In this document: positions 1 to 7,581 of the stretch, in pieces
Layout of the letters: each line of letters starts with the position of its first letter
Position numbering within the stretch: position 1 is the first letter of the stretch
Source: a virus
Lineage: Duplodnaviria > Heunggongvirae > Uroviricota > Caudoviricetes
IMG/VR virus record: IMGVR_UViG_2648501485_000016
Span: 1-7,581 of that record
Length of the DNA stretch: 7,581 nucleotides
Strand: one strand, 5' to 3'
Notes under the pieces: generated by a model
Told to the model about the DNA's origin: nothing
Databases searched by the model: none
Seen by the model: only the letters and a program-made list of their open reading frames with translations
Translations under genes and position numbers: made by a program

Positions 1-33
1 GCACTTTTTATATAAATCTATAATTATATAATT
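1..33 (-). promoter_or_regulatory. AT-rich conserved intergenic motif, copy C (promoter-like; strand uncertain)
   Basis: Plus strand 7-17 is TTTATATAAAT, followed by TATAAT at 19-24. The same core recurs at 1151-1160 and 6474-6484. It lies directly after the methylase stop codon (34-36). Truncated by the window edge. Confidence 0.4.
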
Positions 34-621
34 TTATGCCACTTGCCAGAGAGCATCATGCAACTGGATACCTCCATTGCACTGGTTGCCCCAGCCATGC
101 CAACCATCAGGTAAATCACCGCGAGCAAACAGCTCAATACGAGGAACATCACCTAACAGCCTTACCAGCTTGTCACGAACCACATCAGGCTTCCGAGAAT
201 GCTCCAGACGAGGCGATGTAAACGACTGAATGATCCCCGCATCAAGGCGGGTCGGCAATTTGCCTTTTACCGCAAACAAGCAATCTTCACTGTTTGCACG
301 AGTCATATGCCCCATCCCCATCACCAGCTTATCTGGTTGTCGGCTACCACATTTGTTCCATGTGAAGCCCTTCATGGTCATAAGCCTGAATCCCCATGCT
401 TTCACCACCAGCAACGCTTCTTCTGGCTGAGTCGGAACCCACCACATGGCCAACAAACACGATTCAGGATTAGCAAGCTGCCAGACAGGAATACGAGCAA
501 TATCCTCAGCTTTCATCGTTGGATACTTAAAACCAGCTCCACGATTCCCATCCTTACACTTATCTTTGTATTCCCAGGGGGGATCTGCATAAATCAGATT
601 AAACAATGCAATTGCCTCCAT
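34..621 (-). CDS. DNA N6-adenine methyltransferase, MT-A70 / phage Dam-like family (195 aa)
   Basis: The translation begins MEAIALFNLIYADPPWEY; DPPW is the catalytic motif IV of N6-adenine methyltransferases of the MT-A70 type. ATG at 621-619 is preceded by GGAGG about 10 nt upstream; stop TAA at 36-34. No adjacent restriction endonuclease ORF, so it appears to be an orphan methylase. Confidence 0.8.
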   Translation of the reverse strand: MEAIALFNLIYADPPWEYKDKCKDGNRGAGFKYPTMKAEDIARIPVWQLANPESCLLAMWWVPTQPEEALLVVKAWGFRLMTMKGFTWNKCGSRQPDKLVMGMGHMTRANSEDCLFAVKGKLPTRLDAGIIQSFTSPRLEHSRKPDVVRDKLVRLLGDVPRIELFARGDLPDGWHGWGNQCNGGIQLHDALWQVA

Positions 622-684
622 GTTAGTTGTGCCTCCGGCGCTTATCTCCGGCAGTCATAACGCTGGCCAGCTCTACAGCAGACA

Positions 685-720
685 CAACGAAAAGGGCACT
701 AACCAGACTGATTAATGCCC
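685..720 (-). terminator. Candidate hairpin followed by a short U run (minus-strand transcript), between the tRNA and the methylase
   Basis: Minus-strand RNA: GGGCAUU / 13-nt loop / AGUGCCC, then CUUUUCGUUG. A 7-bp stem including one G-U pair; the loop is long and the U tract short, so this is weak. Confidence 0.25.
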
Positions 721-865
721 TTGCCTGTTGTGTGCCGGATATCGCCCGACAACGCTGTTTTGGTAACACGGCTACAGTTCCGTGCCGCTCCAGCTTTTAC
801 CCCTTTGCGGATAACAGGCCCTGCCTGTACTCACTAACCAACGGCTTCCCGAAATGTGCACCAGG

Positions 866-920
866 CACGCATAAAGATGAGCACGAAGAAGTAACTCCAC
901 CGCGCTTATCTTTATGTGTG
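866..920. repeat. Imperfect inverted repeat (15-bp arms, 25-nt spacer) immediately 3' of the tRNA
   Basis: CATAAAGAT at 870-878 is the exact reverse complement of ATCTTTATG at 908-916; the arms extend to 15 bp with 2 mismatches. No U tract follows on either strand. Confidence 0.4.
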
Positions 921-929
921 AGGGTGAAT

Positions 930-1005
930 TGGTGGCCCCTACCGGATTTGAACCGATGACCGTGCGATTATGAGTCGCCTGCTCTAACCACTAAGCTAAG
1001 GGGCC
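930..1005 (-). tRNA. tRNA with anticodon CAU, closest to the tRNA-Ile2 (lysidine, AUA-decoding) type; elongator Met not excluded
   Basis: The reverse complement of 930-1005 gives a 76-nt sequence: GGCCCCTTAGCTTAGTGGTTAGAGCAGGCGACTCATAATCGCACGGTCATCGGTTCAAATCCGGTAGGGGCCACCA. It has a 7-bp acceptor stem (GGCCCCT/AGGGGCC), a D-arm, an anticodon stem-loop with U33-CAU-A37, a T-arm with GGTTCAAATCC, and an encoded CCA end. The acceptor stem and anticodon arm match my recollection of E. coli ileX; the D and T arms differ. Confidence 0.85.
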
Positions 1006-1016
1006 ATATTTGATTT

Positions 1017-1097
1017 GTTTGTCTGGTGTGGCGCCGCGCACGAAAATCCCAGCCAATAAATTCAGGATTTTTGGGCGCGGCGGCATATCAGACAAAC
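1017..1097. repeat. 81-bp imperfect palindrome (33-bp arms, 15-bp spacer, GC-rich core) between the promoter-like motif and the tRNA
   Basis: The left arm at 1017-1049 (GTTTGTCTGGTGTGGCGCCGCGCACGAAAATCC) matches the reverse complement of the right arm at 1065-1097 (GTTTGTCTGATATGCCGCCGCGCCCAAAAATCC) at 28 of 33 positions. The spacer is CAGCCAATAAATTCA. Confidence 0.7.
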
Positions 1098-1140
1098 ATG
1101 GTTGATGCGTGCGCCCATGAGAAAAGCGCATAGAATGTTG

Positions 1141-1177
1141 TAACTATATATTTATATAATTATAGAAATATATATTA
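1141..1177 (-). promoter_or_regulatory. AT-rich conserved intergenic motif, copy B (promoter-like), after the spanin stop and upstream of the palindrome and tRNA
   Basis: Plus strand 1151-1160 is TTTATATAAT. The minus strand reads ...TTCTATAATTATATAAATATATAG..., containing TATAAT and TATAAATA. Confidence 0.4.
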
Positions 1178-1384
1178 CTTTCGGCAGTTGATTTCCCATG
1201 CCCTGTTATGAGCCAGAATATCTTTCTTTGTCTGGCGGTCCATAACATCGATGTCGTGATCAGTCAGGTAGATGGGCTTTACCCAATCACAGGCGGTATC
1301 AACCACCACCGGGACGCTTCCACGACTCCCGCAGCTCGCGATCAACATCGTCATCAGCCATATGGTTAACACTCTGCTGTACAT
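1175..1384 (-). CDS. Putative o-spanin (Rz1-like outer-membrane lipoprotein, 69 aa)
   Basis: N-terminal signal peptide with a lipobox (LIASC) in MYSRVLTIWLMTMLIASCGS..., and further Cys residues in the short mature part. The gene starts inside the i-spanin gene in a different frame and extends past its end (overlapped architecture). RBS GAGGTG lies about 5 nt before ATG 1384. Confidence 0.6.
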   Translation of the reverse strand: MYSRVLTIWLMTMLIASCGSRGSVPVVVDTACDWVKPIYLTDHDIDVMDRQTKKDILAHNRAWEINCRK

Positions 1385-1577
1385 TCCCCACCTCTTTTGT
1401 CACTTCTATACGCCGCTCCGCAGTGGCTTTTACGGCGGCTGCATTCTCATTAATGCGCTGCTTTTCAGCTTCATCTTCGGCCTTTTCTCGCCCCTTCATA
1501 CGACCAAAACCAAACGCACCGAATGCAACCAATATAACGGTGCCGATAAATGACAAAACGGCTTTCAAACCAGTCAT
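1299..1577 (-). CDS. Putative i-spanin (Rz-like, 92 aa)
   Basis: N-terminal transmembrane segment (LKAVLSFIGTVILVAFGAFGF) followed by a highly charged, probably helical domain. ATG 1577-1575 overlaps the endolysin TGA stop (ATGA). Its position directly after the endolysin and the embedded lipoprotein gene support the call. Confidence 0.6.
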   Translation of the reverse strand: MTGLKAVLSFIGTVILVAFGAFGFGRMKGREKAEDEAEKQRINENAAAVKATAERRIEVTKEVGNVQQSVNHMADDDVDRELRESWKRPGGG

Positions 1578-2116
1578 ACCACCACTCGCTCTTTCATCCA
1601 GCCGTAGACAAACGACTCATTAGCCTCGCGCTTCTCCGCCAGCTCCAGATAGCGTTCGCCCTGCGTACAGTTCAGCGACGTCAGCATCACCCGTTCGCCG
1701 TCTTTTCCCCGATTCCCAAGATAAGCACGTAGCGCATTAATGGTACGTGGACCGATTCGTCCGTCTGCATCCAAATCGGGATACAGCTTCCCGCGCAGGT
1801 TGAACACATTCAGCCAGCGTTGAAGCATTTTTGACGCCACTGTTGGCCCCATGTTCACCCCCGTGTCACACAGCTCTGCGGCAATATCAGAGGATAATGC
1901 GGCCACCTGATCAAAGCGTGGTCCGTACCAGTAATCAGCCTCAAGGATTTCCAGTGCCTGTTCGCGGGTTAAATCGCGCATATCGCCACGGTATCCATGA
2001 GCACGGGCAGTGTTCTGAGTAATGCCCCACTTTGTTGGGCCTCCCTTGTCGTCAGGGTGATCCACATAGCCGCCCTCTTTTCCAAGAACGCTGTTAAAAA
2101 TCTCATCTTTGGTCAT
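1574..2116 (-). CDS. Endolysin, glycoside hydrolase family 108 N-terminal domain with a C-terminal peptidoglycan-binding domain (180 aa)
   Basis: The translation begins MTKDEIFNSVLGKEGGYVDHPDDKGGPTKWGIT, which carries the EGGY...D.GG.T..GI signature of GH108 muramidases. The C-terminal half has the PG_binding_3-like pattern (YPDLDADGRIGPRT). Confidence 0.85.
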   Translation of the reverse strand: MTKDEIFNSVLGKEGGYVDHPDDKGGPTKWGITQNTARAHGYRGDMRDLTREQALEILEADYWYGPRFDQVAALSSDIAAELCDTGVNMGPTVASKMLQRWLNVFNLRGKLYPDLDADGRIGPRTINALRAYLGNRGKDGERVMLTSLNCTQGERYLELAEKREANESFVYGWMKERVVV

Positions 2117-2399
2117 GATTAAACCCTAATGCGTCAACTATCCGCGCCAGATTGCCCCTGAAATACAGAACAACGATGCAGATAATCAGATTTCCAATAA
2201 CCACCAGCCAGTGGGATTCTTGATAAAGACCGAACACATAACGGAAGGGAACATTGGCGTATACAATGACGTAGATATAAGCCAGAAAGGAAACAAATGG
2301 ACGATGCCTGGAGTCTTTCCGTCGATAAAGCATCAGCGCCATTACTATTACTGTGCAAAGCACCGCATTAATCAGTGCTGACGGGTCACTGCTTACCAT
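2103..2399 (-). CDS. Small three-TMD membrane protein, holin or antiholin candidate (98 aa from ATG 2399)
   Basis: Three hydrophobic segments (ALINAVLCTVIVMALMLY, FVSFLAYIYVIVYANV, WLVVIGNLIICIVVLYF) and a charged C-terminus. Strong RBS GGAGGGGG 5 nt before ATG 2399. The longer ORF reading to 2435 has no RBS, so I prefer the internal start. Overlaps the upstream gene by 14 nt and the endolysin by 14 nt. Confidence 0.55.
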   Translation of the reverse strand: MVSSDPSALINAVLCTVIVMALMLYRRKDSRHRPFVSFLAYIYVIVYANVPFRYVFGLYQESHWLVVIGNLIICIVVLYFRGNLARIVDALGFNHDQR

Positions 2400-2781
2400 T
2401 TGAACCCCCTCCACGTAAGCGGGAAAGCATTCCAAAGATGCTACCGAGATCCTGGCTGTTTACGAACGTGAGGATTTTAATTGTCAATGCAGCCACAATA
2501 ACCGCACCAAGCGCATCAAGAGGACGATCGTTGTAGCTGGTCCATTTGGCAAGAAATGAGCCAACTAACGGCGCTCCAATCACTCCAACAATGAACGATG
2601 TAAAGAAATAGCCAATCAGCTTGAGACGGCTAATATTCACCGCTGTAGCAACATAGAAAACAGCGCCAGCAAATGCCCCGAATACAACGCCGTAATCAAT
2701 ACCAGTTGCAATACCAAAAACGCTGGCACCCATCAGGCCACCAGCAGCAACGGCCGTACCGGAAATTGGTTCTGCTGACAT
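2386..2781 (-). CDS. Four-TMD membrane protein, holin candidate (131 aa)
   Basis: Gly/Ala-rich hydrophobic helices (TAVAAGGLMGASVFGIA, YGVVFGAFAGAVFYVATAV, LIGYFFTSFIVGVIGAPLVGSFL, LGAVIVAALTIKIL). RBS GAGGA 5 nt before ATG 2781. It is the first gene of the lysis cassette. Confidence 0.55.
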   Translation of the reverse strand: MSAEPISGTAVAAGGLMGASVFGIATGIDYGVVFGAFAGAVFYVATAVNISRLKLIGYFFTSFIVGVIGAPLVGSFLAKWTSYNDRPLDALGAVIVAALTIKILTFVNSQDLGSIFGMLSRLRGGGSNGKQ

Positions 2782-2794
2782 TGAAATCCTCGTT

Positions 2795-2827
2795 AAAAAA
2801 AAAGCCCCGCCGAAAAAGGCAGGGCTT
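2795..2827 (-). terminator. Rho-independent terminator (minus-strand transcript), immediately upstream of the first lysis gene
   Basis: Minus-strand RNA: AAGCCCUGCC / UUUUUC loop / GGCGGGGCUU followed by 9 U. The stem is 8 GC-rich pairs (one G-U) plus 2 A-U pairs. On the plus strand there is a C-A mismatch and no T tract, so it is unidirectional. The U tract ends 3 nt before the holin RBS. Confidence 0.7.
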
Positions 2828-3010
2828 CATAAAGCAACAAATTACGCGGTAATCGCTTAACGCAGTTTTACTACGTTAAATGAAACACTACACCCAGTTA
2901 CCACCTAAAACAAGGTTTCCCCATAAAAAAACCTTCACAATGTGGTTAATCGATCGATAAAAAAACAATACTTAACTTTTGACCAACCGAACATCCCGAC
3001 CAGGACTTCC

Positions 3011-3039
3011 ATAATATTCGCCGATATGCCACTGCTTAA
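3011..3039 (-). promoter_or_regulatory. Candidate sigma70-type promoter for a roughly 210-nt leader RNA (weak)
   Basis: Minus strand TTAAGC (3039-3034), 17-bp spacer, TATTAT (3016-3011). The -35 element is poor. It sits in the 330-bp untranslated gap between the 119-aa gene and the terminator at 2795-2827. Confidence 0.25.
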
Positions 3040-3111
3040 GTTGAGTAATCTTCTCCAACTTAACTCCCATAGAGTCCAGTTTCTGCCATGTTTTCGGTTG
3101 TATGTGCTTCA

Positions 3112-3471
3112 TTACCCGCTCTGAATATCTGAATACTGCTCGTAAGCGCATGGATTCTCACTACAGCTTATCCAACCACCCGGAGTTACCGAAACTGGCG
3201 GCGCGGCATATAGCTTACGGGTCTGAACACCTGCCCCCTGACATTTCTCTTCCTCAACAAACCATTCGAAAGCACATTCCCCGCAATCTTCCCATTCTCC
3301 CCATTCATCATATTCTGCATCCCACTGGCGATACTGATATGCCACCGGTTCTGCTTCCAGCAAGGCTAACGCTATTTCATAAGCCCGGCGCTCAATATTG
3401 TCTCGCACATCCAAGCGGCCTATGCGCTCTTTGATTTCTTTAATCAGTTCTTTGTCGGTAAAAGTGGTCAT
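3112..3471 (-). CDS. Hypothetical acidic protein with Trp/Glu-rich and Cys-containing segments (119 aa)
   Basis: RBS GAGGA 7 nt before ATG 3471, which overlaps the upstream TGA (ATGA). About 25 Asp+Glu against 12 Lys+Arg. Contains EWGEWEDCGECAFEWFVEEEKC. No recognisable domain. Confidence 0.6.
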   Translation of the reverse strand: MTTFTDKELIKEIKERIGRLDVRDNIERRAYEIALALLEAEPVAYQYRQWDAEYDEWGEWEDCGECAFEWFVEEEKCQGAGVQTRKLYAAPPVSVTPGGWISCSENPCAYEQYSDIQSG

Positions 3472-3677
3472 TTGTTAATCCTCAAAACTTTATGCCCGGG
3501 CGCAAAAGCACGCGTTTTGTCTTTGCTTATTCGCCAGCCATCCTTGCGCGCCTCTTTTGCACAGCCAGCCCATGACGTACCGATATACTCACCGAAGTCT
3601 GGCACTGGATATACACCTTCCGTACACTGGCGGCAGTCACAATAGAGATGCATGGTGTAACTTGCGGCAATAGCCAT
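3468..3677 (-). CDS. Hypothetical small Cys-rich protein (69 aa), possible zinc-binding
   Basis: Strong RBS AAGGAG 6 nt before ATG 3677. Contains HLYCDCRQC ... C. Stop TGA overlaps the next gene's ATG. Confidence 0.55.
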   Translation of the reverse strand: MAIAASYTMHLYCDCRQCTEGVYPVPDFGEYIGTSWAGCAKEARKDGWRISKDKTRAFAPGHKVLRINK

Positions 3678-3678
3678 A

Positions 3679-4308
3679 TCATTCTCCTTTGATGCGAATA
3701 CCAGCAGCGCGGATTGCAGCGATGACTTCAGAAACTTTGTATGCCATTACCGTTTGGTAATCCTCGTGAAAATCTGTTCGATGAAGCATGCTGCTACGTT
3801 CTGGGAGCGATATTTCCCGTGCTTCCAGTTCTGCAATGCGCTTCTCTGCGGATTCCAACGCCGCAACCAATTCGTCTACAGTTCCGGCAGCTTGCAGTGC
3901 GTAATCGGTAATAGCCATCTCATGATCAATTTCAGTACCGTTCTCATTCGTTGAGGTGATAGCAAAATAATCAGAGTCGATTTCGTTATCAGCTAAGTGG
4001 CGTAGCGTATCGGCAACAAGCCGGCCGTTTTCGATTAGCAGCTTCCCTACCGTAAGCGCAATATCCTCGTTCTCCTGGTCGCGGCGTTTGATGTATTGCT
4101 GGTTTCTTTCCCGTTCATCCAGTAGTGCCAGCACGGTTTCTGGTCCGGCCAGAAATTTGAAGGCGTTGAGCGCATCAATATCCACACCGTAATCTTTAAG
4201 TTCCTGTTCACTTAACAAATCATCATCAGCTGGCAACATTAACAGGCGTTCCATTGCTGGAATTGCACGTTCCGCCGCCTCACGCAGTGCCTGATAGTCA
4301 ATTGTCAT
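3679..4308 (-). CDS. Hypothetical strongly acidic protein (about 209 aa from ATG 4308)
   Basis: ATG 4308-4306 overlaps the upstream TGA (ATGA), with AAGGA 8 nt upstream. The ATG at 4317 directly abuts the Shine-Dalgarno sequence, so I prefer 4308. About 44 Asp+Glu against 23 Lys+Arg. No recognisable catalytic motif. Confidence 0.6.
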   Translation of the reverse strand: MTIDYQALREAAERAIPAMERLLMLPADDDLLSEQELKDYGVDIDALNAFKFLAGPETVLALLDERERNQQYIKRRDQENEDIALTVGKLLIENGRLVADTLRHLADNEIDSDYFAITSTNENGTEIDHEMAITDYALQAAGTVDELVAALESAEKRIAELEAREISLPERSSMLHRTDFHEDYQTVMAYKVSEVIAAIRAAGIRIKGE

Positions 4309-4949
4309 TCTCGCCATCCTTCACAGTTGTAATCACTACAGCCTTCAAAATCATATGGGCTGTACTGCCAGGTTATTTTTCCGCAATGCGGACAATTCCA
4401 ACGCACCTTCCCGCTTCGCGACTTCTTTCTTCTGTTCTGCTCTTTCAACCAGTCAGGCATGACCAAACCTGCGCCCTGAACCATTGTTCTGCGGTTAAAG
4501 TTATTGATATTGAACGTCCGGCGCTTTGCTGCATCAGCAATGGAAAATGGCAACCAAACTATTCCTGGTTCGTTTTTGTTGACGACGCTAAAGATGGTCG
4601 CTTTACTGAAGTCATCTGTTGGCAATCCACCGTGTTGAAGCCAGTAAACATCGTTGCCGTTCCAGCTACCTTTTTTGTAGGCCACATACTCAGTGCAATC
4701 TGACTCAATCAGGCTTTCTGTAGGGATGTACTGGCAATCAACGTGCCACACAGCCATTGCATCCACACTATCGGCACAAACAGGCTGATCGATATCTCGC
4801 CCACAATTCCAGGCTTTTTGGGCTTCTTCCAGCGTGTAAATATGAGCGCGATCGATATCAGAACTGTAACCATTGCCGTTATGGCAATGGAATGAGGCGT
4901 TATTACCCACAGTTTCACGCAAGCACATCATGTAAAAACGGTTACTCAC
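4305..4949 (-). CDS. Hypothetical Cys-rich protein with a C-terminal zinc-ribbon-like segment (about 214 aa from GTG 4949)
   Basis: GTG 4949-4947 is preceded by AGGGGG at a 6-nt spacing. The TTG at 4973 listed in the ORF track has no RBS. C-terminus reads ...WNCPHCGKITWQYSPYDFEGCSDYNCEGWRE. Confidence 0.55.
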   Translation of the reverse strand: MSNRFYMMCLRETVGNNASFHCHNGNGYSSDIDRAHIYTLEEAQKAWNCGRDIDQPVCADSVDAMAVWHVDCQYIPTESLIESDCTEYVAYKKGSWNGNDVYWLQHGGLPTDDFSKATIFSVVNKNEPGIVWLPFSIADAAKRRTFNINNFNRRTMVQGAGLVMPDWLKEQNRRKKSRSGKVRWNCPHCGKITWQYSPYDFEGCSDYNCEGWRE

Positions 4950-5625
4950 TGGTTGCCCCCTGAATACGCTCAAACTCGATTACCCACACCCAGGGATTAG
5001 CGTTCCAACTATCTTCGCCATAAATTGATTTCCATAGGCTACGGAAACCTGGGTAATGCTTATCGCCAATGAGGGTCGATTCTGTTGGTGCGCCCTCAGC
5101 CCTTGCATCGCATTCGCTGATATCGTTCAACCGCTCAACGCGCACGTTGGTAATTTCCAGAAGAATGCGCGATGCCCAGCGCGGCATGTGAATTGATGGA
5201 CACCACCCGCCATCAAATTTTTCATTCACAGTGTGAGGTTTCCAGTCGGCATCATCGGGTATCGACCACAAGCCATAATCCCCCGGTTTTTGCTCACAAC
5301 TGGCTCGATAAATCCTTGCTGCGTTCTTCTCATCGCCACGACAAAGGTTGTCGTTCCAGTCCACACTGCAACCATCCTCATTGCCTAATATCGCCCACGC
5401 TTCACGGACCCATATGCGATCACCAACGTTACCGAACGGGCATAAACTATGTTCAGGTGCATCCATAACGTGGGTATAGACACCATTGCGTTTCTTTGTC
5501 GGTTTACGGATAACCAGGCAGTTATCGGCCCTGACATTTTTTACAGGTCGGCGAGTCTGCGTCTTCCTGCCTTCGAGGATGGCCCTAACCATATCGTCAT
5601 TAAAAACAACACCACGTTCTTTCAT
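4942..5625 (-). CDS. ASCH-like (PUA-fold) domain protein with a C-terminal extension (227 aa)
   Basis: N-terminus MVRAILEGRKTQTRRP ... GDRIWVREAW fits the ASCH pattern (G-x-K-x-x-x-x-R, then GD-x-hydrophobic). RBS AAGGTGG 7 nt before ATG 5625, which overlaps the upstream TGA. Confidence 0.6.
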   Translation of the reverse strand: MKERGVVFNDDMVRAILEGRKTQTRRPVKNVRADNCLVIRKPTKKRNGVYTHVMDAPEHSLCPFGNVGDRIWVREAWAILGNEDGCSVDWNDNLCRGDEKNAARIYRASCEQKPGDYGLWSIPDDADWKPHTVNEKFDGGWCPSIHMPRWASRILLEITNVRVERLNDISECDARAEGAPTESTLIGDKHYPGFRSLWKSIYGEDSWNANPWVWVIEFERIQGATSE

Positions 5626-5813
5626 TTAGAAGCCACCTTGTTCAATTTCCGGCGACAAGACACGCAATCATCAGGACTCTCAAAAGTGTCTGGCTCACGG
5701 TAATCACCAAAATACATCCAACGGCCGCAAATGCTGGTTACTTCACCTTCATTAAAATAATGATGTTTATTCGCCTTCATTGGCCTGACCCATCCGGCAT
5801 TTTTCTTGCTCAC
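5622..5813 (-). CDS. Hypothetical small Cys-containing protein (about 63 aa from GTG 5813)
   Basis: GTG 5813-5811 overlaps the upstream TGA (GTGA) and is preceded by GGGAGGAG at a 5-nt spacing. The ORF-track ATG at 5876 has no usable RBS and would overlap the upstream gene by 67 nt. Contains C-x19-C-x2-C. Confidence 0.5.
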   Translation of the reverse strand: MSKKNAGWVRPMKANKHHYFNEGEVTSICGRWMYFGDYREPDTFESPDDCVSCRRKLNKVASK

Positions 5814-6175
5814 TTCAACTCCTCCCGACGACGTTCCTGAAGCTCTAGCATTGCGGCTCGGAAATCCTGCCACCATTCCTCATCTGCAACGGGGGTGTTC
5901 CGCTCCAGCACCTTGTCCGCATCGGCGATCAGGTTTGACAGACTCTTGTCTGAAATCTTCGTTACCGGAGTCGTTGGTTGCTCAACCTGCCCGATAGGTT
6001 TTATCGTGCTCAAAAGGAGGCGACGGCGGGAAAGTGGTGCCCCACAACGACGGCCATCTTCCTTGCGATATGTTTCTTTCGGACCAACACACCAGGTTGT
6101 CGGCGTTTCGCGTAACTTCACTCTTTTCTCACCATCATTGGTAATGATTATTCCGGTATGGGTTTTGATGCTCAT
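5810..6175 (-). CDS. Hypothetical protein (121 aa)
   Basis: RBS GAGAGGGG 7 nt before ATG 6175, which overlaps the upstream TGA (ATGA). Basic N-terminal half, acidic C-terminal half. No recognisable motif. Confidence 0.55.
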   Translation of the reverse strand: MSIKTHTGIIITNDGEKRVKLRETPTTWCVGPKETYRKEDGRRCGAPLSRRRLLLSTIKPIGQVEQPTTPVTKISDKSLSNLIADADKVLERNTPVADEEWWQDFRAAMLELQERRREELK

Positions 6176-6453
6176 GCCACAGCCCCTCTCAACGGCTTTA
6201 CTTTGGCTAATAAGGTGTTAAACAACATGGAGTTAGGATTCATGCCAAATGGCAATTCCGGTTTAGCGGAGTAGTACAGGCAACCATTTATTTTCCTGGT
6301 TGTTATCTGTCCTTCGGCAACCATGCTTCTCAGTCTGCAACGCATAGAGTTCTGCGACACACCAATGTGTTCCGCGATTACGTCCACTTTTGAACATGGG
6401 TGATCGGTCAGGAAATTAATCACATCTTGGGGGTTAATAATTTTGCGTTTCAT
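6172..6453 (-). CDS. Small winged-helix DNA-binding protein (PapI/FaeA-like pattern), first gene of the small-gene operon (93 aa from ATG 6453; alternative ATG 6474)
   Basis: The segment INFLTDHPCSKVDVIAEHIGVSQNSMRCRLRSMVAEGQI fits a helix-turn-helix / winged-helix layout resembling small PapI/FaeA-type regulators. AAGGA lies about 10 nt before ATG 6453. ATG 6474 abuts the AT-rich motif with no Shine-Dalgarno sequence. Confidence 0.55.
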   Translation of the reverse strand: MKRKIINPQDVINFLTDHPCSKVDVIAEHIGVSQNSMRCRLRSMVAEGQITTRKINGCLYYSAKPELPFGMNPNSMLFNTLLAKVKPLRGAVA

Positions 6454-6473
6454 TGTCGAGGCGTCCTTATACA

Positions 6474-6500
6474 TTTATATAAATATATAATTCTATATAC
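6474..6500 (-). promoter_or_regulatory. AT-rich conserved intergenic motif, copy A (promoter-like), immediately upstream of the winged-helix gene
   Basis: Plus strand 6474-6484 is TTTATATAAAT and 6486-6491 is TATAAT. The minus strand reads GTATATAGAATTATATATTTATATAAATG. It sits between the hairpin at 6500-6519 and the first gene of the operon. Confidence 0.45.
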
Positions 6501-6519
6501 GGCGGGAGACATCCCGCCG
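6500..6519 (-). terminator. Perfect 8-bp GC-rich hairpin 11 nt after the stop of the upstream gene (terminator-like; no clean U tract)
   Basis: CGGCGGGA (6500-6507), loop GACA, TCCCGCCG (6512-6519). On the minus strand it is followed by UAUAUAGAAUU. Confidence 0.4.
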
Positions 6520-6530
6520 TAGGCTTACTG

Positions 6531-7581
6531 TCAGGCTTTCAATAGCGATTCTTTCAGATATCGGGCATCAGCCAGGGCGTTTGGAGTAATCTTGCGAACC
6601 CATGCATTACGGGTTGGACTCCACTTAAAGGCGCGTGATTTAAGCAGCGAACGAATGTTTGCCTCTGGTTTGCCAGGGAAATAAAACAGGATGCGGTTAT
6701 CCTCTGGATCTATCTCCATAGAAAAGCCGTCGTATTCTTCGCGCTGTGCTCCTGTTACAGACTTGACCGATTCAAGCTCCTTAATACGGCTCTGTAGTCG
6801 TTTGATTTCGGCATTATTGTTACTCAGTGAGTATGAAGGGAAGCCAATGTGCCCACAGAAATCTCCGGCGAGTAACCCTTTGGCTTCGCTTTCAGTAAAC
6901 TCAAGGTCAATTAATGCGGAAAGCTGCTGTAATTGGTCTTTTTTGTATTTGCGAATAGCCTTATTTGCGGCCTTCATTTTGATGTGTGACTTCATGCAGC
7001 CTTGCAGCTTACGAAGCAACTTAAATAGCGCATCAGGATCATCAGACGAAACTCCATTACGGCCGACACCTGCGGCTTTGCTTTCGTAGTACGATGCTCT
7101 GCTTTCACACTCAACAAACGATTTTCTGAATAACGCATCAGCTTTAGACAAACGGCGGCGATGGCCTTTCGCGCTATAATGGTCAACTAAAATCGGCTGG
7201 CCTAACGGGATCACATCCAACAGTTCATGCGCTCGCTTATGCGCCACCGCACCTTCTTTTCTGGCTTTTTCTGCACGAGCAATATATCGGGCAAGACGCG
7301 CGTTCTGGCGTTCCTGATAGGTATTTACGTAATCATCTCCGCGCTGCTGCTGTTCAAGCCATGCTTTGCGCAGCTTTTCTGTTACGTCTACCAACTCTGC
7401 AGGGATACAACCTGTTTGGGATTCATAAGAGTGACCATCCTCATAAAGACGTCCATCGTCTTCAACAACGAAAAAGGTTTCGTGCTCATCGCTTTTGACC
7501 ATACGGCCATTAACATGACGTAATCTATAGCCAGTATCAGTGCTCAACAGGCTGTTAGGGTTGTTGATCCAGTCAGAAATA
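6531..7581 (-). CDS. Hypothetical protein, 3' portion only (at least 350 aa; continues beyond the window edge); possible DUF3560-like region
   Basis: The reading frame stays open from the TGA at 6531 to the window end. The ORF-track start at 7547 is a TTG with no RBS, so the true start is upstream of the window. The motif LGQPILVDHYSAKGHRRR resembles what I recall of DUF3560; this is unverified. Confidence 0.65.
   Translation of the reverse strand, partial: ISDWINNPNSLLSTDTGYRLRHVNGRMVKSDEHETFFVVEDDGRLYEDGHSYESQTGCIPAELVDVTEKLRKAWLEQQQRGDDYVNTYQERQNARLARYIARAEKARKEGAVAHKRAHELLDVIPLGQPILVDHYSAKGHRRRLSKADALFRKSFVECESRASYYESKAAGVGRNGVSSDDPDALFKLLRKLQGCMKSHIKMKAANKAIRKYKKDQLQQLSALIDLEFTESEAKGLLAGDFCGHIGFPSYSLSNNNAEIKRLQSRIKELESVKSVTGAQREEYDGFSMEIDPEDNRILFYFPGKPEANIRSLLKSRAFKWSPTRNAWVRKITPNALADARYLKESLLKA

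Follow-up and report, generated by a model that had tools for sequence, protein, structure and literature searches.

In Escherichia coli tRNA-Ile2, lysidine blocks MetRS and permits charging with isoleucine by IleRS, and the tRNA reads AUA, not AUG. Genes of this class are also carried by phages. In the plasmid prophage P7 (NC_050152.1) the tRNA-Ile gene is the third tRNA inside the C1-controlled ban operon, after the tRNAs for Asn and Thr and small ORFs, and more than 500 P1-sized plasmids carry a P1/P7-type tRNA-Ile. The Stx-converting lambdoid phages, which integrate, encode the CAU tRNA-Ile2 ileZ in a late-transcribed region, where it is grouped with two tRNA-Arg genes (argN and argO) in a cluster of three tRNAs that precedes the toxin and lysis genes; the order in AP012535.1 (Q, ileZ, argN, argO, stx2) agrees with the placement between Q and the lysis genes that was given in an earlier, sequence-only reading of the locus described here. 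The T4-like Salmonella phage CF-SP2 has a CAU Ile2-type tRNA within a large tRNA array, identical to E. coli ileX and mislabelled tRNA-Met by anticodon-only annotation. A search of the literature on ileZ and on the 48-kb phage-plasmid family considered below found nothing specific to either.

The stretch of DNA analysed here, 7,581 bases long and referred to as the window, holds a single tRNA gene on its minus strand. We conclude with good confidence that this is a functional minor-isoleucine tRNA gene (tRNA-Ile2, CAU) on a ~48-kb myovirus-type phage-plasmid of E. coli and Yersinia. In contrast to the copy in the virulent phage CF-SP2, with which it shares the history of mislabelling, the window tRNA is diverged from ileX, stands alone and belongs to a temperate phage-plasmid. 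Its setting also differs from that of P7, as it is the sole tRNA, follows a lysis cassette and lies between two long hairpins, and from that of ileZ, as it sits downstream of the lysis genes in a plasmid prophage.

Window positions 1-3361 and 5089-7581 are 99.7% and 98.5% identical, respectively, to pGMI14-004_3 of E. coli CFSAN018748 (NZ_CP028194.1, 48,684 bp, circular), while the middle part (3361-5089) is mosaic; the highest coverage of the window among the E. coli, phage and plasmid collections was 87%. NZ_CP028194.1 combines plasmid functions (RepA, ParA and a RelE/ParE toxin-antitoxin pair) with a myovirus set of terminase, portal, capsid, sheath, tube, baseplate and tail fibres, and its annotation contains no integrase. 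The element that bears the tRNA is a circular phage-plasmid of ~48 kb, and it does not encode TilS. The locus is present in 70 of 5,426 complete E. coli genomes, nearly always on a plasmid of 46-52 kb, as well as on plasmids of E. fergusonii and E. albertii; one carrier strain is E. coli ATCC 25922, on a plasmid of 48.5 kb. Three Yersinia pestis phage genomes deposited as complete (vB_YpM_39, 41 and 44; OR545053-55) also have the locus, with 96-97% identity. The phage vB_YpM_HQ103 is a different one, of 32 kb. Since tRNA genes, ileX and ileY among them, are common integration targets, we considered whether the gene could be an attachment-site remnant at a prophage-host junction within a host tRNA gene. 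Such an origin is scarcely conceivable for a full-length gene that has diverged by 12% from ileX with compensatory changes in its T-stem, that lies on a circular plasmid without an integrase, with spanins upstream and a methyltransferase downstream, and that recurs at the same locus in the three Yersinia phage records. The sequence-only reading had likewise argued against a host attB remnant, and the presence of phage genes on both sides supports it on this point.

Identity of the CAU tRNA

ARAGORN placed the one tRNA of the window at 930..1005, with the anticodon CAT at position 34, and the Rfam model RF00005 matched it over its full length (1-71/71) at 933..1005 with 65.8 bits (gathering score 29; E 5.5e-13). 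These results bear out the complete tRNA with a CAU anticodon proposed by the sequence-only reading; its position, 930-1005, was exact, but the gene lies on the opposite (minus) strand. The tRNA adopts a canonical cloverleaf in which 20 of the 21 stem pairs are standard, the exception being 27:43. Folded as a single sequence it is only moderately better than its shuffles (z -2.8); the comparative pairing presented below is the stronger structural evidence.

The acceptor stem of the window tRNA is GGCCCCU/AGGGGCC, in which both 4:69 and 5:68 are C-G. In E. coli, C4-G69 and C5-G68 are the main features by which TilS discriminates tRNA-Ile2 from tRNA-Met, while the U4-A69 and A5-U68 pairs of tRNA-Met are MetRS determinants and act as negative elements for TilS (PMC2500205; PMC11947777). 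The TilS identity elements, to which the sequence-only reading had drawn attention, are therefore present, and their tRNA-Met counterparts are absent. Acetylation of C34 in tRNA-Met by TmcA requires C27-G43, C30-G40 and G44 (PMC2500205; PMC9976931 Table 1), for which the window tRNA has G27.A43, G30-C40 and C44. The bacterial IleRS identity set comprises A73, C4-G69, U12-A23, C29-G41, A35, U36, A37 and A38 together with D-loop positions (PMC9976931 Table 1). This set is complete in the window tRNA, with a D-loop the same as that of ileX. The initiator tRNA-fMet is marked by a C1xA72 mismatch, three consecutive G-C pairs at 29-31:39-41 and A11-U24; none of these marks is found in the window tRNA, which has a G1-C72 pair, C29-G41, G30-C40, A31-U39 and C11-G24.

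Overall identity follows the same order, with 88.2% to ileX, 85.5% to ileY, 72.7% to the elongator gene metT and 63.3% to the initiator gene metZ, all of K-12. The 100% identical sequence is labelled tRNA-Ile by PGAP/RefSeq in NZ_CP028194.1 and in all full-length E. coli matches listed; PGAP relies on tRNAscan-SE. Version 2 of tRNAscan-SE contains a dedicated Ile2 model (PMC8450103). Assignment as an elongator tRNA-Met, with AUG as its codon, would be consistent with the CAT anticodon, with the call of ARAGORN and the annotation of OR545053-55, both of which are tRNA-Met, and with the observation that unmodified tRNA-Ile2 is a substrate of MetRS (PMC9976931). However, the ARAGORN and GenBank labels take only the anticodon into account, and the absence of U4-A69, A5-U68, C27-G43, C30-G40 and G44, the greater identity to ileX than to metT and the PGAP label leave this assignment with very little probability. 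On the basis of its sequence, the gene is a tRNA-Ile2 and neither an elongator tRNA-Met nor an initiator. The tRNA-Met label in the GenBank records of vB_YpM_39, 41 and 44, and in the output of anticodon-only tools, should accordingly be corrected to tRNA-Ile2, with dependence on the TilS of the host. RefSeq already lists the identical sequence under tRNA-Ile, and the gene is an unremarkable representative of a known class of phage tRNAs, which includes the P1/P7 tRNA-Ile and the Stx ileZ; beyond its annotation and the codon-compensation debate discussed below, it opens no new question.

Divergence from ileX and comparative structure

Position by position (Sprinzl numbering), the window tRNA differs from ileX at nine sites: 13, 43, 44, 49, 50, 51, 59, 63 and 65. 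The acceptor stem is the same in all seven pairs, as the sequence-only reading had it, and the TilS and IleRS determinants are shared with ileX and ileY, as is the D-loop. The anticodon arm, which had also been said to match ileX, does so in the loop (32-38, CUCAUAA, identical in ileX and ileY) and in four of the five stem pairs (28-31/39-42), but not at position 43, where A in place of U gives a G.A mismatch at 27:43 instead of the G.U of the host; position 44 is changed from U to C. Divergence had been claimed for both the D- and T-arms. It is evident in the T-arm, where six positions are changed (49, 50, 51, 59, 63 and 65) with every pair maintained, such that the stem has been rebuilt by compensatory changes, but the D-arm departs from ileX by the single base C13->U, which results in a U13.G22 wobble. 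This last change is private to the window lineage (1 of 9 exact-pattern copies compared).

The closest homologues of the window tRNA are the tRNA-Ile genes of the P1/P7-type plasmid prophages, at 93.4% identity for P7 and 96.1% for the copy on a P1-like plasmid of Shigella dysenteriae. Both share with it A43 and C44, the A49-U65 and C51-G63 pairs of the T-stem, and the G27.A43 mismatch; they too are carried on E. coli phage-plasmids and depend on the TilS of the host. Their flanks are unrelated to those of the window tRNA, leaving only the tRNA body in common. The ileZ gene has the C4-G69 and C5-G68 pairs and a 27:43 position that does not pair (A.C), and is 82.9% identical. Alignment with ileX, ileY and ileZ thus upholds the Ile2 type, but ileZ (83%) is not the nearest relative, being more distant than the P1/P7 genes (93-96%). 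Among 185,579 species representatives the exact 3' half of the window variant had no match, and a degenerate variant pattern had one, on an 83-kb Escherichia contig that, from its size, is a probable P1-like plasmid; no donor species with a matching chromosomal ileX was identified in this set.

Eight Ile2-type sequences were compared: those of the window, YpM_41, the P1-like Shigella plasmid, P7 and the IMG/VR relative L022, together with the Stx2 ileZ, ileX and ileY. The L022 gene lies at the same locus, is 84% identical and has compensatory changes at 31-39 and 49-65. Across the set, cloverleaf pairing was satisfied in 96.4% of cells, compared with no more than 46% when the 3' partners were slid; four pairs (6-67, 31-39, 49-65 and 51-63) have undergone compensatory change, and 4-69 and 5-68 are invariant in all eight. 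The only position that is never Watson-Crick is 27:43, where the host genes have G.U, the window and P1/P7 tRNAs have G.A, and ileZ and L022 have A.C. Substitutions in the anticodon stem have been reported to impair E. coli TilS (PMC11947777), and efficient lysidinylation of a tRNA with G.A at 27:43 is therefore not guaranteed; set against this concern, the P1/P7 tRNAs have the same mismatch, and ileZ and L022 also have a non-pairing combination.

In the relative L023 and the Salmonella salamae plasmid CP053324.1 the site of the tRNA is occupied by other sequence, with the downstream non-coding stretch and the methyltransferase retained. The tRNA can be regarded as an accessory gene, optional in the 48-kb family and not essential. 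That it is dispensable in these relatives, that the window copy has a private C13->U change and that its body but not its flanks is common to P1-like plasmids would all be compatible with a hitch-hiking or decaying copy that lacks a function, recombined from the host or from a P1-like plasmid. This is highly improbable given that every stem pair except 27:43 is maintained, that the departures from ileX either are compensatory or preserve a wobble (U13 still pairs, as U.G), that the identity positions are all intact, and that none of the 70 E. coli genomes with the palindrome region of the family lacks the gene. The pattern of substitution instead indicates that the window gene is intact and selectively maintained as a tRNA.

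AUA codon usage and the role of the tRNA

Codon usage was counted in the 69 annotated genes of L002, the closest complete relative (99.7% identical over window positions 1-3361) and not the genome of the window itself, and in a sample of 34 non-ribosomal genes of K-12. AUA makes up 15.3 per 1000 codons in L002 (24.5% of Ile codons) and 3.35 per 1000 in the K-12 sample (5% of Ile), an odds ratio of 4.6 (p 3e-21). Within L002, usage is 21.6 per 1000 in the tail and baseplate genes (31% of Ile) and 16.4 in the head and packaging genes (27%), compared with 8.0 in the lysis genes (13%) and 8.2 in the early genes (15%); the ORFs of the window itself are at 8.9 per 1000 (16%). The comparison of late phage genes with the host, put forward by the sequence-only reading as a check on its proposal, thus shows the enrichment in AUA. 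This pattern fits a codon-supplement reading, with the greatest demand in the late structural genes. Taken together with the TilS determinants and the RefSeq label, the 4.6-fold enrichment supports the proposal of a phage-borne, lysidine-dependent decoder of AUA.

After transcription, the tRNA would be processed by host enzymes, with RNase P acting at the 5' end and RNase E and exonucleases at the 3' end. Host TilS is predicted to recognise C4-G69 and C5-G68, determinants which are seen in the sequence, and to convert C34 to lysidine. By analogy with E. coli tRNA-Ile2, the lysidine-bearing tRNA would then be charged with isoleucine and read AUA but not AUG. The most likely role of the gene would be to provide extra AUA decoding during late gene expression, from which the tail and baseplate genes of a genome with 4.6-fold AUA usage may benefit the most.

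Codon demand does not account for carriage of the gene in a simple manner. The tRNA-less Salmonella relative CP053324.1 has 14.9 AUA per 1000 codons (25.4% of Ile), and the idea that AUA usage tracks carriage of the tRNA was rejected, as the values obtained by the same ORF method were 16.4 per 1000 with the tRNA and 14.9 in CP053324.1. AUA richness therefore does not follow the presence of the tRNA, which is dispensable. AGA and AGG are also enriched in L002, at 10.3 and 5.2 per 1000 compared with 2.6 and 0.8, and the element has no tRNA-Arg, from which it follows that codon compensation is at best partial. For the debate on codon compensation, the locus offers a lone accessory tRNA whose codon is the rare one that its genome over-uses most and, as a clean comparison for whether such tRNAs matter, a naturally occurring relative that lacks the tRNA but shares the codon bias.

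Phage tRNAs have been proposed to counter defences that target tRNAs, with evasion achieved through mutations in the anticodon loop (PMC10264068). The window tRNA might in this way replace or outnumber a host tRNA-Ile2 that is cleaved, depleted or inactivated by such a defence, of the host or of a competitor, or lost during infection, and not act as a codon supplement; the equal AUA usage of the tRNA-less relative, by which codon demand alone is insufficient to explain carriage, would be in keeping with this, as would the unpairable 27:43 position found in four of four phage lineages compared (G.U in the host) and the fact that the window variant has been seen in phage-plasmids only. Demand for AUA decoding is clearly high, however, and we know of no nuclease in E. 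coli that targets tRNA-Ile2. The anticodon loop (32-38) is also that of host ileX, without the evasion mutations that have been described (PMC10264068), and we consider a defence-related supply of tRNA to be unlikely.

Gene neighbourhood, transcription and non-coding flanks

The features surrounding the tRNA are collected in Table 1. The tRNA and all of its neighbouring genes are on the minus strand and follow one another, in the direction of transcription, as two holins, an endolysin, the i- and o-spanins, the tRNA and the MT-A70 methyltransferase. The Pfam and PHROG assignments of the lysis genes confirm that the tRNA lies downstream of the spanins, as the sequence-only reading had stated. 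The o-spanin gene, read in a frame other than that of the i-spanin gene with which it overlaps, is missing from the RefSeq feature table of NZ_CP028194.1. In L002 the methyltransferase is followed on the same strand by small genes, ParB-like genes, and the terminase, head and tail genes; the tRNA therefore precedes the morphogenesis genes.

Table 1. Position and supporting evidence of the tRNA gene and of neighbouring features in the window.
Feature	Position	Strand	Evidence or remark
AT-rich motif, second copy, at window edge, downstream of methyltransferase	9..37		inverted repeats I2 and I3 pair it with 1128-1174
MT-A70 family DNA methyltransferase, next gene downstream of tRNA	34..621	-	PF05063 3.4e-23; phrog_359 1.2e-102
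Conserved non-coding stretch, tRNA to methyltransferase, with intrinsic terminator and rydB-like hairpin	622..828	-	
Intrinsic terminator-like hairpin and U run, between tRNA and methyltransferase start	692..722	-	consensus scan: 14 pairs then TTTTCGTT
Hairpin, 55 nt, 9 nt past the CCA end of the tRNA	866..920	-	inverted repeat I4; forms in fold of 680-935
tRNA-Ile2 gene, anticodon CAU, 76 nt, CCA encoded	930..1005	-	ARAGORN; RF00005; ileX identity; PGAP label
Imperfect palindrome, 83 nt, 10 nt upstream of tRNA 5' end	1016..1098		inverted repeat I1
AT-rich motif, 8-bp phasing, core TATATAATTATAGA, right after o-spanin stop codon	1145..1174		repeat count
o-spanin, lipoprotein, lipobox LIASC	1175..1384	-	phrog_1275 'Rz-like spanin' 3.5e-33
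i-spanin, N-terminal transmembrane segment	1299..1577	-	phrog_1026 'Rz-like spanin' 5.9e-32
Endolysin, GH108 and peptidoglycan-binding domain	1574..2116	-	PF05838 6e-27; PF09374 8.9e-27
Two holin-family genes	2386..2781, 2103..2399	-	PF16931 1.7e-37, PF05449 8.9e-18; phrog_198, phrog_217
Strong intrinsic terminator-like hairpin, ~20 nt upstream of first holin start codon	2801..2828	-	11 pairs, 7 G-C, T run TTTTTTTAACG

The sequence-only reading had assigned the tRNA a promoter-like motif of its own. A perfect TATAAT is indeed present on the minus strand, at 1164->1159 within the AT-rich motif, but a standard consensus scan for sigma-70 promoters on the minus strand of window positions 1-2900 returned none, and the best pairing upstream of the tRNA in a laxer scan was CTGCCG-17-TATAAT (9/12), with a poor -35 element (3/6). 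Moreover, the motif that contains it is one copy of a dispersed repeat. It is palindromic, with 10 matches in the window compared with 0.05 expected, and 25 in the whole of L002 compared with 0.49 expected, where the matches fall into seven intergenic clusters, among them the parA promoter region, and one isolated match in a coding sequence at 3545. At 14037, 23418 and 30668 of L002 the motif is followed by the same ~60-bp cassette, which includes TTTACA-17-TAAGGT; the L002 counterpart of the copy at the window edge heads such a promoter-like cassette. The copy upstream of the tRNA is inverted and has no such cassette. With its copies dispersed, and with that before the tRNA inverted and lacking the cassette, the motif resembles the binding site of a regulator and not a promoter of the tRNA. 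A promoter belonging to the tRNA is thus weakly supported, and we do not claim CTGCCG-17-TATAAT as one.

It is most likely that the tRNA would be cotranscribed with the lysis, methyltransferase and morphogenesis genes, either through late or lysis read-through or with the AT-rich repeat serving as a weak promoter. A strong terminator lies directly before the first holin; the simplest model would be that antitermination allows a late transcript to extend across the lysis genes and the tRNA.

The palindrome noted before the tRNA by the sequence-only reading is real, with arms of 34 nt each (1016-1049 and 1065-1098) that are 85% complementary. Its fold has -40.3 kcal/mol (z -5.5) as the minus-strand (sense) RNA and -54.5 kcal/mol (z -8.2) as the plus-strand (antisense) RNA; this gap in stability comes down to three G.U pairs, a difference that we estimate to arise by chance about one time in four, and no conclusion about action of the plus strand was drawn from it. 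The palindrome is nearly invariant in the 48-kb phage-plasmid family, to which it is confined among E. coli genomes (70 of 5,426); the diverged relatives L022 and L023 lack it. Assignment to a known repeat was rejected, as no copies were found outside the phage-plasmid family among the E. coli genomes; the only similarity to a known RNA in Rfam, to miRNA-precursor hairpins, was far below threshold and was taken as meaningless. Both this hairpin and the one that follows the CCA end are presumably long enough to be substrates of RNase III.

Between the tRNA and the methyltransferase, the conserved non-coding stretch can be aligned with its counterparts in L022, L023 and the Salmonella plasmid CP053324.1, where long blocks are unchanged and the overall identity is 76-78%, and so also occurs in relatives without the tRNA; the methyltransferase protein of these relatives is ~75% identical. 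The stem of the terminator within this stretch is maintained through compensatory changes in L022 and L023. The match to rydB is below threshold (27.3 bits; gathering score 50), and a 48-aa ORF (623..769, minus strand) was rejected as a small protein, as it is broken in L023.

A more elaborate scheme can be built from these observations. The window gene would be one of a lineage of tRNA-Ile2 genes found solely in phage-plasmids of enterobacteria (P1-like and the 48-kb family), with A43/C44, a 27:43 position that cannot pair and a rebuilt T-stem as its marks; it would move as a bare tRNA, as might be supposed from the tRNA body being all that these otherwise unrelated elements have in common; the open 27:43 would be a phage-specific adaptation, through altered handling by TilS or TmcA or through resistance to a host factor directed at tRNAs; and the long flanking hairpins, together with the conserved rydB-like leader, would form a processed unit of tRNA plus small RNA that is active either late in infection or during maintenance as a plasmid. 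We regard this scheme as speculative and doubt that it holds as a whole. In the relative L012, the central 29-30 bp of the hairpin that follows the tRNA are inverted.

The lysis genes and their control

The lysis genes of the window include an outer-membrane-type spanin (o-spanin) lipoprotein gene that overlaps the i-spanin gene out of frame, and which is absent from the annotation of both the closest complete relative (plasmid pGMI14-004_3, RefSeq NZ_CP028194.1) and the Yersinia phage records. A strong intrinsic terminator lies around 20 nt ahead of the start codon of the first holin gene, and no promoter-like site was found between the two. The presence of a terminator at this position, with no intervening promoter-like site, suggests from the sequence that lambdoid-style antitermination would govern lysis and all that lies downstream. 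No Q-like gene was found among the annotated genes.

Coordinates and properties of the features discussed (window positions unless another record is named)
Feature	Position	Strand	Details
o-spanin lipoprotein gene	1175-1384	minus	lipobox LIASC; phrog_1275, 3.5e-33
Strong intrinsic terminator	2801-2828	minus	11-bp stem, then T run
Conserved ~210-nt non-coding stretch	622-828	minus	upstream of MT-A70 gene
Counterparts of ~210-nt stretch	L022 and L023, 2746-3000; CP053324.1, 40533-40769
AT-rich motif copies, window	9-37, 1145-1174, 6476-6497
AT-rich motif copies, L002 (pGMI14-004_3)	14037, 18886, 19578-19664, 23410-23439, 24627-24648, 29532-29553, 30668
Hairpin 3' of tRNA	866-920
Region with palindrome 5' of tRNA	1006-1110
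Mosaic segment	3361-5089

The tRNA gene and its flanking repeats

The 27:43 pair of the tRNA (window positions 979 and 963) cannot form in any of the four phage-borne Ile2 lineages compared; these positions are G.A in the phage-plasmid family of the window and in P1/P7, and A.C in ileZ of the Stx phages and in the IMG/VR relative L022, while the host genes ileX and ileY have G.U. Ile2-type CAU tRNAs are labeled tRNA-Met in four GenBank phage records (OR545053.1, OR545054.1, OR545055.1 and OM912978.1); the "tRNA-Met" of the last of these, from Salmonella phage CF-SP2, matches E. coli ileX at 100% identity.

As plus-strand (antisense) RNA, the palindrome 5' of the tRNA gains 14 kcal/mol in stability over the sense RNA. 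Three G.U pairs account for this difference, a number too small to separate selection from chance. The hairpin that closely follows the tRNA on its 3' side has an exactly reverse-complemented central 29-30 bp in an E. fergusonii plasmid (L012, ~1885-1914) relative to 11 other copies. This change is a small inversion within an inverted repeat, for which the simplest explanation is that the template was switched at the hairpin.

The non-coding stretch before the methyltransferase gene

The ~210-nt stretch is more conserved than the adjoining MT-A70 gene, and is also found in relatives that lack the tRNA (L023 and Salmonella plasmid CP053324.1). It contains an intrinsic terminator, the stem of which is kept by compensatory changes. 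Its last 56 nt match the E. coli sRNA rydB below threshold (27-29 bits; gathering score 50), with the hairpin GCCGGAGAUAAGCGCCGG common to both. The stretch may be an attenuator or leader for methyltransferase control, or a small RNA.

Dispersed motif and mosaic segment

A palindromic, AT-rich motif that is phased at 8 bp and has the core TATATAATTATAGA occurs in seven intergenic clusters in the phage-plasmid, and such clusters flank parA on both sides. Three copies are followed by an identical promoter-like cassette of ~60 bp (TTTACA-17-TAAGGT). The motif is probably an operator for some regulator or partition protein.

The middle of the window is a mosaic with no match to the closest plasmid; it has pieces of 94-98% identity in common with upf genes of P1/P7, with Stx-converting phages and with other coliphages, those of the other coliphages being ead/Ea22-like and DUF551 genes.

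What the first reader, a model, noticed from the sequence alone, without database searches (positions are those of the whole stretch)
1017..1097. 81-bp imperfect palindrome with a GC-rich core between the lysis cassette and the tRNA
Two 33-bp arms match at 28 of 33 positions around a 15-bp spacer. Three of the five mismatches would be G-U pairs only in a plus-strand RNA and C-A mismatches in the minus-strand RNA. Since all genes are on the minus strand, this argues for either a DNA-level protein-binding site (packaging, recombination or replication-related) or an antisense transcript, rather than a simple leader hairpin of the tRNA precursor. Its position just after the lysis genes is where cos or pac sites sit in many phages, but no terminase gene is visible in the window.
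Basis: seen in the sequence. Interest (0 to 1): 0.55.

Follow-up and report, generated by a model that had tools for sequence, protein, structure and literature searches.

The report
Conserved strand-biased hairpin in a phage-plasmid
The 81-base palindrome is real, and its base pairing has been preserved by evolution in a family of 48-kb phage-plasmids; it is not a packaging site, a tRNA leader or a host repeat, and it most likely acts as a folded single strand at the junction between the lysis genes and the late genes.

Summary
The palindrome is confirmed: 28 of 33 arm positions pair around a 15-nt spacer, against at most 22 in shuffles.

The window comes from a ~48-kb enterobacterial myovirus-type phage-plasmid, such as the E. 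coli ATCC 25922 plasmid or Yersinia phages vB_YpM_39/41/44. The hairpin (H2) occurs once per genome. It is the largest part of a ~140-nt non-coding module made of a conserved 16-mer, a short hairpin (H1) and H2.

Four sequence types keep this module. They show compensatory base changes, and in one type the lower stem has been completely replaced. The tRNA next to H2 is optional. The terminase is lambda-type, and its cos region lies about 6 kb away. No Rfam family matches, and the element is not a host repeat.

In every type, all H2 mismatches are A·C, C·C or C·U on the gene strand. On the + strand these become G·U, G·G or G·A. The fold therefore appears to be selected on the strand antisense to the genes. 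The surrounding context, a promoter-like array upstream and terminators downstream, lies on the gene strand instead.

The function is not established. I favour a countertranscript/leader RNA pair that gates entry into the late genes (0.33). The rivals are a sense-only leader element and an ssDNA hairpin.

The parts
1017..1097 (.). H2, the long imperfect stem-loop. Arms are 1017-1049 and 1065-1097, and the loop is 1050-1064. The apical stem motif CCRAAAAT/ATTTTCGG is conserved in all four sequence types.
   Evidence: relatives
1109..1131 (-). H1, a short GC-rich hairpin between the 16-mer and H2 (ATGCGC-loop-GCGCAC on the gene strand). A hairpin sits at this position in every type, with a different sequence in each.
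1130..1145 (-). Conserved 16-mer AGTTACAACATTCTAT, read on the gene strand. Its first 13 nt are invariant in all types, and it lies 59-62 nt from the apical motif of H2. It occurs once on the plasmid.
1145..1180 (.). AT-rich array with TATA boxes every 8 bp. It is promoter- or operator-like, carries perfect TATAAT hexamers on both strands and has no -35. It is one of three copies in the window and eight on the plasmid, and it sits directly upstream of the module in three of the four types.
930..1005 (-). tRNA with anticodon CAT, annotated tRNA-Ile by PGAP. It is a variable insert 11 nt after H2 and is not a constant partner of the hairpin.
692..722 (-). Intrinsic terminator upstream of the MT-A70 methylase and the late genes. 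It is the first terminator downstream of the module, and it is kept in the Salmonella type through compensatory changes.
723..830 (-). Highly conserved, structured non-coding stretch between the variable insert and the terminator.

Best explanation
H2 is the core of a single-copy non-coding module of about 140 nt: a 16-mer, the short hairpin H1 and the long hairpin H2. The module sits in the untranslated junction between the lysis cassette and the late genes of a ~48-kb phage-plasmid. Shown: its pairing is kept by selection, and it acts as a folded single strand rather than as a duplex binding site. Also shown: the strand whose fold is favoured is the window + strand, which is antisense to every gene. 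Inferred, and the mechanism I commit to: this is a countertranscript/leader pair of the kind seen with CopA/CopT or RNA-OUT/RNA-IN. The gene-strand leader that starts at the AT-rich array carries the complementary stem-loop. A + strand RNA stem-loop, whose stability is what selection maintains, pairs with that leader through the conserved loop and apical stem. This pairing sets how much transcript survives or continues past the conserved terminator (722->692) into the methylase, terminase and structural genes. That would keep the late genes silent in the plasmid state. The existence of a + strand RNA has not been shown.
For: Structure under selection. There are 6-7 pairs with changes on both sides, 0 of 500 shuffles reach the observed covariation score, and pairing collapses when the partners are slid. 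The L190/L089 type has a wholly different lower stem that still pairs at 22 of 24 positions, and the covariance model finds it at E about 1e-6. H2 is invariant in nearly all of the ~48-kb E. coli-type plasmids, phages and contigs I read, while H1 and the flanks vary.

Strand bias. All 21 type-by-position mismatch states are A.C, C.C or C.U on the gene strand, which is G.U, G.G or G.A on the + strand. There are 0 G.U cells of 198 on the gene strand against 8 on the + strand. L008 is a G.U intermediate on the + strand between C-G (L002) and U-A (L003). The + strand fold is 3-16 kcal/mol more stable in all 8 variants, and also with DNA parameters. The bias runs against the G>C skew of the gene strand in the window as a whole.

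Context. The element is single copy on the plasmid. A promoter-like AT-rich array lies directly upstream, and a conserved terminator lies downstream before the late genes. Conserved loop and apical-stem sequence is what loop-loop recognition would need.
Against: No sigma-70-like promoter and no terminator for a + strand RNA were found next to H2 in any type. The sequence on the + strand 5' side of H2 differs between types: tRNA antisense in E. coli, other inserts elsewhere. In the Salmonella and L225 types a terminator-like hairpin on the antisense strand lies between the next AT-rich array and H2. H1 shows no strand bias. All recognisable signals are on the gene strand: the array, the fixed 59-62 nt spacing and the downstream terminators. 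No expression data were available.
Confidence: 0.33

Rival explanations
1. A sense-only cis-acting leader RNA. The gene-strand transcript from the AT-rich array, or read-through from the lysis genes, folds into H1 and H2. This structure either makes RNA polymerase resistant to the downstream terminators, as the HK022 put RNA does, or serves as an RNase III-type processing or stability signal that separates the lysis mRNA from the tRNA and late leader, as in T7 processing sites or lambda sib.
For: A gene-strand RNA across H2 is almost certain, because there is no terminator after Rz1 and a promoter-like array lies upstream. The module has two hairpins just downstream of the likely start, at a fixed distance. 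In every type an intrinsic terminator follows 0.3-0.9 kb downstream, directly in front of essential lytic genes, and the lysis and late operons are punctuated by strong terminators. No protein antiterminator was recognisable. HK022 put is also a promoter-proximal two-stem RNA (PMC9378689). The stem is broken into segments of about 8-10 bp by internal loops, as in RNase III processing sites (the comparison is from my own knowledge).
Against: An RNA selected for pairing on the gene strand should tolerate G.U and purge A.C. Here the gene strand has 0 G.U, and all its mismatches are the most destabilising kinds. The module is twice the size of put and has no sequence similarity that I could test. 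H2 is absent upstream of the other strong terminator at 2828->2801.
Confidence: 0.25
2. A single-stranded DNA hairpin on the + strand, used during lytic or rolling-circle replication. It could be a priming or primosome-assembly signal, or part of a lytic origin together with the neighbouring AT-rich, easily melted array.
For: The strand bias is equally expected for a DNA hairpin, because G.T, G.G and G.A are the most stable DNA mismatches. With DNA parameters the + strand folds at -33.8 kcal/mol against -25.3 for the - strand. The element is single copy and lies next to an AT-rich array. No lytic replication origin is known for this family.
Against: H2 lies 19 kb from repA. The G>C and T>A skew of the gene strand suggests that the gene strand, not the + strand, is the one more often single-stranded (inference). 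No HUH Rep or dedicated primase-helicase was found. The AT-rich array occurs at eight sites, so it is not origin-specific.
Confidence: 0.15
3. A duplex-DNA or cruciform site for a protein: cos or pac for the terminase, a recombination site, or a partition site.
For: It is a long dyad with a conserved inner motif (CCRAAAATCC N15 GGATTTTCGG) in most types. Several ParB-domain genes lie downstream.
Against: TerL is lambda GpA-type with TerS beside it, 6-7 kb away. The phage records begin in the gap upstream of those genes. The lower stem changed completely in sequence but still pairs. A duplex or cruciform site predicts no strand bias in mismatch type. The parA/parG-like locus and its AT-rich arrays are elsewhere.
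Confidence: 0.05
4. A passive palindromic insertion (MITE, REP or ERIC-like, or an IS scar) with no function.
For: It is an intergenic imperfect palindrome next to a region that accepts insertions, such as the tRNA and other inserts.
Against: There is one copy per plasmid. It is found in 70 of 5426 complete E. coli genomes, 70 of 71 places being on the ~48-kb plasmid, and there is no chromosomal family. It shows compensatory changes and a conserved position relative to the 16-mer in four diverged types.
Confidence: 0.03

Closest known systems
Countertranscript stem-loops of plasmids and transposons (CopA/CopT of R1, RNA-OUT/RNA-IN of IS10)
   Same: Both are long imperfect stem-loops with bulges, encoded opposite a leader. 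Both strands can fold, and it is the regulator strand whose stability is selected. The loop and upper stem are conserved. The comparison is from my own knowledge; the asymmetry itself is shown.
   Different: No antisense promoter or U-tail terminator is visible. The element lies in a phage late-gene junction rather than upstream of a rep or transposase gene. A separate conserved 16-mer and a second hairpin belong to it.
HK022 put RNA (RNA-only processive antitermination)
   Same: Both are promoter-proximal elements with two stem-loops and bulges, lie upstream of terminators that must be read through, and have no dedicated protein factor in sight (PMC9378689).
   Different: put is about 70 nt and acts on the gene strand. 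This module is about 140 nt, could not be shown to be related in sequence, and its mismatch pattern disfavours the gene strand.
RNase III processing and retroregulation hairpins (T7 R sites, lambda sib)
   Same: Both are long interrupted stems placed between cistrons of a long phage transcript, here just after the lysis genes.
   Different: Cleavage was not tested. Those sites work on the mRNA strand, whereas this element pairs best on the opposite strand.
Lambda-type cos site
   Same: It is an intergenic element downstream of the lysis genes in a phage with a GpA-type terminase.
   Different: It lies about 6 kb from the terminase genes, and the phage genome records start elsewhere. It also shows covariation and a strand bias.
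P1/P7 c4 antisense RNA (Rfam C4)
   Same: Both are small structured regulatory RNAs of a phage-plasmid.
   Different: The plasmid has a genuine C4/isrK locus elsewhere, at L005 17552-17737. H2 matches no Rfam family.

Membership tests
lambda-type cos / pac packaging site | Lies next to the terminase small-subunit gene | tested here: not met
   TerS (phrog_57) and GpA-type TerL are at L005 36621-39034, and H2 is at 29600-29682.
lambda-type cos / pac packaging site | Virion DNA ends map to the site | tested here: inconclusive
   The three vB_YpM records start in the 558-nt gap upstream of the terminase genes, about 6 kb from H2. However, the records are marked circular and no read data were available.
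Host intergenic repeat (REP/BIME, ERIC, MITE) | Many dispersed copies in host chromosomes | tested here: not met
   There are 71 places in 70 of 5426 E. coli genomes, 70 of them on the ~48-kb plasmid. The plasmid carries one copy.
Intrinsic (Rho-independent) terminator | GC-rich stem directly followed by a U-tract | tested here: not met
   The terminator scan does not list it on either strand. The flanks read AAATCAAATAT on the - strand and ATGGTTGATGC on the + strand.
tRNA precursor leader hairpin | Constant association with the tRNA | tested here: not met
   There is no tRNA in L002, L003, L008/L226, L089, L190 or L297-L299, and in L225 the tRNA is about 320 nt away.
Any Rfam family (including C4, GcvB-like and miRNA-like hits) | Score at or above the family's gathering threshold | tested here: not met
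   The only hit at H2 is mir-249 at 30.7 bits against a threshold of 70. Nothing matched at H2 on the whole plasmid or in relatives.
HK022 put-type antiterminator RNA | Two stem-loops just downstream of a promoter and upstream of terminators | tested here: inconclusive
   The architecture is similar, but the promoter is only consensus-like and lacks a -35. The size is twice that of put, and the pairing bias points to the other strand.
HK022 put-type antiterminator RNA | Terminator read-through in cis; dependence on the RNAP beta' zinc-binding domain | not testable with these tools
   This needs reporter fusions and rpoC mutants.
Countertranscript (cis-antisense) control RNA | Fold selected on the strand opposite the target leader | tested here: met
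   There are 0 G.U cells on the gene strand against 8 on the + strand, and all other mismatches are G-type on the + strand.
Countertranscript (cis-antisense) control RNA | Own promoter and defined 3' end on the antisense strand | tested here: not met
   No consensus promoter or terminator was found, and the flank is not conserved. Consensus scans are weak evidence: only 1 site was found in the whole window.
Duplex operator for a dimeric protein | Half-site sequence conserved, with no need for long-range pairing | tested here: not met
   The lower 15-24 bp of the stem differ completely between the E. coli and L190 types yet still pair. Only the apical 8-10 bp are conserved.
Integron attC-like folded site | RYYYAAC at the 5' end and GTTRRRY at the 3' end, with an integron integrase nearby | tested here: not met
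   The ends read GTTTGTC...GACAAAC, which is the inverse arrangement. No integrase of that kind is on the plasmid. The attC definition is from my own knowledge.

The most novel reading that the evidence does not exclude
The module is a previously undescribed switch that insulates the late genes of a phage-plasmid during plasmid life. It would be either a countertranscript acting on the late leader or an RNA-only antiterminator unrelated to put. It would be read together with the eight dispersed AT-rich arrays that also flank the partition genes.
Probability: 0.2. Interest if true: 0.65.

Novelty: new variant of a known kind. Interest (0 to 1): 0.45.

Why it matters
Phage-plasmids must keep about 25 kb of lysis and structural genes silent while they replicate as plasmids. 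How they do so is understood for only a few models (P1, N15). This family is common: it is present in about 1.3% of complete E. coli genomes, including the reference strain ATCC 25922. Its late region is punctuated by strong terminators, yet no antiterminator gene can be recognised. A conserved, single-copy, strand-biased structured element at the entry to the late genes is a concrete and easily testable candidate for that control. It is also a candidate new RNA family. If it proves to be only a processing hairpin, the finding is ordinary.

Tried and rejected
1. cos/pac site: rejected on the position of the terminase genes and the start of the phage records.

2. Host repeat: rejected.

3. Terminator on either strand: there is no U-tract.

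4. Small ORF across H1/H2 (991-1131, 46 aa): the reading frame is not kept in the Salmonella type, judged by reading.

5. Loop or 16-mer complementarity to another site on the plasmid: nothing above chance.

6. Link to the lysis cassette or to the methylase: 80 IMG/VR loci with a holin at least 80% identical and about 70 loci with a ~78% identical methylase lack the hairpin. More distant methylase plasmids are unrelated lambdoid phages.

8. The metagenome hit L194 was a chance match in a Bacteroidetes-like context.

9. Mutational bias as the cause of the strand asymmetry: the gene strand is G- and T-rich overall, which is the opposite direction.

10. G-avoidance of the gene-strand RNA: the module as a whole is C>G, but the H2 loops are G-rich and H1 shows no bias, so this remains an ad hoc rescue.

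11. Literature: no paper holds the 16-mer or the apical sequence in a relevant context, none mentions the Yersinia phages, and pSLy3 is a different group (SSU5 supergroup).

12. An attC-like site and the chromosomal parS half-sites (TGTTT...AAACA) were considered and dropped, on motif orientation and on spacing.

Full report
**Observation.** The repeat finder gives arms 1016-1049 and 1065-1098 (34 nt, 85% complementary) separated by 15 nt. With 33-nt arms, 28 of 33 positions pair. In 40 dinucleotide-preserving shuffles of the window, the best comparable inverted repeat had 19-22 matches. The + strand folds at -53.5 kcal/mol (z -9.7) and the - strand at -40.3 (z -5.9) as RNA. With DNA parameters the values are -33.8 and -25.3. 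The other two are C.C and C.U.

**What the window is.** The window is nearly identical to circular, non-mobilizable plasmids of ~47-50 kb found in 70 of 5426 complete E. coli genomes. These include E. coli ATCC 25922, plus E. fergusonii, E. albertii and one Klebsiella aerogenes. It also matches the Yersinia phages vB_YpM_39/41/44. The reference plasmid pGMI14-004_3 (L005) carries repA and parA together with a full myovirus gene set, so it is a phage-plasmid. All genes from the early operon to the tail genes lie on one strand, the window - strand. The order is early genes, terminator, two holins, endolysin, Rz/Rz1, AT-rich array, palindrome, tRNA, about 300 nt of non-coding sequence, terminator, MT-A70 methylase, ParB-domain genes, TerS/TerL, and then the head and tail genes.

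**Not a packaging site, a repeat, a terminator or a known RNA.**
- TerL is lambda GpA-type and TerS lies beside it, 6-7 kb downstream of the palindrome.
- All three Yersinia phage records begin inside the 558-nt intergenic gap upstream of those genes.
- The palindrome occurs once on the plasmid. In E. coli it is found only on this element, at 71 places of which 70 are on plasmids.
- Neither strand has a U-tract after the stem.
- No Rfam family reaches threshold at the site. The plasmid's genuine C4/isrK and ryfA RNAs lie elsewhere.

**It is part of a larger conserved module.** Relatives were found by BLAST, by pattern scans of IMG/VR and metagenomes, and with a covariance model. They fall into four sequence types:
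- the E. coli type;
- a Salmonella type (L002, L003, L008, L187);
- L225;
- the L190/L089/L297/L299 type.

All four share, on the gene strand, the 16-mer AGTTACAACATTCTAT, then a short hairpin H1 whose sequence differs between types, then the long hairpin H2. The distance from the 16-mer to the apical motif of H2 (CCRAAAAT...ATTTTCGG) is 59-62 nt in every type.

In the first three types the module follows an AT-rich array directly after the lysis genes. Next comes a variable insert, then a highly conserved stretch with an intrinsic terminator, and then the methylase. In the L190 type the module follows a 180-aa ORF and precedes a terminator in front of the holin. The tRNA is 11 nt from H2 in the E. 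coli type, about 320 nt away in L225, and absent in the others.

**The pairing is selected.** Between the E. coli, Salmonella and L225 types, 6-7 stem pairs change on both sides. None of 500 shuffles reaches the observed covariation score or percentage paired, and pairing collapses when partners are slid by 1-3 columns. The L190 type has 24-nt arms whose lower 15 bp share nothing with the E. coli type, yet 22 of 24 positions pair. Within the E. coli type H2 is invariant except in the ECOR39 plasmid, while H1 and the flanks vary. A duplex-DNA binding site would conserve sequence, not long-range pairing.

**Strand bias.** In all eight variants, every non-Watson-Crick position of H2 is A.C, C.C or C.U on the gene strand. 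On the + strand these are G.U, G.G or G.A, the least disruptive mismatches. On the six-row alignment the gene strand has 0 G.U cells of 198 and the + strand has 8. L008 is a + strand G.U intermediate between C-G (L002) and U-A (L003). There are 21 type-by-position mismatch states. Counting them conservatively as 12-15 independent events, a two-sided sign test gives about 5e-4 to 6e-5 (my arithmetic). The + strand fold is more stable in every variant. The bias is not a general skew, because the gene strand of the window is G>C and T>A. H1 shows no such bias. A cruciform or duplex site predicts no bias. A gene-strand RNA selected for pairing predicts the opposite bias.

**Context points the other way.** Everything recognisable is on the gene strand: the AT-rich array upstream, the fixed spacing, and terminators 0.3-0.9 kb downstream in front of essential lytic genes. 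No consensus promoter or terminator for a + strand RNA was found. The + strand 5' flank of H2 is not conserved between types. Consensus scans are weak evidence, however, since they found only one promoter-like site in the whole window.

**Mechanism.** The fold acts as a single strand, and selection sees it on the + strand. I therefore commit, at 0.33, to a countertranscript/leader pair that gates transcription or RNA survival into the late genes. The rivals are:
- a sense-only leader element, either put-like antitermination or RNase III-type processing (0.25);
- a + strand ssDNA hairpin used in lytic replication (0.15);
- a duplex site, including cos or pac (0.05);
- a passive repeat (0.03).

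The remaining probability is unassigned. The steps that are shown are the conservation, the covariation, the single copy, the module architecture, the strand bias, and the exclusion of cos, repeat, terminator and tRNA-leader readings. The existence of a + strand RNA and any effect on late genes are inferred.

**Comparison with known systems.** The element works most like plasmid or transposon countertranscript stem-loops, or like put-type or RNase III-type phage leader hairpins. It meets the membership criteria of none of them (see the membership table). No paper in the searchable library holds its sequence.

Noticed in passing
window 9-44, 1145-1180, 6468-6503; L005 ~14030, 18870, 19580, 19650, 23410, 24625, 29525, 30660: AT-rich arrays with TATA boxes every 8 bp lie at eight intergenic sites of the plasmid. 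Three of them are around parA and the 82-aa gene after it. They carry perfect TATAAT hexamers on both strands and no -35. They could be dispersed operator or centromere-like sites that tie partition to phage promoters, as reported for N15. The N15 comparison is from my own knowledge and was not tested.
   Followed up: partly
L005 14031-14157, 23412-23538, 30662-30788 (the last begins at window 9-44): Three copies (83-100% identical) of one 127-nt unit, made of an AT-rich array plus a 90-nt leader with Shine-Dalgarno sequence, precede three different genes.
   Followed up: partly
window 690-830, - strand: This non-coding stretch is about 95% identical between the E. coli and Salmonella types, although their methylase is only ~76% identical. 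It ends in the terminator at 722->692, which is kept by compensatory changes. The whole 686-929 region folds with z -4.0. It may be an sRNA or a leader element.
   Followed up: partly
window 2801-2828, - strand: A strong intrinsic terminator (11-bp stem, 9 U) lies only about 20 nt before the holin start codon. Lysis gene expression must therefore depend on read-through, yet no antiterminator gene is recognisable.
   Followed up: partly
window 930-1005, - strand: The tRNA with anticodon CAT is called Met by ARAGORN but tRNA-Ile by PGAP, which implies a lysidine-type tRNA. It is 93% identical to the tRNA-Ile of phage P7, and the D6 match extends 12 nt beyond the tRNA.
   Followed up: no
window 1175-1384 and 1299-1577, - strand: These are overlapping spanin genes. 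The 69-aa ORF has a lipobox-like LIASC and overlaps the 3' end of the 92-aa Rz-like ORF.
   Followed up: no
L190 2010-2190 and phiKO2 NC_005857 50633-50810: A non-coding stretch of about 180 nt just upstream of a terminator is shared between the L190-type phage-plasmid, the N15-like phage phiKO2 and Edwardsiella phage EPP-1. It shows what look like compensatory differences. It has no Rfam match.
   Followed up: partly
L190 2980-5039: About 2 kb of sequence has no ORF of 60 aa or more on the gene strand, in the middle of an otherwise tightly packed operon.
   Followed up: no
L005 10480-10600: A terminator is followed by a second long hairpin of about 90 nt (CTTGCGACATCCACGGAAAACCAAC...GTTGGTTTTCCGTGGACGCAAG) just upstream of repA. 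The H2 covariance model hit it weakly at E 0.11. It is probably a replication-control structure.
   Followed up: no
L005 17552-17737 and 18087-18385: A P1 immI-like C4 antisense RNA with an isrK-like partner lies next to the ORF6N/Rha genes, and there is also a ryfA RNA. The L190 type carries C4/isrK as well.
   Followed up: no
window 3400-5650: The accessory genes here, including Ea22-like and DUF551-like genes, are 95-98% identical to P1, P7, RCS47, SJ46 and Stx-converting phages. The region is a mosaic exchange zone.
   Followed up: no

Follow-up and report, generated by a model that had tools for sequence, protein, structure and literature searches.

The window is the whole 7,581-nt stretch of DNA that was analysed, and its source is a myovirus-type E. 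coli phage-plasmid of about 48 kb. All window features described below lie on the minus strand. A 131-aa holin (2386..2781; phrog_198, E 1e-40; RefSeq name 'phage holin family protein') is the first gene past a strong terminator. It is followed by a second holin (2103-2435), a GH108-type endolysin (1574-2116), an Rz-like spanin (1299-1577) and an Rz1-like spanin (1175-1384), all matched in PHROGs, which confirms the holin, endolysin and spanin cassette proposed from the sequence-only reading. A second terminator-like hairpin with 14 pairs and a weak T tract is located at 692..722, after a tRNA and before an MT-A70 methyltransferase gene; its counterpart is found at 31845-31875 of L002. On the other side of the cassette lies a 119-aa acidic accessory ORF (3112..3471) matching phrog_5117, phrog_60 and phrog_660, whose function is unknown. 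Its DNA matches in other phages are annotated as EaA/DUF551, and it matches no Q family. A DUF3560 gene (6531..7581) is cut by the window edge 17 nt after its ATG. When the nine upstream window ORFs were compared with Pfam and PHROGs, no Q or N family match was obtained. The proposal that no recognisable Q gene lies upstream is correct for the window, but it is partly an edge effect: a Q21-like gene and the DUF3560 promoter, which is copy 2 of a 127-nt repeat, lie just past position 7581.

The terminator before the holin is real. It spans 2795..2828, with a stem formed by 2828-2818 and 2811-2801, a TTTTTC loop and 9 T at 2803-2795, and reads GAAGCCCTGCC-TTTTTC-GGCGGGGCTTT on the minus strand. 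It ranks first among the terminator-like sites in the window, with 11 pairs, 7 of them G-C. Its fold of -20.5 kcal/mol was compared with shuffled sequences (-7.6 +/- 2.5), giving a z of -5.2, and none of 200 shuffles equalled it. No class-wide enrichment of terminator-like sites was found in the window, with 9 observed against 6.8 +/- 2.0 expected; the terminator is singled out by its strength, not by the abundance of such sites. The stem is maintained in three lineages with two one-sided changes and one compensatory change from C-G to U-A, the latter found in the Salmonella and L034 lineages. The conserved structure stands ahead of two unrelated lysis cassettes.

The holin ribosome-binding site and start codon (2779..2791) follow at once. 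Direct reading shows that AAC alone, 3 nt, separates the end of the T-run at 2795 from the Shine-Dalgarno GAGGA (2791-2787), which precedes the ATG at 2781-2779. No promoter was detected between the terminator and the holin ATG by a consensus scan or by a position-weight scan. Like a lambda-type tR' cassette, the interval 2971-2795 has an intrinsic terminator before the lysis genes and no promoter after it. These results agree with the earlier description of a near-ideal terminator with 9 U, placed 3 nt from the holin Shine-Dalgarno with no room for a promoter. The core logic drawn from it also holds, namely that the lysis genes can be reached solely by terminator read-through, as at lambda tR'.

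The leader itself had to be redrawn. A 59-aa ORF at 2972..3151, with its ATG at 3151, fills the first 140 nt of what had been taken as a 330-nt untranslated leader, and shares a 40-nt overlap with the end of the 119-aa ORF. The interval 3111..2972 is the 3' part of this conserved ORF, the immediate upstream gene is not the 119-aa acidic protein, and the noncoding leader proper is 190 nt (2971..2782). Both the Salmonella lineage (L026) and the L034 lineage conserve the 59-aa protein, with the motifs FRYSER.MK... and QLKQWH.G.YYG, and it is annotated in Yersinia phage vB_YpM_41. A tblastn search of the phage collection recovered it in three Yersinia phages only, and a literature search on these phages returned nothing. 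The small hairpins predicted in the leader were recovered by folding, and the 190-nt leader folds better than its shuffles (z -3.6).

A weak promoter had also been suggested at 3039..3011. The site (TTAAGC-17-TATTAT) exists and scores well, at 9.5 bits the second best on the minus strand in a weight-matrix scan, but it lies inside the 59-aa ORF and is not conserved. Its -10 consists of the Tyr-Tyr codons of that ORF, the last T of the -10 is changed to C in the Salmonella and L034 lineages, and E. coli variants with a different upstream gene do not carry it. This candidate was rejected, and its good score is regarded as a by-product of the coding sequence.

Directly after the stop codon of the upstream ORF begins a conserved noncoding block of 113 nt (2859..2971). 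It hardly varies across three lineages, including those cases in which another lysis cassette follows, and among 30 unique variants from these lineages the core (2915-2859) is nearly invariant. The block is more conserved than the flanking genes, and it occurs only once in the 48-kb genome. BLAST of the leader against the more distant relatives L063-L065 gave no significant similarity.

Folding and lineage comparison revealed a composite hairpin at 2900..2946, in which P1, formed by ACCAC (2946-2942) and GUGGU (2904-2900), encloses P2, formed by AAGG plus U7 (2935-2925) and a purine run plus CCUU (about 2921-2911). P1 is invariant across lineages with one break. In P2, three pairs are switched from U-A to A-U in Salmonella, and many pairs from U-A to U-G. 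These compensatory changes point to a function at the RNA level for the 5' half of the block. Hairpin 2, UUAACGUAG-UAAAA-CUGCGUUAA, is located at 2857..2879 (-12.4 kcal/mol, z -4.5) and its loop region holds the -10-like TAGTAAAAC (2873-2865); its sequence is invariant and hence carries no covariation. From the block to the terminator runs a variable A/U-rich linker (2829..2858), in which UUGCU is the sole motif common to the lineages. An attenuator based on alternative pairing between block and terminator was rejected, as the terminator arms differ between lineages and the block is constant.

The block also contains a candidate pR'-like promoter, TTGTTT-17-TAGTGT (2885..2913), which scores 7.3 bits in the weight-matrix scan (99.96th percentile). 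It matches 6/12 consensus positions and is missed by a stricter consensus scan. Transcription from its predicted start, at about 2878, would yield an RNA of about 85 nt with its 3' end at the terminator. The candidate is kept in all lineages, and its one -10 variant, TAACGT, retains T1, A2 and T6. The -10 of copy 1 of the 127-nt repeat promoter has the same sequence, TAGTGT. Inspection by eye of other sigma-70 candidates in the 5' half of the block (TTGATC, TTAACC etc.) found none with a usable -10. An 8-codon mini-ORF, MGKPCFRW, lies at 2924-2898 with an invariant GAAGG 7 nt upstream. Changes from AUG to GUG preserve its start codon, but in L034 and L044 a stop takes the place of codon 2, and U-purine pairing in P2 accounts for the variation equally well, which leaves the mini-ORF equivocal.

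The E. coli ATCC 25922 plasmid (NZ_CP009073) carries a leader 100% identical to that of the window, and the element was found in 70/5,426 complete E. coli genomes, ATCC 25922 included. In this plasmid, further strong same-strand terminators were located directly before an SD-ATG, at 33133-33156 (-18.8 kcal/mol) and 33832-33852 (-15.3), in addition to 31845-31875. Two of these are set tightly between late genes and leave no space for promoters. The same strand has, in all, at least three more terminators placed tightly between later genes, which indicates that processive antitermination is needed genome-wide. One reported element, pSLy3, was considered as a relative and rejected; it is an unrelated SSU5-type element.

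The 127-nt promoter unit occurs in three copies. One of them stands at the start of the operon from which the window was taken. The promoters of this repeat look co-regulated. The unit is absent from the distant relatives L063-L065; L064 has iteron-plus-promoter units of its own. In E. coli the unit comes after the gene of a 125-aa protein and the terminator follows 3.7 kb further on; in the Salmonella lineage and L034, another gene separates the two. A role of the repeat as a universal Q site is weakened by this non-adjacency in two lineages and by its absence from L063-L065, but in view of the units of L064 it may still hold. Distant relatives that carry the 125-aa protein family also bear one or more terminators right before the lysis genes: a 600-nt gap of L064 holds three of them, and in L067 a hairpin of -21.8 kcal/mol stands about 12 nt upstream of the ATG.

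The gene for the 125-aa protein lies about 4.3 kb upstream of the terminator. Judged from the loci of relatives, its stop codon would fall 187 nt past window position 7581. It is present in 9/9 clade loci that extend far enough, and the protein is about 90% identical across lineages. It follows the Ref-like nuclease and DUF1064 resolvase genes. In lambdoid phages, Q sits at the same position in the gene order. The wider family has at least 130 cluster representatives in public data, and every record inspected is labelled 'hypothetical'.

A profile of 113 family representatives was searched against 177,635 PDB sequences and matched Q21 only (6jnx_P, 6p18_P; E 3.5e-5, 27 bits), with profile positions 4-91 aligned to Q21 residues 11-95. 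The matched region is the N-terminal 85 residues of Q21, outside the sigma-4-like helix-turn-helix. Q21 is also among the best fold matches of the predicted fold. The Pfam family PF06530 is matched by 10/113 wider-family members at E <= 0.01 (best E 1e-4) and by 1/24 members of the close family, at E 0.074. The 125-aa protein itself has no Pfam match at threshold, the PF06530 gathering score included. A single-sequence PDB search and a close-family profile gave non-significant results, as did a shallow profile-profile comparison by hhalign with two canonical Q proteins (E 0.21); of these tests, the deep profile of 113 representatives alone gave a significant link. Weak Sigma70_r4_2 and Sigma70_ECF matches are also found among family members. 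These profile and fold matches identify the 125-aa protein as a remote homologue of the Q antiterminator from phage 21. Most likely, the read-through factor that seemed to be missing is a divergent Q-type antiterminator whose gene lies just past the window edge. The sequence-only reading had left a choice between a divergent antiterminator and another timing mechanism; the remote Q21 homology favors a divergent protein, and the other timing mechanism is not needed.

Taken together, the lysis gate looks like a variant of the classic lambda Q/tR' late-gene switch and not like a new mechanism. We estimate a probability of roughly 0.6 that the hairpin at 2828-2795 is a tR'-type gate bypassed by means of a divergent Q21-family antiterminator. 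In this model, the gate would head a late unit that begins with the lysis genes, continues with the tRNA and methyltransferase genes and ends with those for head and tail. A polymerase arriving from upstream would stop at 2828-2795 and at the terminators wedged between the later genes. The antiterminator, probably the 125-aa protein encoded by the last gene of the early operon about 4.3 kb upstream, would make the polymerase resistant to termination and allow the bypass. The timing of lysis would then track the accumulation of the Q-like protein, as in lambda. Both the antitermination activity of the 125-aa protein and the place where it loads are inferred.

Two loading sites may be considered. 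The first is the 127-nt promoter unit, with one of its three copies at the head of the operon to which the window belongs. The second is the weak conserved promoter at 2913-2885 in the invariant block, with the -10-like sequence at 2873-2865 as a candidate pause element; the RNA of about 85 nt made from it would be the equivalent of lambda 6S RNA. The second site is slightly favored because it is the only reading that accounts for the near-invariance of the block. Neither a Q-binding element nor a sigma-dependent pause element was demonstrable at the candidate sites, and a TGAGCA-type direct repeat between -35 and -10 (cf. PMC6606751) was not found at either candidate promoter. No Q gene lies directly upstream of the leader promoter, whose upstream neighbours are the 59-aa ORF and accessory genes. 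Several further points count against the antiterminator model: the 125-aa protein stays below the Pfam thresholds, the comparison with two canonical Q proteins was not significant, the leader promoter candidate is weak, loading there alone leaves the compensatory changes in P2 unexplained, and the 125-aa gene stands 4.3 kb from the terminator instead of next to a promoter-terminator cassette as in the textbook arrangement.

The 113-nt block may be a pR'-like Q-loading promoter or an RNA element. There is a modest chance, well short of even, that it represents a new phage-plasmid regulatory RNA coupled to the lysis gate. Such an RNA could be a put/EAR-like cis element that folds under conditional control; translation of the mini-ORF (2924-2898) or the repressor whose operator half-site the block resembles might, for instance, exert that control. 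Alternatively, it could be a small RNA, derived from the 3'UTR or similar to 6S, that acts through a G/U-rich seed on host mRNAs during the plasmid life of the element.

A related but somewhat less probable explanation treats the terminator mainly as the 3' end of the upstream accessory-gene operon, from which an Hfq-type sRNA would be released, either as a 190-nt 3'UTR or as an RNA of about 210 nt or about 85 nt, to act in the plasmid-prophage state. Lysis gating would be a by-product, with residual read-through feeding the lysis genes, and this explanation is partly compatible with the antiterminator model. The anatomy is suitable, with a structured 5' part, a conserved G/U-rich single-stranded stretch at 2899-2880, an A/U-rich linker and a 9-U terminator. 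In Stx phages, short pR'-terminated RNAs act as sRNAs (StxS). The sub-threshold Rfam matches are all of Hfq type, namely GcvB (31.8 bits, E 4e-4), Spot 42 and MicL. However, the GcvB score is below the gathering score of 42, falls to 28.4 bits in L034 and is absent in the Salmonella lineage. A GcvB-like sRNA (RF00022) was rejected as below threshold and irreproducible across lineages, and the match was treated as the effect of composition and the terminator. When the conserved single-stranded stretch was paired with 65 phage translation-initiation regions, the best duplex had -25.8 kcal/mol against -26.8 +/- 2.0 for shuffled seeds, so no phage-genome target rose above the shuffled-seed null. 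The sRNA explanation also leaves the passage of the lysis and structural genes through four terminators unexplained, and leakage through a 9-U terminator of -20 kcal/mol would be a poor route to about 27 kb of late genes.

It is improbable that the block hairpins P1/P2 and hairpin 2 make the polymerase resistant in cis as RNA, in the manner of HK022 put or Bacillus EAR and with no protein antiterminator involved. The block does come just before the first terminator, has no second copy in the genome, outdoes the flanking genes in conservation, folds better than shuffles (both the 190-nt leader and hairpin 2), and shows the U-A to A-U changes in P2. However, the block is transcribed ahead of the terminator in every RNA that reaches it, and with an unconditional put-like element there the terminator would serve no purpose. 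A search for a regulated alternative fold gave none; block and terminator do not pair with each other, since the terminator sequence varies and the block does not. The block is mostly invariant, its covariation is limited to one lineage-specific event, no Rfam family is matched at threshold, and a Q21-like gene is present.

A further explanation, which we consider quite unlikely, gives the 125-aa protein no role in antitermination and takes it for a transcription activator of the sigma-region-4 type or a small sigma-like factor. An unrecognised non-consensus late promoter would then drive the lysis genes, and the terminator would merely insulate them from early transcription. The weak sigma-region matches in family members and the apparent co-regulation of the 127-nt repeat promoters are consistent with this. 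The spacing of 3 nt between T-run and Shine-Dalgarno is not, as the promoter would have to overlap the terminator hairpin; nor is the alignment to Q21 outside its helix-turn-helix, nor the two late-gene terminators with no space for promoters.

Least probable is N-type antitermination, in which the block would be nut-like, with a boxA-like TGATCGATTAAC followed by P2 as boxB, recognised by a small basic early protein and host Nus factors: the block does lie just upstream of the first terminator, as the nut site does at lambda nutR-tR1, and by eye the Salmonella version TGCTCAATTAAC resembles rrn boxA TGCTCTTTAAC, but conservation is comparatively low in the boxA-like stretch (TGATCG / TGCTCA / TGACCA), the P2 loop varies between lineages unlike a boxB loop, the early ORFs have no N-like family match, and the genome has a single such site. 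The boxA/nut reading was rejected because the stretch is not conserved and these features of N/nut systems are lacking.

The analysis removes an apparent anomaly, a lysis cassette without any way of being switched on. What probably switches it on is a branch of the Q21 antiterminator family that is unannotated and invisible to Pfam. The design departs from lambda in the several tight terminators along the late operon and in the swappable accessory-gene operon between the antiterminator gene and the gate, and would show the lambda logic rearranged in phage-plasmids. The ultra-conserved leader block is a small target, as either the Q-loading site of the new branch or a phage-plasmid regulatory RNA. 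Since the element is present in 70/5,426 E. coli genomes including the quality-control strain ATCC 25922, its lysis control is testable with widely held material.

Among known systems, the HK022 put and EAR elements resemble the locus in that a structured, conserved RNA-like element stands directly before the first terminator. They differ in that no sequence or model match was found, a protein antiterminator candidate is present here, and an unconditional element would cancel the terminator. In the Pseudomonas aeruginosa AlpA/alpBCDE system, AlpA acts at a promoter that stands right before its terminator, and the setting is a chromosomal cell-death locus; the locus described here belongs to an entire phage-plasmid whose late genes cover about 27 kb. 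Canonical lambdoid prophages with the same holin family (L008, L013, L011, L012) also have a terminator at most about 50 nt from the start of the holin gene, and their Q gene is 1.5-2 kb upstream with other DNA between. They differ in being chromosomal, in having a textbook Q (PF06530, PF06323 or PF03589), and in another holin leader, CCCCTC...GAGAGG...AGAGGGGG.

Q21 has a sigma-4-like helix-turn-helix (PMC6606751). To the Q21/Q933W family (PF06530; 6JNX, 6P18-6P1C), the 125-aa protein shows remote homology (E 3.5e-5 to Q21) and is of similar size, and its predicted fold, with this element, would be similar. It is about 35 residues shorter (125 aa against 162 aa) and falls below the Pfam thresholds, and the candidate promoters lack a TGAGCA-type repeat. 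A further parallel is the late-gene switch of lambda (Q, pR', 6S RNA, tR', S-R-Rz). Unlike in lambda, the antiterminator candidate comes from the Q21 lineage instead of that of Q-lambda, an accessory-gene operon that has its own promoter lies in the 4.3 kb between the candidate's gene and the terminator, the terminator abuts the holin ribosome-binding site with at least three more terminators downstream, and the leader promoter is a weak candidate. As in lambda, a strong terminator precedes the lysis genes, which are the first late genes; the late genes are co-directional behind it, the candidate antiterminator gene ends the early operon, and a short terminated RNA is possible.

The lysis genes are preceded on the minus strand by an intrinsic terminator, read directly as GAAGCCCTGCC-TTTTTC-GGCGGGGCTTT plus a T-run (9 T in all, 2803-2795). 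This was the top terminator-like site of the window in a site scan, with a folding energy of -20.5 kcal/mol and a z of -5.2, and the sequence-only reading of a near-ideal terminator before the holin is thereby borne out. Between the T-run and the holin ATG at 2781 (minus strand) stand AAC, GAGGA and TTTCA, in this order. Neither of two scans found a promoter in this interval, in agreement with the claim that there is no room for one. PHROGs assigned a holin, a second holin, a GH108 endolysin and Rz/Rz1 spanins, which confirms the proposed lysis cassette. The holin-family ORF pair overlaps by 50 nt (2386-2435, minus strand) and may represent a holin/antiholin or two-component holin pair.

The claim of a 330-nt untranslated leader did not hold. 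A 59-aa ORF (2972..3151, minus strand) overlaps the 3' end of the 119-aa ORF, with 40 nt shared in different frames (3112-3151, minus strand). The 59-aa protein is kept at roughly half of its positions in the Salmonella lineage and in a third lineage (L034), including the motifs FRYSER.MK and QLKQWH.G.YYG. The stretch 3111..2972 is coding, and the true leader is 190 nt long. The stop codon of the 119-aa ORF overlaps, as TAATG, an internal ATG at 3111. The promoter proposed at 3039-3011 scores 9.5 bits, yet it is made of codons and is not conserved; its last -10 T is lost in two lineages, and it is absent where a different gene precedes the leader.

The window genes are all on the minus strand. 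The region 3130..2760 is 100% identical in L002, a 48,488-bp plasmid from E. coli ATCC 25922. This plasmid has repA and parA, a repressor gene of the XRE family and P2-like tail genes, and its genes for early, accessory, lysis, head and tail functions form a single long co-directional block. The leader is present in 70 of 5,426 complete E. coli genomes, with 71 of 72 placements on plasmids, mostly of 46-51 kb. PLSDB lists it for 61 plasmids, which are non-mobilizable: 57 from Escherichia, 3 from Salmonella and 1 from Klebsiella. The plasmid location, the repA, parA and repressor genes, the P2-like tail and the co-directional phage genes therefore indicate that the element is a phage-plasmid. 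The Yersinia myoviruses vB_YpM_39/41/44 match 72% of the window length at 97% identity, and the counterparts of the repressor gene in distant relatives carry Peptidase_S24. A tRNA gene with a CAT anticodon (930-1005, minus strand) separates the spanin genes from the methyltransferase; ARAGORN calls it Met, whereas RefSeq annotates it as Ile on the ATCC 25922 plasmid. Three lineages give weak rydB-like Rfam matches (27-29 bits, against a gathering score of 50) at one and the same spot, just upstream of the MT-A70 methyltransferase gene (window 624-679, minus strand; L026 of the Salmonella lineage, 5642-5705; L034, 6932-6991), which suggests a conserved structured 5'UTR before this gene.

A total of 40 leader copies, 30 of them unique, were collected from plasmids, viral contigs and metagenomes. 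In every variant, the leader starts exactly at the stop codon of the upstream gene, whichever gene that is, and therefore a mosaic junction lies at 2972/2971. A 113-nt block (2971-2859), present once in the genome, is followed by a variable A/U-rich linker and then the terminator. The block core CCTTGTTTTAGGTGGTAACTGGGTGTAGTGTTTCATTTAACGTAGTAAAACTGCGTT hardly varies between the E. coli, Salmonella and L034 lineages. The Salmonella and L034 terminators (-16.5 and -17.6 kcal/mol) differ in sequence; two one-sided changes and one compensatory pair leave the stem in place. Behind this homologous leader and terminator, both lineages carry an unrelated lysis cassette of a 95-aa protein, a lysozyme and a 184-aa protein (3230-4603 in L026 and in L027; downstream of 4589 in L034). 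This indicates that modules are exchanged exactly at the terminator, and the comparison argues that block and terminator are a module set before whatever lysis genes are present.

The small hairpins claimed for the leader were recovered as a three-part consensus fold on the minus strand, composed of an invariant outer stem P1 (ACCAC/GUGGU, 2946-2942 / 2904-2900), an inner hairpin P2, in which AAGG-U7 pairs with a purine run-CCUU, and an invariant hairpin 2. Three P2 pairs flip from U-A to A-U in Salmonella, and many alternate between U-A and U-G. In the proposed covariation check, support is thus limited to P2 and the terminator. Rfam returned no family at threshold for the leader, and a weak GcvB match was not reproducible.

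The block also contains an 8-codon mini-ORF (2924-2898, minus strand; AUG GGG AAA CCU UGU UUU AGG UGG UAA, MGKPCFRW) with an invariant GAAGG 7 nt upstream. It is preserved under AUG to GUG and AGG to AGA changes, and length variation is confined to the U-run before the start; against it, codon 2 is UAA in L034 and L044. On L002, ACCAC-N5-GTGGT palindromes (13018, 22602, 23360, 23462) are probably operators of the XRE-family repressor, because they flank its gene and precede repA. The P1 arms are the same pentamers placed 37 nt apart, and leader TTAACCACGATAT resembles the operator's TAATACCACATAT. This likeness could have arisen by chance, given 30 and 61 occurrences of these 5-mers in 48 kb.

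None of the 9 upstream window ORFs matched a Q or N family, as the sequence-only reading had held. The need for a divergent antiterminator is supported, and its most likely candidate is a 125-aa protein encoded outside the window. The window edge cuts a DUF3560 gene 17 nt inside, and the 125-aa ORF ends 187 nt past this edge (L002 25468-25845), after Ref-like nuclease and DUF1064 resolvase genes. The gene is present in all 9 clade loci that reach far enough, and the protein is ~90% identical across the three lineages. Direct searches with it were negative or marginal. An exhaustive profile search gave a family of 130 cluster representatives, and a profile of 113 of these found phage 21 Q as the sole match among 177,635 PDB sequences (E 3.5e-5; Q21 residues 11-95). 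Ten family members match Pfam PF06530, the Q21/Q933W family (bioRxiv 10.1101/651190). The best Foldseek matches of an AlphaFold model (pLDDT 77) were Q21 entries, at a TM of about 0.5 and a non-significant E. The protein was concluded from this evidence to be a divergent member of the Q21 lineage, a predicted membership supported by remote homology and not by Pfam thresholds. We infer that it acts as an antiterminator.

Two further strong terminators lie on the coding strand, each directly before the SD-ATG of a later gene (L002 33133-33156 and 33832-33852), and a long coding-strand hairpin follows the tRNA (L002 31845-31875, window 722-692). All three are upstream of the terminase, head and tail genes, which argues that late expression as a whole needs processive antitermination.

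There are two candidates for the Q-loading site. The first is a 127-nt unit in three copies of 83-96% identity (L002 16207-16333, 25901-26027 and 32531-32657), each heading a different operon. It comprises AT-rich iterons, TTTACA-17-TAAGGT/TATGGT/TAGTGT with an AGGAAA-N3-TTTCCT palindrome (6-bp inverted repeat) in the spacer, and an identical 5'UTR, Shine-Dalgarno sequence and start (ATGA). Copy 2, just past position 7581 and behind the Q-like gene, heads the operon that ends at the terminator, and copy 3 precedes the two downstream terminators. The unit is kept in the Salmonella and L034 lineages, but another gene separates it there from the Q-like gene. It is absent from the distant relatives L063-L065, of which L064 has analogous units of its own. 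The second candidate is TTGTTT-17-TAGTGT (2913-2885, minus strand; 7.3 bits) inside the invariant block. A -10-like TAGTAAAAC lies 5-13 nt past its predicted start and the terminator about 80 nt downstream, a spacing of canonical cassette geometry. If true, this promoter would account for the conservation of the block; however, it matches the consensus poorly (6/12) and leaves the RNA-level signal in P2 unexplained.

TATA-rich iterons of 8-bp period, such as TATAATTATAGATTTATATAA, are scattered through the phage-plasmid (window ~6468-6503 and ~1138-1177, minus strand; L002 16204, 21357, 22065, 22138, 25890, 25898, 27115, 31392, 31400 and 32528). They flank parA and precede every 127-nt promoter unit, and L064 has AT-rich iterons of its own in corresponding positions. 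They resemble sites for partition or silencing that also serve as operators.

Textbook Q genes, with all three families represented, occur in chromosomal prophages that share this holin family, and these prophages have a terminator no more than about 50 nt from the start of the holin. In one lambdoid prophage (L013), a Q-adjacent promoter-like site lies 1.4 kb upstream of the holin-proximal terminator. More distant phage-plasmid-like elements with the 125-aa family also have terminators right before the lysis genes. In L064, where the Q-like protein shows 58% identity, these genes follow a 600-nt gap (12278-12846) that contains three intrinsic terminators in tandem. A promoter-like TTTAAC-17-TATGTT stands between the first and second, an arrangement that resembles the terminator of an upstream operon with a pR'/tR' cassette behind it. 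In L067, a -21.8 kcal/mol hairpin lies about 12 nt before the ATG.

The observation on the lysis gate is, as a whole, partly confirmed. The gate probably works like the Q gate of lambda and phage 21. What is new in comparison is a Pfam-invisible Q branch, an accessory operon standing between the Q-like gene and its gate, several closely placed terminators and an ultra-conserved leader block. The novelty is that of a variant of the lambda/phage 21 Q gate.

Follow-up and report, generated by a model that had tools for sequence, protein, structure and literature searches.

Among described ASCH proteins, the closest to the one reported here is YqfB, the N4-acetylcytidine (ac4C) amidohydrolase of Escherichia coli (PDB 9kyf/9kyh, 1TE7), a protein of 103 amino acids whose catalytic residues are K21, T24, R26 and E74 (PMC9599836). 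The mechanism of YqfB has since been revised in a 2026 preprint (bioRxiv 10.64898/2026.02.27.708502), which also describes the removal of ac4C from tRNA by all 19 of the 19 ASCH proteins tested, representing both the ‘GKTR’ and ‘GKER’ types. The lysine and the threonine or glutamate of these signatures were found to be essential in the tested proteins, a tRNA-eraser result that is available in preprint form and leans partly on overexpression (bioRxiv 10.64898/2026.02.27.708502). Human TRIP4/ASC-1 and EOLA1, which are of the ‘GKER’ type and adopt the same superfamily fold, are reported to deacetylate ac4C in tRNA, and TRIP4 also binds double-stranded DNA (dsDNA).

Two further lines of work concern ASCH proteins in other settings. 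ASCH domains have been found fused to N6-adenine methylases, or encoded with them in operons, and a function as readers of N6-methyladenine (m6A) was proposed for them in 2016 (Iyer, Zhang & Aravind, PMC4738411). In phage P1, the pmgT gene lies in a variable region near phd/doc. This gene is non-essential as judged by CRISPRi and earlier mutagenesis (PMC10695390), and it belongs to a hypervariable region of P1-like phage-plasmids, in which it is replaceable (PMC9603915).

Here we examine a PmgT-type ASCH gene carried on 7,581 nucleotides of Caudoviricetes DNA (IMG/VR record IMGVR_UViG_2648501485_000016, positions 1 to 7,581), which is hereafter called the window. The encoded protein shares with YqfB the spacing of G19, K21, T24 and R26, a glutamate (E177) that falls on E74, and a similar C-terminal ‘VIEF’ strand. 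It differs from YqfB in being phage-borne, in its length of 227 rather than 103 amino acids, in the presence of two insertions (one with a PSIHMPRWASR motif), and in its hypervariability in two loops. This length, together with the lack of any match in an NCBIfam scan, places it outside the compact YqfB family of ~100-110 amino acids. P1 PmgT is homologous over its full length (tblastn identities of 58-74% across P1-like phage records), shares the split-ASCH architecture and is likewise accessory and non-essential. However, both hypervariable loops differ between the two, and the window gene resides in an early-type block of a ~49-kb phage-plasmid, upstream of Ea22 and lysis genes, and not near phd/doc.

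As in the systems described by Iyer and colleagues, the window combines an ASCH gene and an N6-adenine methylase gene in one element, and some relatives of the ASCH gene adjoin MT-A70 or Dam genes. In contrast, methylase linkage in this family is at background and is missing in most lineages, and the family looks catalytic. The likeness to TRIP4 and EOLA1 consists of the superfamily fold and, for TRIP4, a local match with an E value of 0.014. What is added here to the earlier work is the split single-domain architecture, the family-wide conservation of YqfB-type residues, the location of variable loops beside the catalytic residues, and a controlled negative result on methylase linkage.

The ASCH gene and its phage setting

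The ASCH gene occupies positions 4942-5625 on the minus strand, which carries all long open reading frames (ORFs) of the window, and encodes a 227-amino acid protein of the PmgT/phrog_874 family from an ATG start codon. A Shine-Dalgarno element read from the sequence (AAGGTGG, 5633-5639, minus strand) is situated 7 nucleotides 5ʹ of this ATG, which overlaps the TGA stop codon of an upstream 84-amino acid ORF in the arrangement ATGA. The protein matches phrog_874 over residues 1-226 (E = 2e-89), and an exhaustive HMMER scan of clusters formed at 50% identity matched 43,919 of them at E ≤ 0.001, and 32,698 at E ≤ 1e-10. On the strength of the phrog_874 match and the 43,919 matching clusters, the ORF is a genuine gene.

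Thousands of ASCH-family homologues are present in genomes and metagenomes, and some family members are already named ‘ASCH domain protein’ or ‘ASCH domain-containing protein’ in GenBank and RefSeq. Searches with tblastn identified full-length relatives in 350 phage records, including P1 (gene pmgT). The hosts of these phages span Salinibacter, Pseudomonas, Vibrio, Burkholderia, Myxococcus and Clostridium, and crAss-like phages are represented as well. The window itself is closest to ~49-kb phage-plasmids of Yersinia and E. coli, and a related E. coli plasmid, pGMI14-004_3, carries RepA, ParA and a P2-like tail.

Across the 81 ASCH loci compared, the adjacent genes vary and none is conserved. 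The most common neighbours encode Ea22-like proteins, RecT and small unknown proteins, and in lambdoid prophages the ASCH gene is found near Ea22-like genes, RecT, YqaJ or RecE, CI, xis and int. Longer family members exhibit no domain fusions detectable with Pfam, and PADLOC returned no match for the ASCH protein. That this is a non-essential accessory phage protein is the best explanation of its distribution and of the P1 findings.

The window copy of the gene is also a mosaic. Its 3ʹ part (4942-5442) and the downstream Ea22-region genes (3673-4961) are 96-98% identical to phage-plasmids of the P1/P7/SJ46 type, whereas the 5ʹ part of the gene lacks that identity, which implies a recombination breakpoint within the gene.

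A single ASCH barrel split by two insertions

Two AlphaFold2 models were computed for the protein. The first used an alignment of 36 close homologues and is confident for residues 1-74 and 152-223 only, whereas the second used 69 diverse representatives and reaches a mean pLDDT of 81.7 and a pTM of 0.79. A Foldseek search with the second model ranked YqfB first, with a probability of 1.00 and ~215 aligned columns that cover the whole protein, and the barrel superimposes on solved ASCH structures. Structure matches in BFVD are phage proteins, some of which bear the name ‘ASCH domain protein’.

Sequence comparisons point in the same direction. Alignment with hhalign pairs three segments with YqfB in collinear order (residues 1-26 on 1-26, 155-183 on 52-80, and 214-219 on 96-101). 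As these profile-profile comparisons reach a probability of only 13-19%, the relationship is based on the structural match together with these three short segments. A Pfam scan of the window protein did not recover the ASCH profile PF04266 even at E = 0.1, precomputed Pfam assignments are empty for 120 of 120 close homologues, and a search of PDB sequences with the family profile found none. However, 11 of the 69 family representatives match PF04266 directly, with a best E value of 2.9e-6. An ASCH-like, PUA-fold identity had been suggested in the preliminary description of the window, and the Foldseek result and the conserved octapeptide described below confirm it.

Many representatives match the query protein in two blocks, at residues ~1-80 and 140-221. 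Given these two-block matches and the three collinear alignments to YqfB, the protein is one ASCH (PUA-like) β-barrel of the YqfB type, split by insertions at residues 28-61 and ~76-152. The preliminary description had envisioned an N-terminal ASCH domain followed by a separate C-terminal domain, with a 120-amino acid extension that lacked any obvious motif. This architecture does not hold, as the additional length is accounted for by the internal insertions, and residues 153-221 of the supposed extension form the second half of the barrel, collinear with YqfB residues 52-101 and including the catalytic glutamate.

The individual segments can be followed along the minus strand. Insertion 1 (residues 28-61, positions 5443-5544) is hypervariable and modelled with pLDDT values of 56-64. 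It is followed by a conserved strand segment, C62-P-x-G-x-x-G-D-R-I-W-V-R-E75 (5401-5442), in which G65, G68, V73 and E75 are invariant and residues 70-74 form a strand in both models; its placement on G36-R43 of YqfB was made by eye and not by an alignment tool. Insertion 2 (residues ~76-152, positions 5170-5400) is specific to the family, has low to moderate pLDDT, and ends with the motif W141-x-P-S-I-H-M-P-R-W-A-S-R153 (5167-5205), whose conservation exceeds 90%. The C-terminal half of the barrel (residues 153-221, positions 4963-5169) is modelled with pLDDT values of 91-96. It is interrupted directly after E177 by hypervariable loop 2 (residues 179-193, positions 5047-5091), which spans anything between 9 and 42 residues in close relatives. 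Among the 36 close relatives, mean pairwise identity is 32% for insertion 1 and 12% for loop 2, compared with 81-83% for the core.

The local match to TRIP4 involves FDGGWCPSIHMPRWASRILLEITN (residues 133-160, window positions 5143-5229), which aligns with the extreme N-terminus (β1-α1) of the human TRIP4 ASCH domain at E = 0.014. In the models this segment sits in the middle of the protein, and it may be what is left of an internal duplication, or the match may be due to chance.

Conservation of YqfB-type catalytic residues

The octapeptide G19-R-K21-T-Q-T24-R-R26 (5548-5571, minus strand) conforms to the YqfB ‘GKTR’ type of signature (GxKxx[T/E]xR), and both BLASTP and hhalign align it with residues 19-26 of YqfB. 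A second site, A-E177-G, has its glutamate codon at 5095-5097 on the minus strand, and hhalign places E177 on YqfB E74. Conservation of these positions was assessed in 145 representatives, each drawn from a different cluster at 50% identity. The octapeptide positions G19, K21, T24 and R26 are each kept in 139-144 of the 145, with K21 present in 144, R26 in 143 and T24 in 142, and E177 is likewise present in 142 (~98% or more for each of the four residues equivalent to the YqfB catalytic set). Many arginine and tryptophan residues are also conserved in the family. K21, T24, R26 and E177, together with the family motif and the loops, may surround one pocket.

Since the YqfB catalytic set is kept in ~98% of the 145 representatives, we favour the possibility that the protein is a hydrolase, or ‘eraser’, whose target is a base with an N-acyl or other modification, and not a passive m6A reader. 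We assign this reading a probability of roughly 0.45. By analogy with YqfB, a flipped-out or free modified base would be bound in the barrel pocket, and its exocyclic N-acyl group would then be removed. In such a reaction K21 and T24 would activate a water molecule, R26 would stabilize the oxyanion, and E177 would serve as the acid. By the same analogy, our guess at a model substrate is N4-acetylcytidine, which could be a free nucleoside or part of tRNA or some other nucleic acid. Placed directly after R26 and E177, both hypervariable loops probably tune the specificity of the protein for its substrate or for a partner. Against an eraser function, the residues kept in the family might bind the base instead of catalysing a reaction, and the protein has double the length of YqfB and a conserved insertion.

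If the enzyme reading is true, it offers testable biochemistry for one of the commonest unannotated accessory families of temperate phages (>43,000 clusters), and extends the recently proposed ASCH ‘ac4C eraser’ activity to viruses. A more ambitious proposal, which we consider speculative and rather doubtful, is that split ASCH proteins of the PmgT type constitute a very large class of phage nucleobase erasers. In an infected cell, such proteins would strip host tRNA, RNA or DNA, or else a nucleotide pool or signal, of an N-acyl (ac4C-like) modification or a related one, and an arms race with host factors would drive the diversification of the two loops at the entrance to the active site. A class of this kind would represent a new host-takeover or counter-defence activity.

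Alternative functions

The same pocket residues might be used for binding only, in which case the protein would be a non-catalytic nucleic acid binder that regulates or protects phage or host nucleic acid. We regard this as a possible, if somewhat doubtful, explanation. The human TRIP4 ASCH domain has been crystallized with dsDNA (9kyl), the many conserved arginine and tryptophan residues would suit such a role, and some phage records of the family bear the label ‘RNA-binding protein’. However, these labels are inherited annotation, and nucleic acid binding was absent in the YqfB-type proteins tested earlier (PMC9599836). Moreover, retention of both the threonine and the acidic glutamate in ~98% of representatives goes beyond what binding is expected to need.

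The protein might also be an enzyme of another kind, for example a ribonuclease resembling ZmASCH or a base-excising glycosylase resembling BapA, from which a function in host takeover or counter-defence might follow. A precedent is provided by BapA, an ASCH-like 5hmC glycosylase demonstrating that barrels of this kind are able to flip modified bases and cut them out (bioRxiv 10.64898/2026.02.25.707755), and a gene engaged in an arms race would fit both the variable genomic location and the hypervariability of the two loops. We nevertheless consider this unlikely, as the nearest match in both structure and sequence is the amidohydrolase type represented by YqfB and not ZmASCH, and neither a PADLOC match nor a fused nuclease domain was found.

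Linkage to N6-adenine methyltransferase genes

PUA-like domains of the YTH, EVE and SRA families read modified bases, and this precedent favours the view that the ASCH protein is a non-catalytic m6A reader paired with a phage MT-A70 methyltransferase as the ‘writer’. The candidate writer is encoded at positions 34-621 on the minus strand. It had been recognized in the preliminary description as an N6-adenine methylase of the MT-A70 type, an assignment borne out by a match to PF05063 (E = 3.4e-23, residues 7-180). The gene also matches the phrog_359 DNA methyltransferase and the PADLOC model MTase_II, and its DPPW motif is found within ‘YADPPWEY’. The reader and writer pairing proposed there for the window is not a new idea, as the link between ASCH domains and N6-adenine methylases was published in 2016, including the fusions and operons that speak for a reader function (PMC4738411).

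In the window, the ASCH and MT-A70 genes are separated by 4.3 kb that contain Ea22-like and small genes, two holins, a GH108 endolysin, spanins, a tRNA and two terminator-like hairpins. The first hairpin (2801-2828, minus strand) matches the consensus for an intrinsic terminator, with an 11-bp stem, 7 GC pairs and a T9 tail, and is located between the ASCH block and the lysis cassette. The second (692-722, minus strand), also a consensus match, is located between the tRNA and the start of the MT-A70 gene. Because the hairpin at 2801-2828 stands between the early-type block and the holin gene, the sequence suggests separate transcription of the ASCH block on the one hand and of the lysis cassette, tRNA and MT-A70 gene on the other. 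The proposed partners thus fall in different predicted transcription units.

Among 78 IMG/VR loci, MT-A70 occurs within 10 kb of ASCH in 14 and Dam (PF05869) in 15, such that one of the two is present in 37%. In 15 of the 78 loci a methylase gene lies on the same strand and within ~1.3 kb of ASCH, and in four Klebsiella phage genomes the ASCH gene directly adjoins a methylase gene (MT-A70 or Dam) on the same strand. This minority of loci favours a reader. As a control, we examined 80 loci anchored on RecT, which represent the same kind of early region. An N6-adenine methylase was present in 39% of these, compared with 37% near ASCH, and RecT-anchored loci with ASCH had a methylase less often (3 of 15) than those without (28 of 65; odds ratio 0.33, p = 0.14). 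Among metagenomic contigs longer than 5 kb, N6_N4 methylases were found near ASCH in two of four, which are too few contigs for statistics.

Co-occurrence at the level of whole records was estimated from union counts, in which a concatenated-query search of 50,697 phage records was compared with the separate counts. With 350 ASCH records, 515 MT-A70 records and a union of 848, ~17 records carry both, a figure subject to a small threshold uncertainty and made with no phylogenetic correction, as are the other overlap counts. By organism name, these include ~5 Klebsiella, 6 Salmonella and 3 Yersinia records. No MT-A70 gene was found in the ASCH-bearing records of Salinibacter (184), Vibrio (34) or Escherichia/P1 (13). 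Dam (PF05869) occurs in 1,931 records and has a union with ASCH of 2,236, giving an overlap of ~45 of 350, of which 33 are Vibrio phages. Both methylase families are therefore missing from ~82% of ASCH-bearing phage records. When the 184 Salinibacter records are left out, 37% of ASCH records have either methylase, which equals the base rate. In enterobacteria, m6A might come from the Dam enzyme of the host as well.

Methylase genes are commonplace in these accessory regions, and in our reading the ASCH protein has no functional bond with the MT-A70 enzyme of the window. The co-occurrence data, with ~17 of 350 records and RecT controls of 3 of 15 versus 28 of 65, do not support a specific MT-A70 pairing, a verdict that covers the pairing and not m6A reading as such. 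The pairing thereby fails on the criterion named in the preliminary description, namely co-occurrence of the two genes in relatives. Because methylases are common in the same regions, a pairing of ASCH reader and MT-A70 writer should not be propagated for the PmgT family from one shared genome. A passive reader would also have no need for the YqfB catalytic residues that the family retains, and the reader role of ASCH domains was without experimental confirmation as of 2024 (PMC11037411). Taken with the distance and intervening genes in the window, these observations make the paired reader very unlikely, and a hydrolase remains our preferred reading.

The two methylase families near ASCH were mutually exclusive, with 0 of 29 loci containing both. 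MT-A70 or Dam often occupies the same slot just upstream of ASCH, as if the two were alternative cassettes.

Finally, a role in virion morphogenesis, as implied by the name that pmgT carries in P1 (‘putative morphogenetic function’) and otherwise only by an inherited ‘morphogenetic protein’ label on some homologues, was rejected as having almost no plausibility, because the label is nominal, P1 pmgT is non-essential (PMC10695390) and replaceable (PMC9603915), the lambdoid setting consists of early recombination, Ea22, xis and int genes and not of structural genes, and enzymes or nucleic acid-binding domains are what the fold is typical of.

Other features of the window

A complete lysis cassette (1175-2781, minus strand) is located directly downstream of Ea22-type early genes, which is an unusual arrangement. 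It comprises two holin-like ORFs (2386-2781 and 2103-2435) and a GH108-type endolysin (1574-2116), all labelled according to the RefSeq annotation of a related plasmid, and overlapping spanin-like ORFs (1299-1577 and 1175-1384) that we assigned by our own reading of the sequence; all are on the minus strand.

The sole tRNA of the window (930-1005, minus strand) is called tRNA-Met(CAT) by ARAGORN, whereas RefSeq lists an identical copy as tRNA-Ile, the annotation also given to chromosomal copies that match it at 88% identity. We take it to be an ileX-like tRNA-Ile2 of the lysidine type, and the phage-plasmid thus appears to supply a decoder of AUA codons. A link between the ASCH protein and tRNA-Met, which bears ac4C, was considered and set aside on this identification, and the context accordingly gives no support for a tRNA-Met substrate.

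Downstream of and overlapping the ASCH gene is an ORF for a 222-amino acid phrog_2457 protein (4305-4973, minus strand) with a C-terminal CxxC...CxxC motif that resembles a zinc ribbon. Its annotated TTG start overlaps the 3ʹ end of the ASCH gene by 32 nucleotides, and hence its true start may be further downstream. At the other side of the ASCH gene, a 338-amino acid DUF3560 protein (6531-7547, minus strand; PF12083, E = 3e-31) has a C-terminal half that also matches a primase PHROG. Matches to sigma-70-like promoters are strongly depleted in the window (positions 1-7581), with 1 found compared with 10.9 ± 3.5 in shuffled sequences. In pGMI14-004_3 (our locus L163, positions 32741-36621), three proteins with ParB_N/Srx domains are encoded upstream of the terminase, and one of these is a 457-amino acid fusion of ParB_N and Methyltransf_23 that is a candidate second methyltransferase in that element.

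Follow-up and report, generated by a model that had tools for sequence, protein, structure and literature searches.

The window considered here, by which is meant the whole stretch of 7,581 nucleotides of viral DNA that was analysed, is part of an E. coli phage-plasmid of about 48-49 kb, as judged from sequence matches. The matching E. coli plasmids are circular and non-mobilizable, and they carry a full myovirus gene set together with repA and parA. CP025877.1 is the best match to the window (99.2% identity), and NZ_CP028194.1, with 68 CDS, provides an annotated complete relative. The Yersinia phages vB_YpM_41, 44 and 39 match the window at 96-97%. Membership of the element in the pSLy3 group, which is related to SSU5, was considered and rejected.

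Every gene of the window is carried on the minus strand (Table 1). Listed in transcription order, the genes begin with the 3' part of a DUF3560-domain gene, after which come p93 and several small genes, the latter including a mosaic Ea22/DUF551 segment. A strong terminator comes next, and beyond it lie a lysis cassette of holins, endolysin and spanins, a tRNA-Met and an MT-A70 methyltransferase gene. The 93-aa product of p93 is a winged-helix, MarR-like protein with weak matches to wHTH models in Pfam and a match to phrog_1687 ('MarR family') at E = 3e-31. The hairpin that follows the DUF3560 gene is the MFE structure, with z = -2.8 for the 82-nt stretch. Rfam returned the tRNA and nothing else.

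Table 1. Coordinates of the arrays and neighbouring features in the window
Feature	Position	Strand	Remarks
Array A	7..38	-	units CATAAAAT 38-31, TATATAAT 30-23, TATAGATT 22-15, TATATAAA 14-7
MT-A70 family DNA methyltransferase gene	34..621	-	unit ending inside array A
tRNA-Met (CAT)	930..1005	-	in the unit downstream of array B
Array B	1143..1174	-	units TATATATT 1174-1167, TCTATAAT 1166-1159, TATATAAA 1158-1151, TATATAGT 1150-1143
Rz1-like o-spanin ORF	1175..1384	-	lipobox LIASC; last gene of the lysis cassette
p93	6172..6453	-	annotated 282-nt CDS; first gene downstream of array C
p93 Shine-Dalgarno	6464-6468	-	AAGGA
Array C	6466..6497	-	units TATAGAAT 6497-6490, TATATATT 6489-6482, TATATAAA 6481-6474, TGTATAAG 6473-6466
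Terminator-like hairpin	6498..6521	-	10-bp G+C-rich stem; between the DUF3560 gene and array C
DUF3560-domain gene, 3' part	6531..7581	-	exits the right window edge; unit ending before array C

Three AT-rich elements punctuate these genes. In the original prediction they were described as copies of a motif with a common core and a TATAAT-like box, the only ones of their kind in the window, and all three are indeed present with nothing else like them in this DNA. TTTATATAA has five matches over both strands at the three loci (plus strand at 7, 1151 and 6474; minus strand at 8-16 and 6475-6483) versus 0.08 expected, and none of 200 shuffles reaches five. The common core is real, but the repeat to which it belongs is larger. 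Each copy is an array that spans 32 bp and is made up of four 8-bp units in tandem, every unit being a TATA box with a 4-bp KAWT spacer, and the core as first described is merely the most palindromic part of this longer repeat. In copies A and C that part, TTTATATAAA, is a perfect 10-bp palindrome; copy B deviates, with ATTATATAAA in its place on the sense strand. The A+T content of the arrays is 94-100%, with many TpA steps.

The arrays had also been proposed to mark the boundaries of transcription units, and this agrees with the layout: a terminator-like hairpin or a stop codon comes first, then the array, then a promoter or a ribosome-binding site. Each copy does come after a stop codon when the DNA is read with transcription. 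Array B abuts a stop, beginning one base past that of the o-spanin-like ORF (1175-1177), and stands upstream of a long hairpin and the tRNA-Met. Array A instead contains the stop of the MT-A70 gene (34-36), the TAA being held at 36-34 within unit CATAAAAT, and is directly followed on the minus strand by AAGTGC at 6-1. Array C has the hairpin between it and the DUF3560 stop (6531). Among the loci used for comparison, array B is conserved in L001-L003 and L015, and array C is also present in L001, L002 and L003.

Absence of the motif from the rest of the genome was looked for, and the motif proved to be present there. TTATATAAA occurs 16-18 times per complete relative, compared to about 0.9 expected. 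Searching for four TATA units in phase gives exactly eight arrays in each complete genome and 0 in 100 Markov shuffles, and a PWM derived from the units scores 40-50 bits at the arrays against 9.2 or less in shuffles. Self-similarity is strong at lag 8 only, among lags of 5-12. In the 28 units, T1, T3 and A4 are invariant and A2 is found in 26; position 5 is either T or G, the G occurring in 9/28 units and on the sense strand only. Because this G is restricted to the sense strand, the arrays are directional. The motif is partly palindromic, as had been noted, and the window arrays are co-oriented with the minus-strand genes. More generally, 8/8 arrays are intergenic and have the same orientation as the genes that flank them.

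The par operon of the replicon is bracketed by three arrays, one upstream of the predicted parA promoter, one in the parA leader and one in the spacer between parA and the gene for an 82-aa protein, p82. The remaining five are spread along about 17 kb at other genes. Three of them adjoin the -35 of promoter cassettes that are nearly identical, one stands before p93 and one after the lysis cassette. A role for the arrays as iterons of an origin was ruled out, as RepA is located elsewhere and the arrays are dispersed.

Two contexts recur among the eight arrays. In the first, class I, the array stops 4-6 bp before a sigma70-like promoter site. TTTACA-17 bp-TAAGGT follows three arrays of this class, in a near-identical cassette with a leader of about 60 nt, and TTTTCA-17-TATGCT follows a fourth at parA. 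Relative to TTTACA-17-TAAGGT, class I arrays span about -42 to -73. Array A is of this type; in complete relatives it ends 6 bp upstream of TTTACA-17 bp-TAAGGT, which lies just past the left edge of the window. The class I hexamers score 8/12 and are not called by a simple sigma70 scan; they are assigned as promoters because their position is conserved across relatives. The three cassettes are duplicates of one another and therefore are not independent evidence.

In the second context, class II, the array leads directly into the ribosome-binding region, 0-14 nt upstream of the Shine-Dalgarno sequence. The array in the parA leader, the one in the parA/p82 spacer and array C before p93 belong here, and at least the one in the parA leader is predicted to be transcribed. 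Array B, between the lysis cassette and the tRNA unit and with no ribosome-binding site directly after it, fits neither context exactly. Downstream of copies B and C there are no -35/-10 hexamers. Terminator-like hairpins also precede the parA-proximal arrays in L002, L005, L006, L008, L009 and L011.

A candidate reader of the arrays is encoded within the par operon itself. ParA is a 217-aa Walker ATPase that has CbiA/ParA/MipZ matches in Pfam only and no extra domain. The gene just after parA, which is outside the window, encodes p82. Searched alone, p82 has neither a Pfam match nor a PDB sequence match. It falls in PHROG 6024, where its function is listed as unknown, and Pfam has no model for the family. 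An exhaustive HMM search yields about 100 relatives of 60-90 aa. Common to these are a basic K..KG.PP motif at the N-terminus and, at the C-terminus, the pattern LNFKV..EF.REFK..AA....SM.ELL...FE..K.

Several comparisons suggest that the C-terminal part is a ribbon-helix-helix (RHH) domain. When 86 family members were scanned singly against Pfam, 25 matched RHH_10, 10 Antitox_RHH, 3 56B_RHH and 2 ParG. The three best PDB matches of the family profile are 56B-RHH, a CopG-family protein and ParG (1P94), and hhalign of the family with ParG brings the RHH parts into register (E = 1.3e-4, probability 54%). In an AF2 model built on a deep alignment, residues 1-40 are low-confidence coil and residues 41-80 have a pLDDT of 91-97; helices are predicted at 47-59 and 64-80, and the monomer shows no beta-strand. 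The top PDB matches of this model in Foldseek are nearly all RHH proteins (PutA, CdbA, CopG, AmrZ, Arc, ParD), with a target TM of 0.65-0.86 for the best matches and E-values of at least 0.3. Each of these lines is soft singly, and the assignment to the RHH class is statistically soft, but jointly they support a ParG-like architecture for p82. On profiles and models, the case that the p82 family is an uncharacterised RHH family resembling ParG, with a flexible tail and a predicted RHH domain, is moderately strong.

Twelve further p82-family loci were read, a Salmonella relative among them. In the Salmonella relatives p82 is about 90% identical, and TATA arrays are found at eight syntenic positions with flanking DNA that is about 71% identical; array C together with its ribosome-binding site is identical at 46/47 positions by eye. 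A Serratia phage-plasmid encodes an RHH protein that is 40% identical; its early/par region is syntenic and its tail module different. The class I and class II contexts recur there at six arrays, whose units, TAAATAWW and TATTTAAA, have TA at positions 3-4 in no case. Scanned with the E. coli PWM, this Serratia element yields no array.

The association of repeats with the gene pair extends to the more varied loci. The parA-RHH pair is found in nine of the 11 other loci, the contigs of the remaining two (L013 and L014) being too short for a complete parA. In 11/11 of these further loci tandem repeats with a 4/8-bp period adjoin the RHH gene, and in 9/9 loci that include the region upstream of parA the repeats lie beside or around the parA promoter. 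The phasing of units was set by eye in several relatives, and whole upstream regions of the relatives also show signal at lag 4 and lag 12. Units differ from locus to locus: TTTAAATA or TTTATTTC in L006, TCTTTAAW in L009, TTCTTTAA in L011 (where they also occur between parA and the RHH gene), TATATAAA or TACATATT in L008, and TTCGCTAA or TTAGCGAA in L007. L010 has two repeat types, TTCGTTAA plus TTTATTTC, and is ambiguous; L012 has CATG-type units, and the short contigs L013 and L014 have TGTAC-type units.

Arranged by RHH lineage, the boxes form a series: TATA in E. coli and Salmonella, TAAA/TATT in Serratia, and CTTT, TCGC/TCGT, CATG and GTAC elsewhere. In a covariation table of 11 lineages, phased by eye, the repeat sequence co-varies with the lineage of the RHH protein. 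The changes follow the predicted DNA-reading beta-strand, which reads QMAFNVD in the E. coli protein and PMNFNMD in the Serratia protein. A/T-F-N goes with TATA and N-F-N with boxes of A/T only, while K-F-G/A is found with GTAC boxes. N-F-K is found mostly with boxes that contain C or G, the exception being L011, where SKNFKVS is paired with TTCTTTAA.

Two of the loci, L010 and L012, are on plasmids with genes for type IV coupling proteins and no phage backbone. In the roughly 20 kb available for each, the parA-RHH pair is the only obvious element in common with the replicon of the window, and repeats occur nowhere but at the par locus. Additional dispersed arrays, of each relative's own type, are present in the phage-plasmid relatives L005, L006, L009 and L011. 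In PLSDB, members that have the DUF3560-p93 junction but lack p82, which would represent a natural swap of the par module, are apparently absent (61 and 63 records, apparently the same plasmids).

The three motifs of the window probably belong to a set of eight dispersed arrays to which p82 binds as the partition protein of the phage-plasmid itself, of the type Ib, ParG-like RHH kind. The proposed mode of binding is modelled on ParG with parH/OF and on omega with parS. One p82 dimer would dock on each TATA box through its beta-ribbon, neighbouring dimers would cooperate, and about four dimers would coat each array; the disordered basic N-terminal tails could then engage ParA. Arrays that flank par would act as both centromere and auto-operator. 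At the other arrays, p82 occupancy would probably also repress or insulate the adjacent units, the direction of regulation being assumed to be repression, and expression of the gene blocks would in this way be tied to the level of the partition protein.

Promoter-based explanations of the arrays have to be weighed against binding by p82, among them the suggestion in the original prediction of sigma70 promoters with UP-like AT tracts. The arrays would then be UP elements (class I) or clusters of TATAAT-like -10 boxes (class II) for host sigma70 RNA polymerase, and no dedicated protein would be needed. The position is right for copy A and the rest of class I, the layout of -35 and -10 downstream of the tract is conserved in the relatives (the hexamers being weak), and the A-run just upstream of the class I -35 resembles a proximal UP subsite. 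Units such as TATATAAT hold perfect -10 hexamers, and the simple sigma70 scan gives TATAAT-containing matches inside the par-proximal arrays. However, UP elements need no strict 8-bp register or invariant TATA boxes, and arrays also lie in the parA leader, which is predicted to be transcribed, and in the parA/p82 spacer. Sigma70-like matches in the window are fewer than in shuffles, with none at the arrays. Homologous modules have, at the same positions, non-TATA and in part G+C-containing units (TTCGCTAA, GCATG, TGTAC) that cannot be -10 or UP sequences, and as a full account of the arrays the host promoter reading is unlikely. The TATA-rich arrays are intrinsically -10-like and UP-like, and host RNA polymerase or nucleoid proteins may also read them. 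Recognition by a phage-specific factor had been offered as well, with the T4 late promoter as the model. Late or middle promoters for a phage sigma factor or RNA polymerase, in the manner of T4 gp55 and TATAAATA, are extremely unlikely here. TATAAATA does occur in copies B and C, and the window copies have no good -35, but the two occurrences are on opposite strands (1149-1156, minus; 6478-6485, plus), copy A has none, and a count of 2 is at chance level (7/200 shuffles reach 2). In the annotation of NZ_CP028194.1, none of the 68 CDS is a sigma factor or an RNA polymerase; the sole trace is an HTH in a 94-aa protein that resembles Sigma70_r4 below threshold. Furthermore, arrays also flank parA and occur in non-phage plasmids. 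What is kept of the suggestion is that a factor encoded by the element is the best explanation, a partition or repressor protein being likelier than a sigma or transcription-initiation factor. P1 Lpa-type late promoters consist of a -10 plus a dyad at -22; an analogue of these was set aside after the 8-bp arrays and the par association emerged.

A factor encoded by the element could also be a regulator other than p82, the arrays being operators of p93, of p124 (the 124-aa protein upstream of parA) or of a small HTH protein. p93 is predicted to bind DNA and is directly downstream of array C, and p93, p124 and the HTH proteins diverge too between the E. coli and Serratia elements. Because all other proteins of the element also diverge between these two, covariation alone does not single out p82. 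The RHH protein is preferred over p93, p124 and the cI-like repressor because the arrays associate with the parA-RHH module, and this choice depends on the non-phage plasmids having only parA-RHH in common. In L010 and L012 the arrays flank parA, and the called genes include no evident p93 or p124 homologue. Dyads of 16-20 bp, not four direct 8-bp units, are the usual targets of winged-helix and HTH dimers, and the cI-like repressor has separate sites, of the ACCACA-N4-GTGGT type, at the divergent promoter region. Another regulator of the element is on this evidence improbable as the reader of the arrays. It is very unlikely that the arrays work with no dedicated protein at all, either as AT-rich, curved or meltable DNA for H-NS, IHF or Fis, or as AU-rich RNA leaders for S1 or RNase E. 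The base composition and the many TpA steps would suit the former, and the closeness of class II arrays to the Shine-Dalgarno sequence, with predicted transcription of the one in the parA leader, the latter. Neither explains the 8-bp register, the length of four units, the strand-specific G at position 5, the lineage-specific repeats or the class I arrays upstream of promoters.

Binding by p82 has several parallels in known systems. In type Ib partition by ParG of TP228 (1P94), the parH/OF sites are ACTC tetramer boxes with regular 4-bp AT-rich spacers, one dimer binding per box, and sites at the par promoter are both centromere and operator (PMC3130281). The present system is similar in that a small ParA gene is followed by that for a protein of about 80 aa with a flexible N-terminal tail and a C-terminal, here predicted, RHH, and in the 8-bp register of box plus spacer and the position at the par promoter. 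It differs in its TATA boxes, in the marginal sequence similarity of the protein to ParG and in being a phage-plasmid replicon. Each array here also has four units versus 8-12, and there are the five further arrays away from par.

For omega of pSM19035, the parS sites lie across several promoters (PMC5016525), and activation of ParA takes four or more contiguous repeats (PMC9499535). Here too an RHH protein is the proposed binder of arrays at several promoters, and the minimum of four units matches the four-unit arrays. Omega is both a centromere-binding protein and a common regulator of maintenance genes, and the same dual role is proposed for p82. In contrast to the 7-bp heptads and three promoter types of that Firmicute plasmid, the arrays of the phage-plasmid have 8-bp units, eight sites and contexts that abut a -35 or a ribosome-binding site.

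Scattered sites for a partition protein are also known for SopB of N15 (IR1-4), itself a phage-plasmid, and for KorB of RK2/RP4 (OB) (PMC5016525, PMC7205306). SopB and KorB differ in being large HTH type Ia proteins that act on single palindromes, whereas p82 is small, belongs by prediction to the RHH type Ib proteins and would act on tandem direct repeats. A similar architecture of tandem 8-bp units is found in the met-boxes of MetJ, where one RHH dimer reportedly occupies each unit with cooperative contacts between dimers. MetJ differs as a chromosomal metabolic repressor with a co-repressor, no ParA partner and an AGACGTCT box. T4 late promoters (TATAAATA, gp55) and rrn-type UP elements share with the arrays AT-richness, a location near promoters and the lack of a -35 inside, but the defining features of T4 late promoters are absent and the agreement with UP elements is positional only. 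The system is a recognisable type Ib partition module, and the scattered, multi-promoter sites have precedents in omega, KorB and N15 SopB. A literature search found no paper linking phage-plasmids with an RHH centromere protein and none describing the p82 family.

A further and doubtful possibility is that p82 has been recruited as a genome-wide organiser, through which the element would sense its own copy number and couple partition to the lysis-lysogeny programme. The eight arrays would punctuate the path from the cI-controlled early operon toward the virion genes, and would serve, in dependence on p82, to lock or insulate internal promoters and to limit read-through. Lytic replication would then multiply the arrays and titrate the autoregulated pool of p82, and the units would switch on. 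If the dispersed arrays do regulate transcription, phage-plasmids of this kind couple partition to the control of phage genes, for which N15 SopB is a partial precedent.

The p82 reading proposes a concrete function for a conspicuous motif and for an unannotated protein family, PHROG 6024. The element is found in about 60 sequenced enterobacterial plasmids, among them NZ_CP009073.1 of E. coli ATCC 25922, a quality-control strain, and it also occurs in Yersinia phages that are infectious. With p82, the RHH centromere-binding proteins would gain a proposed member that reads TATA boxes. The series of proteins and sites (TATA, TAAA/TATT, CTTT, TCGY, CATG, GTAC) could be used for studies of beta-ribbon recognition or for orthogonal repressors. 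The arrays also carry a warning for annotation, in that the whole replicon is best checked before AT-rich, TATAAT-like repeats are called phage promoters.

Two kinds of site meet in the three class I cassettes, which carry an array of four tandem 8-bp units 4-6 bp upstream of a sigma70-like promoter site. Besides the array there is a conserved imperfect palindrome of about 17 bp, TGGGAAAAAATTTCCTA, found outside the window in L002, a relative with the same arrays. Four copies are present versus 0.08 expected; they occupy the -35/-10 spacer in each of these cassettes and in one more promoter, and the copy at 30708-30722 falls about 30 bp past the left edge of the window. A Serratia element has TAGGAAAAAAAGTCCTA at the equivalent position. 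The palindrome probably serves another repressor as its operator. The leader of the triplicated cassette begins TATACCCGAAACCGAGCGATACCCGCCCTGGTTAAACCGGAG; each of the three cassettes precedes a different, unrelated gene.

Class II arrays run into the ribosome-binding site, and the translation-initiation region that follows them is kept across different genes and in the elements of E. coli, Salmonella and Serratia alike. Such conservation of sequence suggests a shared RBS module that travels with the array.

Features of the window and of related loci
Feature	Location	Strand	Description
Class I cassette	L002 14031-14145, 23412-23525, 30660-30775		array, promoter and ~60-nt leader; three near-identical copies
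TGGGAAAAAATTTCCTA sites	L002 14077-14091, 23458-23472, 30708-30722, 12050-12064		
Translation-initiation region	window 6451-6468; also L002 parA start, L005 (phage-plasmid relative with its own array type) 22110/27713	- (window)	AAGGA-N(5-6)-CTCGACA(A)ATG
TTTATTTC array	L010 9015-9064		perfect, 5-6 8-bp units; ~270 bp upstream of parA
Hairpin	window 1018-1098	-	imperfect, ~80 nt, very stable; between array B and tRNA-Met
69-aa ORF	window 1175-1384	-	lipobox LIASC; Rz1-type spanin candidate
92-aa ORF	window 1299-1577	-	N-terminal transmembrane segment; Rz-type spanin candidate
Intrinsic terminator	window 2801-2828	-	strong; 11-bp stem, 7 G-C pairs, T9 tail
Mosaic segment	window ~3460-5440		Ea22-like, DUF551 and adjoining small genes

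Since the strong terminator lies directly upstream of both holin genes, the lysis cassette probably requires antitermination or a promoter of its own; no Q-like gene was identified in this analysis. Together the two small, overlapping ORFs resemble a spanin pair of the Rz/Rz1 type, of which the annotation of relatives has only the 92-aa member.

The 137-nt stretch with the hairpin near array B has a minimum free energy of -49.2 kcal/mol (z = -5.2), and none of 200 shuffled sequences folds as well. The hairpin matches no Rfam family. It may represent a structure of the tRNA precursor or of its processing, act as terminator or attenuator, or be a small RNA.

The mosaic segment is 94-98% identical to P1, P7, RCS47, SJ46 and many Stx-converting phages, a likeness that indicates recent exchange between unrelated phages and phage-plasmids.

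Array-bearing loci extend to other replicons. For example, L010, a plasmid contig that encodes a type IV coupling protein and an RHH protein of the p82 family (p82 being the ParG-like proposed reader of the arrays), additionally bears TTCGTTAA-type repeats at the promoter, so that two repeat types occur at a single par locus. The plasmid NZ_CP009073.1 (48,488 bp) of E. coli ATCC 25922 belongs to this phage-plasmid family; its p82 is 98% identical, and it has array C. That strain is widely used for quality control.
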